From a virus (Duplodnaviria > Caudoviricetes), in IMG/VR virus record IMGVR_UViG_3300020045_004589, positions 1 through 32,663 of that record: a stretch of 32,663 bases of DNA. One strand, given 5' to 3'. The position numbers were made by a program, and so were the translations under genes. The stretch's first letter is position 1. The number at the start of each line of letters is the position of its first letter. Shown piece by piece: positions 1 through 32,663 of this stretch. Below the pieces are notes generated by a model, which was not told the DNA's origin, ran no database searches, and saw only the letters and a list, made by a program, of their open reading frames with translations.

Positions 1-203
1 AAAAAAGCCATCTCTTGATACTTGTGTTCAGCTTCTGATAGTGTTTTAGCCTTTTCCTCATTAAGAAAAATCTTCTTGGCTCCGTTACATACCACTTCTC
101 GTATATCACTCCAGACAACATCTCTTCTTACTCTTTCGTTGTCTAATTTCCTTGACCTTCGATCCAATTCATCAACATAAGCAACTGATTCCGACCTATT
201 CAT
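1..203 (-). CDS. hypothetical protein, 3' end outside window
   Basis: ATG at 203, GGAGG at 214-218; open to the window edge (MNRSESVAYVDELDRRSRKLDNERVRRDVVW...); not in ORF track. Confidence 0.6.
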   Translation of the reverse strand, partial: MNRSESVAYVDELDRRSRKLDNERVRRDVVWSDIREVVCNGAKKIFLNEEKAKTLSEAEHKYQEMAF

Positions 204-254
204 AAGCTACCATCCTCCGTTATCCCTGGAACTATCTTGTTAACCTCGGACATC

Positions 255-485
255 TCACAGCAACGACCCTGATCGTCTTATAAACTCTATAAACGCTTCG
301 TAAACCTTACCTACATCATCAATTTTTTGGTCTTTATACCAAAAACCACCTGGTTCCATTTTTATTATTTGCTCGCCACCAACGCACATCGCTATAGTTT
401 GAGGCGGCACTTTTATTGCACTGCATTCTCCATCATACTTACTTACCATAACCTCTTCACCATTAACGTTCACTTGCTCGCTCAT
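255..485 (-). CDS. hypothetical phage protein
   Basis: 76 aa ORF, AGGAG upstream, same strand as operon. Confidence 0.7.
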   Translation of the reverse strand: MSEQVNVNGEEVMVSKYDGECSAIKVPPQTIAMCVGGEQIIKMEPGGFWYKDQKIDDVGKVYEAFIEFIRRSGSLL

Positions 486-516
486 GATTCAGTATACTCC
501 TTTCTCCCCTGGTTTG

Positions 517-1032
517 TCATATCTCGGACCACGGCTTGCCTATTTTGGAAAAGTCTCCATCAAACTCCTTGAAAACAAGAAGCATTGCAGTCACTTTGTG
601 ATTACCAAAATATATTTTACCTTTTGAAAATGTCCCTAAAGATGATTCCCACTCACACCCTACGTTCTCGCGATGTCTGAACAATACCGCCTCTCCGTCT
701 TGGGGCCGCCATGCGGGAATGGGTTCGGCGTGTTTCCATGCTGTGCCTTGATCGCAAAAGTATGGAAGCGGGTAGTTTGTAAGATACCCAATTATCAAGT
801 GTTCTGCTTTATTTGATTCGTTGGTATCCCACACCTTACACCGTACCGCCTTCCCCGTCCTCATCATCTCGATAACCCACTCAGGGGCGGCGGTCGTTTC
901 GTCCTTCACTGGTTCCTCCGTGTTGATACCGTTGGCGGCGCAGCATCCGATCCATATATCTTTAGCGTGGCATGCACTTCTAGTGAGATTGTCCATAAAG
1001 TTTCTATACTTCGCATCCTGTTCCTTGTTCAT
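517..1032 (-). CDS. hypothetical phage protein
   Basis: 171 aa ORF, AAGGAG RBS, tightly packed. Confidence 0.75.
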   Translation of the reverse strand: MNKEQDAKYRNFMDNLTRSACHAKDIWIGCCAANGINTEEPVKDETTAAPEWVIEMMRTGKAVRCKVWDTNESNKAEHLIIGYLTNYPLPYFCDQGTAWKHAEPIPAWRPQDGEAVLFRHRENVGCEWESSLGTFSKGKIYFGNHKVTAMLLVFKEFDGDFSKIGKPWSEI

Positions 1033-1036
1033 GGGG

Positions 1037-1399
1037 TTACTCCTTGACCTTTTTCTGAAGCTTCCAACCTTCGTGTTTTACCTGTGCCACAATATCGCAG
1101 AGACTCGCTTGTTCGGCGGCTCCTTCTCCGTTTAGAGCAATATCAAGCTCACGGATGAGGCGGCGATGGTCATCTATAACCGCCTCGTATTCTGACGCTA
1201 CCGTCATCGTGGTTCTTTTTATATAATCAGAAATGATGTCAAAAGCCTCTTTCGCATTACAATGCATGCATTTGTTTGCTTTTCTTGCTATACACGATCC
1301 CCAACCCGCCCCTATAAAATCACACTCAGCAATATAATTTACAATCGTATCCATTGCTCTCTCTACCACATCCATCGTGTTTGCCTCATTCTCACTCAT
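1037..1399 (-). CDS. hypothetical phage protein
   Basis: 120 aa ORF with ATGA overlap to the upstream DnaC-like gene. Confidence 0.75.
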   Translation of the reverse strand: MSENEANTMDVVERAMDTIVNYIAECDFIGAGWGSCIARKANKCMHCNAKEAFDIISDYIKRTTMTVASEYEAVIDDHRRLIRELDIALNGEGAAEQASLCDIVAQVKHEGWKLQKKVKE

Positions 1400-2121
1400 C
1401 TCTTCCTCCTGTAGTCTTCCCCGGTGAACCGGAGTAATACCCCGCCCTCCGAAAGCCTCGACATAATGTCTTCCCCAACATAATTCTCCAAACAGTTAGC
1501 ACACCCTTCCTTTACCGTACAATCCTTCCGTGTGTGCTTGTTCGATATCAGGATCAATGGAAGACCGCGCGTGTGCCTTTTGTCTATCACGTACGAAAGC
1601 CAATTCGCCTCCGACTCTCCCCCCTTCGTTCTCCCTATCTCGTCGATGACAAAGAGCGGATACCGCGCAAGCTCGTCAACGATCGCCAGTTCCGTCTTGC
1701 TCGCAAGTGGCGTGTATGACGCGCGGATCGTGGTTGATATCTCGTACATGGTCATTATTCGTCCGGTTAGTATCTTGAGCGCCGCGATTGCGAGGTGAGT
1801 CTTTCCCGTCCCGTTCTTTCCGGTCATGATGATTTTACCCACACGGCCGTCAACCATTGACCGGACTCGGCTCTTGTTGTGTTCAAGCTCGGGTGTATCG
1901 GTTTTGAAGTTGTCGAAGGTAACGTCGAAGTATGCGGGCTCGATATTCATTTCCCTGAGCTTCGCTATGCGGCTTCGGTCGTACTCCTCTTGTGCGTGCG
2001 CGTCGTGTTTGGCTATACGCTCCTCTGCACACACAGGACATCCGAAGTCAACCATGCGGCCTTCGAGCCCAGGTATGAGGTCATACTCTCCGTGCTGCGC
2101 GCATTTACCAGGCATCCTCAC
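1396..2121 (-). CDS. DnaC/IstB-like AAA+ helicase loader
   Basis: N-terminal CxxH...CxxC zinc motif, TFDNF, Walker A GKNGTGKT, Walker B LFVIDEIG, ISN, SRL, GEDYR; follows replication initiator. Confidence 0.92.
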   Translation of the reverse strand: MRMPGKCAQHGEYDLIPGLEGRMVDFGCPVCAEERIAKHDAHAQEEYDRSRIAKLREMNIEPAYFDVTFDNFKTDTPELEHNKSRVRSMVDGRVGKIIMTGKNGTGKTHLAIAALKILTGRIMTMYEISTTIRASYTPLASKTELAIVDELARYPLFVIDEIGRTKGGESEANWLSYVIDKRHTRGLPLILISNKHTRKDCTVKEGCANCLENYVGEDIMSRLSEGGVLLRFTGEDYRRKR

Positions 2122-2897
2122 TCCTCCAAATCAAGCATAGCCGTCTGTGTATGAACCCTAAGCGGACCACCACGATCGGCGACCGGCACCGGGTTCTCGT
2201 AATCGAGATAGTTGTTCAAGAACGTGCTCGGGTTCTTGATGAACTGGTATTCCTTCCCCGTCTTTCGGATCTCGTCCAGATAGTTTTGAAGGCAAGAGAG
2301 TATAGAGTCAGCCCCTACCCCTCGCTTCATCATTGCCACGTATGTTTTCTCTGCTTGTCCCTTAGATACTTTCTTAGGGTAGAGGGACCAAAAGTTATTG
2401 AATGAATCACTATAATCCCTTTTTGGTTTTTTCTCTTTCTTTATCTTTAACTCTGTCTTTATCTCTCTCTCTAACTCTGGTGTACTTTCGTCGTACATTT
2501 GTACGATCTGTTTTGGTTGTATCTTACTTCTGTATTCCCTTATCCTGTCAGCTTCTGTTGACGACTTGCCCATCATTCCCTGTATCTCATTCATCCATAT
2601 TTCATGACCATCAACGATGGAAATAATATCTAGTTCAACACCCAGTCGTATTGCCTCTTTAACATGCGCTATGTCATGGTTAATGACATTCGCAAGAGTA
2701 GCAACCTTTCCGGGGTCGTATGGAATGCTCGGAGTCATCATTAAGCGGCCGTCATATTTACTCGCCTTCAAGCACATTTTTAGAATAATGAGGCTATAGA
2801 TATAGCCGTTCTCTGACGATTCAAGTATTTTTATATTGTCCTTTTCAAAATAATTATCTTTCAACTTTATGTAGTAATACTTTTGGTTGTCGCTCAT
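2118..2897 (-). CDS. phage replication initiator (replisome organizer N-terminal domain)
   Basis: YYYIKLKDNYF...IKILE N-terminus, STEADRIREYR, E/K-rich linker, C-terminal FWSLYPKK...KNPSTFLN domain. Confidence 0.88.
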   Translation of the reverse strand: MSDNQKYYYIKLKDNYFEKDNIKILESSENGYIYSLIILKMCLKASKYDGRLMMTPSIPYDPGKVATLANVINHDIAHVKEAIRLGVELDIISIVDGHEIWMNEIQGMMGKSSTEADRIREYRSKIQPKQIVQMYDESTPELEREIKTELKIKKEKKPKRDYSDSFNNFWSLYPKKVSKGQAEKTYVAMMKRGVGADSILSCLQNYLDEIRKTGKEYQFIKNPSTFLNNYLDYENPVPVADRGGPLRVHTQTAMLDLEE

Positions 2898-3359
2898 TCA
2901 AAACCCCAATTCAATATCCGAAACGTCTATAAAGTCAGTGGGTTGTCTTCCCATTATCTTGTCTTTCAATTTGTTGTATTCATTCAAAGTCCCTAATTCC
3001 TTCACGGTTCCCTTATAAAGACAAACTATTCCCATGAATACGGAATACTTTTTAATAGGGTCAACGATTCCGCTATCTTTCAATGTGGCGGTTATCGCCT
3101 TGGTGGCTAAATACCACGGAAGAAACTCATGCGGATGCACTGGAATAAGGTTTATGACTTTGAAATCATCATCCAATACATAGTAACCAGAAAAATAATC
3201 GCTATTTGTTCTATCCCTGCCTGATATCAATTCATTTATTTTTTGAGAGTCATCTATTGAAAATACAATATCAATATCGCTGTCTTCTTTTGCGGTTCCG
3301 AATGCCTGAGAACCAGTCAGGAACCCTACTTCAAGAAGGCTGTCAATAAGATTGCTCAT
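2898..3359 (-). CDS. Pol-beta superfamily (minimal) nucleotidyltransferase
   Basis: GSQAFG...DSDIDI motif (hG[GS]x9-13DxD); ATG at 3359 preferred over GTG at 3368. Confidence 0.82.
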   Translation of the reverse strand: MSNLIDSLLEVGFLTGSQAFGTAKEDSDIDIVFSIDDSQKINELISGRDRTNSDYFSGYYVLDDDFKVINLIPVHPHEFLPWYLATKAITATLKDSGIVDPIKKYSVFMGIVCLYKGTVKELGTLNEYNKLKDKIMGRQPTDFIDVSDIELGF

Positions 3360-3371
3360 TCTGTCCACCCC

Positions 3372-3505
3372 AAAAAAAACGGCTTAGTAAGGGAAGAGGC
3401 GGTCAACCTCTTTCGCGCTTGCACGAGCGCGCCCTTACTAAGCCGTTCTATTCTACGTCACCCCGTGCAGGACGACAAGATACATGCCGGTTGACCATTC
3501 CGACA
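3372..3505 (-). ncRNA. structured leader/terminator RNA (three-way junction plus upstream complementary loops; c4/CI-like)
   Basis: perfect 16-bp stem 3378-3393/3432-3447 enclosing two 6-bp hairpins, followed by a U8 tract; hairpin loops are complementary to 3464-3469 and 3489-3496. Confidence 0.8.
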
Positions 3506-3511
3506 ATCACA

Positions 3512-3540
3512 ACTATACACCATAACGCCCGCCGCGTCAA
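3512..3540 (-). promoter_or_regulatory. sigma70-type promoter of replication operon
   Basis: TTGACG-17bp-TATAGT immediately upstream of the structured leader. Confidence 0.75.
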
Positions 3541-3767
3541 TCAATTATAGGAGGCGCGGGCTGTTCGTCCCCGTCTTCCCTGGACATCCAGTGGGTCACG
3601 TCGTCGATCAAGTACCCCCGCGACCCGATGAAGCAATGCCGCCCGAAGGTGGTATCCTTCATGCTTTCATACCGACCAGCGAACACGCCTAGAAGGTCGA
3701 AGTAGTACCATACTTGCGCATGGTCATCGGGCACGGTGTCGGTGATATGGTGCCATTGTCGAGTCAT
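3537..3767 (-). CDS. DUF551-like small phage protein
   Basis: N-terminal W..I.D..P and C-terminal VTHWM motif. Confidence 0.7.
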   Translation of the reverse strand: MTRQWHHITDTVPDDHAQVWYYFDLLGVFAGRYESMKDTTFGRHCFIGSRGYLIDDVTHWMSREDGDEQPAPPIID

Positions 3768-3775
3768 GTTTCCCC

Positions 3776-4018
3776 CTAATCGATTATCGCCCCGGACACC
3801 TTAACGCCCGGCACAAACTGATACCGGCTTGTCCGGTTGCTGATACACCGAAAGATCGCCCCGGATGTGTCGGCGTACCGATGCGCGGCCTTGAGCACTG
3901 AGGACGGATAGACCCGAACGCCGGTAACGAGACTAACGTGGTCGGTGAGGCCCCAGCCGGAAATGACGCAAGGGCCGAGAGTGTCCAGGTATGCCCAAGT
4001 AGCCGCGCGAATGGTCAT
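3776..4018 (-). CDS. hypothetical phage protein
   Basis: 80 aa, TAATG coupling with upstream ORF. Confidence 0.65.
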   Translation of the reverse strand: MTIRAATWAYLDTLGPCVISGWGLTDHVSLVTGVRVYPSSVLKAAHRYADTSGAIFRCISNRTSRYQFVPGVKVSGAIID

Positions 4019-4989
4019 TATGCATCAAGGCCCGCTATCTTGCGAGCTTCCTGGTATATCTTTCGATCGACCTGGATATCGACGGTTGAAGAGCGTTCCG
4101 TCATCTGTTGGGGCTCAGAAGCGACAATGTCAGCGATAAGTGCGCGCAGCTCGTCCGCCTTCCGTCGCTCGTCCGCTCGGATGGTGGCGTCATGCTCGAC
4201 CTGGATCGCGATAAGTTCGTCATCGGTCCACTTGTCATTTATGCCGTGCCAGCTTCCGGTTCCAGGTTTCCCGCCGTGCAGCCTTTCGAGGTGCTTGACA
4301 GCTATCTCCATATCCGACGCTTCCGGCTGCGGTGTGGTGATGGAGTCGACGATGAGGTCGAACTGGCGTACGAAAGAATTGTCACCATCTACATGAATGA
4401 TGTCGACCAATATTCCGCGCACTGTCTCTATCGCCTTCTCCACCTCGGCGCTCATGGGGAGGGAGGGGCGTCGCGGTATGTTTTTGTTTTCCGCAAATTC
4501 CTTTACTCGCGTTATGCATAGGTCTATAGTTGCGCACATATTGAGCACGCCATTATGATAAACCTCGGCATAGATGTATCCAGGGTGGCGCTTGCTCGTG
4601 TGTATGTTTCTGAGTTCGACGCGATCGTCAGCGTCTTGAGCGGCGGGGCGAGGCTCCCAAGCATGGCATGGATATTCTGGACCGGTGCTCGGCAGTAAAC
4701 ACTTACATTCCGGGTAGTGTTTAACGCACGTCTCGCACGTCCTATCCGTCATTGCGGCTGGCATTATGTCGTTCATAGGGACGAAACCTTCCCATGAAGG
4801 CGGTCCGCAATGTGCACAGTCTTTTCCCATTATCGAGCACTGGTTACACGGCTCTCTAGTTGTCGCGTGGCTCTTACCGTCGCACTCGTCGCCGCAGGCT
4901 AAGCCGGTGCATTGGTCGCAAGCCGTTGAAGTATGGACCTTGCCGCATACCGTGCATGCCTGCGGAACGTCGTTTATGTTTGTGCTCAT
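4018..4989 (-). CDS. Cys-rich mosaic hypothetical protein
   Basis: 323 aa with several CxxC pairs in the N-terminal third. Confidence 0.7.
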   Translation of the reverse strand: MSTNINDVPQACTVCGKVHTSTACDQCTGLACGDECDGKSHATTREPCNQCSIMGKDCAHCGPPSWEGFVPMNDIMPAAMTDRTCETCVKHYPECKCLLPSTGPEYPCHAWEPRPAAQDADDRVELRNIHTSKRHPGYIYAEVYHNGVLNMCATIDLCITRVKEFAENKNIPRRPSLPMSAEVEKAIETVRGILVDIIHVDGDNSFVRQFDLIVDSITTPQPEASDMEIAVKHLERLHGGKPGTGSWHGINDKWTDDELIAIQVEHDATIRADERRKADELRALIADIVASEPQQMTERSSTVDIQVDRKIYQEARKIAGLDA

Positions 4990-5171
4990 CTTTTACCCCC
5001 TAGTTTGTGCCCCTCGCCTATAACTCCGTTAACCTTGCATTCCTTCACGCCGTTTTGTCTAAACTGTGATTTACCCCATGGGCAAGCGTATGACATCGTG
5101 CAATGTGACCCGCGACTATCAACACGGTAGTAAAGACAAATACCACTATCGACGTAACGAGGTCGACTCAT
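4986..5171 (-). CDS. small Cys-containing hypothetical protein
   Basis: 61 aa, ATGA overlaps at both ends. Confidence 0.6.
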   Translation of the reverse strand: MSRPRYVDSGICLYYRVDSRGSHCTMSYACPWGKSQFRQNGVKECKVNGVIGEGHKLGGKR

Positions 5172-5659
5172 AGTTTTGGCTCCCTGGCTGATATAATTCT
5201 GACGGCGTAGCGTTTTGTTTTATTGGGTATGGTTTTAGAGTATGGTCCGCAGTTGAACCTCGCCGCCGCCATGTACCACGTCCCGAATCGTCGGTGAAGG
5301 TCGGCCAAGTATCGAAGCGCTACCGTTGCATTGTGTAGCGGATTGCGTATGTCGAATATCTCCGTCTCGCCTCTCCCGTACCAGTAAACCGCCTTCAGGT
5401 GCTCGATGTTTTCCGGACGCGTGTGCAGTTGAAACAACCCCTCCGACGCCCATCCCGTAGCCTCATCCCCCACCGCGTCAGGGTCGCCACGAGAACCGGT
5501 CCACGGGTCGCCCGACTCCTCGAACATGAGGCGCGCGGCAACGGATCGCGGGACACCTTCACGGTCGGCTATGTGCATCACGTCGCGGAAAGTTGCGTCG
5601 TCAATCGGAGCGGCGGAAATGGTGGAAGCGATGAATAGAAGTACCGCGCATAGTTTCAA
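5168..5659 (-). CDS. lytic transglycosylase (SLT domain) with signal peptide
   Basis: catalytic EES, GLFQL, RYL..L.RRFG.W..A..RFN.GP; hydrophobic N-terminus; TTG start after GAGG. Confidence 0.88.
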   Translation of the reverse strand: MKLCAVLLFIASTISAAPIDDATFRDVMHIADREGVPRSVAARLMFEESGDPWTGSRGDPDAVGDEATGWASEGLFQLHTRPENIEHLKAVYWYGRGETEIFDIRNPLHNATVALRYLADLHRRFGTWYMAAARFNCGPYSKTIPNKTKRYAVRIISAREPKL

Positions 5660-5662
5660 TTG

Positions 5663-6055
5663 TCACCTCGTTTGCTCATCTACTGCGACGTCTCTCATTA
5701 TAGCAGACGCCCACGATATCCAGGCTTCCCACTCGGGAGATAGGTCCCACTTGCAAGCCTTCGACCGCATCGTTTCAATCCCGGTAAAGAATGACTCCCA
5801 ACAGGCCCAATCGTGAAACTCGCCGGAGTAAAAATTATCCGCGTGCATAGACATGTACTCATCACGCGTGAGCTTGTACCGGTCTTTGTCTTCGGCCTCT
5901 ACCCATGATCCCTGACCGCGAGCCCATACCGTAGTCGTCCCGTCAAGGTTGAACTCATATGCGCGATCGTGTCCATGTTCGACAAGACAGGGGCCGAGGA
6001 CGGATTGACCGGATAACTCGGCGAGTAGTTCACCACGGGCGCCGTAGTGGTCCAT
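5663..6055 (-). CDS. hypothetical phage protein
   Basis: 130 aa, TAATG coupling. Confidence 0.7.
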   Translation of the reverse strand: MDHYGARGELLAELSGQSVLGPCLVEHGHDRAYEFNLDGTTTVWARGQGSWVEAEDKDRYKLTRDEYMSMHADNFYSGEFHDWACWESFFTGIETMRSKACKWDLSPEWEAWISWASAIMRDVAVDEQTR

Positions 6056-6264
6056 TATAAACGCCCCAAAAGATCATCTAAATATGACGACTTTGAAGCT
6101 TTTTTAAGTTCAAGGGCGGCAAGCCTTGACTTGTAAATGTCACGTTCGTTTGTCATCGCTTTAAGATCTTGACGAAGTCTGTCAATGGTTCCGATGGCTA
6201 CCGTTATACCATGCCCACACCCAGGACATTTTACGATTATCTTGGTTACGTTTTTTTCGTCCAT
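6055..6264 (-). CDS. small Zn-knuckle/coiled-coil protein
   Basis: CPGCGH followed by heptad helix; GGAG RBS. Confidence 0.65.
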   Translation of the reverse strand: MDEKNVTKIIVKCPGCGHGITVAIGTIDRLRQDLKAMTNERDIYKSRLAALELKKASKSSYLDDLLGRL

Positions 6265-6265
6265 T

Positions 6266-6457
6266 TTACTCCCTCCCCACCAGCGCCCGGATGACGGTCT
6301 GGTATCCGGTACGGTCTACCACGAAATACGCCCGGTTAGGCTCGTAGCCTATTTCAGCGCGCGCCCGTGTCATAATTCCGCTGATTGCGTGGTCGATGTC
6401 CATATCAGTCGAAAAAGGTTCGAGCTTGACGATGGACTTGATGATGGTGCTGGTCAT
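6266..6457 (-). CDS. hypothetical protein
   Basis: 63 aa, ATGA overlap. Confidence 0.6.
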   Translation of the reverse strand: MTSTIIKSIVKLEPFSTDMDIDHAISGIMTRARAEIGYEPNRAYFVVDRTGYQTVIRALVGRE

Positions 6458-6666
6458 GATTTTATAGCCTTGTAATTAGCAATAGCCATCATATAGCCAT
6501 CTATAAAAGCCGCGGCCCTTAAAGACGTGTCTCCTTGCCCATACCTTGGACATATATCCGAATAGTCTCTTGGTAAATGTTTGTAAGCATCAAACGTTAA
6601 TTCAGCATCATGTCGAATATCATCCGATGGTGATATCCTTATTTTGTCATAATCAATTTCGTTCAT
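6454..6666 (-). CDS. hypothetical protein
   Basis: 70 aa, ATGA overlap, GGAGG RBS. Confidence 0.6.
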   Translation of the reverse strand: MNEIDYDKIRISPSDDIRHDAELTFDAYKHLPRDYSDICPRYGQGDTSLRAAAFIDGYMMAIANYKAIKS

Positions 6667-6935
6667 TTGTCCCTCCCTGTCTTGTCGTACTCGCGGCCCA
6701 TCCGTTCACACGCCGCCTTTATCTTGTCCCGAAACTGCGGGAACTTGATAGCAAACCCAACACGCCCTAAACGGTGAAAAGCAAAAGGCCCCATCGTGTG
6801 ATGAACCGGGCAAAGATAGATGACGTTCCACGGCTCACGAGGCCCACCGGTTGCGCGGGTGATTATCTCGTGAGGGTCGGACCGTTCATTGCAAATCTCG
6901 CACCGGTGGATCTCGTTACAGTCGTCAAACTTCAT
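6663..6935 (-). CDS. HNH-fold nuclease (Ref/DUF968-like)
   Basis: CEIC...DPHEI...GG...NVIYLCPVHH; probable start ATG 6935. Confidence 0.78.
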   Translation of the reverse strand: MKFDDCNEIHRCEICNERSDPHEIITRATGGPREPWNVIYLCPVHHTMGPFAFHRLGRVGFAIKFPQFRDKIKAACERMGREYDKTGRDK

Positions 6936-7440
6936 TGCGTGTTCCCTGCCCACCGTATACCTTAGTCGGCACGTTATCGACATATTCAGTCAACCAAAGT
7001 CCGTTAGTATCGGCCCACCAGTGGATATATTCAATCAACTTTGCGGACTCCGCTTCCGTTGAATCCGCCTCGCTTATCGGTTCCATTTGGTGCGTTATCG
7101 CGTTAATAATCGATACGCCGTCATCGTCTCTCTGACACGGCCAAAATCCGTCTTTCATGGCCATAAGTTTCAAAGCGCGACCGATCTCTTCGGGCGAGTA
7201 GTGAACGGTTTTTGTGCTCAGTTGTTCCGCTATGTCCTCGTAGTGTCCATGTGTATGCGAGTTTAAGCTACGATAGCCCGTGCTTCGTGGTTTGCTCGCT
7301 TTTTTTAGTTCCAGGTCGTATAGTTCGTCTTTGCACTTCTTTACCAAAGCCGCGTATTCAGCGTGATACTCAACGGGAAGGTCGAACGATATGACGTTAG
7401 CGCTTCCTGTCTTTCGGCGATGAATACGCGGTACTTTCAT
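6925..7440 (-). CDS. NinB/Orf-like recombination accessory protein
   Basis: RS....LNSH.HG...DIA.QL and ....E..KLIEYI..W motifs; adjacent to HNH and SSB-like genes. Confidence 0.6.
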   Translation of the reverse strand: MKVPRIHRRKTGSANVISFDLPVEYHAEYAALVKKCKDELYDLELKKASKPRSTGYRSLNSHTHGHYEDIAEQLSTKTVHYSPEEIGRALKLMAMKDGFWPCQRDDDGVSIINAITHQMEPISEADSTEAESAKLIEYIHWWADTNGLWLTEYVDNVPTKVYGGQGTRNEV

Positions 7441-7448
7441 GGGTTGAC

Positions 7449-8006
7449 CTAAAACACAGGATCATCCACAAAATCATCTTGATGATCTTGTGTTTCCGCT
7501 GTTTTTTCAGGAGGAGGCAACTGTTCCGAGATCATATTTTTTACAAAGTTGGGAATAAAATCGCTAGAAGTATCAGGCTGCCAGTGAATCGATATAACGG
7601 ATTTGCCATCTTCCATGACACGCTGAGCAGGAAGAACGGAAGCAACTTTTACTTTTTCTCCCTGGGGGACAATGTTTAACTGGCAGGCTTTTGTTTTGAT
7701 TTTATCAAGATCAAAACCTTTTCGCTCTTCGTCGGTAAAAGCCTTTCCCCTCCACGAAACAAGATCAACTCCAAGAGTTGATTTATCCGAAATGCTTAAC
7801 GTATATATTTTGGTAATAGTGAAATGCTTTCCGCTTGTTTTAGAAATAGACTCTATTTCCCACAATACAACCACTTTATGGGTAGGCGGTCCACCTTGAT
7901 ACCCCTTTTGAAACCCAATGTCAAAAACGTTTATGCACAAGGCGCGAGTCATCCCAATAGGTATAGGTTCGTATTCCCCACCATTGTCCCTAGCGACTAT
8001 TCCCAT
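7449..8006 (-). CDS. putative phage single-stranded DNA-binding protein
   Basis: 185 aa, Y.P.P.G...A.C..V.D.G N-terminus, acidic tail ending DDFVDDPVF. Confidence 0.6.
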   Translation of the reverse strand: MGIVARDNGGEYEPIPIGMTRALCINVFDIGFQKGYQGGPPTHKVVVLWEIESISKTSGKHFTITKIYTLSISDKSTLGVDLVSWRGKAFTDEERKGFDLDKIKTKACQLNIVPQGEKVKVASVLPAQRVMEDGKSVISIHWQPDTSSDFIPNFVKNMISEQLPPPEKTAETQDHQDDFVDDPVF

Positions 8007-8190
8007 CTTGTCCCCCTTCCAGCTTCCTCAGTTTTTCGGCGTTCACTTCCCCGATACCGCGAATAGGCTTGCCGTGGATTGTCTGCTCCCATTGCTCAAC
8101 CGTTCGTTTGCTGACGCCGAGATTTTCGGCTAGATCGGCTTGAGTCCATCCATATTTAGCCCGTATGCGCCTTGAATCGTTTCCGTCCAT
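7990..8190 (-). CDS. XRE/Cro-type HTH regulator
   Basis: IR.K.GWTQADLAENLGVSKRTVEQWE; ATG 8190 with GGAGG RBS, downstream of promoter. Confidence 0.88.
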   Translation of the reverse strand: MDGNDSRRIRAKYGWTQADLAENLGVSKRTVEQWEQTIHGKPIRGIGEVNAEKLRKLEGGQDGNSR

Positions 8191-8208
8191 GCGTCCTCCG
8201 TTGCTGAT

Positions 8209-8237
8209 AGTGTACATCCGTCCGGCCGTCCTGTCAA
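8209..8237 (-). promoter_or_regulatory. sigma70-type promoter
   Basis: TTGACA-17bp-TACACT; spacer has a GGACGG direct repeat. Confidence 0.75.
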
Positions 8238-8239
8238 GG

Positions 8240-8413
8240 TTATTTTGTAAGTCGATGGATAGCTGCCTCTACCCGTATGTTTTGCTCTATGGCTATTTCG
8301 TATTCAGTAATAAGCTCTAGCATAACCTTGACCAGTTCGGTTTTGCCGTTTTTTATAGCTTCTTGTCGACATAACGATCGTGCGCGGGAGCATGGTTTTT
8401 CTGATGTGGTCAT
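8240..8413 (-). CDS. small hypothetical protein (57 aa)
   Basis: manually translated MTTSEKPCSRARSLCRQEAIKNG...; below ORF-track cutoff. Confidence 0.45.
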   Translation of the reverse strand: MTTSEKPCSRARSLCRQEAIKNGKTELVKVMLELITEYEIAIEQNIRVEAAIHRLTK

Positions 8414-8782
8414 AGTGCATTACCGCTATTTTGTGGCTATTTTTATAAAATCTTCTTTTGAAAATATTTCGTCACCTAGTTTTTTGCCTGGGCGTGGCAT
8501 GTCTCGCATATCAATGCTGCCTCACCGAATTAGAGCGTCCGCCATATGATCAGCGCAAAAGTAGTTGTTACCGATTTGGCATACAGCAAGACAACCACAT
8601 CTTTGCTCCACTCCTCAAAAGCACAGCCAGGAGTGTATTTAGTAGCGATGATTATTTGCCCCTTCATTTCGAACCTCCATTCGGTATCTTAACGTATCCG
8701 CCGTCAATCAGCTTTTGAAGATACTTCCCGTCCGACGTAAGCCGCTCCACTATAGCCGCCTCGTCCCGTCCTTCCATGCGCT

Positions 8783-9007
8783 TCATGCGTGGCCCCCGTG
8801 CTTTTGACGCTCGGCCCTGCGCGTCCTGGCCTCACGCTTTCCAACGTAATCTTCTATCGCGTTATCGATAAGAAGTTTCGCCCGTTCTCGGCTTCCCTTG
8901 GCGTAAACGTCAAGCCGTTCGTACAGTTTTTCGTCAATCTTCAAAACGACGGTAATCAATCCTTCCTCCTTCTTAGTCCGTGAGTAGCTCGTCAGGAATG
9001 CACCCAT
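8783..9007 (-). CDS. ribbon-helix-helix-like regulator
   Basis: ITVVLKIDEKLYERLDVYA....AKLLIDNAIEDY pattern. Confidence 0.65.
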   Translation of the reverse strand: MGAFLTSYSRTKKEEGLITVVLKIDEKLYERLDVYAKGSRERAKLLIDNAIEDYVGKREARTRRAERQKHGGHA

Positions 9008-9054
9008 GATTTCTTCGCTACCCTGCGTAGCCCTGCGACTTTTTCGCTATCAAC

Positions 9055-9083
9055 AGATTACACCACGCACGACGATAAATCAA
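9055..9083 (-). promoter_or_regulatory. sigma70-type promoter
   Basis: TTGATT-17bp-TAATCT in intergenic gap. Confidence 0.55.
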
Positions 9084-9121
9084 GCGTTTTGAGAAAATAG
9101 GCATGCGTGGGTTTTTGTGGA

Positions 9122-9394
9122 CTAGTCGGGTGTCTCTAATGGGTTACGGTCGGGGCTTAGGCCGATAGGATTGGACGCTCTTGGTAAAACAATGGCGTTT
9201 CCGCGCTCCAGGTCCTCCGTGCTGATTCCCGCGCATCGAGTCAGACACGCGGCAATGCGTCTAGCGTCTTTTTCGTGTTGCTCTTCCGTATCATCGCTGT
9301 TATCTACGCACGCAATGTATTTGTTACCATAAAACAACCGAACTGAGCCATACACCCATTTGTGTATTGACCATGTGTTTTCAGTATATCCCAT
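9122..9394 (-). CDS. hypothetical phage protein
   Basis: 90 aa with W...DARRI.AC...C.GI.TE.L motif common in phage early genes. Confidence 0.7.
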   Translation of the reverse strand: MGYTENTWSIHKWVYGSVRLFYGNKYIACVDNSDDTEEQHEKDARRIAACLTRCAGISTEDLERGNAIVLPRASNPIGLSPDRNPLETPD

Positions 9395-9398
9395 TCAT

Positions 9399-9674
9399 TC
9401 ACTCCTTCACGTTATACACGTTGACCAACTTGGTCCCCGGCGTACCGTCCTTCCTGATCTTGTAGCCGAGTAGCCAATTGTTACGATACCCTCCGACCTG
9501 AAACTTGACGCCCCGGTCATCCTCGCATATCGAGCCTATGGGATGACTCGCCCACTTGATCGCCATAAGGCGCGACTCGATCTTGTTTATGTCGTGCTGT
9601 AAGACTTTCGATTTTCGGCGTAGGGCGTCCAGTTCCGCGCGTAACGCCTTCGCCTCGGCGTTGTCACCTTGCAT
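9399..9674 (-). CDS. hypothetical phage protein
   Basis: probable start MQGDN at 9674; coiled coil plus KIRKDGTPG motif. Confidence 0.7.
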   Translation of the reverse strand: MQGDNAEAKALRAELDALRRKSKVLQHDINKIESRLMAIKWASHPIGSICEDDRGVKFQVGGYRNNWLLGYKIRKDGTPGTKLVNVYNVKE

Positions 9675-9816
9675 GGATGTCCCACTTTCGTTGATTGCGA
9701 GAACGTCGCCGGTTGAGCCACGGCTGGACCACGTTGAAGTAAAGCCACGCCACGGCCACGATGATGACGACGAGGGCGTAGGGAAGGGCGGAACCGAGGA
9801 AGGCGGCAAGGGTCAT
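9664..9816 (-). CDS. small single-pass membrane protein (50 aa)
   Basis: MTLAAFLGSALPYALVVIIVAVAWLYFNVV...RRRSR; ATGA overlap with upstream ORF. Confidence 0.55.
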   Translation of the reverse strand: MTLAAFLGSALPYALVVIIVAVAWLYFNVVQPWLNRRRSRNQRKWDIHAR

Positions 9817-10016
9817 TTGTCAGCCTCAAGTTTCGCTATCTTCTCACGCAGTTTCAAAACCTCTTCCCGATATACGCTTGCGTCCTCTATGTAAAGACGT
9901 GCTAATTTTAAGTTGTTATCTGACGACTCAAGGGCTAATTGCAGCCTTGCCTCAACCAGGTCAACAATTTTACGCAGGTTTTCGTATGCTCCTTTGTAGT
10001 AATCAAGATCGGTCAT
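9813..10016 (-). CDS. coiled-coil hypothetical protein
   Basis: 67 aa, coupled. Confidence 0.65.
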   Translation of the reverse strand: MTDLDYYKGAYENLRKIVDLVEARLQLALESSDNNLKLARLYIEDASVYREEVLKLREKIAKLEADK

Positions 10017-10177
10017 TTGTGGGCCTCACTAGTAAAGTACAAACACGACTTTGATTTTTTATCTAACTTGAGCGTTATCCATTCCAACCGCTCAGGGTGC
10101 CGGTCTTGGGTTAAAGTCGCAAGGCGCGGACACTTGTTGCACAGCTTAGGTGCGCGGTATCCCATACATGGTGACAT
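10013..10177 (-). CDS. small Cys-containing protein (54 aa)
   Basis: AAGGAGG RBS, MSPCMGYRAPKLCNKC..., stop overlaps next ATG. Confidence 0.6.
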   Translation of the reverse strand: MSPCMGYRAPKLCNKCPRLATLTQDRHPERLEWITLKLDKKSKSCLYFTSEAHK

Positions 10178-10194
10178 AGATCCTCCTTAGATAT

Positions 10195-10265
10195 TCAGGG
10201 CGGAAGGGCTTGAACCTCCGATCGCGGGATCAAAACCCGCCGCCTTACCGCTTGGCTACGCCCCA
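10195..10265 (-). tRNA. trnQ: tRNA-Gln (UUG), CCA not encoded
   Basis: TGGGGCG TA GCCAAGCGGTAAGGC G GCGGG TTTTGAT CCCGC GATC GGAGG TTCAAGC CCTTC CGCCCTG A folds as a cloverleaf. Confidence 0.9.
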
Positions 10266-10314
10266 AAGTTCCCCTCATCGCCCAGGAGGGAGTTGGGACT
10301 GCCAACAAAACAGC

Positions 10315-10392
10315 AGGAGCGAACGGGTAACGATCCCGCCTTGCGTCTGATCCGGCCAGCGGTTTACAAACGCAGTTCCCATGACTCGCCCC
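10315..10392 (-). ncRNA. tRNA-like RNA lacking a D stem
   Basis: acceptor GGGGCGA/TCGCTCC, T arm GCGGG-ATCGTTA-CCCGT, 8-bp stem TGCGTTTG/CAGACGCA. Confidence 0.6.
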
Positions 10393-10526
10393 TAAACACC
10401 CGCGCCGCTTTTCACGACGCAGGGACTTGCAAACCAACAAAACTCACGTTTACTAGTACGCTTTTTCCCGGTGCGCTAACCCGAAAGACTTCTTCGGCTT
10501 ATCCTCCTTTTGTGGCCGAGGCGGAA

Positions 10527-10715
10527 CTACCCGATACGTCTGACCCCAGGTAGATACGACGGCTTCGCTTGCGCCCGGGCCGTAACACCGTGGCGCTTTT
10601 GGTTGATGCGTCTCTCGTCGATGGTGACCGCGATAAACACAGGCGGCGGTATGGTTGCCTCTACCGGTACGACCGGGAAGGCGAAGTTGACGAGGGCCGC
10701 GAGGAGAAGGATCAA
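10527..10715 (-). CDS. small protein with hydrophobic N-terminus
   Basis: TTG start after AAGGAGG. Confidence 0.45.
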   Translation of the reverse strand: MILLLAALVNFAFPVVPVEATIPPPVFIAVTIDERRINQKRHGVTARAQAKPSYLPGVRRIG

Positions 10716-10951
10716 GGCGCCTCCTTTACCAACGCCATGTGTTACGGTTGTAACGAATAGCGCTCATGTGGCGCGCAAGGGCTTTTTTATCTCTAGATAT
10801 TGCGTACCTCAATACGCGCTTCCGCTTTTTTCTCCACGATCCAGGATTTTTCACGTCACCTCCTTCCTGTTTTTCCACTTATCGCAGATGTTAATCTGCA
10901 CCGCACCGGCACAGAAAACCGCCATGATTGTCAGTATCGCAAAGTTGATTA

Positions 10952-11143
10952 TCAGGTCGCGCATGGGGCCTCCTTTTCGATTGGCTCGATGACGACGTTC
11001 AGCCCGTCGTATACTATTTGCGCCTTATCATAGCCAAGCGCCCGCCACTCGTCGAGCTTTGACTCTTTGATGGTCGGCTGAAACTGGCGCCCGCCCTTTT
11101 TTGGGATTTCTACGCTTCCCATAACGATTCTTTGCGTTACCAT
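10952..11143 (-). CDS. AbrB/SpoVT-like small regulator, probably leaderless
   Basis: KKGG.QF..TI......ALG....QIVYDG..VVIEP pattern; first gene after leftward promoter. Confidence 0.5.
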   Translation of the reverse strand: MVTQRIVMGSVEIPKKGGRQFQPTIKESKLDEWRALGYDKAQIVYDGLNVVIEPIEKEAPCAT

Positions 11144-11149
11144 GTCCAT

Positions 11150-11178
11150 AAGATAGCACGCCTAAAACATCTTGTCAA
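11150..11178 (-). promoter_or_regulatory. leftward early promoter
   Basis: TTGACA-17bp-TATCTT with TGn extension and A-tract upstream. Confidence 0.75.
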
Positions 11179-11212
11179 CATATTTTTTCTTTCTTTTTAT
11201 GTTATTTTTATG

Positions 11213-11241
11213 TTGACACGGCCAGTATATGGTAGTATACT
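11213..11241 (+). promoter_or_regulatory. rightward early promoter
   Basis: TTGACA-17bp-TATACT at the strand switch. Confidence 0.85.
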
Positions 11242-11271
11242 GATATCAGATTGAGAGTGAGGAGTGAGAAG

Positions 11272-11454
11272 ATGACAACCAACACGGAGAAATACGACGT
11301 AGAATGCAAAGTGCAAGGGCATTGGTCGAAAGCTCAGATTGGCTTTGACGTAAATGAAACCGAAGCTATATGCGTCGCCGCTTATTGCAGAATGCACGGC
11401 GACGAAACGCGGATCGTACACGCTGATACCCAAGAGATTGCTACAATACAGTAA
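11272..11454 (+). CDS. hypothetical protein
   Basis: ATG 11272 after GAGGAG; first gene of rightward operon. Confidence 0.65.
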   Translation: MTTNTEKYDVECKVQGHWSKAQIGFDVNETEAICVAAYCRMHGDETRIVHADTQEIATIQ

Positions 11455-11530
11455 TCGCAGAGGGGCGCCCACTCGGGCGCTCATGCCCCGCCGTATGGCG
11501 ACGGTAACGAGGATGAGAATGGAGGATAAG

Positions 11531-11743
11531 TGGATGTGTACAAAGGTGGAAGTTGAGTGTTACAAGTGCGGCGCAAGTTTCGACGTAGAAATACCATGCT
11601 TGCCATTTCAGGACGAACGAACGGAAACAAAAAAGGCCGAGTGTCCTATATGTAAATCTGATTGTGGGACGGTTCAAGTAAGCTTAATTATTGCATATCC
11701 CACTCACCTAGCCGCTCACGGGCGGCCTGGACGAACGGACTAG
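11531..11743 (+). CDS. Zn-ribbon protein
   Basis: CYKC...CPIC; start uncertain (GGAGG at 11521). Confidence 0.6.
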   Translation, partial: WMCTKVEVECYKCGASFDVEIPCLPFQDERTETKKAECPICKSDCGTVQVSLIIAYPTHLAAHGRPGRTD

Positions 11744-11754
11744 AAAGGAGATAG

Positions 11755-11949
11755 ATGATGGCTTATCTGTACCAAGTGCGTAATGGGGATGATGTATTAT
11801 ACGAGTCATTCGCAAGAATTAAATGCGTCAAGTTTATGACTCAGGAACAGTTTGATAGTTTGCATTTGAGGCTGTGGAAATTAGAAAATAACACATGGAG
11901 GATTATTGCCGTAAAAATGGGCAATAATAAATTATCGTGGAAACAGTAA
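11755..11949 (+). CDS. hypothetical protein
   Basis: 64 aa, AAGGAG RBS. Confidence 0.65.
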   Translation: MMAYLYQVRNGDDVLYESFARIKCVKFMTQEQFDSLHLRLWKLENNTWRIIAVKMGNNKLSWKQ

Positions 11950-11957
11950 ACACTCCC

Positions 11958-12101
11958 ATGACAAAATCCGCGCTCCTCGCCTCCGTCCAGGCCGAGCGTG
12001 ATCCTAACCGGCTCATGCAGTACGTGAGGAGTTGCTACGACGTGGATGTCGTGAGGGCGGCGGCCAATCGCTGCTATGAACTAATGGAGGGGAAGAAATG
12101 A
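11958..12101 (+). CDS. small hypothetical protein (47 aa)
   Basis: MTKSALLASVQAERDPNRL...; stop overlaps next ATG. Confidence 0.5.
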   Translation: MTKSALLASVQAERDPNRLMQYVRSCYDVDVVRAAANRCYELMEGKK

Positions 12102-12574
12102 AGACGGCATACGAGAAGGCAGTTGACGACATATTCGCAGCCGCGCTTGATGAAAGCACAAATAGGCTCACCACCGAACAATTCAAGAAGGCAATAGCCG
12201 AACATCTCGAAGTAGTTTTCGTACCTCGCATCGAAGAGAAAAGCGACCTTGACAGGCTGCGTGAAGTGGCGCGAGGAGAACAAGCCCCCGCATGGAAGCC
12301 GGAGGACTTGATCGGCAAGCTTGTTGAAATGTGGGATGACGGCTATGAGAACGAAAAACCTGTTTGCATTCTCGATGGGTTTGACATCACCATGAATAAG
12401 TCTTTGCATGGGCATCTAGGCTATGACCACATCCGCCCCCTCACCGAAGCCGAAGCGCTCGCGCTTGTGTGGAAGCCAAAGCCGAAGACGCGGTATGACG
12501 ATTGCCCGGAATGCAAGTCAACATATCCAAACGCACACGCGCCAGACTGCAAAACAGGACAGGCTTTTCAATGA
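12098..12574 (+). CDS. hypothetical phage protein
   Basis: 158 aa, GGAGG RBS, C-terminal CxxC...HxxxC. Confidence 0.75.
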   Translation: MKTAYEKAVDDIFAAALDESTNRLTTEQFKKAIAEHLEVVFVPRIEEKSDLDRLREVARGEQAPAWKPEDLIGKLVEMWDDGYENEKPVCILDGFDITMNKSLHGHLGYDHIRPLTEAEALALVWKPKPKTRYDDCPECKSTYPNAHAPDCKTGQAFQ

Positions 12575-12726
12575 CCGCCACCGTCCAACAGGTAGCCGAC
12601 CAACTGGACCTATCACCTCAGTACGCCGCTAACGTGGTCGCCGAGGTGGAGAACCGCGCACGGTGGATACGCGAACAAGCACAGATAAACGACGACCTTG
12701 AGGTCGCGGAAGAGGACGGGGATTGA
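12571..12726 (+). CDS. small HTH-like protein
   Basis: MTATVQQVADQLDLSPQYAANVV; ATGA overlap. Confidence 0.55.
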   Translation: MTATVQQVADQLDLSPQYAANVVAEVENRARWIREQAQINDDLEVAEEDGD

Positions 12727-12727
12727 T

Positions 12728-13171
12728 ATGCGCGAAAGTGGGTTTTACGGAATAGGTGTATTCATGCCGAAAACAGAGCACAACTATTGGACATTATTCA
12801 GAACCGCGCAAATACTGGACGCTGATTTTCTGTTTCTAATCGGCGCTAGATTCAAAGTCCATTCGGCCGATACGATGTGTTCATATCGTCACATACCGGT
12901 TTTTTCATATACTGATTTTCAGGATTTCAATTCTCATCGCCCATTCGATTGCAAGCTTGTAGGTATAGAGCTTACCGACAACGCAATCGAAGTAAGCGAG
13001 TACAAGCACCCAAAAAGGGCCGTATACTTGCTCGGGGCCGAGGACAACGGCCTATCACGCGAATGCATAGACAATTGCCAAGACATAATAAAGCTACACG
13101 GTAAAAGATCGATGAACGTATCAGTCGCCGGATCAATCGTTTTGTATGATAGGTATAGGAAGCAGATATGA
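12728..13171 (+). CDS. SpoU/TrmH-family (SPOUT) RNA 2'-O-methyltransferase
   Basis: N.WTLFRTA, LVGIE, YLLGAEDNGLS, SMNVSVAGSIVLY motifs. Confidence 0.92.
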   Translation: MRESGFYGIGVFMPKTEHNYWTLFRTAQILDADFLFLIGARFKVHSADTMCSYRHIPVFSYTDFQDFNSHRPFDCKLVGIELTDNAIEVSEYKHPKRAVYLLGAEDNGLSRECIDNCQDIIKLHGKRSMNVSVAGSIVLYDRYRKQI

Positions 13172-13335
13172 ACCGCTGTTCCGTCTGCGGCCACGATATC
13201 CCGCGCGGTAAAGAGAAGGCGCTAGGCCCTGGGGTAGCGATATGCTACTTTTGCGAGTGCATAATCAAAAAAGATGAGAAGCCGCTATGTACGCGCCTTC
13301 ACCGGCCGCGACGAAAAGCGAAAGCTTGCCGATGA
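13168..13335 (+). CDS. small C4 zinc-finger protein (55 aa)
   Basis: MNRCSVCG...GPGVAICYFC (ClpX-ZBD-like); ATGA overlap. Confidence 0.5.
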   Translation: MNRCSVCGHDIPRGKEKALGPGVAICYFCECIIKKDEKPLCTRLHRPRRKAKACR

Positions 13336-13765
13336 ACGACCAGAAGCGCGCACGCTTTTCAAGGCGGTCAGCTTCCTTTTGTGCCTGGGTGATAGAAAGC
13401 GTAGAGGCGTCTAAATCCATCTGCAATTGCCTCGATTTGGCCTCGGATGTCGCCGCCTTGATTTCTGATTGCGTCAGCGATTCCGTCAATGATTCGTTGC
13501 TGGTCGTCAAGTCGTCGTTTGTTTTCTGCAATGATTCGTTGCTGTCCCTTAGCAAGCCGATTCGCATTTCCAATGTCGCTACGAAGTTGTCGAAGTTCTC
13601 CGGTAAGCTCGACGTTTGAATGAGTAGCTCGTTCCAAAGAGCCGAGGGCGGTTGCGAGTTCGGCGGCGAGCTTGCTATCATTTCCTCGGAAAATGATAAA
13701 CACGGAAGCGATAGCCCAAAGGCCAAGAACAGCGATAACAACGTAAAGCCATTTTTTCGACACAT
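13265..13765 (-). CDS. secreted coiled-coil protein, putative o-spanin equivalent
   Basis: signal peptide with Cys22, Pro-rich linker, long coiled coil, hydrophobic C-terminus; end of lysis cassette. Confidence 0.65.
   Translation of the reverse strand: MCRKNGFTLLSLFLAFGLSLPCLSFSEEMIASSPPNSQPPSALWNELLIQTSSLPENFDNFVATLEMRIGLLRDSNESLQKTNDDLTTSNESLTESLTQSEIKAATSEAKSRQLQMDLDASTLSITQAQKEADRLEKRARFWSFIGKLSLFVAAGEGAYIAASHLF
13368..13763 (-). CDS. putative i-spanin (Rz-like)
   Basis: KK + single N-terminal TM helix + heptad coiled coil; nested in another frame. Confidence 0.65.
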   Translation of the reverse strand: MSKKWLYVVIAVLGLWAIASVFIIFRGNDSKLAAELATALGSLERATHSNVELTGELRQLRSDIGNANRLAKGQQRIIAENKRRLDDQQRIIDGIADAIRNQGGDIRGQIEAIADGFRRLYAFYHPGTKGS

Positions 13766-13774
13766 TCGCGCCTC

Positions 13775-14005
13775 TTATTTTTTTGCCGGCCGCTTTGTCT
13801 TTCGCGCCACACGCGCACGCTTCACGTCGCCTTCCTGGTAGAAAGTAAACCCTCTGGTAAACGAAAACGATTTGACGTCAAGTTTGTCGAACACGTATGC
13901 AATAGCCATAAGAAGCACTACTACTCCGAGAATGACGGCGCCAAACGCAATAAGCCATTCCATGAATGACATTTTGTTCATAAGTATTGCAAACGCCTCT
14001 TTCAT
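13775..14005 (-). CDS. holin/antiholin-like membrane protein
   Basis: one TM helix, strongly basic C-tail, between endolysin and spanins. Confidence 0.55.
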   Translation of the reverse strand: MKEAFAILMNKMSFMEWLIAFGAVILGVVVLLMAIAYVFDKLDVKSFSFTRGFTFYQEGDVKRARVARKTKRPAKK

Positions 14006-14013
14006 GTTTCCCC

Positions 14014-14475
14014 CTACGCCTCGAATCCTACATACAAACAGTGCCCGTATCCTTTCGGGTCGTCGTCAACCTTCAAAACTTTTCCAGCCACCGAACGATT
14101 CCAGTAAATGAGCAACGGCGCTCCAGGTTCTTTTCGGTTGATAGGTACAACGTCGTACCCTAGATGAACTTTACCTAGAGCGGATTGATACACGGGATCG
14201 GCGTAATGAGTCGTTATGACTATCGTTTCCTTAAAAAGATCCTTGTCGATGAATAGATTCATCTGACGCGGGGCGGGTTCCGGGGCTCCACCTTCAATGT
14301 CTCGGAGTGTGTACCGAACGTCCTGAAATCCGTGTACGCAATCGGTGTGAAGGTGCGCGGCTGTGCTTTGTCCACTTGTCCCCATTTTACCGATGACGTC
14401 GTCGGTATTTATAGGGTCGCCGACTTCCCAGGCCGGAGCATTTTCAAGGTGAGCAAAACGAACGGTATATTTCAC
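14014..14475 (-). CDS. M23-family peptidase endolysin (circularly permuted)
   Basis: AHL, IGKMGTSGQSTAAHLH, HLGYD, GKV, GYGH motifs. Confidence 0.88.
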   Translation of the reverse strand: MKYTVRFAHLENAPAWEVGDPINTDDVIGKMGTSGQSTAAHLHTDCVHGFQDVRYTLRDIEGGAPEPAPRQMNLFIDKDLFKETIVITTHYADPVYQSALGKVHLGYDVVPINRKEPGAPLLIYWNRSVAGKVLKVDDDPKGYGHCLYVGFEA

Positions 14476-14741
14476 GGCTTAGCCTCTCCCTGGAATGTTC
14501 GCTCAATTCCGACAGGCTGTGATTGATGTCTAGTGCTATTTATAACAGCGTTTGTACTCCATATATTTATGAATATGGATATTACGGATACGGCTATCAT
14601 CATATATGCAGCTCTATTTACTGTTTTATTCTGATCAATGACGGGATGGCTATCAATATGCCCATCTATTTTTTTTTCAAGATTTGATACTTGCACTTCT
14701 AACCTCGCAATGGCAACTTCTGGACTTTCATTGTCGCCCAT
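14472..14741 (-). CDS. holin-like protein (coiled coil + one TM)
   Basis: IARLEVQVSNLEKKID then TM; directly upstream of endolysin. Confidence 0.55.
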   Translation of the reverse strand: MGDNESPEVAIARLEVQVSNLEKKIDGHIDSHPVIDQNKTVNRAAYMMIAVSVISIFINIWSTNAVINSTRHQSQPVGIERTFQGEAKP

Positions 14742-15243
14742 CTCTAATTTCCTTTTTAGCTATCTTTATCGCTTCTTTGGCAACATTGACAGCATCTATG
14801 ACATTTGATGAAATATAATCTTGTAAAGCAATATATACAGTAAATGATAATACGGCATAAAGGGCAGAATCAAAAACCGCACGGAACAGCATGTTTTCTG
14901 CTTTGATAAATTGAAAGTATGAACACATAAACACAATAACGATTGATACTAATATGTAAACACGGGCGATCCGTAAAGTATGGCCAAACGTAAAGAAAAA
15001 CACCGTTGATATTATCATAATTACCATTCCAACGTGAAACACTTGAAATGCCATTATATAGCAAGATGTTATTAATAGCCCAATTAATTCGGAATATTTA
15101 CTTATTTTATTGTTAGATATTAACGCTGCAAAAAAAGGTATCGTTAATAGTGTGTATTGAGGTTCACCAATAATATAATGTTTGAAGGCTACAACGACTG
15201 AGAATGCTAAAAATATTGCCGCCGTAGCCTTTCTTGGTATCAT
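14728..15243 (-). CDS. multi-pass membrane protein
   Basis: about 5-6 hydrophobic segments; AT-rich DNA. Confidence 0.7.
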   Translation of the reverse strand: MIPRKATAAIFLAFSVVVAFKHYIIGEPQYTLLTIPFFAALISNNKISKYSELIGLLITSCYIMAFQVFHVGMVIMIISTVFFFTFGHTLRIARVYILVSIVIVFMCSYFQFIKAENMLFRAVFDSALYAVLSFTVYIALQDYISSNVIDAVNVAKEAIKIAKKEIRDGRQ

Positions 15244-15657
15244 TTACCAACCATAGTTTTTTACAGCCGTTTCAACAGAAAAGATATCTTTTATGTCTGG
15301 ATACTTTTCTTCATCAATCAGTGCTATGACTATCAGTTTTTCTTTTTCATCTATGTATTGAGTTTCGCCATGCTCTATTTCATAATGTGAGGCTTCCCAT
15401 ATTTTGAAAAGATTTACAAAATGATCGGCTCTACCAACGTCGTGTGGAAACGCCCTAAATGCAAAGAACACACGAAGGCGATGACCTAATTCTTTTCTGT
15501 CGCGTTCGTTGCGATAAAACGGGGATTCTTTGCCTTTTTCTCTTTCGTCATTATATGCCGCTATAATTCCAGGGACCCAACGAGCGGGTTCATCGGCAAA
15601 ACATGCCCCCGGAATTTGAACTGCAATATCAAGCACATTTACCATGTTACACTCCAA
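15244..15657 (-). CDS. hypothetical protein
   Basis: about 133-137 aa; likely start MVNVLD after GGAG. Confidence 0.7.
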   Translation of the reverse strand: MECNMVNVLDIAVQIPGACFADEPARWVPGIIAAYNDEREKGKESPFYRNERDRKELGHRLRVFFAFRAFPHDVGRADHFVNLFKIWEASHYEIEHGETQYIDEKEKLIVIALIDEEKYPDIKDIFSVETAVKNYGW

Positions 15658-15690
15658 TCAAAATATAGCCCCTTACACAAGGGGTGTAAG

Positions 15691-16389
15691 CTATTCAGTA
15701 CCCCATACGATGTGAGCGTCGGGGTCATGATCGCGATTATAAATCTCCCACATTTGACGAGCAATGCCTTCTTTCCACATTTGCCATTCCCAATCAAACT
15801 CAGCGGTGTACGGTCCGTCTACGATCGCTCCAGTATCAATGCAAAGCGCGAATTGCCACTTTCCGAGTACAGGGTCATTAGTTGTTATAGGTGCAGGAGG
15901 TGCAGGCATGGGGACGTTTATAAATCCCCACTGTTCACTAGGGTTATCCCTATTATGAACTTCAACCGTTATAGCCACCGCTGCTTGCAAAACATCTATT
16001 CTATCAGGGAACGGCTCATACCCTACAACAGCTTGGTCATTGTAGAAAATGTATGCCCATCCCGGTTCAGTACAATATGCAGCGATCGGGTCGCCGTCGG
16101 CTATGTTATACACAACGCTGCGAGCAATCGAGTCTTTCTTTACCGGCTTGCGGATCCACTTATACCCGGCAGAATCAATATCTTTAGTTCGGTCGTCTTG
16201 CCACGACGTATCCTGCTGGTCGATTACTTCCGGATCGTCGGCTTCTGTAGTGGTATTCGTTCCATCGTCGGCACTTTCCTCTTCGGTAGTTCCCACGGCT
16301 TCATCTTTGTCGTCATCATTTCCGCCTGATAGGTCGCAAGATAAACAAACAAACGCAAAAACCGAGATCAGTAAAAACCACTTTTTCAT
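15691..16389 (-). CDS. lipoprotein (moron-like)
   Basis: MKK + hydrophobic core + LSC lipobox, acidic linker, two NRD repeats; AGGAGG RBS. Confidence 0.85.
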   Translation of the reverse strand: MKKWFLLISVFAFVCLSCDLSGGNDDDKDEAVGTTEEESADDGTNTTTEADDPEVIDQQDTSWQDDRTKDIDSAGYKWIRKPVKKDSIARSVVYNIADGDPIAAYCTEPGWAYIFYNDQAVVGYEPFPDRIDVLQAAVAITVEVHNRDNPSEQWGFINVPMPAPPAPITTNDPVLGKWQFALCIDTGAIVDGPYTAEFDWEWQMWKEGIARQMWEIYNRDHDPDAHIVWGTE

Positions 16390-16409
16390 AGTGGCCTCCT
16401 GTTAGCTAC

Positions 16410-16438
16410 AGTATATCATATTTACGCCTTGTCATCAA
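16410..16438 (-). promoter_or_regulatory. putative internal promoter for lipoprotein
   Basis: TTGATG-17bp-TATACT with TGn extension. Confidence 0.55.
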
Positions 16439-16598
16439 TTTCAACAACTTCCCATCCGTCTTTTGGGTGGTCGCGGTTCCACACTTCAGCGGTAATCTTG
16501 GCAGCGTAGGCAAGCGTCTCGTTGTAGCGGGCGTCGCCGTCGAAAGGGTGGCGCTCAATATTGACGTTTTGAGCGTTAACTATAGTTATGTATTTCAT
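16422..16598 (-). CDS. small tail-fibre-linked protein (58 aa)
   Basis: ATGA overlap with tail-fibre stop, AAGGAG RBS; MKYITIVNAQNV...EVWNRDHPKDGW. Confidence 0.75.
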   Translation of the reverse strand: MKYITIVNAQNVNIERHPFDGDARYNETLAYAAKITAEVWNRDHPKDGWEVVEIDDKA

Positions 16599-17797
16599 GC
16601 TGTATAGCTCCTTAAATGTAGATAGTATTCTGTTACAAACGCCGGGCTGTTCGTGTCTTTGGCGGTGCGAGGGGTCGTAACCCCATCGGTAGACGGAGCC
16701 CCTACTGATATTTCCCCTACTTTACTCGCTCTACTAGTAGAGGTAGTGGAACCAGTTATATAATCCCAAGGTCCGCCGCCGCCAGAAGCGTTAACCGTAA
16801 AGTATGAAGAAGAGTGGAAATGATTTTGCCCAAAACCTCTTCTTGCCAGCCCGTTGACCATGTACCCGTTATCATCCCCGGCGCCATGTATCGCACGGCC
16901 ACGAGCGCTGAACACGCGGGCGGTCGTCGTGCTTCCCGCTATGCGGTTTGCGTAAAACTCAGCAGTAGCGGTGACGGCCCCTGAGTTGTTGCCAGCAACA
17001 AAAGCAAATGACACTGTACGACTTGATGAGTTTACGTTTGTTAGTGCATACGTTCCGGCTGCAATGTCTCCGATCGATGACGCTAGCGTGATTGTTCGCC
17101 AATTGGAATATGATCCGTATGAAGCTTCATCTTCAAGAAGCGCATTCAAGAATGCTATATGATCAGCATTATTTGTAAAAGTAAGTGTTGCGACGTTTGC
17201 TGCAATTGCCCAGTTCGTAACGCCGTAACTTGTAAGGGCTCCGGTTAATCCGTCCTTGTATGTAACTTTAAGATTTCGTAAATATGTTATAGAGGCAGCC
17301 GGCCAATTCGTTGTTGATATATCTACATAAGTATTTATGTTGGTTATACACAAATCAGGAAAATATGAGTCAGGATCTAGCGGGTCCCATTCGGCGGGGT
17401 CTCTAACATCCATTAGCGAAAACACTTCTCCTAAAAAGTGGCCGTATTCTACACTGTTTTTTATTGACGCAAGACTAGCAGTTGCCAACAAAGAAGTGGC
17501 GTCAAGAGCTTCCGCCATAGACAACGATAGATATATCGTCTCTTCGTTGCTGTTCTTAACAAGTATAGAGTATGCCCCGTCAACATACAGACGCCCTGGA
17601 GATCCGCCACAAGCGGGATATCCGATAGTCGTTCGGATGTTTGCGGCCGGTATGGTCAACGCGCTGTCCCAATACGAAGCCTTGGGACTTGTAATAGGGT
17701 TTAGGTTTTCAAGGCCTATGTATATGTAACCACCTTCAAGCGGGTTTCCGTCTGTGTCGGTAAAATATTGAAACGGAGACTTAACCTCTGTGAGCAT
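16595..17797 (-). CDS. tail fibre/tailspike with P22-type head-binding domain
   Basis: PFQYFTD.DG.PL.GG.IYIG...NP N-terminus; collar/tip-like C-terminus (RGR, NHFH, PRT). Confidence 0.82.
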   Translation of the reverse strand: MLTEVKSPFQYFTDTDGNPLEGGYIYIGLENLNPITSPKASYWDSALTIPAANIRTTIGYPACGGSPGRLYVDGAYSILVKNSNEETIYLSLSMAEALDATSLLATASLASIKNSVEYGHFLGEVFSLMDVRDPAEWDPLDPDSYFPDLCITNINTYVDISTTNWPAASITYLRNLKVTYKDGLTGALTSYGVTNWAIAANVATLTFTNNADHIAFLNALLEDEASYGSYSNWRTITLASSIGDIAAGTYALTNVNSSSRTVSFAFVAGNNSGAVTATAEFYANRIAGSTTTARVFSARGRAIHGAGDDNGYMVNGLARRGFGQNHFHSSSYFTVNASGGGGPWDYITGSTTSTSRASKVGEISVGAPSTDGVTTPRTAKDTNSPAFVTEYYLHLRSYTA

Positions 17798-19771
17798 TTA
17801 TTTGCTCTCCTTTTGCGTTGCTGATTTCTGAGCTCTACTTGCCTCTAGCACGCGACGGATTAAAGCTGCCTCTTGTTCACTTCCTGCTTTTGATTGAGAT
17901 ATCTTAATCAATAAATCACGAACAGGTTTCGACTCATATAAATTAGCCAATCCACCGGCTAACGCCATACCAGCCGTGGCACCTATGAATCTTTCCATTG
18001 TACTTCCTGGAACTAGAGTAGCAAGAGCTGCATAAGATGCTGGTATCACAACGCGAGCCCCTGTTGCGGGATTGGCTGCGGCTTCTACAGCCCTATTAGT
18101 ATTTTCTAATACTTTTACTAATCCATCAACTTTTTCTTTATCTTGGTCATTAAAAAACACTCCAACTTGAGCACCTAGCTTTTTGTATTCTTTTGCAAAT
18201 GCATCAGGTACTATTTCACCTTTTTTAGCAGATGCTGCCTTTGCAATAATTGCGGACTTGACATGATCCCTTCCGTTTTCTGACAAATTTCTATACAAGG
18301 CTCTTGCATCAGATTCTTTACTGCTAAACAAAATTGTATTTATCATTTCAGGAGTTGCCTCTCCTTTTTTTATGGCAGACTTCAACGCGGGAAGTTTCAT
18401 CTCGTTCATCATGTTTGATAATTGCTTGTTTGCTACTTGCCATTTATTAAGGTCAGCTTGACCGCCAGCCTTTGCGATGTATGACGTCATGTCGTCTTTT
18501 ACTGATCCGTATACATTGGAAAGCACCTTCTCTCCGGTAGACCTAACCGCCGCGAGTTCCGGAGCTTTGAATACTTCGCCTATTTGTTTCCGCAGTGTTT
18601 CAACGTTTTTAAGGTCTTGACCTTGTATAGCTTGTTTCCAGTCTTCAAGTACACCAATAACGGGCGCAACTTGATCTGTTTTAAGGCTTTTTAGCGATGC
18701 AATAGATTGATCAATTTTTTCTACTGTTTTAGGCATAGGAACGAGGGTGGGTACATTACCGCCTTTTTCACCAAGCACTGGGCCCGCCTTGCTTAGTTTT
18801 TCTATTACTTCGTTTTTTGCCTGGCTCCACTTGTTAAGGTCTGCGGATCGCTTTCCAAGAAGATCGGCCATAACATCGTCAGAAGCAGACGCCAAATCTT
18901 CCGCTCCGTACTGGCGGACAACGTCTCGCACGGCTTCAACACGCTCACCTTTCTGCCCTTTTCTCATTCCTCCAGTTCCGAAAAATGGAATGTCTTCTCC
19001 AAACGATTGTATTTTTTTTAACGCTCCAGCTTGCGGAGGAAACACATCAGATGTCTTTATTCTTACTTTTGCTTTTTCACCAGCGGTTACTAAATCATTT
19101 CGCACTGGAGACGGAGACACAGAAGAACCAAGTAAACTACCGGCCATGCCCGCCCCAAGCTGAACAAGCGGGTCAGCCCCCGCCTCTGCTGCTCCTTGGC
19201 TTGCGATTCCGGCCCCTATTCCGCCAGCAACTTGTTGCACTGGTTGAGCACCTACAACTTGCGCCGCTTTCTGCGCTACAGTCGGAGCCAACCCAGCTCC
19301 AGCGGACGCAGCCTGTCCAGCTCCAGCCGTAAGCGCCGCCCCGGTCAATCCAGCCGTCCCCGCCTCGACAATGCGCTGTGCGGCAGTCTCGGATTCAGGC
19401 ACACCGAGTTTGTCTAGTAAAAGCTTCATTCCCTGCGCGGCGGGAAGCCCCTGGTATTCTTTCGGTAAAACCGTATTGAGAAGTGCAACGATAGGATCCG
19501 TTACAACTCCAACCGTACCAGCCACTCCTCCAGCCGCGCCACGGACCAGCGAAGACGCGCCTTGCGATAGACCTTTAGCAGCTCCTTCTATTACTTCGTT
19601 TCTAGGCTTAGGCACTTCTTCTTGAGCTTTCCCTGCTTGTAGTGTCGCATACTTTTGGCCAGCGTTTCGAAGATGCGCAACTTTATCTTTTAGCCTTTGA
19701 TCGTTTTCGGGTATATCATCCGGTATTCCGTCAATGACAATCCCGTCTTTTGTCTTTATGGAGTACGACAT
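17798..19771 (-). CDS. DNA ejection/injection protein (P22 gp16-like position)
   Basis: 657 aa, Ala/Gly-rich segments plus helical body; synteny. Confidence 0.7.
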   Translation of the reverse strand: MSYSIKTKDGIVIDGIPDDIPENDQRLKDKVAHLRNAGQKYATLQAGKAQEEVPKPRNEVIEGAAKGLSQGASSLVRGAAGGVAGTVGVVTDPIVALLNTVLPKEYQGLPAAQGMKLLLDKLGVPESETAAQRIVEAGTAGLTGAALTAGAGQAASAGAGLAPTVAQKAAQVVGAQPVQQVAGGIGAGIASQGAAEAGADPLVQLGAGMAGSLLGSSVSPSPVRNDLVTAGEKAKVRIKTSDVFPPQAGALKKIQSFGEDIPFFGTGGMRKGQKGERVEAVRDVVRQYGAEDLASASDDVMADLLGKRSADLNKWSQAKNEVIEKLSKAGPVLGEKGGNVPTLVPMPKTVEKIDQSIASLKSLKTDQVAPVIGVLEDWKQAIQGQDLKNVETLRKQIGEVFKAPELAAVRSTGEKVLSNVYGSVKDDMTSYIAKAGGQADLNKWQVANKQLSNMMNEMKLPALKSAIKKGEATPEMINTILFSSKESDARALYRNLSENGRDHVKSAIIAKAASAKKGEIVPDAFAKEYKKLGAQVGVFFNDQDKEKVDGLVKVLENTNRAVEAAANPATGARVVIPASYAALATLVPGSTMERFIGATAGMALAGGLANLYESKPVRDLLIKISQSKAGSEQEAALIRRVLEASRAQKSATQKESK

Positions 19772-21141
19772 TAATAGTCAACCTCCCTTGTCGGGTATTT
19801 TTGCTTTTCAATGTTTGATAATTCAAAACCTGGATTGTTTTTAGGCGCCGTTGGCCTTTTTATTTCCGGGGCGTTTGCAATAGTCCCAAAAACATTGGTC
19901 GGTGACAATCCATAGCTTTCTACAACGTTAGTCAAGTCTTTTCTGACTTTGCCTTCATACCCTTGCGAAGCCTCCATGTATTTCCCGGCAAGACTTGCAA
20001 AGTCTTTCCGCTGTTGCGGTGTCAAAAATTGACCATTTTTTACTTTGCTTGAAAGCGATACAAGACTACCGTATAGCCCGGACGTGTCTCTTGCGGTAGC
20101 GAACTCTGACTCACGGACCACAGATCCAGGGTCAAGCATTTTCATGAACCCGGTTACGAGCGCTACGTCTCCCGCACCGCTTTCGTCCGAGGCCGACGCC
20201 TGAATGTTTGCGTATGTCTGGCGCATCTCGTTATAGTTCGATACTCGCTTGGTGTACTCTCCGCGTATCTTTTCCTCTTGTTCAAACTTTTTTTCCGGCG
20301 GTATTCCGCCAGTGTTTTTCAAAGCGTCAAGCTCCATCAATAACTTTGCAGTTTCCGCGTCAAGCTTTTTAGCCCTTGCAACGGCTTCTTTCGTTTGCTC
20401 TTCCGTAAGTCCCATATCAGTAGCCGTCTTTTTAAGGTCTAGTACTTTTGCCTTTTCGGCGTACTTAGCTTCTATTGCTGACTTTTCAGCTTCGGATGAG
20501 GCTTTAGACAATTCTGCCTTTTTCTGTTGTACAAGTATGGGGTGCTCTTTTTCTTTTCGACGCTCGTCGTTGTATTTTGAAGAAGCATCTAACGCGTCTT
20601 TCCCACCAGGAAGCGCTATTATGGTTAAACCGATAAGGTTTTCAATGGCCTTTGCGCCTTCTTCTCCCGATTCAGCTAATTTGGCGTATTCTTCAAATGT
20701 CTTTGCCCCTTCTGCATTGCCTACTTCTTTTTCAGCTTCGGCGTGTTTTCTGAGCAATGATATCCCCATTTCAGGTAGACCTGAATTAAAAGAATTGAAC
20801 ACGGACATTGAATCTATCAAATCTGCCCGGTTTTCTTCTTCGGTTCTGTTTTTTGCAATATTTAACAGCGTCTCTGCTTGGTCCTTGGGCAACATCATCG
20901 CTAGATTTTCGTAATCCCGAGCTCTAGCGCTAGGGTCCCGAAGCTTGTCGTATGCCGCCATAAGTTGCTGCTGCCTTTTAGCGTCTTCCTCTGCCTGGAT
21001 ACGAGCTTGCGTTCTTGCTTGTTCCGCATCCATAGCGGCTTCCCGCTGTTTTTGAATTGTTGACCCAAGGATATACGAATCCTGAAAAGACTGAAGAGGA
21101 TTCTGCATGTTAAGCGTATAATCGTTCGGCTGCATATTCAT
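19771..21141 (-). CDS. DNA ejection protein (gp20-like position)
   Basis: coiled-coil, FMKMLDPGSVVRESEF motif typical of podovirus injection proteins. Confidence 0.72.
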   Translation of the reverse strand: MNMQPNDYTLNMQNPLQSFQDSYILGSTIQKQREAAMDAEQARTQARIQAEEDAKRQQQLMAAYDKLRDPSARARDYENLAMMLPKDQAETLLNIAKNRTEEENRADLIDSMSVFNSFNSGLPEMGISLLRKHAEAEKEVGNAEGAKTFEEYAKLAESGEEGAKAIENLIGLTIIALPGGKDALDASSKYNDERRKEKEHPILVQQKKAELSKASSEAEKSAIEAKYAEKAKVLDLKKTATDMGLTEEQTKEAVARAKKLDAETAKLLMELDALKNTGGIPPEKKFEQEEKIRGEYTKRVSNYNEMRQTYANIQASASDESGAGDVALVTGFMKMLDPGSVVRESEFATARDTSGLYGSLVSLSSKVKNGQFLTPQQRKDFASLAGKYMEASQGYEGKVRKDLTNVVESYGLSPTNVFGTIANAPEIKRPTAPKNNPGFELSNIEKQKYPTREVDY

Positions 21142-21147
21142 CCATCC

Positions 21148-22305
21148 TTAGAACTTGATATTCCAGTTTCCCCACGGCATCGCTGTACTGTTTTGTGTTT
21201 GCGATGAAGTGGAACCAAACCCGCCAAACCCTGCAAACGCACCAAGTCCAGCCATAAACGCATTTGGTATTGAAGAGTACGCGTTTCCTTGGGCTAATGC
21301 GTTACCCGATGTTATGGATCCTTTTTGGTTCAGAAGATCTATAATTGACGAAGCATCTGGATAGCCTACGCCACTACCCACACCAACCCCGGCTGATCCA
21401 AGGACAGAAGATTGACCTATTTCAGTCATTGCCCCAAGGCGTTGATATTGTTGGTTTATCAGACTAGCCAACACTGACGGCCTAAACTGAGCTATCGCAT
21501 TTTGAGTGTTTCCGCCTCGAAGTCCCCCGGTAGCCGAGGCGTTCATCAAGATAGCCTCTTCCCCTTTTGAAGTAAGAGCCGCCATTTCGGGGTTAGCTTC
21601 AATCGCCGCTATGGCTGCCTTCTGCGCCTCTTCACCAGTTTGTGCCGTTTCCGCAGCCGCAATTGCCGCGTCTCGTTTCGCGGCCGCGGCCGCTACAGCT
21701 TGATCGTAAGCTGCTTTTGAATCTGCTGTTGCATCCCCCATAGACGCGGTTTTTGTGTCTGCATTGTCTTTTACACTTAACCTTGGATCGGTGGCTGACG
21801 GAAACATTCCATTAGGATCTGTTGTTGTGGTTTGGCCGTCTCCTAAAGCCGGACCGGTATATGCTCTTTCTTTTACAGATGGATCCGTAGCATTATCCGA
21901 AACGGTCGGAGTTAAATCTGTTGCATTATCATAATCAGGACTTGTCAGTTTTTTAGAATTGGACTCTGCTTCTGCTACATCTTTTGCATATTGCGCTTGC
22001 GCGTCAGAAATTAAAAGCTCTTTTTGCCCTATTCCCATTAATGCCATTTGAGCTTTTAAGGCTTCAAGTCCAGCAGCTTTATACGGTGATAAATCAGCTT
22101 GAAGTGTATTGTATCTTGTAAGAGCTGCCGCTTGGTCGCTTTTGTACATATTCATTTGTGCGTTAAACTGGCGCTGTGCTTCGGCGGTTGCTTGCTGGTT
22201 TGCAGCGGTAGCCGCTGCCGCAGCCTTAGCCGCCGCAGAAGACTGAATATATCCGTTCAACAAACTTGCGGCAAAAGCACCGCCGGCGGCTAAAAGAGCC
22301 CACAT
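21148..22305 (-). CDS. DNA ejection protein (gp7-like)
   Basis: Ala-rich N-terminus, L.PY..AG..AL, ASATGGLRGGNTQ motif. Confidence 0.78.
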   Translation of the reverse strand: MWALLAAGGAFAASLLNGYIQSSAAAKAAAAATAANQQATAEAQRQFNAQMNMYKSDQAAALTRYNTLQADLSPYKAAGLEALKAQMALMGIGQKELLISDAQAQYAKDVAEAESNSKKLTSPDYDNATDLTPTVSDNATDPSVKERAYTGPALGDGQTTTTDPNGMFPSATDPRLSVKDNADTKTASMGDATADSKAAYDQAVAAAAAKRDAAIAAAETAQTGEEAQKAAIAAIEANPEMAALTSKGEEAILMNASATGGLRGGNTQNAIAQFRPSVLASLINQQYQRLGAMTEIGQSSVLGSAGVGVGSGVGYPDASSIIDLLNQKGSITSGNALAQGNAYSSIPNAFMAGLGAFAGFGGFGSTSSQTQNSTAMPWGNWNIKF

Positions 22306-22314
22306 ATTAACACC

Positions 22315-22953
22315 TCACACATCTATAAACCCTATGATTGTAGCATGAATATTGCTACCAGCAGCAAAGTTACCATCACCAATTATATCGATACCTTTTG
22401 TCGTGGTAAATCCGCTTCCTTTTGCTATGCTGTCTCCGACGGTAAGGCCAGCGCTATTTATGAACAAAAACGCATTTCCAACAAGTGAGGCTTTAGGAAT
22501 TGTAAGGCCCAAAACGGGCGTTCCGTTTGTATCTTGGATTTTTACAATAGTTGATGTCCCATCTGCCCATGCTGTTGCACCGTCTACTTTTATAAAAACA
22601 ACATGTATATAGGCTTTTTTTCCAGTCCCTACAAGCGCGTCTGTCAATATGTGAACTGCCGTACCAGCCGCAGATGCAGTCAAGATGCCTGTCTTTCTAA
22701 ACGGGCTTCCCGCTGGTGTGTATGTTGCACTTGTTGCACTTGTTGCACTTGTCGCGCTTGTAGCGCTTGTCGCAGTATCCGCAGTCGTTGCATGTCCTGC
22801 GTTGTCGGCGTATGCCGCAGTGTCAGCGTATGCCGCAGTGTCTACCGATGAAGAATTGACGGCGCTGAACAAGCGCTCAAACATTTTTATCATTTTTTCG
22901 TCTTTCAGAAAGGATTGTAACTGCGCTCTGGTAACCGGGATAGGTGTGCTCAT
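22315..22953 (-). CDS. tail needle/plug-position structural protein
   Basis: follows gp10-like gene; SAT/ADT repeats then beta-rich knob. Confidence 0.6.
   Translation of the reverse strand: MSTPIPVTRAQLQSFLKDEKMIKMFERLFSAVNSSSVDTAAYADTAAYADNAGHATTADTATSATSATSATSATSATYTPAGSPFRKTGILTASAAGTAVHILTDALVGTGKKAYIHVVFIKVDGATAWADGTSTIVKIQDTNGTPVLGLTIPKASLVGNAFLFINSAGLTVGDSIAKGSGFTTTKGIDIIGDGNFAAGSNIHATIIGFIDV
22723..22842. repeat. coding tandem repeats (9-nt and 18-nt units)
   Basis: TGTTGCACT x3 plus degenerate copies; GCGTATGCCGCAGTGTC x2. Confidence 0.85.
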
Positions 22954-24359
22954 ACTGCAAGCGGCTCCATTGCCGCCTCAATTCTTGCAATGACAATCAT
23001 AGATTTACCATCGCCCCTAAACCGTTGCGTTCTCCAGTTTCGCATAGGACCCTGTTGTAACCACATAAGGCGGCGCATCCTATCTCCACGTGATCCAGCA
23101 GATATGGGACGCTCCATGCTCCAGTTCATTCCGTCGGTAGAGTAGCTCGTGCTTACATATGACGCATCGCCTTGCTCAAGGCGCCCAGAAAGGCAAACAA
23201 GCTCAATAGAGTGAAATAGTATTCCCCTACCCTCGTTGTACACTATCGTTGTCCCAAACTCCCACCGATAAATATTGTCAAACTGCTTTGACGTGTCTTT
23301 GCTAAGATATCCATAATCGCTATTCGTAGAATCAAACACTATCCATTTATCGTAGCACCATACCGGGTCGACTATGCGATATTCTGCAAACCCTTCCGTT
23401 GCGCTTGTGAGTTGATACCATACAGAAGAGCTAAGCGCCTTTGAAGCTTCAAGATCATAAACAAGCGTTCTATCGGGCAAACGAATCCAAAGCGTTTCAT
23501 GCGCTTCATGCATTCTTGCAGACACCACCGCATTTGATAGTTCGGTTTCTGTGTATGTCAAAAGTATGTCTTCTATCTCTCTGGTACTTATCTTCAAAGC
23601 TATAGCGTTTGATCCAAGATATACGGCCGGTGGCTCATTTCTTCCACCACCAAGAAAAGCGACAGAGTCGTTCAATATGCAAGCACAATGAGATCCGCAC
23701 GCGCCTTTTTGTATTTGTGCGCCTTGAATCCTGGTAAACGGGAAAGTTGTTCCTCCGGTATTTTCAAATACTTCAATGGTGTGTCTGTTAATCGCGTGTA
23801 TTTCATTCCTAAGCTTTATTACCTGGACAATGGGGTCGGGGTCTATTTCAGACGATCCATACCGGAGCGGGTTTACGCTCATCGGATTACCGATATCCGT
23901 GACAACTAAATAGTCACCATCGGTCGTCATGAAGTAACCGTCTACCCATTCGACGCTAATAACGTTTCCTAGATCAGCGTCGGTTAACTGTACCAATACG
24001 TCATCGTTCCAATAAAACAAATTGTTGTTTGAAGCTATGGCAAGAAGCTCAAAAGAATACGTAAACGTTACATGTTCATCGTTGTGGTTCCCAACGTTTC
24101 CTAGCACATCAAGGCTATAGTCTGCGTTGATTCTAACAAGCGAACTTCCAAATACAGCGTAACATTTACCCCGCCAGTTTACGGCACCGCGCGGAACTCC
24201 CAAGCTAAGCCCATACCCCAACCTAACGGCACCCTCTGCGGGACGCAAATACCCGGCGCTTATTCCAGTGTTGACAGGAACCGGAACCATGTTAACAGGG
24301 TATGACGTGCGGAAGTCTGCGTTGTCTGTGTAAATCCCTGTTAAGATGGGTATCTGCAT
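22950..24359 (-). CDS. P22 gp10-like tail hub/DNA stabilization protein
   Basis: 469 aa, RTSYPVN.VP.P..GYLR, DGYF, E.DPD.I motifs; synteny. Confidence 0.88.
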   Translation of the reverse strand: MQIPILTGIYTDNADFRTSYPVNMVPVPVNTGISAGYLRPAEGAVRLGYGLSLGVPRGAVNWRGKCYAVFGSSLVRINADYSLDVLGNVGNHNDEHVTFTYSFELLAIASNNNLFYWNDDVLVQLTDADLGNVISVEWVDGYFMTTDGDYLVVTDIGNPMSVNPLRYGSSEIDPDPIVQVIKLRNEIHAINRHTIEVFENTGGTTFPFTRIQGAQIQKGACGSHCACILNDSVAFLGGGRNEPPAVYLGSNAIALKISTREIEDILLTYTETELSNAVVSARMHEAHETLWIRLPDRTLVYDLEASKALSSSVWYQLTSATEGFAEYRIVDPVWCYDKWIVFDSTNSDYGYLSKDTSKQFDNIYRWEFGTTIVYNEGRGILFHSIELVCLSGRLEQGDASYVSTSYSTDGMNWSMERPISAGSRGDRMRRLMWLQQGPMRNWRTQRFRGDGKSMIVIARIEAAMEPLAV

Positions 24360-24649
24360 TAACTACCACCTATGCCCGGCTGAATGTTAAGGGTAGTCCC
24401 CGCTGCTGATATGTATGCAATCGTGTCTTCCCCGTCTGCCTTTCCAAGCACAACAGACTCCGCGGAACGAATCGGGATATCTGCCGTTGTAGCGGTTTGC
24501 GCTCCGGTACCGATGCGTACATAGCAGATACTAGCTCCAGAATTAACAAACCGAACCGACCGAGCTACTTTATCGATAGAAGTTGAGGCCGAAACGGCGG
24601 CGGGTGTAACAACTTGGTTAGCGCCTCTCGCTGCGTAAAAAGGTATCAT
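24359..24649 (-). CDS. small virion structural protein
   Basis: 96 aa beta-rich; TAATG coupling. Confidence 0.7.
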   Translation of the reverse strand: MIPFYAARGANQVVTPAAVSASTSIDKVARSVRFVNSGASICYVRIGTGAQTATTADIPIRSAESVVLGKADGEDTIAYISAAGTTLNIQPGIGGS

Positions 24650-24658
24650 AAATCCCCC

Positions 24659-25102
24659 TTATCCTATTCGATACCATGTTGATAAAACAATGTCGTATTT
24701 CATGACAAAATATCCGTTCGCAGAAAGCGCCGTCGGAGCACCTACCACGGTCGCCCCGTTCCCGTCCATGGTGAGCGTTGCGACCGACTGAGTGCAGTTT
24801 ACCGTTACGACTTGTTTGTCGATCGCGTTTGCAAGCGCCGGTAGTTTGATAGTTCCCGCAGCGTATCCGGCCAAAGGGGTAAGAATCAAATGAATGTCTT
24901 CTGATCCGTCGGTAATTGTTGCGGTGAATCCAGAAGCGGCCGGAGCGTAGTATTGCGTCGTCGGCTTGCCATACGTAAGCGATGCCTGAATCCACGCAAG
25001 AAGGTCCGTACCAGATACTTCTCTAAAGTCGCTTTGATTCGCTTTTTCTATTACGAAAAGATCGCCGGTTGATACGGTATTGGTTATCGTCAGTTTCGGC
25101 AT
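24659..25102 (-). CDS. virion structural protein
   Basis: 147 aa beta-rich ending WYRIG. Confidence 0.7.
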   Translation of the reverse strand: MPKLTITNTVSTGDLFVIEKANQSDFREVSGTDLLAWIQASLTYGKPTTQYYAPAASGFTATITDGSEDIHLILTPLAGYAAGTIKLPALANAIDKQVVTVNCTQSVATLTMDGNGATVVGAPTALSANGYFVMKYDIVLSTWYRIG

Positions 25103-25111
25103 ACTACCACC

Positions 25112-25579
25112 TTATTCAAAAGTCGCTTCATATTCATGGCGTTCAATTATTGCGCTTTCTTGCTCAAGGAACGTATCATCCGTGTCTTTATGCCCGGCTC
25201 CCATGGGTATTCCGGTAATAACCATTTCCCTCGGAGTAGAGTCAAAGGCCATAACCGTATTGAGCGCGTGGCGCGCCGTGGCTTTTGTTTCTGCGCTCAC
25301 TACTTTTCCGTAGCTTGGGGCAATCCTGATCGCAAGGTTGGTTATGACGGCTTCCAACGCCATGTCGGGTATTCCAGCGTCTTGATCAAGCGTAGATCCC
25401 GACTGAGCAACAGGAACCGGATATGATAGCCGTATCCCGCGCCCGTTCCATTCCGCAAGCATTGAATCGAGCCGGTGTAGCGCTTCAATTTTTTGTTCGG
25501 GTAAAACGTCAAAAGTATATTCAGCGATTCCTATTTCAGAAAGCGCCGAGCTTATCAATTGACGTTTGGTGTAGCTCAT
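25112..25579 (-). CDS. P22 gp4-like head-tail adaptor
   Basis: TK.QL...AL..IG, AL.RLD.M.AEW...GI, NLA.RIAP.YG, P.GAG. Confidence 0.88.
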   Translation of the reverse strand: MSYTKRQLISSALSEIGIAEYTFDVLPEQKIEALHRLDSMLAEWNGRGIRLSYPVPVAQSGSTLDQDAGIPDMALEAVITNLAIRIAPSYGKVVSAETKATARHALNTVMAFDSTPREMVITGIPMGAGHKDTDDTFLEQESAIIERHEYEATFE

Positions 25580-25734
25580 TTAACAATCCTTGAAACACGG
25601 GCAGCTTGCTTGCGCGCTTCTTCTTTGGCCTTTGCGAACCGCTTCGAGTTAGCCTTAATTTCTTCCGCGCGCATCAACGTGCGGACGTCTTCCTCGGCTT
25701 GCCAGTCAGCCTCGCTTTTTTGTTCTGGCATCAT
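25576..25734 (-). CDS. small helical phage protein
   Basis: WQAEEDVRTL.RAEEIK motif; probable start MMPEQ at 25734; ATGA overlap with gp4-like gene. Confidence 0.6.
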   Translation of the reverse strand: MMPEQKSEADWQAEEDVRTLMRAEEIKANSKRFAKAKEEARKQAARVSRIVK

Positions 25735-25735
25735 G

Positions 25736-25987
25736 CTAATTTTTGGCTGGACGTCCGCGCCTTTTTTCTGCGGGCTTTTCGTCGACGACTTCTTTTGATT
25801 CGACTGACTCGACTTTTTCGTCGGTACTACCTTTATCCCCATTCAGTGCCTCCGGTAACGTTGCAAAGAATCCGGCTTCAAGCGCGGCTTCAAGCTCTTC
25901 TTCGTCCAGTACGCGTTCAAATCCATACGAACCGCCAGCGCATTCGCACGGGCCCGGACTTGTATATACCAACCTCGGGAAATCCAT
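25736..25987 (-). CDS. small head-module protein
   Basis: FP.LVY..PG, GF, KRRGRP tail; GGAGG RBS. Confidence 0.75.
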   Translation of the reverse strand: MDFPRLVYTSPGPCECAGGSYGFERVLDEEELEAALEAGFFATLPEALNGDKGSTDEKVESVESKEVVDEKPAEKRRGRPAKN

Positions 25988-25997
25988 TTACACCTCC

Positions 25998-26025
25998 AAA
26001 AAGTACCGGGCCGTTTCCAGCCCGG
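25998..26025 (-). terminator. probable intrinsic terminator after capsid genes
   Basis: CCGGGCTG-GAAA-CGGCCCGG then TACTTTTT. Confidence 0.6.
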
Positions 26026-26032
26026 CTTTCAG

Positions 26033-27004
26033 TTACCCGATGCGATACGCGACCCAGGCGTTCGTTCCCGCATAGCGGAAGCGGAACGTTCCATAGCAAT
26101 TGAACGTTGACCCGGACGGCCCAACCGTCGGCTCTCCGACGATAGTAACGTCACCGTCTCCGGCGGTGAGAGTGTCGATATCGTCAGCTCCGGCCCCGAT
26201 CGTTATCAGGGTGAAATCGAACGAATCGCCGACTGCAAGGTCAGTGGGACACGCCGCAGTTATCAGGGCCCCGGTCGGCGTGGTGAGCGTTCGTCCCGTG
26301 GTGATGGTATGAACACAAATCCCGCCGATGATCTGCGCCCCGGTTACGCTTTGGTTTCCGTCGACTTTGTCGATCTGCGCGGCCTGTTTTCGGAACTGGT
26401 ACGTTCCGCGATTGAAGGTTCCACCATCCAGGCCTGAGCCGTTTTTCGCTCCAGGAGTGAGGAGAACCGATCCGCCCGAAGCGTTTCCATTGGTTCCCGC
26501 TCCACCGGTTACCGTCGCCGCGCCGCCCTTCCCGGAGGTCGCGCCGCCAGCACCACCCGTTACGGTCGCCGCCCCGCCGACTCCGGTCGCCCCCGGCTCT
26601 CCGCCTTTTATCGCCGCCGCCCCGCCTGCGTTACCGGCCGTGGAAGACGTTCCGCCGACCACCGTAACCGATCCGCCCTGCGCAGCGGCAAGGCCGGACA
26701 CAGTAGCGGCCGCGTCAGTGAGTGACACGCTCGCCACCGGCTCGAAAATCTTCGGGGCGGCGCCGACTTCGTAGTAACAGTCGGACGGCCCTGCGTCGAT
26801 CTTTACCGTAGACGCAGCGGAAAACGCAGCCGTCAAGTATTCAGTACCCGCTACGGTCGTGTAGAGATAATCCCACTTATCCGTATAGTTCGGATATCCC
26901 ACTTGCTGTGAAAGAACCGCAGGGGACATGGAATACATGGCGATTTTTTCGCCAGCGGGTACCGCTATCTCTTTCGTTCCATTCGCATAAACTAAATTGG
27001 CCAT
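26033..27004 (-). CDS. Gly-rich capsid decoration/fibre protein
   Basis: directly after coat; GG(A/S)(A/V)xxxGG repeats. Confidence 0.7.
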   Translation of the reverse strand: MANLVYANGTKEIAVPAGEKIAMYSMSPAVLSQQVGYPNYTDKWDYLYTTVAGTEYLTAAFSAASTVKIDAGPSDCYYEVGAAPKIFEPVASVSLTDAAATVSGLAAAQGGSVTVVGGTSSTAGNAGGAAAIKGGEPGATGVGGAATVTGGAGGATSGKGGAATVTGGAGTNGNASGGSVLLTPGAKNGSGLDGGTFNRGTYQFRKQAAQIDKVDGNQSVTGAQIIGGICVHTITTGRTLTTPTGALITAACPTDLAVGDSFDFTLITIGAGADDIDTLTAGDGDVTIVGEPTVGPSGSTFNCYGTFRFRYAGTNAWVAYRIG

Positions 27005-27052
27005 CTCTTCTACTCCTTGTTTAATGGCGGGGATTCCTCCCCGCCTGTTCCG

Positions 27053-28318
27053 TTAGGTCTGGCTGAACAGGATGATCCCGCTCATTTCGGTGTTTTTGAT
27101 GATCACCCCGAACCGCGTATCTATGCGGATCTTGAACTTGCGGATGTCAATGTCGTATTGCTTTTGCATGACGACCTCGAGGCCGTTGTCCAAGGTGGCA
27201 CGCATGACCGCGACACCATCCGAAGGGATCACGAGACGGCCCGGCAGAAGTTCAAGAGAATCTTTCTGCCAAAAAATGTTCGCATACGCCGCAACCGTGT
27301 TGAGGAACACAATAGCCGAGTTGGCCGCAGGGGTCCCTACGGTGCAGTTTTGATACTGCAATTCCGGTTGCGTCCCACCTTGCGCCGTAATGAGGGGCGG
27401 GGTAATGGTCGCGTGAGTCGCATCATCCACCGAGACAACGCGGAAAGTCTTGAGCTGACCGGTGTCTTCTTTGGTGATGTGATGCACGGCGTTGACGGTC
27501 GCAATGGTGAAACAGTCACCGGCGACCACTCCGGCGGTGGAAGACCATACGGTAGACTGGAAACGATTGTCGACGTTCGACCGTTGACCCGTGGTAGCCA
27601 CGGAAGTCGCAGCCGGAACGTACACATTTCCGCCCGCCGCGAGGGTAGTGATAGTCAGACCGGCTCCGCCACCCGCCGCCGCGAGGCGAATCGAACTGTC
27701 CATTTTGAACGTTTCGAAGCTTGCCACGGGGCCGACGTATGCGCGCTCGTAGGCGTTCATCGGCTTACCCTGCATGGTAGCACGGCCCGCAAGATTTCCG
27801 GCCATGCCGTTGTAATCGCGGGTAGAAAGAGCAAGGAACCGATCATACGACGGGACTCCCTGCTCGTTCATGATGGCTTCACACAGAGCCACGTCATCGA
27901 ACCCGGTCGCCGCGACGGTGCGCTTCACGACAAGCGACCCCTGGTAGGCGGATACGTTCATCGCCGCGACGTTTACGTCTGAGGCCAACCGCTGACGGGC
28001 GGCATCCGCGATCCGGCCTTCCTGCAAGGCATCGCGAAGCTCGGTCGCTGACATGATCCACGAAACGTGTTTATCGTAGCCGATGGTCGCCGGGACGGTG
28101 AGTTGCGTCACATCGTCGAAGTCGGCGGTCGCATCCGATCCGTCATGGCTCGTCATGATGTACGGCATCGGGCGATTGATGACATCACCCGTCCGCTCCA
28201 TCGTCTGGTCATCGGTACGGTAGATGTTCATGTTTTTAGACATTACAAGGCCGTCTTCAAATCCTTCGCAGACATCCTCGAATGCAACCTTTTCTTCTTT
28301 GCTGAAATCGTTGGCCAT
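27053..28318 (-). CDS. major capsid protein (P22 coat family)
   Basis: MAN.FSKEE.VAFE, RP.PY, 421 aa, after scaffold; AGGAGG RBS. Confidence 0.93.
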   Translation of the reverse strand: MANDFSKEEKVAFEDVCEGFEDGLVMSKNMNIYRTDDQTMERTGDVINRPMPYIMTSHDGSDATADFDDVTQLTVPATIGYDKHVSWIMSATELRDALQEGRIADAARQRLASDVNVAAMNVSAYQGSLVVKRTVAATGFDDVALCEAIMNEQGVPSYDRFLALSTRDYNGMAGNLAGRATMQGKPMNAYERAYVGPVASFETFKMDSSIRLAAAGGGAGLTITTLAAGGNVYVPAATSVATTGQRSNVDNRFQSTVWSSTAGVVAGDCFTIATVNAVHHITKEDTGQLKTFRVVSVDDATHATITPPLITAQGGTQPELQYQNCTVGTPAANSAIVFLNTVAAYANIFWQKDSLELLPGRLVIPSDGVAVMRATLDNGLEVVMQKQYDIDIRKFKIRIDTRFGVIIKNTEMSGIILFSQT

Positions 28319-28438
28319 CTTAGGCCCTCCTAAAAATTGAGAATCAACCGGTCAAATACCGATTATAGAACTCTCATCCTTTAGGCCGGACGGATGGCCA
28401 ACAACTACCGAATCTAGGTACGGCGTCCCTTTATGTAC

Positions 28439-29302
28439 TTACGCTCCGCGCTTTTCACGCAATTGCTTTTTGTATGCACTTACTTTCGAGTAATCACCGG
28501 TCCTTGACGCTTCCTCTCGGAGTCTCTCAAGAGTGTTGTCAGTCACACCGGAAAGACCCGCGTTACCCGTTACTCTTCGCTCCGGGTTAACGGCGGGCTT
28601 CTTCTCTACCTTCACTTGCGCCTCCAGTCTCGCAATTGCAAACGCAAACTCTATGGGGTCATTTATCGCGGCAATCTCTTTCGCCTTCGCCGGACTTTTA
28701 CCAAGCGCATAAACGACAAGTGCCGGGTCCTTGGCCCCGTGGATAATTATACCTCGCTGTGTTTGATTTAGCAAGTCCGCGACTGCCGACTCGGCTCCTT
28801 CAAAGTCGTCTACCTTTATTTCTTCCCGCGCCTTCTGATATGACGCCAATTTTGACGCCCATTTTTCTTGTTCTTTGCGCGCGTTTTGTTCAACTTCGGC
28901 TTTCTTTGCGTTCACCGCTTGCTCTTGGGAAATGTACACGGCCATCTTTTTCTTAAACTTTTCGGTATCGTAGTCAATGTCAGGATCGTCAAGTTTTGGC
29001 TCCGGTCCTATCTCTAGTTCTTTTTGTGGCGCCGACTCGTTAAGTTTTCTTTTTGTTTCGCGTAAGTCGCGTTCAAGGTCTCGCTTTTCCTTTTCAAGCT
29101 TTCGGTTTAGCTCCCTGGTTTTCTTTACCCACGCAGGAGCCTTTTGTACCTCTTCCTCTTCCGGCTCTTCATCTTTAGCGTTTACCTGCTCGTCACCGAT
29201 GGATACGACAAACGCTTCATCGGCCGCAGGCTTCGACTCATCAACCGTACCCGTCTCATCGGAACTCTGATCCTCTACAACTTCGCCAGTGTCTTCCGCC
29301 AT
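28439..29302 (-). CDS. scaffolding protein
   Basis: acidic N-terminus, coiled coils, P.L.D.DYD, basic C-terminal helix; between portal and coat. Confidence 0.88.
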   Translation of the reverse strand: MAEDTGEVVEDQSSDETGTVDESKPAADEAFVVSIGDEQVNAKDEEPEEEEVQKAPAWVKKTRELNRKLEKEKRDLERDLRETKRKLNESAPQKELEIGPEPKLDDPDIDYDTEKFKKKMAVYISQEQAVNAKKAEVEQNARKEQEKWASKLASYQKAREEIKVDDFEGAESAVADLLNQTQRGIIIHGAKDPALVVYALGKSPAKAKEIAAINDPIEFAFAIARLEAQVKVEKKPAVNPERRVTGNAGLSGVTDNTLERLREEASRTGDYSKVSAYKKQLREKRGA

Positions 29303-29326
29303 TCCTTAACCTTTCCTCACTCGCAT

Positions 29327-29533
29327 TTATACGCCCGAGCGGGTAGCGTCTTCTTTTTGCTTACGCCTATAACTAACGATGCTACTAATGTCTTTATCGT
29401 TTTCTAAAACGTCGTTTACAATATCCATTAATTTTTTGTCTGCTCTGTCTATCTCAACAAACAAAGCTCCCCCGTTTACCAGTTGTCCTATGTTTGTCTT
29501 TCCGTTTTTCTCGCGAATAAAACATCTAGCCAT
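29327..29533 (-). CDS. hypothetical protein between portal and scaffold
   Basis: about 68-71 aa, overlaps portal stop. Confidence 0.55.
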   Translation of the reverse strand: MARCFIREKNGKTNIGQLVNGGALFVEIDRADKKLMDIVNDVLENDKDISSIVSYRRKQKEDATRSGV

Positions 29534-31574
29534 TATTTCCACCTATCAAGCCCTGTGCTTGTGGGGTAGCTGATTCGGCTATCTGTATAGCCCTTTCGCT
29601 TGTGTCCATGTCAACGTTTGCAAGCGTCTCTATGGTTTTAGCTTTAGTCAATTCGACATCGGCTACCGTCTTCAACACGCTTGCCCTGGCTTTTACCGCG
29701 TTTGCGCTGGCCTCTTCTGCCATGGCCATTAACGCTTCCGTCTGCGGGTCGGGCTGTTGCGCCGACGCTGCTAGCACCTTCGCCTCTTCGTCGGTCGGCT
29801 TTTCGGCTCCCATCCTAACAAGCCGTTTACGGAAAAACTCGTTAACACTTGCAAGCCCTTCGCCTTCAATGTTTTTCATGATCATGCCCAGAAGCACCTG
29901 GCGCGCTTCCATGTCTTCCTGCGGCACGAACGCAAGTATGTTTGTTAGCGAGCGTACCGTTGCCTCACGCCTAGAAGTAGACGAAGGCCCAACCGTTACC
30001 GACACGTCAAAAACGGCGCGCGATAGGTCATTACCCTTGATCAACTTCCCGGCTTTATCCTTCGCCACGGTCTCAAGCTCGACCGTCCCAACTTCTTCGC
30101 CGACCCCGATCGTTTTCATCTTGCGACCGGGCTCGACATATATGTCTTTCGCCATGGAAAGCCACACTTCGGCCGCGCGCCTGATAGCCTTTGAAAAGTT
30201 GGAAATATAAATATACGTCTGCATGTCGAGACGCGTTTGAATAGCTTCAACCGCTTTCCCTGAAATGTTTGACACCATCTTGTCGGCTTCTTGCTGATTG
30301 CCGAGCATTTCCTTGAGCGATATATCCGTGATCGTCATCAATGCCGCGTTAGCTTGCGGGATCTCCGGCGGTTTTGTATATGCCATAGGGCCGGCGGGCA
30401 TCGGGTTTCCATCTGCGCCGGTAATAGGATTTAAAAGCAAATATGCGAAGTTTTTTATGTTGTCATTAGCCCATGATTGCTCATGGTTTCTTATCTGCTC
30501 AGGGGTAAATATAGGCTTAGACAAAGGCGACATTGCGCTGATCTCACCAAGTTTTGATATCTGCATATTGAAAATACGCTGTACGTCTTTTGTCAGACGA
30601 ACATGCCCCATGCACCTCTCGACGTTATCGATAAACCAACGCTTGCCGTAAACCGGAATAATAGGGATGTTTTCTCCGGCGATAAACCCTAAGTCCTCCA
30701 GGACCGAATTACCCGAAAGGATGTACTTGTGTACCGCGCGAGTCTTAACTCGTTTCCGCCTGGTCTCTTTGTATCCGGTAGCCGTTAGCTCTGCAAGCTT
30801 CTCCGGCGTTATATCATCATCCCATAGTTTAACTTCATCGCCCGATGTCCCTTGATACGCGACTCGCCACCGGCCCTTATCTTCAACCTGGTAATACTCG
30901 GCGACATACACTACGTCAGGGGTAAACCAATCAAACTCGGTTTTCTTGGTGTCATCTAACAGCGAAGACGCAGCCTCATTATATTCGCTTTCAAACGCGT
31001 CTTTCGTTTTGGAAAACACGACAAAGCAATGATTCGCATCGGACTTGTCTTGACGTTTCGCGTCCAGGTCAAACCATACGGACGTATCGGCGTCGTATAT
31101 CGGCTCTATGCGTATGCGCTGTCTATCATCGTCGGGATCGTATTCGTCTTCGTACTCATTGCATAGACGGAACGCACCAAAACCTCCGCCCACCGCTTCC
31201 TCAAACGCGTTATCGTATGCCTCTTCGGCGCTGGAGTCGTATTCGTCAGCACGGAACAAACCATCGCAGGTGTCGGCTAGCTCGTCGTCTGTGTCGCCAT
31301 CTTTGGAAATAAAATCGGCTGATATCCTGTTATTTCGGTATTCGTTGAAGATTCTTATCACTGCAAGGTGTATCTTGTTTACTTCAAACTTCGGCTTATT
31401 TTCAAACTGTTCGCCTAGATTCCCTTCCCATTGCGCTCCGGTTATAGAGTAGAATCGGCGATCCTCAAGGCATTGTCGGCGCTCGTCTCGCATGGCTTCT
31501 TGTATGCGGTCAAACTGAAGCATCGCTTCGGCGTGTATCTTTGCTAAGCGTTCATCGTTCGTTAGCCTGGGCAT
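29526..31574 (-). CDS. portal protein (P22-like)
   Basis: 682 aa; ED.RF...G.QW, GGGFGA.R, IP.IPVYG.R, N.SG.A. Confidence 0.95.
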   Translation of the reverse strand: MPRLTNDERLAKIHAEAMLQFDRIQEAMRDERRQCLEDRRFYSITGAQWEGNLGEQFENKPKFEVNKIHLAVIRIFNEYRNNRISADFISKDGDTDDELADTCDGLFRADEYDSSAEEAYDNAFEEAVGGGFGAFRLCNEYEDEYDPDDDRQRIRIEPIYDADTSVWFDLDAKRQDKSDANHCFVVFSKTKDAFESEYNEAASSLLDDTKKTEFDWFTPDVVYVAEYYQVEDKGRWRVAYQGTSGDEVKLWDDDITPEKLAELTATGYKETRRKRVKTRAVHKYILSGNSVLEDLGFIAGENIPIIPVYGKRWFIDNVERCMGHVRLTKDVQRIFNMQISKLGEISAMSPLSKPIFTPEQIRNHEQSWANDNIKNFAYLLLNPITGADGNPMPAGPMAYTKPPEIPQANAALMTITDISLKEMLGNQQEADKMVSNISGKAVEAIQTRLDMQTYIYISNFSKAIRRAAEVWLSMAKDIYVEPGRKMKTIGVGEEVGTVELETVAKDKAGKLIKGNDLSRAVFDVSVTVGPSSTSRREATVRSLTNILAFVPQEDMEARQVLLGMIMKNIEGEGLASVNEFFRKRLVRMGAEKPTDEEAKVLAASAQQPDPQTEALMAMAEEASANAVKARASVLKTVADVELTKAKTIETLANVDMDTSERAIQIAESATPQAQGLIGGNNG

Positions 31575-31619
31575 TTACTTTTTTCCGCCCTTGCGCTTTC
31601 CACCTTTCTTGCATCCCAT
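31575..31619 (-). CDS. 14-aa basic micropeptide MGCKKGGKRKGGKK
   Basis: AGGAG RBS; TAA abuts portal ATG. Confidence 0.5.
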   Translation of the reverse strand: MGCKKGGKRKGGKK

Positions 31620-31628
31620 AGTTAGCTC

Positions 31629-31985
31629 CTAGTATTCACTTTCTCTTGTCGCAAGATACTTCACACGATCAGCCGGTATAGAGTTTAACACCCTTACCTC
31701 TATGATTTCAATGGTCCTATCGTTTCTAAATATGCAATCGTCTTTTTCTGTTAGCGTCACCTGGTATAAATCAAGCTCTGGTAGATCGTCACCCCTAAAC
31801 ATCGGCGTTACATAAACGTAAGCCTTCCACGCATCCGGCGACGTGCATATATATGGCGGTATCCACGTCTCATTCTTACCAGTTACCGGGTTTTCATATT
31901 CTATCGCGTTTCCGTTTAATACGGTTAATCCGTTTTTTAATATGCTGTTCCTATTTTTTGACGGGCTCCAGTGATAGACGATCAT
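31629..31985 (-). CDS. ADP-ribosyltransferase-fold protein
   Basis: YH.S...N..SIL..GL, YICTS, E..E.RV...IP. Confidence 0.65.
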   Translation of the reverse strand: MIVYHWSPSKNRNSILKNGLTVLNGNAIEYENPVTGKNETWIPPYICTSPDAWKAYVYVTPMFRGDDLPELDLYQVTLTEKDDCIFRNDRTIEIIEVRVLNSIPADRVKYLATRESEY

Positions 31986-31986
31986 C

Positions 31987-32663
31987 TTACCACCTATTAG
32001 CTATCGGCATTACAGAAGCGACAATTTGCTCTTTCTGTGCCTTCACAATGGCCGGGAACAATTCAGCAAGCCCCCATATCAATGCATCTGCACGGTTGGG
32101 AGACTTGCCACCAATATAACCCACACTTGAGAATCCTGCAAGCTCTTCCTCCATTTCAACAAATCTACCCACGTGGCGGACCTTTCCTTGCTCGTACAAT
32201 GCAGAAAAAGGCTCTGCCCTAACTGTTTTTCCACGACTTGCCGTAACGCCCTTGAATAGCGTACGAGGCCTAGCAACCTGTATTGTTTGTTTAACCATTG
32301 CACCGCCGAAGTTTGTTTCTCCGACTATGCAGTCTCCGGCGTGTCTATCATACGCCGCCGTTGCAACTCTTCCCCATGTTCCAGGTCCAGCCTTTACGGT
32401 ATCGTCCTCAAGAACATACGCGTTCCCGTCTGTGCCCAAAGCAACCACAACTATCCCTATTTCGTCATTGTCTGCATTATCAATATCATCCGATCCGCTA
32501 GGATCTACAGCTATAACCACACGTACAAAATCGGGTACAGCGCCGTCTATAACTCTCCACTTGTCTATGTTTTCATCCGGGAATAAAGCGTTAGGAGTAG
32601 CATCTGCAAAGCGACCATCTAAAAACCGTGTTCGCATTCTTGCAGGCATTGCTTGCAATTGCT
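31987..32663 (-). CDS. terL: terminase large subunit, C-terminal nuclease domain (5' part outside window)
   Basis: VIAVDPS, ETNFGG, RGK..RAEP...LYEQG.V.H, SPNRADAL.W. Confidence 0.93.
   Translation of the reverse strand, partial: QLQAMPARMRTRFLDGRFADATPNALFPDENIDKWRVIDGAVPDFVRVVIAVDPSGSDDIDNADNDEIGIVVVALGTDGNAYVLEDDTVKAGPGTWGRVATAAYDRHAGDCIVGETNFGGAMVKQTIQVARPRTLFKGVTASRGKTVRAEPFSALYEQGKVRHVGRFVEMEEELAGFSSVGYIGGKSPNRADALIWGLAELFPAIVKAQKEQIVASVMPIANRW

What the first reader, a model, noticed from the sequence alone, without database searches (positions are those of the whole stretch)
3372..3540. Double kissing-loop RNA switch fused to a terminator, gating the replication operon
Seen on the minus strand, in order: promoter TTGACG-17-TATAGT; hairpin A (GTCGG/CCGGC) exposing GGTCAACC; hairpin B exposing TGCACG; then a perfect 16-bp stem + U8 enclosing two 6-bp hairpins. 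The loops of those inner hairpins are CGTGCA and (GG)TTGACC, exact complements of the B and A sites. Two independent loop-loop complementarities within 130 nt are unlikely by chance. Known: P1/P7 C4 RNA and P4 CI RNA are branched RNAs whose loops pair with sites in their own leader to cause termination and immunity. Inference: an RNA-based immunity/attenuation switch directly controlling NTase-initiator-DnaC in a phage showing no CI gene in this window. A further GGTCAACC sits right before the NinB-like ATG (7442-7449), a possible trans target, though one 8-mer match is expected by chance.
Basis: partly seen in the sequence, partly recalled or inferred. Interest (0 to 1): 0.8.

Follow-up and report, generated by a model that had tools for sequence, protein, structure and literature searches.

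The report
Two-address kissing-loop terminator switch in phages
In front of this phage's DNA-replication genes lies a folded RNA leader whose stop-signal hairpin carries two loops that match two hairpins at the RNA's own start, and related phages keep the match with different letters; it likely lets transcription run through at first and likely shuts it off as a small RNA made from a predicted internal promoter builds up, in the manner of the known C4/CI phage RNAs.

Summary
No Rfam family matches. Related uncultured phages carry the same architecture with different loop letters. Site B and loop b' pair in 58 of 60 cells, with 19 double changes. Cognate loop/site matches beat cross matches in every one of 200,000 permutations. 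Close relatives swap the whole leader behind an identical promoter. New here: a predicted second promoter inside the target hairpins would make the terminator alone as a ~70-nt RNA; no downstream a2/b2-type target; two genomes carry two copies with different addresses. The NinB site is chance. No integrase, ParA, resolvase or S24 repressor in 19 records, so immunity is unproven. Best reading: a C4/CI-like attenuator in which cis kissing gives read-through and the small RNA restores termination; direction and trans action are inferred, not shown. The scan noted similar kissing-terminator leaders on other DNA before, none by sequence. New variant of a known kind.

The parts
3512..3540 (-). Promoter P1 (TTGACG-17-TATAGT); -35 overlaps the stop codon of the upstream 76-aa ORF
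   Evidence: the promoter is identical in L002 and L003
3485..3505 (-). Hairpin A exposing site A (3496-3489)
   Evidence: covaries with a' across homologues
3457..3476 (-). Hairpin B exposing the 6-nt site B (3469-3464)
   Evidence: covaries with b'
3450..3478 (-). Predicted internal promoter P2 (TTGTCG 3478-3473, 17 nt, TAGAAT 3455-3450) flanking site B; would start RNA near 3444, at the base of the stalk
   Evidence: shuffle p 0.0025 here, and kept in most homologues; activity not tested
3432..3447 (-). 5' arm of the terminator stalk
3414..3431 (-). Inner hairpin with loop b' (3425-3420), complement of site B
3394..3412 (-). Inner hairpin with a' (3408-3401), complement of site A; no unpaired base between it and the stalk's 3' arm
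3372..3393 (-). 3' arm of the stalk (3393-3378) and U8 run (3379-3372): intrinsic terminator
   Evidence: U-rich tail in all 13 members listed
3357..3371 (-). Shine-Dalgarno-like sequence (3371-3364) and ATG (3359) directly after the U run
2898..3359 (-). First gated gene: small nucleotidyltransferase (a variable slot: relatives have ANT/KilAC, HNH, T5orf172, methylase, sigma70_r4 or the initiator itself here)
2118..2897 (-). Replication initiator (Phage_rep_org_N / replisome organizer)
1396..2121 (-). DnaC-like helicase loader

Best explanation
This is a conserved two-address kissing-loop leader whose branched terminator likely acts as an attenuator of the replication operon: pairing of its two loops with hairpins A and B of the same transcript would block the terminator, and a ~70-nt RNA from a predicted internal promoter would bind A and B in trans and restore termination. 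Shown: the structure, the covarying A/a' and B/b' pairs, the conserved P2 hexamers and spacing, the lack of a second target pair, and the swapping of leaders. Inferred: (1) on a P1 transcript, B pairs with b' and A with a' before the stalk's 3' arm is made, and the short linker then prevents the stalk from closing in time, giving read-through early in infection; (2) P2 transcripts lack A and B, so they always terminate and accumulate as a stable three-way-junction RNA showing both loops; (3) this RNA occupies A and B on later P1 transcripts, frees their terminator and turns initiator/DnaC expression down, a gene-dosage-dependent negative feedback that would also act on an incoming phage only if it has the same two addresses.
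For: B-b': 96.7% of 60 cells paired, 19 cells with changes on both sides, 0 of 500 shuffles reach this, slid registers 18-48% (10 sequences). Matches of 6 bp or more: b' 11 of 16 cognate vs 6 of 240 cross; a' 9 of 14 vs 7 of 182; 0 of 200,000 permutations. Of 7 members found without using loop complementarity (L335, L338, L340, L342, L133, L273, L362), 6 have a perfect B-b' match of 6-7 bp and L335 has 5 of 6; 5 of the 6 that include A have 6-7 bp with a'. Sisters L257 and L338 share an identical stalk but differ at 5 site positions, all 5 compensated. P2: shuffle p at most 0.0025 in 11 of 14 full-length members; among the 8 found by structure alone, 6 of 8, including L003 whose hairpin B is unrelated; also present in the later member L362. 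In the window and in the members with 6-7-nt sites, the A+B pair occurs once, in the leader. The next start codon lies within about 12-45 nt of the stalk, so downstream genes depend on read-through. In the window's growing chain the nested fold pairs B-b' and A-a' until the 3' arm appears, with a 27.8 kcal/mol path barrier to the terminator. The logic matches P4 CI (PMC4825925, passage) and pT181 attenuation (PMC4878617, passages).
Against: No expression data: no start site, read-through or small RNA has been observed. At equilibrium the terminator fold is 7.5-21 kcal/mol better than any nested alternative in all 13 members, so antitermination must be kinetic or steric. The nested trap is not general: barriers are only about 4-7 kcal/mol in L131, L338, L340 and L342, where the model rests on true kissing pseudoknots that ViennaRNA cannot score. 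P2 is weak or absent in L256 and L302 (p about 0.6) and its statistic is biased for the 4 members found with a pattern holding those hexamers. Eight members were picked from 75 candidates ranked by complementarity. Several addresses are shared between members, so rows are not independent. Several close DnaC relatives show no such leader. No lysogeny genes.
Confidence: 0.58

Rival explanations
1. Cis-only throttle: the double kiss sets a fixed fraction of read-through during co-transcriptional folding, and the P2-like hexamers are inherited RNA stem sequence with no promoter function.
For: All covariation is equally explained by cis pairing. The -35-like hexamer is also the 3' arm of hairpin A in most members. 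P2 is not evident in 2 of 14. No lysogeny genes.
Against: The 17-18 nt spacing and a -10 hexamer partly outside any stem are kept even where hairpins A and B are rebuilt (window, L003, L265a). The -10 sits 4-8 nt before the stalk in all 11 members with P2. Two copies in one genome carry different addresses, as expected if cross-talk in trans is avoided, though drift could also give this.
Confidence: 0.17
2. Opposite polarity: kissing in cis is neutral or helps the terminator, and read-through comes from a protein antiterminator or from the small RNA acting as an activator, as IsrK does on its long isoform.
For: The terminator is the most stable fold of the whole P1 leader. IsrK activates in trans (PMC4825925, passage). 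An HTH gene and many unknown ORFs could supply a protein factor.
Against: The P2 RNA has only a'/b', so its only partners are A and B; occupying them can only remove the cis contact. For activation the cis contact would have to promote a terminator that already forms by itself (z -5.5).
Confidence: 0.12
3. Classical lysogenic or plasmid-prophage immunity: the small RNA is the sole repressor of a temperate phage, as CI RNA is in P4.
For: Same design as C4/CI, whose address changes define immunity groups (PMC5320573, passage); gated genes are initiators and ANT/KilAC proteins; leaders are swapped between close relatives.
Against: 0 of 19 records with PF00589, PF00239, PF13614 or PF00717; not found in the cellular genomes searched. 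This is the best explanation's mechanism plus an unsupported lifestyle claim.
Confidence: 0.12
4. Chance complementarity next to an ordinary terminator.
For: Single 6-mers are common: site B occurs 6 times on this strand of the window.
Confidence: 0.01

Closest known systems
P1/P7 C4 antisense RNA (Rfam RF01695) with the c4-a1b1 motif (Weinberg 2010, PMC2864571)
   Same: Two tandem target hairpins a few bases after a -10-like hexamer (c4-a1b1 alignment seen), followed by a three-stem RNA with two short antisense regions that vary between phages; ANT/KilAC genes often follow. A promoter close to the upstream binding site also exists in P1 (P2c4; PMC8198154 passage).
   Different: No match to RF01695 at E up to 1 in 5 records or to any Rfam family. 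Both inner hairpin loops are antisense, whereas C4's P2 ends in a tetraloop (alignment rows and figure text). No downstream a2/b2 pair over a ribosome-binding site. The stalk is itself a 13-16-bp intrinsic terminator, and a predicted promoter rather than RNase P cutting would set the 5' end. From memory, not checked: Weinberg's supplementary text mentions terminators overlapping some C4 RNAs; that file could not be read.
Satellite phage P4 CI RNA with seqA/seqC (also N15 CA RNA, Gifsy-1 IsrK)
   Same: A leader-encoded small RNA pairs with same-strand sites in its own operon leader and causes premature termination ahead of replication genes (PMC4825925 and PMC3632133, passages).
   Different: CI is processed from the primary transcript and needs seqA upstream and seqC downstream (PMC4825925); here only upstream sites exist, the terminator is the RNA's own stalk, and no integrase or lysogeny is evident. 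No isrK or C4 Rfam hit.
pT181 / pIP501 antisense attenuators of plasmid rep genes
   Same: A small RNA kisses a leader hairpin, removes an antiterminator contact and lets an intrinsic terminator form before the initiator gene (PMC4878617, passages): the same proposed logic and a dosage-sensing role.
   Different: There the RNA comes from the opposite strand and is fully complementary, with one kissing loop; here it is a same-strand piece of the leader with two 6-7-nt addresses, and the terminator's own loops are the antiterminator contact.
c4-2 motif (Weinberg 2017, PMC5737381)
   Same: Described as a likely distant homologue of a known RNA (passage).
   Different: No Rfam hit in the window or 22 related loci; the supplement describing it could not be read.

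Membership tests
C4 antisense RNA (RF01695) | Scores against the Rfam covariance model | tested here: not met
   (E up to 10 on 500 nt)
C4 antisense RNA (RF01695) | Three-stem junction with two short antisense regions a' and b' | tested here: met
C4 antisense RNA (RF01695) | P2 capped by a stable tetraloop, not an antisense loop | tested here: not met
   P2 loop is the 6-nt b' in 9 of 13 members and antisense in most others; C4 form
C4 antisense RNA (RF01695) | Upstream a1/b1 sites in two tandem hairpins just after the promoter | tested here: met
   against the c4-a1b1 alignment (architecture only; no sequence model was run)
C4 antisense RNA (RF01695) | Downstream a2/b2 target pair controlling icd-ant | tested here: not met
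   no A+B pair within 400 nt downstream in members with 6-7-nt sites; uninformative for L302 and L265b, whose automatic sites were 3-4 nt
C4 antisense RNA (RF01695) | 5' end made by RNase P | not testable with these tools
   no RNA reads; a predicted promoter sits where the cut would be
P4 CI RNA immunity | Small RNA pairs with seqA upstream and seqC downstream | tested here: not met
   upstream sites only
P4 CI RNA immunity | RNA-dependent premature termination before replication genes | tested here: inconclusive
   terminator and gene order shown; dependence on the RNA not testable
P4 CI RNA immunity | Temperate element with integrase or plasmid state | tested here: inconclusive
   0 of 19 records with integrase, resolvase, ParA or S24; a plasmid or carrier state without these genes is not excluded
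pT181/pIP501 antisense attenuator | Counter-transcript from the opposite strand, fully complementary to the leader | tested here: not met
   no + strand promoter-like site near the leader (nearest 2757-2786 and 4502-4530); complementarity is same-strand

The most novel reading that the evidence does not exclude
A lineage of phages without integrase or cleavable repressor runs its replication and some later operons on interchangeable RNA cassettes that use a combinatorial two-address code. The terminator is at once the gate, the antiterminator contact and, when made alone from a nested promoter, the repressor. The circuit would count genome copies and tell self from non-self with no protein, and antitermination would be steric (two kissing loops holding the stalk open) rather than by an alternative helix.
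Probability: 0.25. Interest if true: 0.82.

Novelty: new variant of a known kind. Interest (0 to 1): 0.62.

Why it matters
It is the most compact form of the C4/CI design seen here, in about 135 nt. In C4 the job of the upstream a1/b1 sites is, to my recollection, unresolved; a family that has only those sites, with the terminator fused on, makes that question directly testable in a purified transcription assay. The natural series of matched address pairs is a ready panel for testing orthogonality; such orthogonal attenuators were hard to engineer from pT181 (PMC4878617, passage). It also suggests RNA-only control of replication in phages that show no lysogeny genes.

Tried and rejected
Rfam on the window and on 22 related loci: only tRNAs and one hammerhead. 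blastn of 3300-3800 against annotated phages: no match. A pattern of the window's two loops over viral contigs was too loose (about 3,200 stretches) and its loci were not used. A promoter pattern gave 6 hits, of which 2 were the known relatives and 4 unrelated. The hairpin-B pattern gave 10 hits: 4 new members, 3 repeats of known RNAs, 3 chance hits without terminator; a second pattern gave 0. Cellular genomes: pattern 0 of 5 and 0 of 401; model 1 weak hit in 38, a different structure. Model R1 used an imperfect RNAalifold structure and missed G001 although it scored that leader, so its blanks are weak. NinB site as trans target: rejected. A general nested antiterminator helix: not found. In one search, L264's stem boundary was mis-set (scored 2 instead of 6) and L130 has a rearranged layout; both rows were kept. 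L001 (one antisense loop plus a junction strand), L163 and L266 were left out of the matrices; L362 was found afterwards. Sequencing runs: no RNA holder listed. Variants inside the leader of one partial relative in run X1 were not seen and stay open. Literature: four searches for a published kissing-loop terminator of this kind in phages returned nothing fitting; the library lacks most subscription papers, Sabbattini 1995 was not held, and in PMC10690425 six supplement files held no match while three were not searched, so an uncharacterised catalogue entry is not excluded.

Full report
Observation. The window is a whole 32.7-kb virus record (CheckV 89%) with P22-like portal, coat and tail-accessory genes. 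The element lies on the minus strand between a 76-aa ORF and the genes for a nucleotidyltransferase, a replication initiator and a DnaC-like loader. Two corrections: the 16-bp stem shares two bases with the U8 run, and only 6 of the 8 A/a' pairs are loop-to-loop. Both matches together arose in 6 of 100,000 shuffles of the leader. The terminator folds far better than shuffles; hairpins A and B alone do not. Rfam gives nothing at the gathering score or at E up to 10, and RF01695 gives nothing in 5 records.

Relatives. Two close relatives (L002, L003) share the upstream gene and the exact promoter, and L003 also the nucleotidyltransferase, but between them lies a leader of unrelated sequence with the same layout. 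A contig in run X1 likewise replaces 3362-3510 with 140 other letters (it may be the same type as L003, so it is not independent). Loci anchored on DnaC were scanned with a structure descriptor: 75 candidates, of which the top ones share the geometry, with site B 15-29 nt and site A 38-52 nt before the stalk. A pattern with N at the loop and a covariance model without pseudoknots added members that were not chosen for complementarity. In all there are 14 distinct full-length cassettes counting the window, 2 truncated ones, and 2 variants (L001, L130). The nearest DnaC hits in cellular genomes are short contigs of a Spirochaetales and a Gammaproteobacteria bin, then mostly Treponema and Clostridia; a spirochaete host is a weak guess.

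Covariation. On a 10-sequence alignment not fitted to the pseudoknot, B-b' is paired in 58 of 60 cells, with 19 cells changed on both sides; no shuffle of 500 reaches this and slid registers give 18-48%. Cognate against cross matches of at least 6 bp: 11 of 16 against 6 of 240 for b', 9 of 14 against 7 of 182 for a'; 0 of 200,000 permutations. Eight rows were selected by complementarity, so the 7 members found otherwise are the fair test: 6 have perfect B-b' pairing and one has 5 of 6; 5 of 6 have 6-7 bp A-a'. L257 and L338 have the same stalk and five site changes, each compensated. Addresses recombine: one A address goes with three different B addresses (L131, L335, L362), and three B addresses each go with two A addresses. 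Records G450 and G453 each hold two copies with different addresses, one before the initiator region and one further downstream before a methylase or T5orf172 gene.

Internal promoter. A sigma70-like promoter straddles site B: TTGTCG-17-TAGAAT in the window, mostly TTGAC(A/G)-17/18-GATAAT elsewhere, ending 4-8 nt before the stalk. It scores p at most 0.0025 in 11 of 14 full-length rows; among the 8 found by structure alone, 6. It fails in L256 and L302. It would yield the three-way junction alone, which lacks A and B and folds into the terminator. Its activity is inferred from consensus and conservation only.

Targets. In the window the A+B pair occurs once, in the leader; no second pair lies downstream in members with 6-7-nt sites. 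The site before NinB lacks a B partner and is absent before the 93%-identical NinB of G001.

Mechanism. The next start codon follows the stalk within about 12-45 nt, so the gated genes need read-through (inference). At equilibrium the terminator wins by 7.5-21 kcal/mol over nested alternatives. In the window a nested B-b'/A-a' fold dominates until the 3' arm appears and is a deep kinetic trap, but in four members it is not (barriers about 4-7 kcal/mol). The conserved form is therefore a true double kiss, which the folding tools cannot score. The a' hairpin joins the stalk's 3' arm with no unpaired base in 12 of 13 members, which favours coaxial stacking; with A kissed on top of it, the short linker after B could not reach the base of a closed stalk. 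This is a geometric inference, not a computed model. A P2 RNA has no such tether and could bind A and B of another transcript, freeing its terminator. I put this cis-on, trans-off reading at 0.58; a cis-only throttle, the opposite polarity and true lysogenic immunity share most of the rest.

Lifestyle. No tyrosine integrase, serine recombinase, ParA or S24 peptidase in 19 records, 6 of them at least 90% complete (controls rang in 9-14 of 14). Not found in the cellular genomes searched. Immunity is therefore unproven; timing or copy control of replication fits as well. The element is patchy: one search found it in 10 of 15 records, most of which were chosen for having it, and in 2 of the 7 that are at least 90% complete (missing G001, which has it).

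Comparison. The c4-a1b1 alignment shows two tandem hairpins just after a -10-like hexamer (PMC2864571, supplement file 5 part 65), the same layout as A and B. C4 is a three-stem RNA cut by RNase P whose loops bind targets near a ribosome-binding site (PMC5320573, passages). P4 CI pairs with seqA and seqC to cause termination (PMC4825925 and PMC3632133, passages). P1 has a promoter, P2c4, near the C4 binding site (PMC8198154, passages), so a nested promoter has a precedent. pT181 attenuation has the same on/off logic with an opposite-strand RNA (PMC4878617, passages). The element works like these but fails the model score, the tetraloop and the downstream-target tests, so I do not file it as a C4 or CI member. 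The supplementary text of PMC2864571 (old .doc) and the supplement of PMC5737381 could not be read, nor three files of PMC10690425; they may describe terminator-fused C4 forms or list this motif.

Earlier scan notes. Thirteen notes on other genomes hold the words searched; the 8 shown describe kissing-loop terminator leaders, mostly with one loop. None matched by sequence, place or the double-kiss wording. I did not check them; my reading was set before the look-up. Independently, four distant DnaC-linked phages here show a one-loop version with covarying loops, so the design appears to be a recurring class.

Verdict. Real, conserved and uncatalogued in Rfam; a new variant of the C4/CI kind; function inferred. 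Interest 0.62.

Noticed in passing
L139 600-775, L140 1470-1640, L142 3100-3300, L143 3300-3468: One-loop version in distant DnaC-linked phages: promoter, a hairpin whose loop matches the loop of a simple terminator (three different 8-9-nt addresses), and a middle hairpin.
   Followed up: partly
L001 2340-2510; L308 3710-3823: Variants with one inner antisense hairpin and the second contact, if any, in a junction strand, closer to the C4 layout.
   Followed up: partly
L139 2540-2687, L140 4416-4573, L141 5315-5467, L142 4624-4752: A second conserved structured leader directly before the initiator gene in these phages.
   Followed up: no
L003 1790-1865: A 13-nt direct repeat between hairpin A's 3' side and the stalk's 5' arm, which offers an alternative partner for the stalk's 3' arm.
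   Followed up: partly
L131 74-140 (-): Type II hammerhead ribozyme above the Rfam cut-off.
   Followed up: no
window 11150-11241: Back-to-back near-consensus promoters (11178-11150 on -, 11213-11241 on +) opening a short + strand cluster of unknown ORFs, with no PHROG hits.
   Followed up: partly
window 7990-8237 (-): Small HTH_3 gene with its own strong promoter (8237-8209); the likely start is an ATG near 8190.
   Followed up: partly
window 10195-10265 (-): tRNA gene with a UUG anticodon loop.
   Followed up: no
window 2898-3359 (-): Stand-alone small nucleotidyltransferase as first gated gene; the slot holds nucleases, ANT/KilAC proteins or a methylase in relatives.
   Followed up: partly

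Follow-up and report, generated by a model that had tools for sequence, protein, structure and literature searches.

What do two reading frames encode when they occupy almost the same DNA at the end of a phage lysis cassette, and what might such a pair of proteins do there? The frames considered here, L and S, lie in the window (the whole stretch of 32,663 nucleotides that was analysed), an 89%-complete virus record whose portal, coat, scaffold and ejection module are P22-like. On the minus strand, the last genes of the late operon are, in order, those for a 171-aa multi-TM protein, an 89-aa protein, an M23 peptidase and a 76-aa holin-like protein, followed by the L/S pair; from the opposite side of the pair, plus-strand genes converge on the cassette (Table 1). 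An earlier note on this DNA described two nearly fully overlapping genes that share a GAGG motif and an ATGTG double start, and the sequence agrees. The overlap measures 396 bp including the S stop, and L is in the +1 frame of S. The TAA stop of the holin-like gene (13777-13775) comes directly before the GAGG (13774-13771). A scan for promoters and terminators was uninformative, with 10 promoter-like sites where shuffled sequence gave 5.6 on average, and no terminator after the pair. As for the 171-aa multi-TM protein that heads the cassette, a homologue is found in locus L002, a weak match in orf46 of phage TJE1 and perhaps a counterpart in L009.

Table 1. Features of the window and of compared loci. 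Positions without a prefix are those of the window; prefixes L030 to L046 denote loci fetched for comparison.
Feature	Position	Strand	Remarks
ORF L, 166 aa	13265..13765	-	predicted SPase I-type signal, Ser/Pro linker, long helix, weakly hydrophobic Gly/Ala-rich C-terminal tail
ORF S, 131 aa	13368..13763	-	Rz-like layout: N-terminal TM anchor, long helix, Gly-Gly hinge, short aromatic C-terminal helix
Shine-Dalgarno-like GAGG	13771..13774	-	5 nt before L ATG, 7 nt before S GTG
ATGTG double start	13761..13765	-	ATG 13765 opens L, GTG 13763 opens S
L residues 1-26, predicted signal peptide	13688..13765	-	Cys22 not conserved; putative cleavage site
S residues 5-25, predicted inner-membrane anchor	13689..13751	-	same DNA as L signal
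L rod, residues 40-140	13346..13648	-	begins at conserved Leu-Trp motif
S residues 113-125, conserved aromatic amphipathic motif	13389..13427	-	G116, F117, R119, L120, Y121, Y124, H125
L tail, residues 141-166	13268..13345	-	single-coded, marginally hydrophobic
Holin-like membrane protein, 76 aa	13775..14005	-	one strong TM, no family match; putative function, from position
M23 peptidase, likely endolysin	14014..14475	-	Pfam PF01551 over cut-off; PHROG endolysin match 6e-8
Coiled-coil + C-terminal TM protein, 89 aa	14472..14741	-	similar genes in L002, L003, TJE1
Multi-TM protein heading the cassette, 171 aa	14728..15243	-	no family
Single-gene helical u-spanin candidates	L030:3681-4193, L031:2214-2684, L032:4282-4728, L033:4251-4754
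TJE1 holin-like gene + L/S pair	L046:4558-5285 = NC_019930.1 36859-37586		offset +5, unannotated
TJE1 L	NC_019930.1 37083-37586
TJE1 S	NC_019930.1 37088-37498

Are both frames genes? Both are conserved across homologues, a check that the earlier note proposed. They are open in 24 of 24 loci, with no stop where about 211 and 173 would be expected; these are not 24 independent trials, since the loci are related and three pairs are close. The 24, window included, come from 45 loci fetched before TJE1. Eleven re-finds or copies were left out (L004, L014, L015, L029, L037-L040, L042, L043 and L045), as were the truncated L016, the short chance matches L019-L021 and the endolysin-only L030-L035. In all 24, L lies in the +1 frame and ends 21-47 codons beyond S, and identity to the window drops to 15-20% among them. 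When one protein was held fixed and its codons were redrawn from phage usage, 9.3 and 8.5 stops were expected and the fraction of open other frames rounded to 0.0000 (20,000 draws). In ordinary genes, none of 3353 overlapping 131-codon segments (13 genes of the window) had an open +1 or -1 frame.

Synonymous variation, another check that the note proposed, is also suppressed: inside the overlap, fewer codons have changed at unchanged residues than in the single-coded tail or in control genes. Between the window and L001, such changes number 7/109 in the L frame and 5/104 in the S frame, against 10/28 in the single-coded tail of L; for L009 and L010 the figures are 6/116 in the overlap against 11/44, and the controls give 44/137 (endolysin) and 26/68 (holin). 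Separately called homologues of L and of S are both present in databases, and gene callers mostly call only one of the two frames. The L family is large: its profile matched 154 representatives at 50%-identity clustering, and Pfam, PHROG and NCBIfam contain no model for it. Near-total dual coding of two membrane rods of the lysis cassette is real and conserved.

How can one stretch of DNA specify two coiled coils? Both frames encode an N-terminal hydrophobic stretch and a long predicted coiled-coil rod, and even the hydrophobic helices are double-coded, the L signal and the S anchor being specified by the same DNA, all of which the earlier note had seen correctly. Among the codons of the S rod with a middle T, 475/515 end in T or C (genome background 625/1218), and the hydrophobic positions of the two frames coincide (odds ratio 4.3). 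Through these properties of the genetic code, one periodicity can serve two coiled coils. A separate observation concerns L002 (3712-4191, compared with 13265-13765 of the window), where the M23 peptidase is 90% identical, yet the dual-coded segment is a different one (S 20% identical), and the last ~100 nt of L are retained. Since S differs while M23 and the end of L are kept, the overlap appears to have been swapped as one module.

Do the two genes always share a ribosome-binding site? The proposed co-initiation holds in 13 of the 24 loci (NTGTG, window included) and fails in the remaining 11, where the starts are offset. All 13 shared starts have an SD-like motif upstream, and L begins with ATG in ten of them and with TTG in three; start-codon choice may, as the earlier note proposed, set the stoichiometry of the two products. 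In the offset class, for which the starts were picked by the analyst among several candidates, they lie apart by +5 or by -16 to -22 nt, and the first start is always on an NTGA stop overlap. Thus, coupling is conserved and the co-initiation device is not; a shared ribosome-binding site or a stop-start overlap couples the synthesis of L and S. In the S-first loci (L005, L017, L022-L027, L036 and L044), it is S that overlaps the NTGA stop, and its first codons give a purine-rich SD-like motif for the L start 16-22 nt downstream.

What kind of proteins are these? For S, AlphaFold2 predicts helices at 3-101 and 106-124 (pLDDT 73). A single good TM stands at its N-terminus, and after a Gly-Gly hinge comes a short helix bearing the most conserved, aromatic motif of the family; the length of S varies mostly in steps of seven residues. 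L is predicted to form one helix, residues 40-165 (mean pLDDT 88), and its architecture consists of a Ser/Pro/Thr linker, the Leu-Trp motif, one long helix and a Gly/Ala-rich tail. The features of L that the earlier note listed are present in the window (Cys22 and a Ser/Pro linker at residues 33-41), the C-terminus being only weakly hydrophobic. A site resembling that of SPase I was found by pattern in 63/114 L homologues, and an aromatic residue stands among the last three positions of 63/114 L tails. On an approximate insertion-energy scale, values fall below zero in 6% of the L tails (n = 114), in 76% of the S anchors (n = 38) and in 4/4 C-terminal TMs of the single-gene alternatives described below; the L tail scores +4.4 in the window, with a family median of +1.9. 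The L tail is predicted to be a poor inner-membrane anchor, and some L tails are hydrophobic enough for inner-membrane anchoring.

Family scans of L and S against Pfam, PHROG and NCBIfam found no spanin, holin or other family, and the PHROG Rz-like matches (2/114 members each) are at the level of coiled-coil noise. The ESM Atlas returned unnamed clusters only, in a sequence search of the PDB the S profile weakly matched six generic helical or coiled-coil proteins, and Foldseek on BFVD returned nothing, a single helix being uninformative as a query.

A further property of the pair is that its two rods are matched in length. In 20/20 loci with landmarks (L002, L003, L027 and L028 have none, and three first picks were corrected by hand), the span from L32 to Y124 in S minus that from W44 to L135 in L is +1. 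This is trivial in 18 of the 20; the other two carry extra codons at both ends of the overlap, +7/+7 in L025 and +14/+14 in L018. An indel in the middle of the overlap makes the rods equal automatically. At the ends it does not, because the 5' segment encodes S helix and L linker, and the 3' segment encodes L helix and a loose S tail. Among L proteins, 49/114 could be scored with profile landmarks: six are +7/+7, 42 have neither insertion, one is +10/0 and none is 0/+7. All six proteins with a 3' heptad insertion therefore also carry a 5' one (Fisher 5e-7, uncorrected for kinship); twenty proteins were dropped for weak landmarks, some of which would read as discordant (P0059 +7/0, P0068 +8/0). 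The profile landmarks replaced a brittle regex indel count that had given p = 0.057 (25/114 proteins scored, with visible mis-picks). In a FastTree phylogeny of 48 sequences and 150 columns, with modest support, the +7/+7 carriers are scattered over about five positions and L018 stands elsewhere, which implies at least two concerted events and probably more.

Since the matching insertions lie beside the N-terminal anchor of S and the C-terminal tail of L, they favour an antiparallel, end-to-end heterodimer of L and S. A parallel in-register dimer was considered and rejected: equal insertions at both ends would not follow from it, and the first heptads of S would pair with the disordered linker of L. 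The paired-heptad result offers a direct genetic test. When the two proteins were modelled together with ESMFold2, a complex received weak support, with a score of 0.41 against 0.00 for the best control, the controls being unrelated proteins and not coiled coils. The runs agree in at least 90% of contacts, with a partner pLDDT of at least 80, and return no interface or orientation. The mark for this score was reached by 116/157 solved and 2/215 mismatched pairs; at scores of 0.60 or below, those reaching it were only 18 solved pairs and both mismatches.

What else can occupy this place in the cassette? In loci with enough flank, the pair comes after an endolysin-type gene and small membrane genes, the upstream enzyme being variable, and it stays behind holin-/endolysin-type genes despite different head modules (the P22-like window, the lambda-like L028 record and TJE1). 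Searching with the M23 endolysin alone gave eight loci, of which two carry the pair, four a single lipoprotein-type gene in its place and two neither. The single gene encodes a lipoprotein signal, a coiled coil and a C-terminal TM, which is the topology of a u-spanin. The L profile matched 0/5 records without the pair (only one of them at least 90% complete) and 5/5 positive controls. Homology of L to the single-gene lipoproteins could not be established, the matches of 4-18 bits being similar to those of reversed-sequence controls. In L031-L033 an extra gene lies between the holin gene and the single lipoprotein gene; in L032 it is lipase-like (weak Lipase_3 match).

It is likely that the pair works like a spanin. 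More specifically, we think it probable, on balance, that L and S are a lipoprotein-free, two-component spanin analogue, an antiparallel zipper joining inner and outer membranes. S would be an N-in/C-out inner-membrane protein like Rz. Signal peptidase I would remove the signal of L, whose tail is probably not hydrophobic enough to stop transfer and would leave the inner membrane and settle in the outer one. The free tips, namely the aromatic C-terminal helix of S and the N-terminal Leu-Trp helix of L, would touch through the meshes of the peptidoglycan. At 0.15 nm per residue, rods of 84-120 residues measure 13-18 nm, so that two of them end to end would cover ~25 nm or more. The inter-membrane distance quoted for the host of lambda is 25 nm (available text of PMC5295617); two rods end to end reach it and one zipped rod does not. 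Once the endolysin had removed the wall, the rods would zip in antiparallel fashion towards their anchors, bringing the N-terminal anchor of S beside the C-terminal tail of L and fusing the two membranes in the way that the spanin model describes. Because an in-frame indel in the shared DNA alters both rods at once, double coding would keep them matched. Against the spanin reading, neither protein has a recognised outer-membrane sorting signal, and the tail of L is helical in the AlphaFold2 model and is not a beta signal.

Must the two anchors lie in different membranes? Antiparallel equal rods, with their paired indels, fit equally well with both anchors, the N-terminus of S and the C-terminus of L, in the cytoplasmic membrane. 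The pair would then be a cis antiparallel rod, a lysis accessory whose target would be the wall, wall polymers or the timing of the holin and which would work whether or not there is an outer membrane, much as proposed for LysZ or LysF1b of actinobacteriophages. Gly/Ala-rich helices often pack together, and both anchors are Gly/Ala-rich (median 0.32). Evidence for this alternative comes from TJE1 (RefSeq NC_019930.1), the only isolate with the pair, where both genes, easily missed, are unannotated in the gap after orf48. TJE1 L matches the L profile with 37 bits (reversed control -13); TJE1 S has no match to the S profile (1 bit), and at 58% GC the chance of the frames being open is 0.036 and 0.010. 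Tetrasphaera jenkinsii is an actinobacterium that lacks an outer membrane. This species is the recorded host of TJE1 (PMC9892861, PMC8597652), a fact that, barring an error in the host record, weighs most heavily against an outer-membrane role. In TJE1, an unannotated 131-aa ORF at L046:6371-6766 also looks exported.

Single-TM lysis helpers are known in Gram-positive hosts (PMC13056207, available in part). Like L and S, LysZ and LysF1b of actinobacteriophages are lysis-cassette proteins with one TM, some of them proposed to be spanin-like in hosts without a classical outer membrane. Unlike L and S, they are single genes, LysF1b is predicted to be N-out with a cytoplasmic domain, and the available text of that source describes no double coding for either. 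Three points count against placing both anchors in one membrane: relatives put a gene of u-spanin topology in the slot, most L tails are poor stop-transfer segments, and a zipped 14-nm rod is shorter than the 25 nm between the membranes of lambda's host (PMC5295617, in its available part). We consider this alternative unlikely, but by no means negligible. Attempts to identify the host of the window and its relatives gave no signal: two genome-collection scans found nothing, nor did tblastn of phages and plasmids with L, a distant L and the endolysin; the replisome organiser, the SSB of TJE1 and the integrase of a relative gave no usable host signal, and the ends of a provirus record held no host genes.

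Could the pair have a role outside lysis altogether? No family match links L or S to lysis, and an exported pair at the end of a late operon might serve in superinfection exclusion or as a periplasm-spanning accessory. This is improbable, since the pair is kept behind holin-/endolysin-type genes across differing head modules and alternates with a u-spanin-like gene.

The earlier note pointed to Cys22 in L and to an inversion of the Rz/Rz1 nesting, a reading in which L would be an Rz1-like outer-membrane lipoprotein. In the window Cys22 does follow a hydrophobic stretch, and unusual lipoboxes exist (PMC6139136, in its available part). The family contradicts this idea, which is very improbable: the Cys22 column holds a Cys in 20/114 L homologues, residues 13-40 are free of Cys in 44/114, and only 1/114 has a canonical lipobox. 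Close homologues at 55-62% identity have no Cys22, and the residue preceding the Cys in the window is a Pro. A scan of the window for lipobox genes found none. As L is no lipoprotein, this is not the lambda Rz/Rz1 arrangement with its nesting reversed. Least credible of all is that one frame is a gene and the other a by-product, as the habit of callers to report one frame might suggest, because stops are absent from all 24 loci, synonymous change is suppressed in both frames and each frame has conserved motifs and a start of its own.

If L and S act as a spanin, how do they compare with known ones? With lambda Rz/Rz1 and other overlapped spanins (PMC6139136 and PMC5295617, as far as available) they share the last slot of the cassette and two genes in +1-shifted frames, and one partner, S, has the N-terminal TM, long helix, hinge and short C-terminal helix of that type. 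By contrast, there is no lipoprotein here, the partner L being a second long helix with a signal predicted to be cleaved and a C-terminal tail. The overlap is near-total and begins at the start codons, whereas ~70% of embedded o-spanins start at 0.4-0.5 of i-spanin length (PMC6139136). Ectodomain Cys residues, which serve periplasmic disulfides in Rz/Rz1-type spanins, are nearly absent (S 1/24, L 0/24 loci), the two partners are predicted to be antiparallel and equal in length, and neither matches a spanin family. Like the u-spanin gp11 of phage T1, L has an export signal at its N-terminus and a hydrophobic, if only marginally so, stretch at its C-terminus. Unlike gp11, which is beta-rich (PMC6139136), L is helical and has no lipobox, and in contrast to u-spanins it has a partner and a tail far less hydrophobic than the C-terminal TMs of the single-gene proteins. 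Lacking the defining lipoprotein, the pair is classed neither as Rz/Rz1 nor as a u-spanin.

Spanin searches require a lipoprotein, and ~13% of the surveyed phages of Gram-negative hosts had no spanin by that search (PMC6139136). The same survey (Kongari 2018) allows that a type I i-spanin, or an o-spanin that is an outer-membrane protein, might exist without having been seen. The o-spanins it counts are, by the criteria used there, lipoproteins, and its gene-position Tables S3-S4 could include near-complete overlaps. The literature searched, which lies mostly outside subscription papers and was compared in the available parts of each source (also including PMC8705779, PMC7692668 and PMC10367356), describes no fully overlapped, lipoprotein-free pair.

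SNARE bundles are parallel and have C-terminal anchors. One N-terminal and one C-terminal anchor require an antiparallel dimer, unlike SNARE; the likeness of L and S to SNARE and class I viral fusion coiled coils lies in the proposed zipping from distal tips to anchors in two membranes. No homology to SNARE or class I fusion proteins was found. The analogy between spanins and class I viral fusion has been drawn before (PMC5295617, available in part). That the pair belongs to a third class of membrane fusogens in phages, in which two helices without a lipid anchor, length-matched by dual coding, zip up in antiparallel, SNARE-like fashion, is to us a real possibility, if one somewhat short of an even chance. 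If this is true, the fusogen would supply the missing outer-membrane step for phages whose hosts lipoprotein spanins do not serve, and if the pair fuses membranes, it is a minimal two-helix fusogen of new geometry. Whether or not it does, the pair is a clear example of near-total dual coding, and its overlap appears to keep a protein-protein register intact.

Several neighbouring genes may be described briefly. On the plus strand of the window, convergent with the lysis cassette, positions 12698-13171 encode a SpoU-family RNA methyltransferase (PF00588, 4e-18), also present in L002. A 74-aa ORF (12502-12726, plus strand) overlaps the end of a 158-aa ORF on one side and extends into the SpoU ORF on the other; L002 encodes a similar peptide. 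In the endolysin slot, several loci carry a member of an unnamed family of ~185 aa (L036:913-1494; also L006, L011, L023, L024, L028 and orf48 of TJE1). The family is a candidate for a new endolysin type, and its member in L036 has a weak match to YkuD (L,D-transpeptidase).
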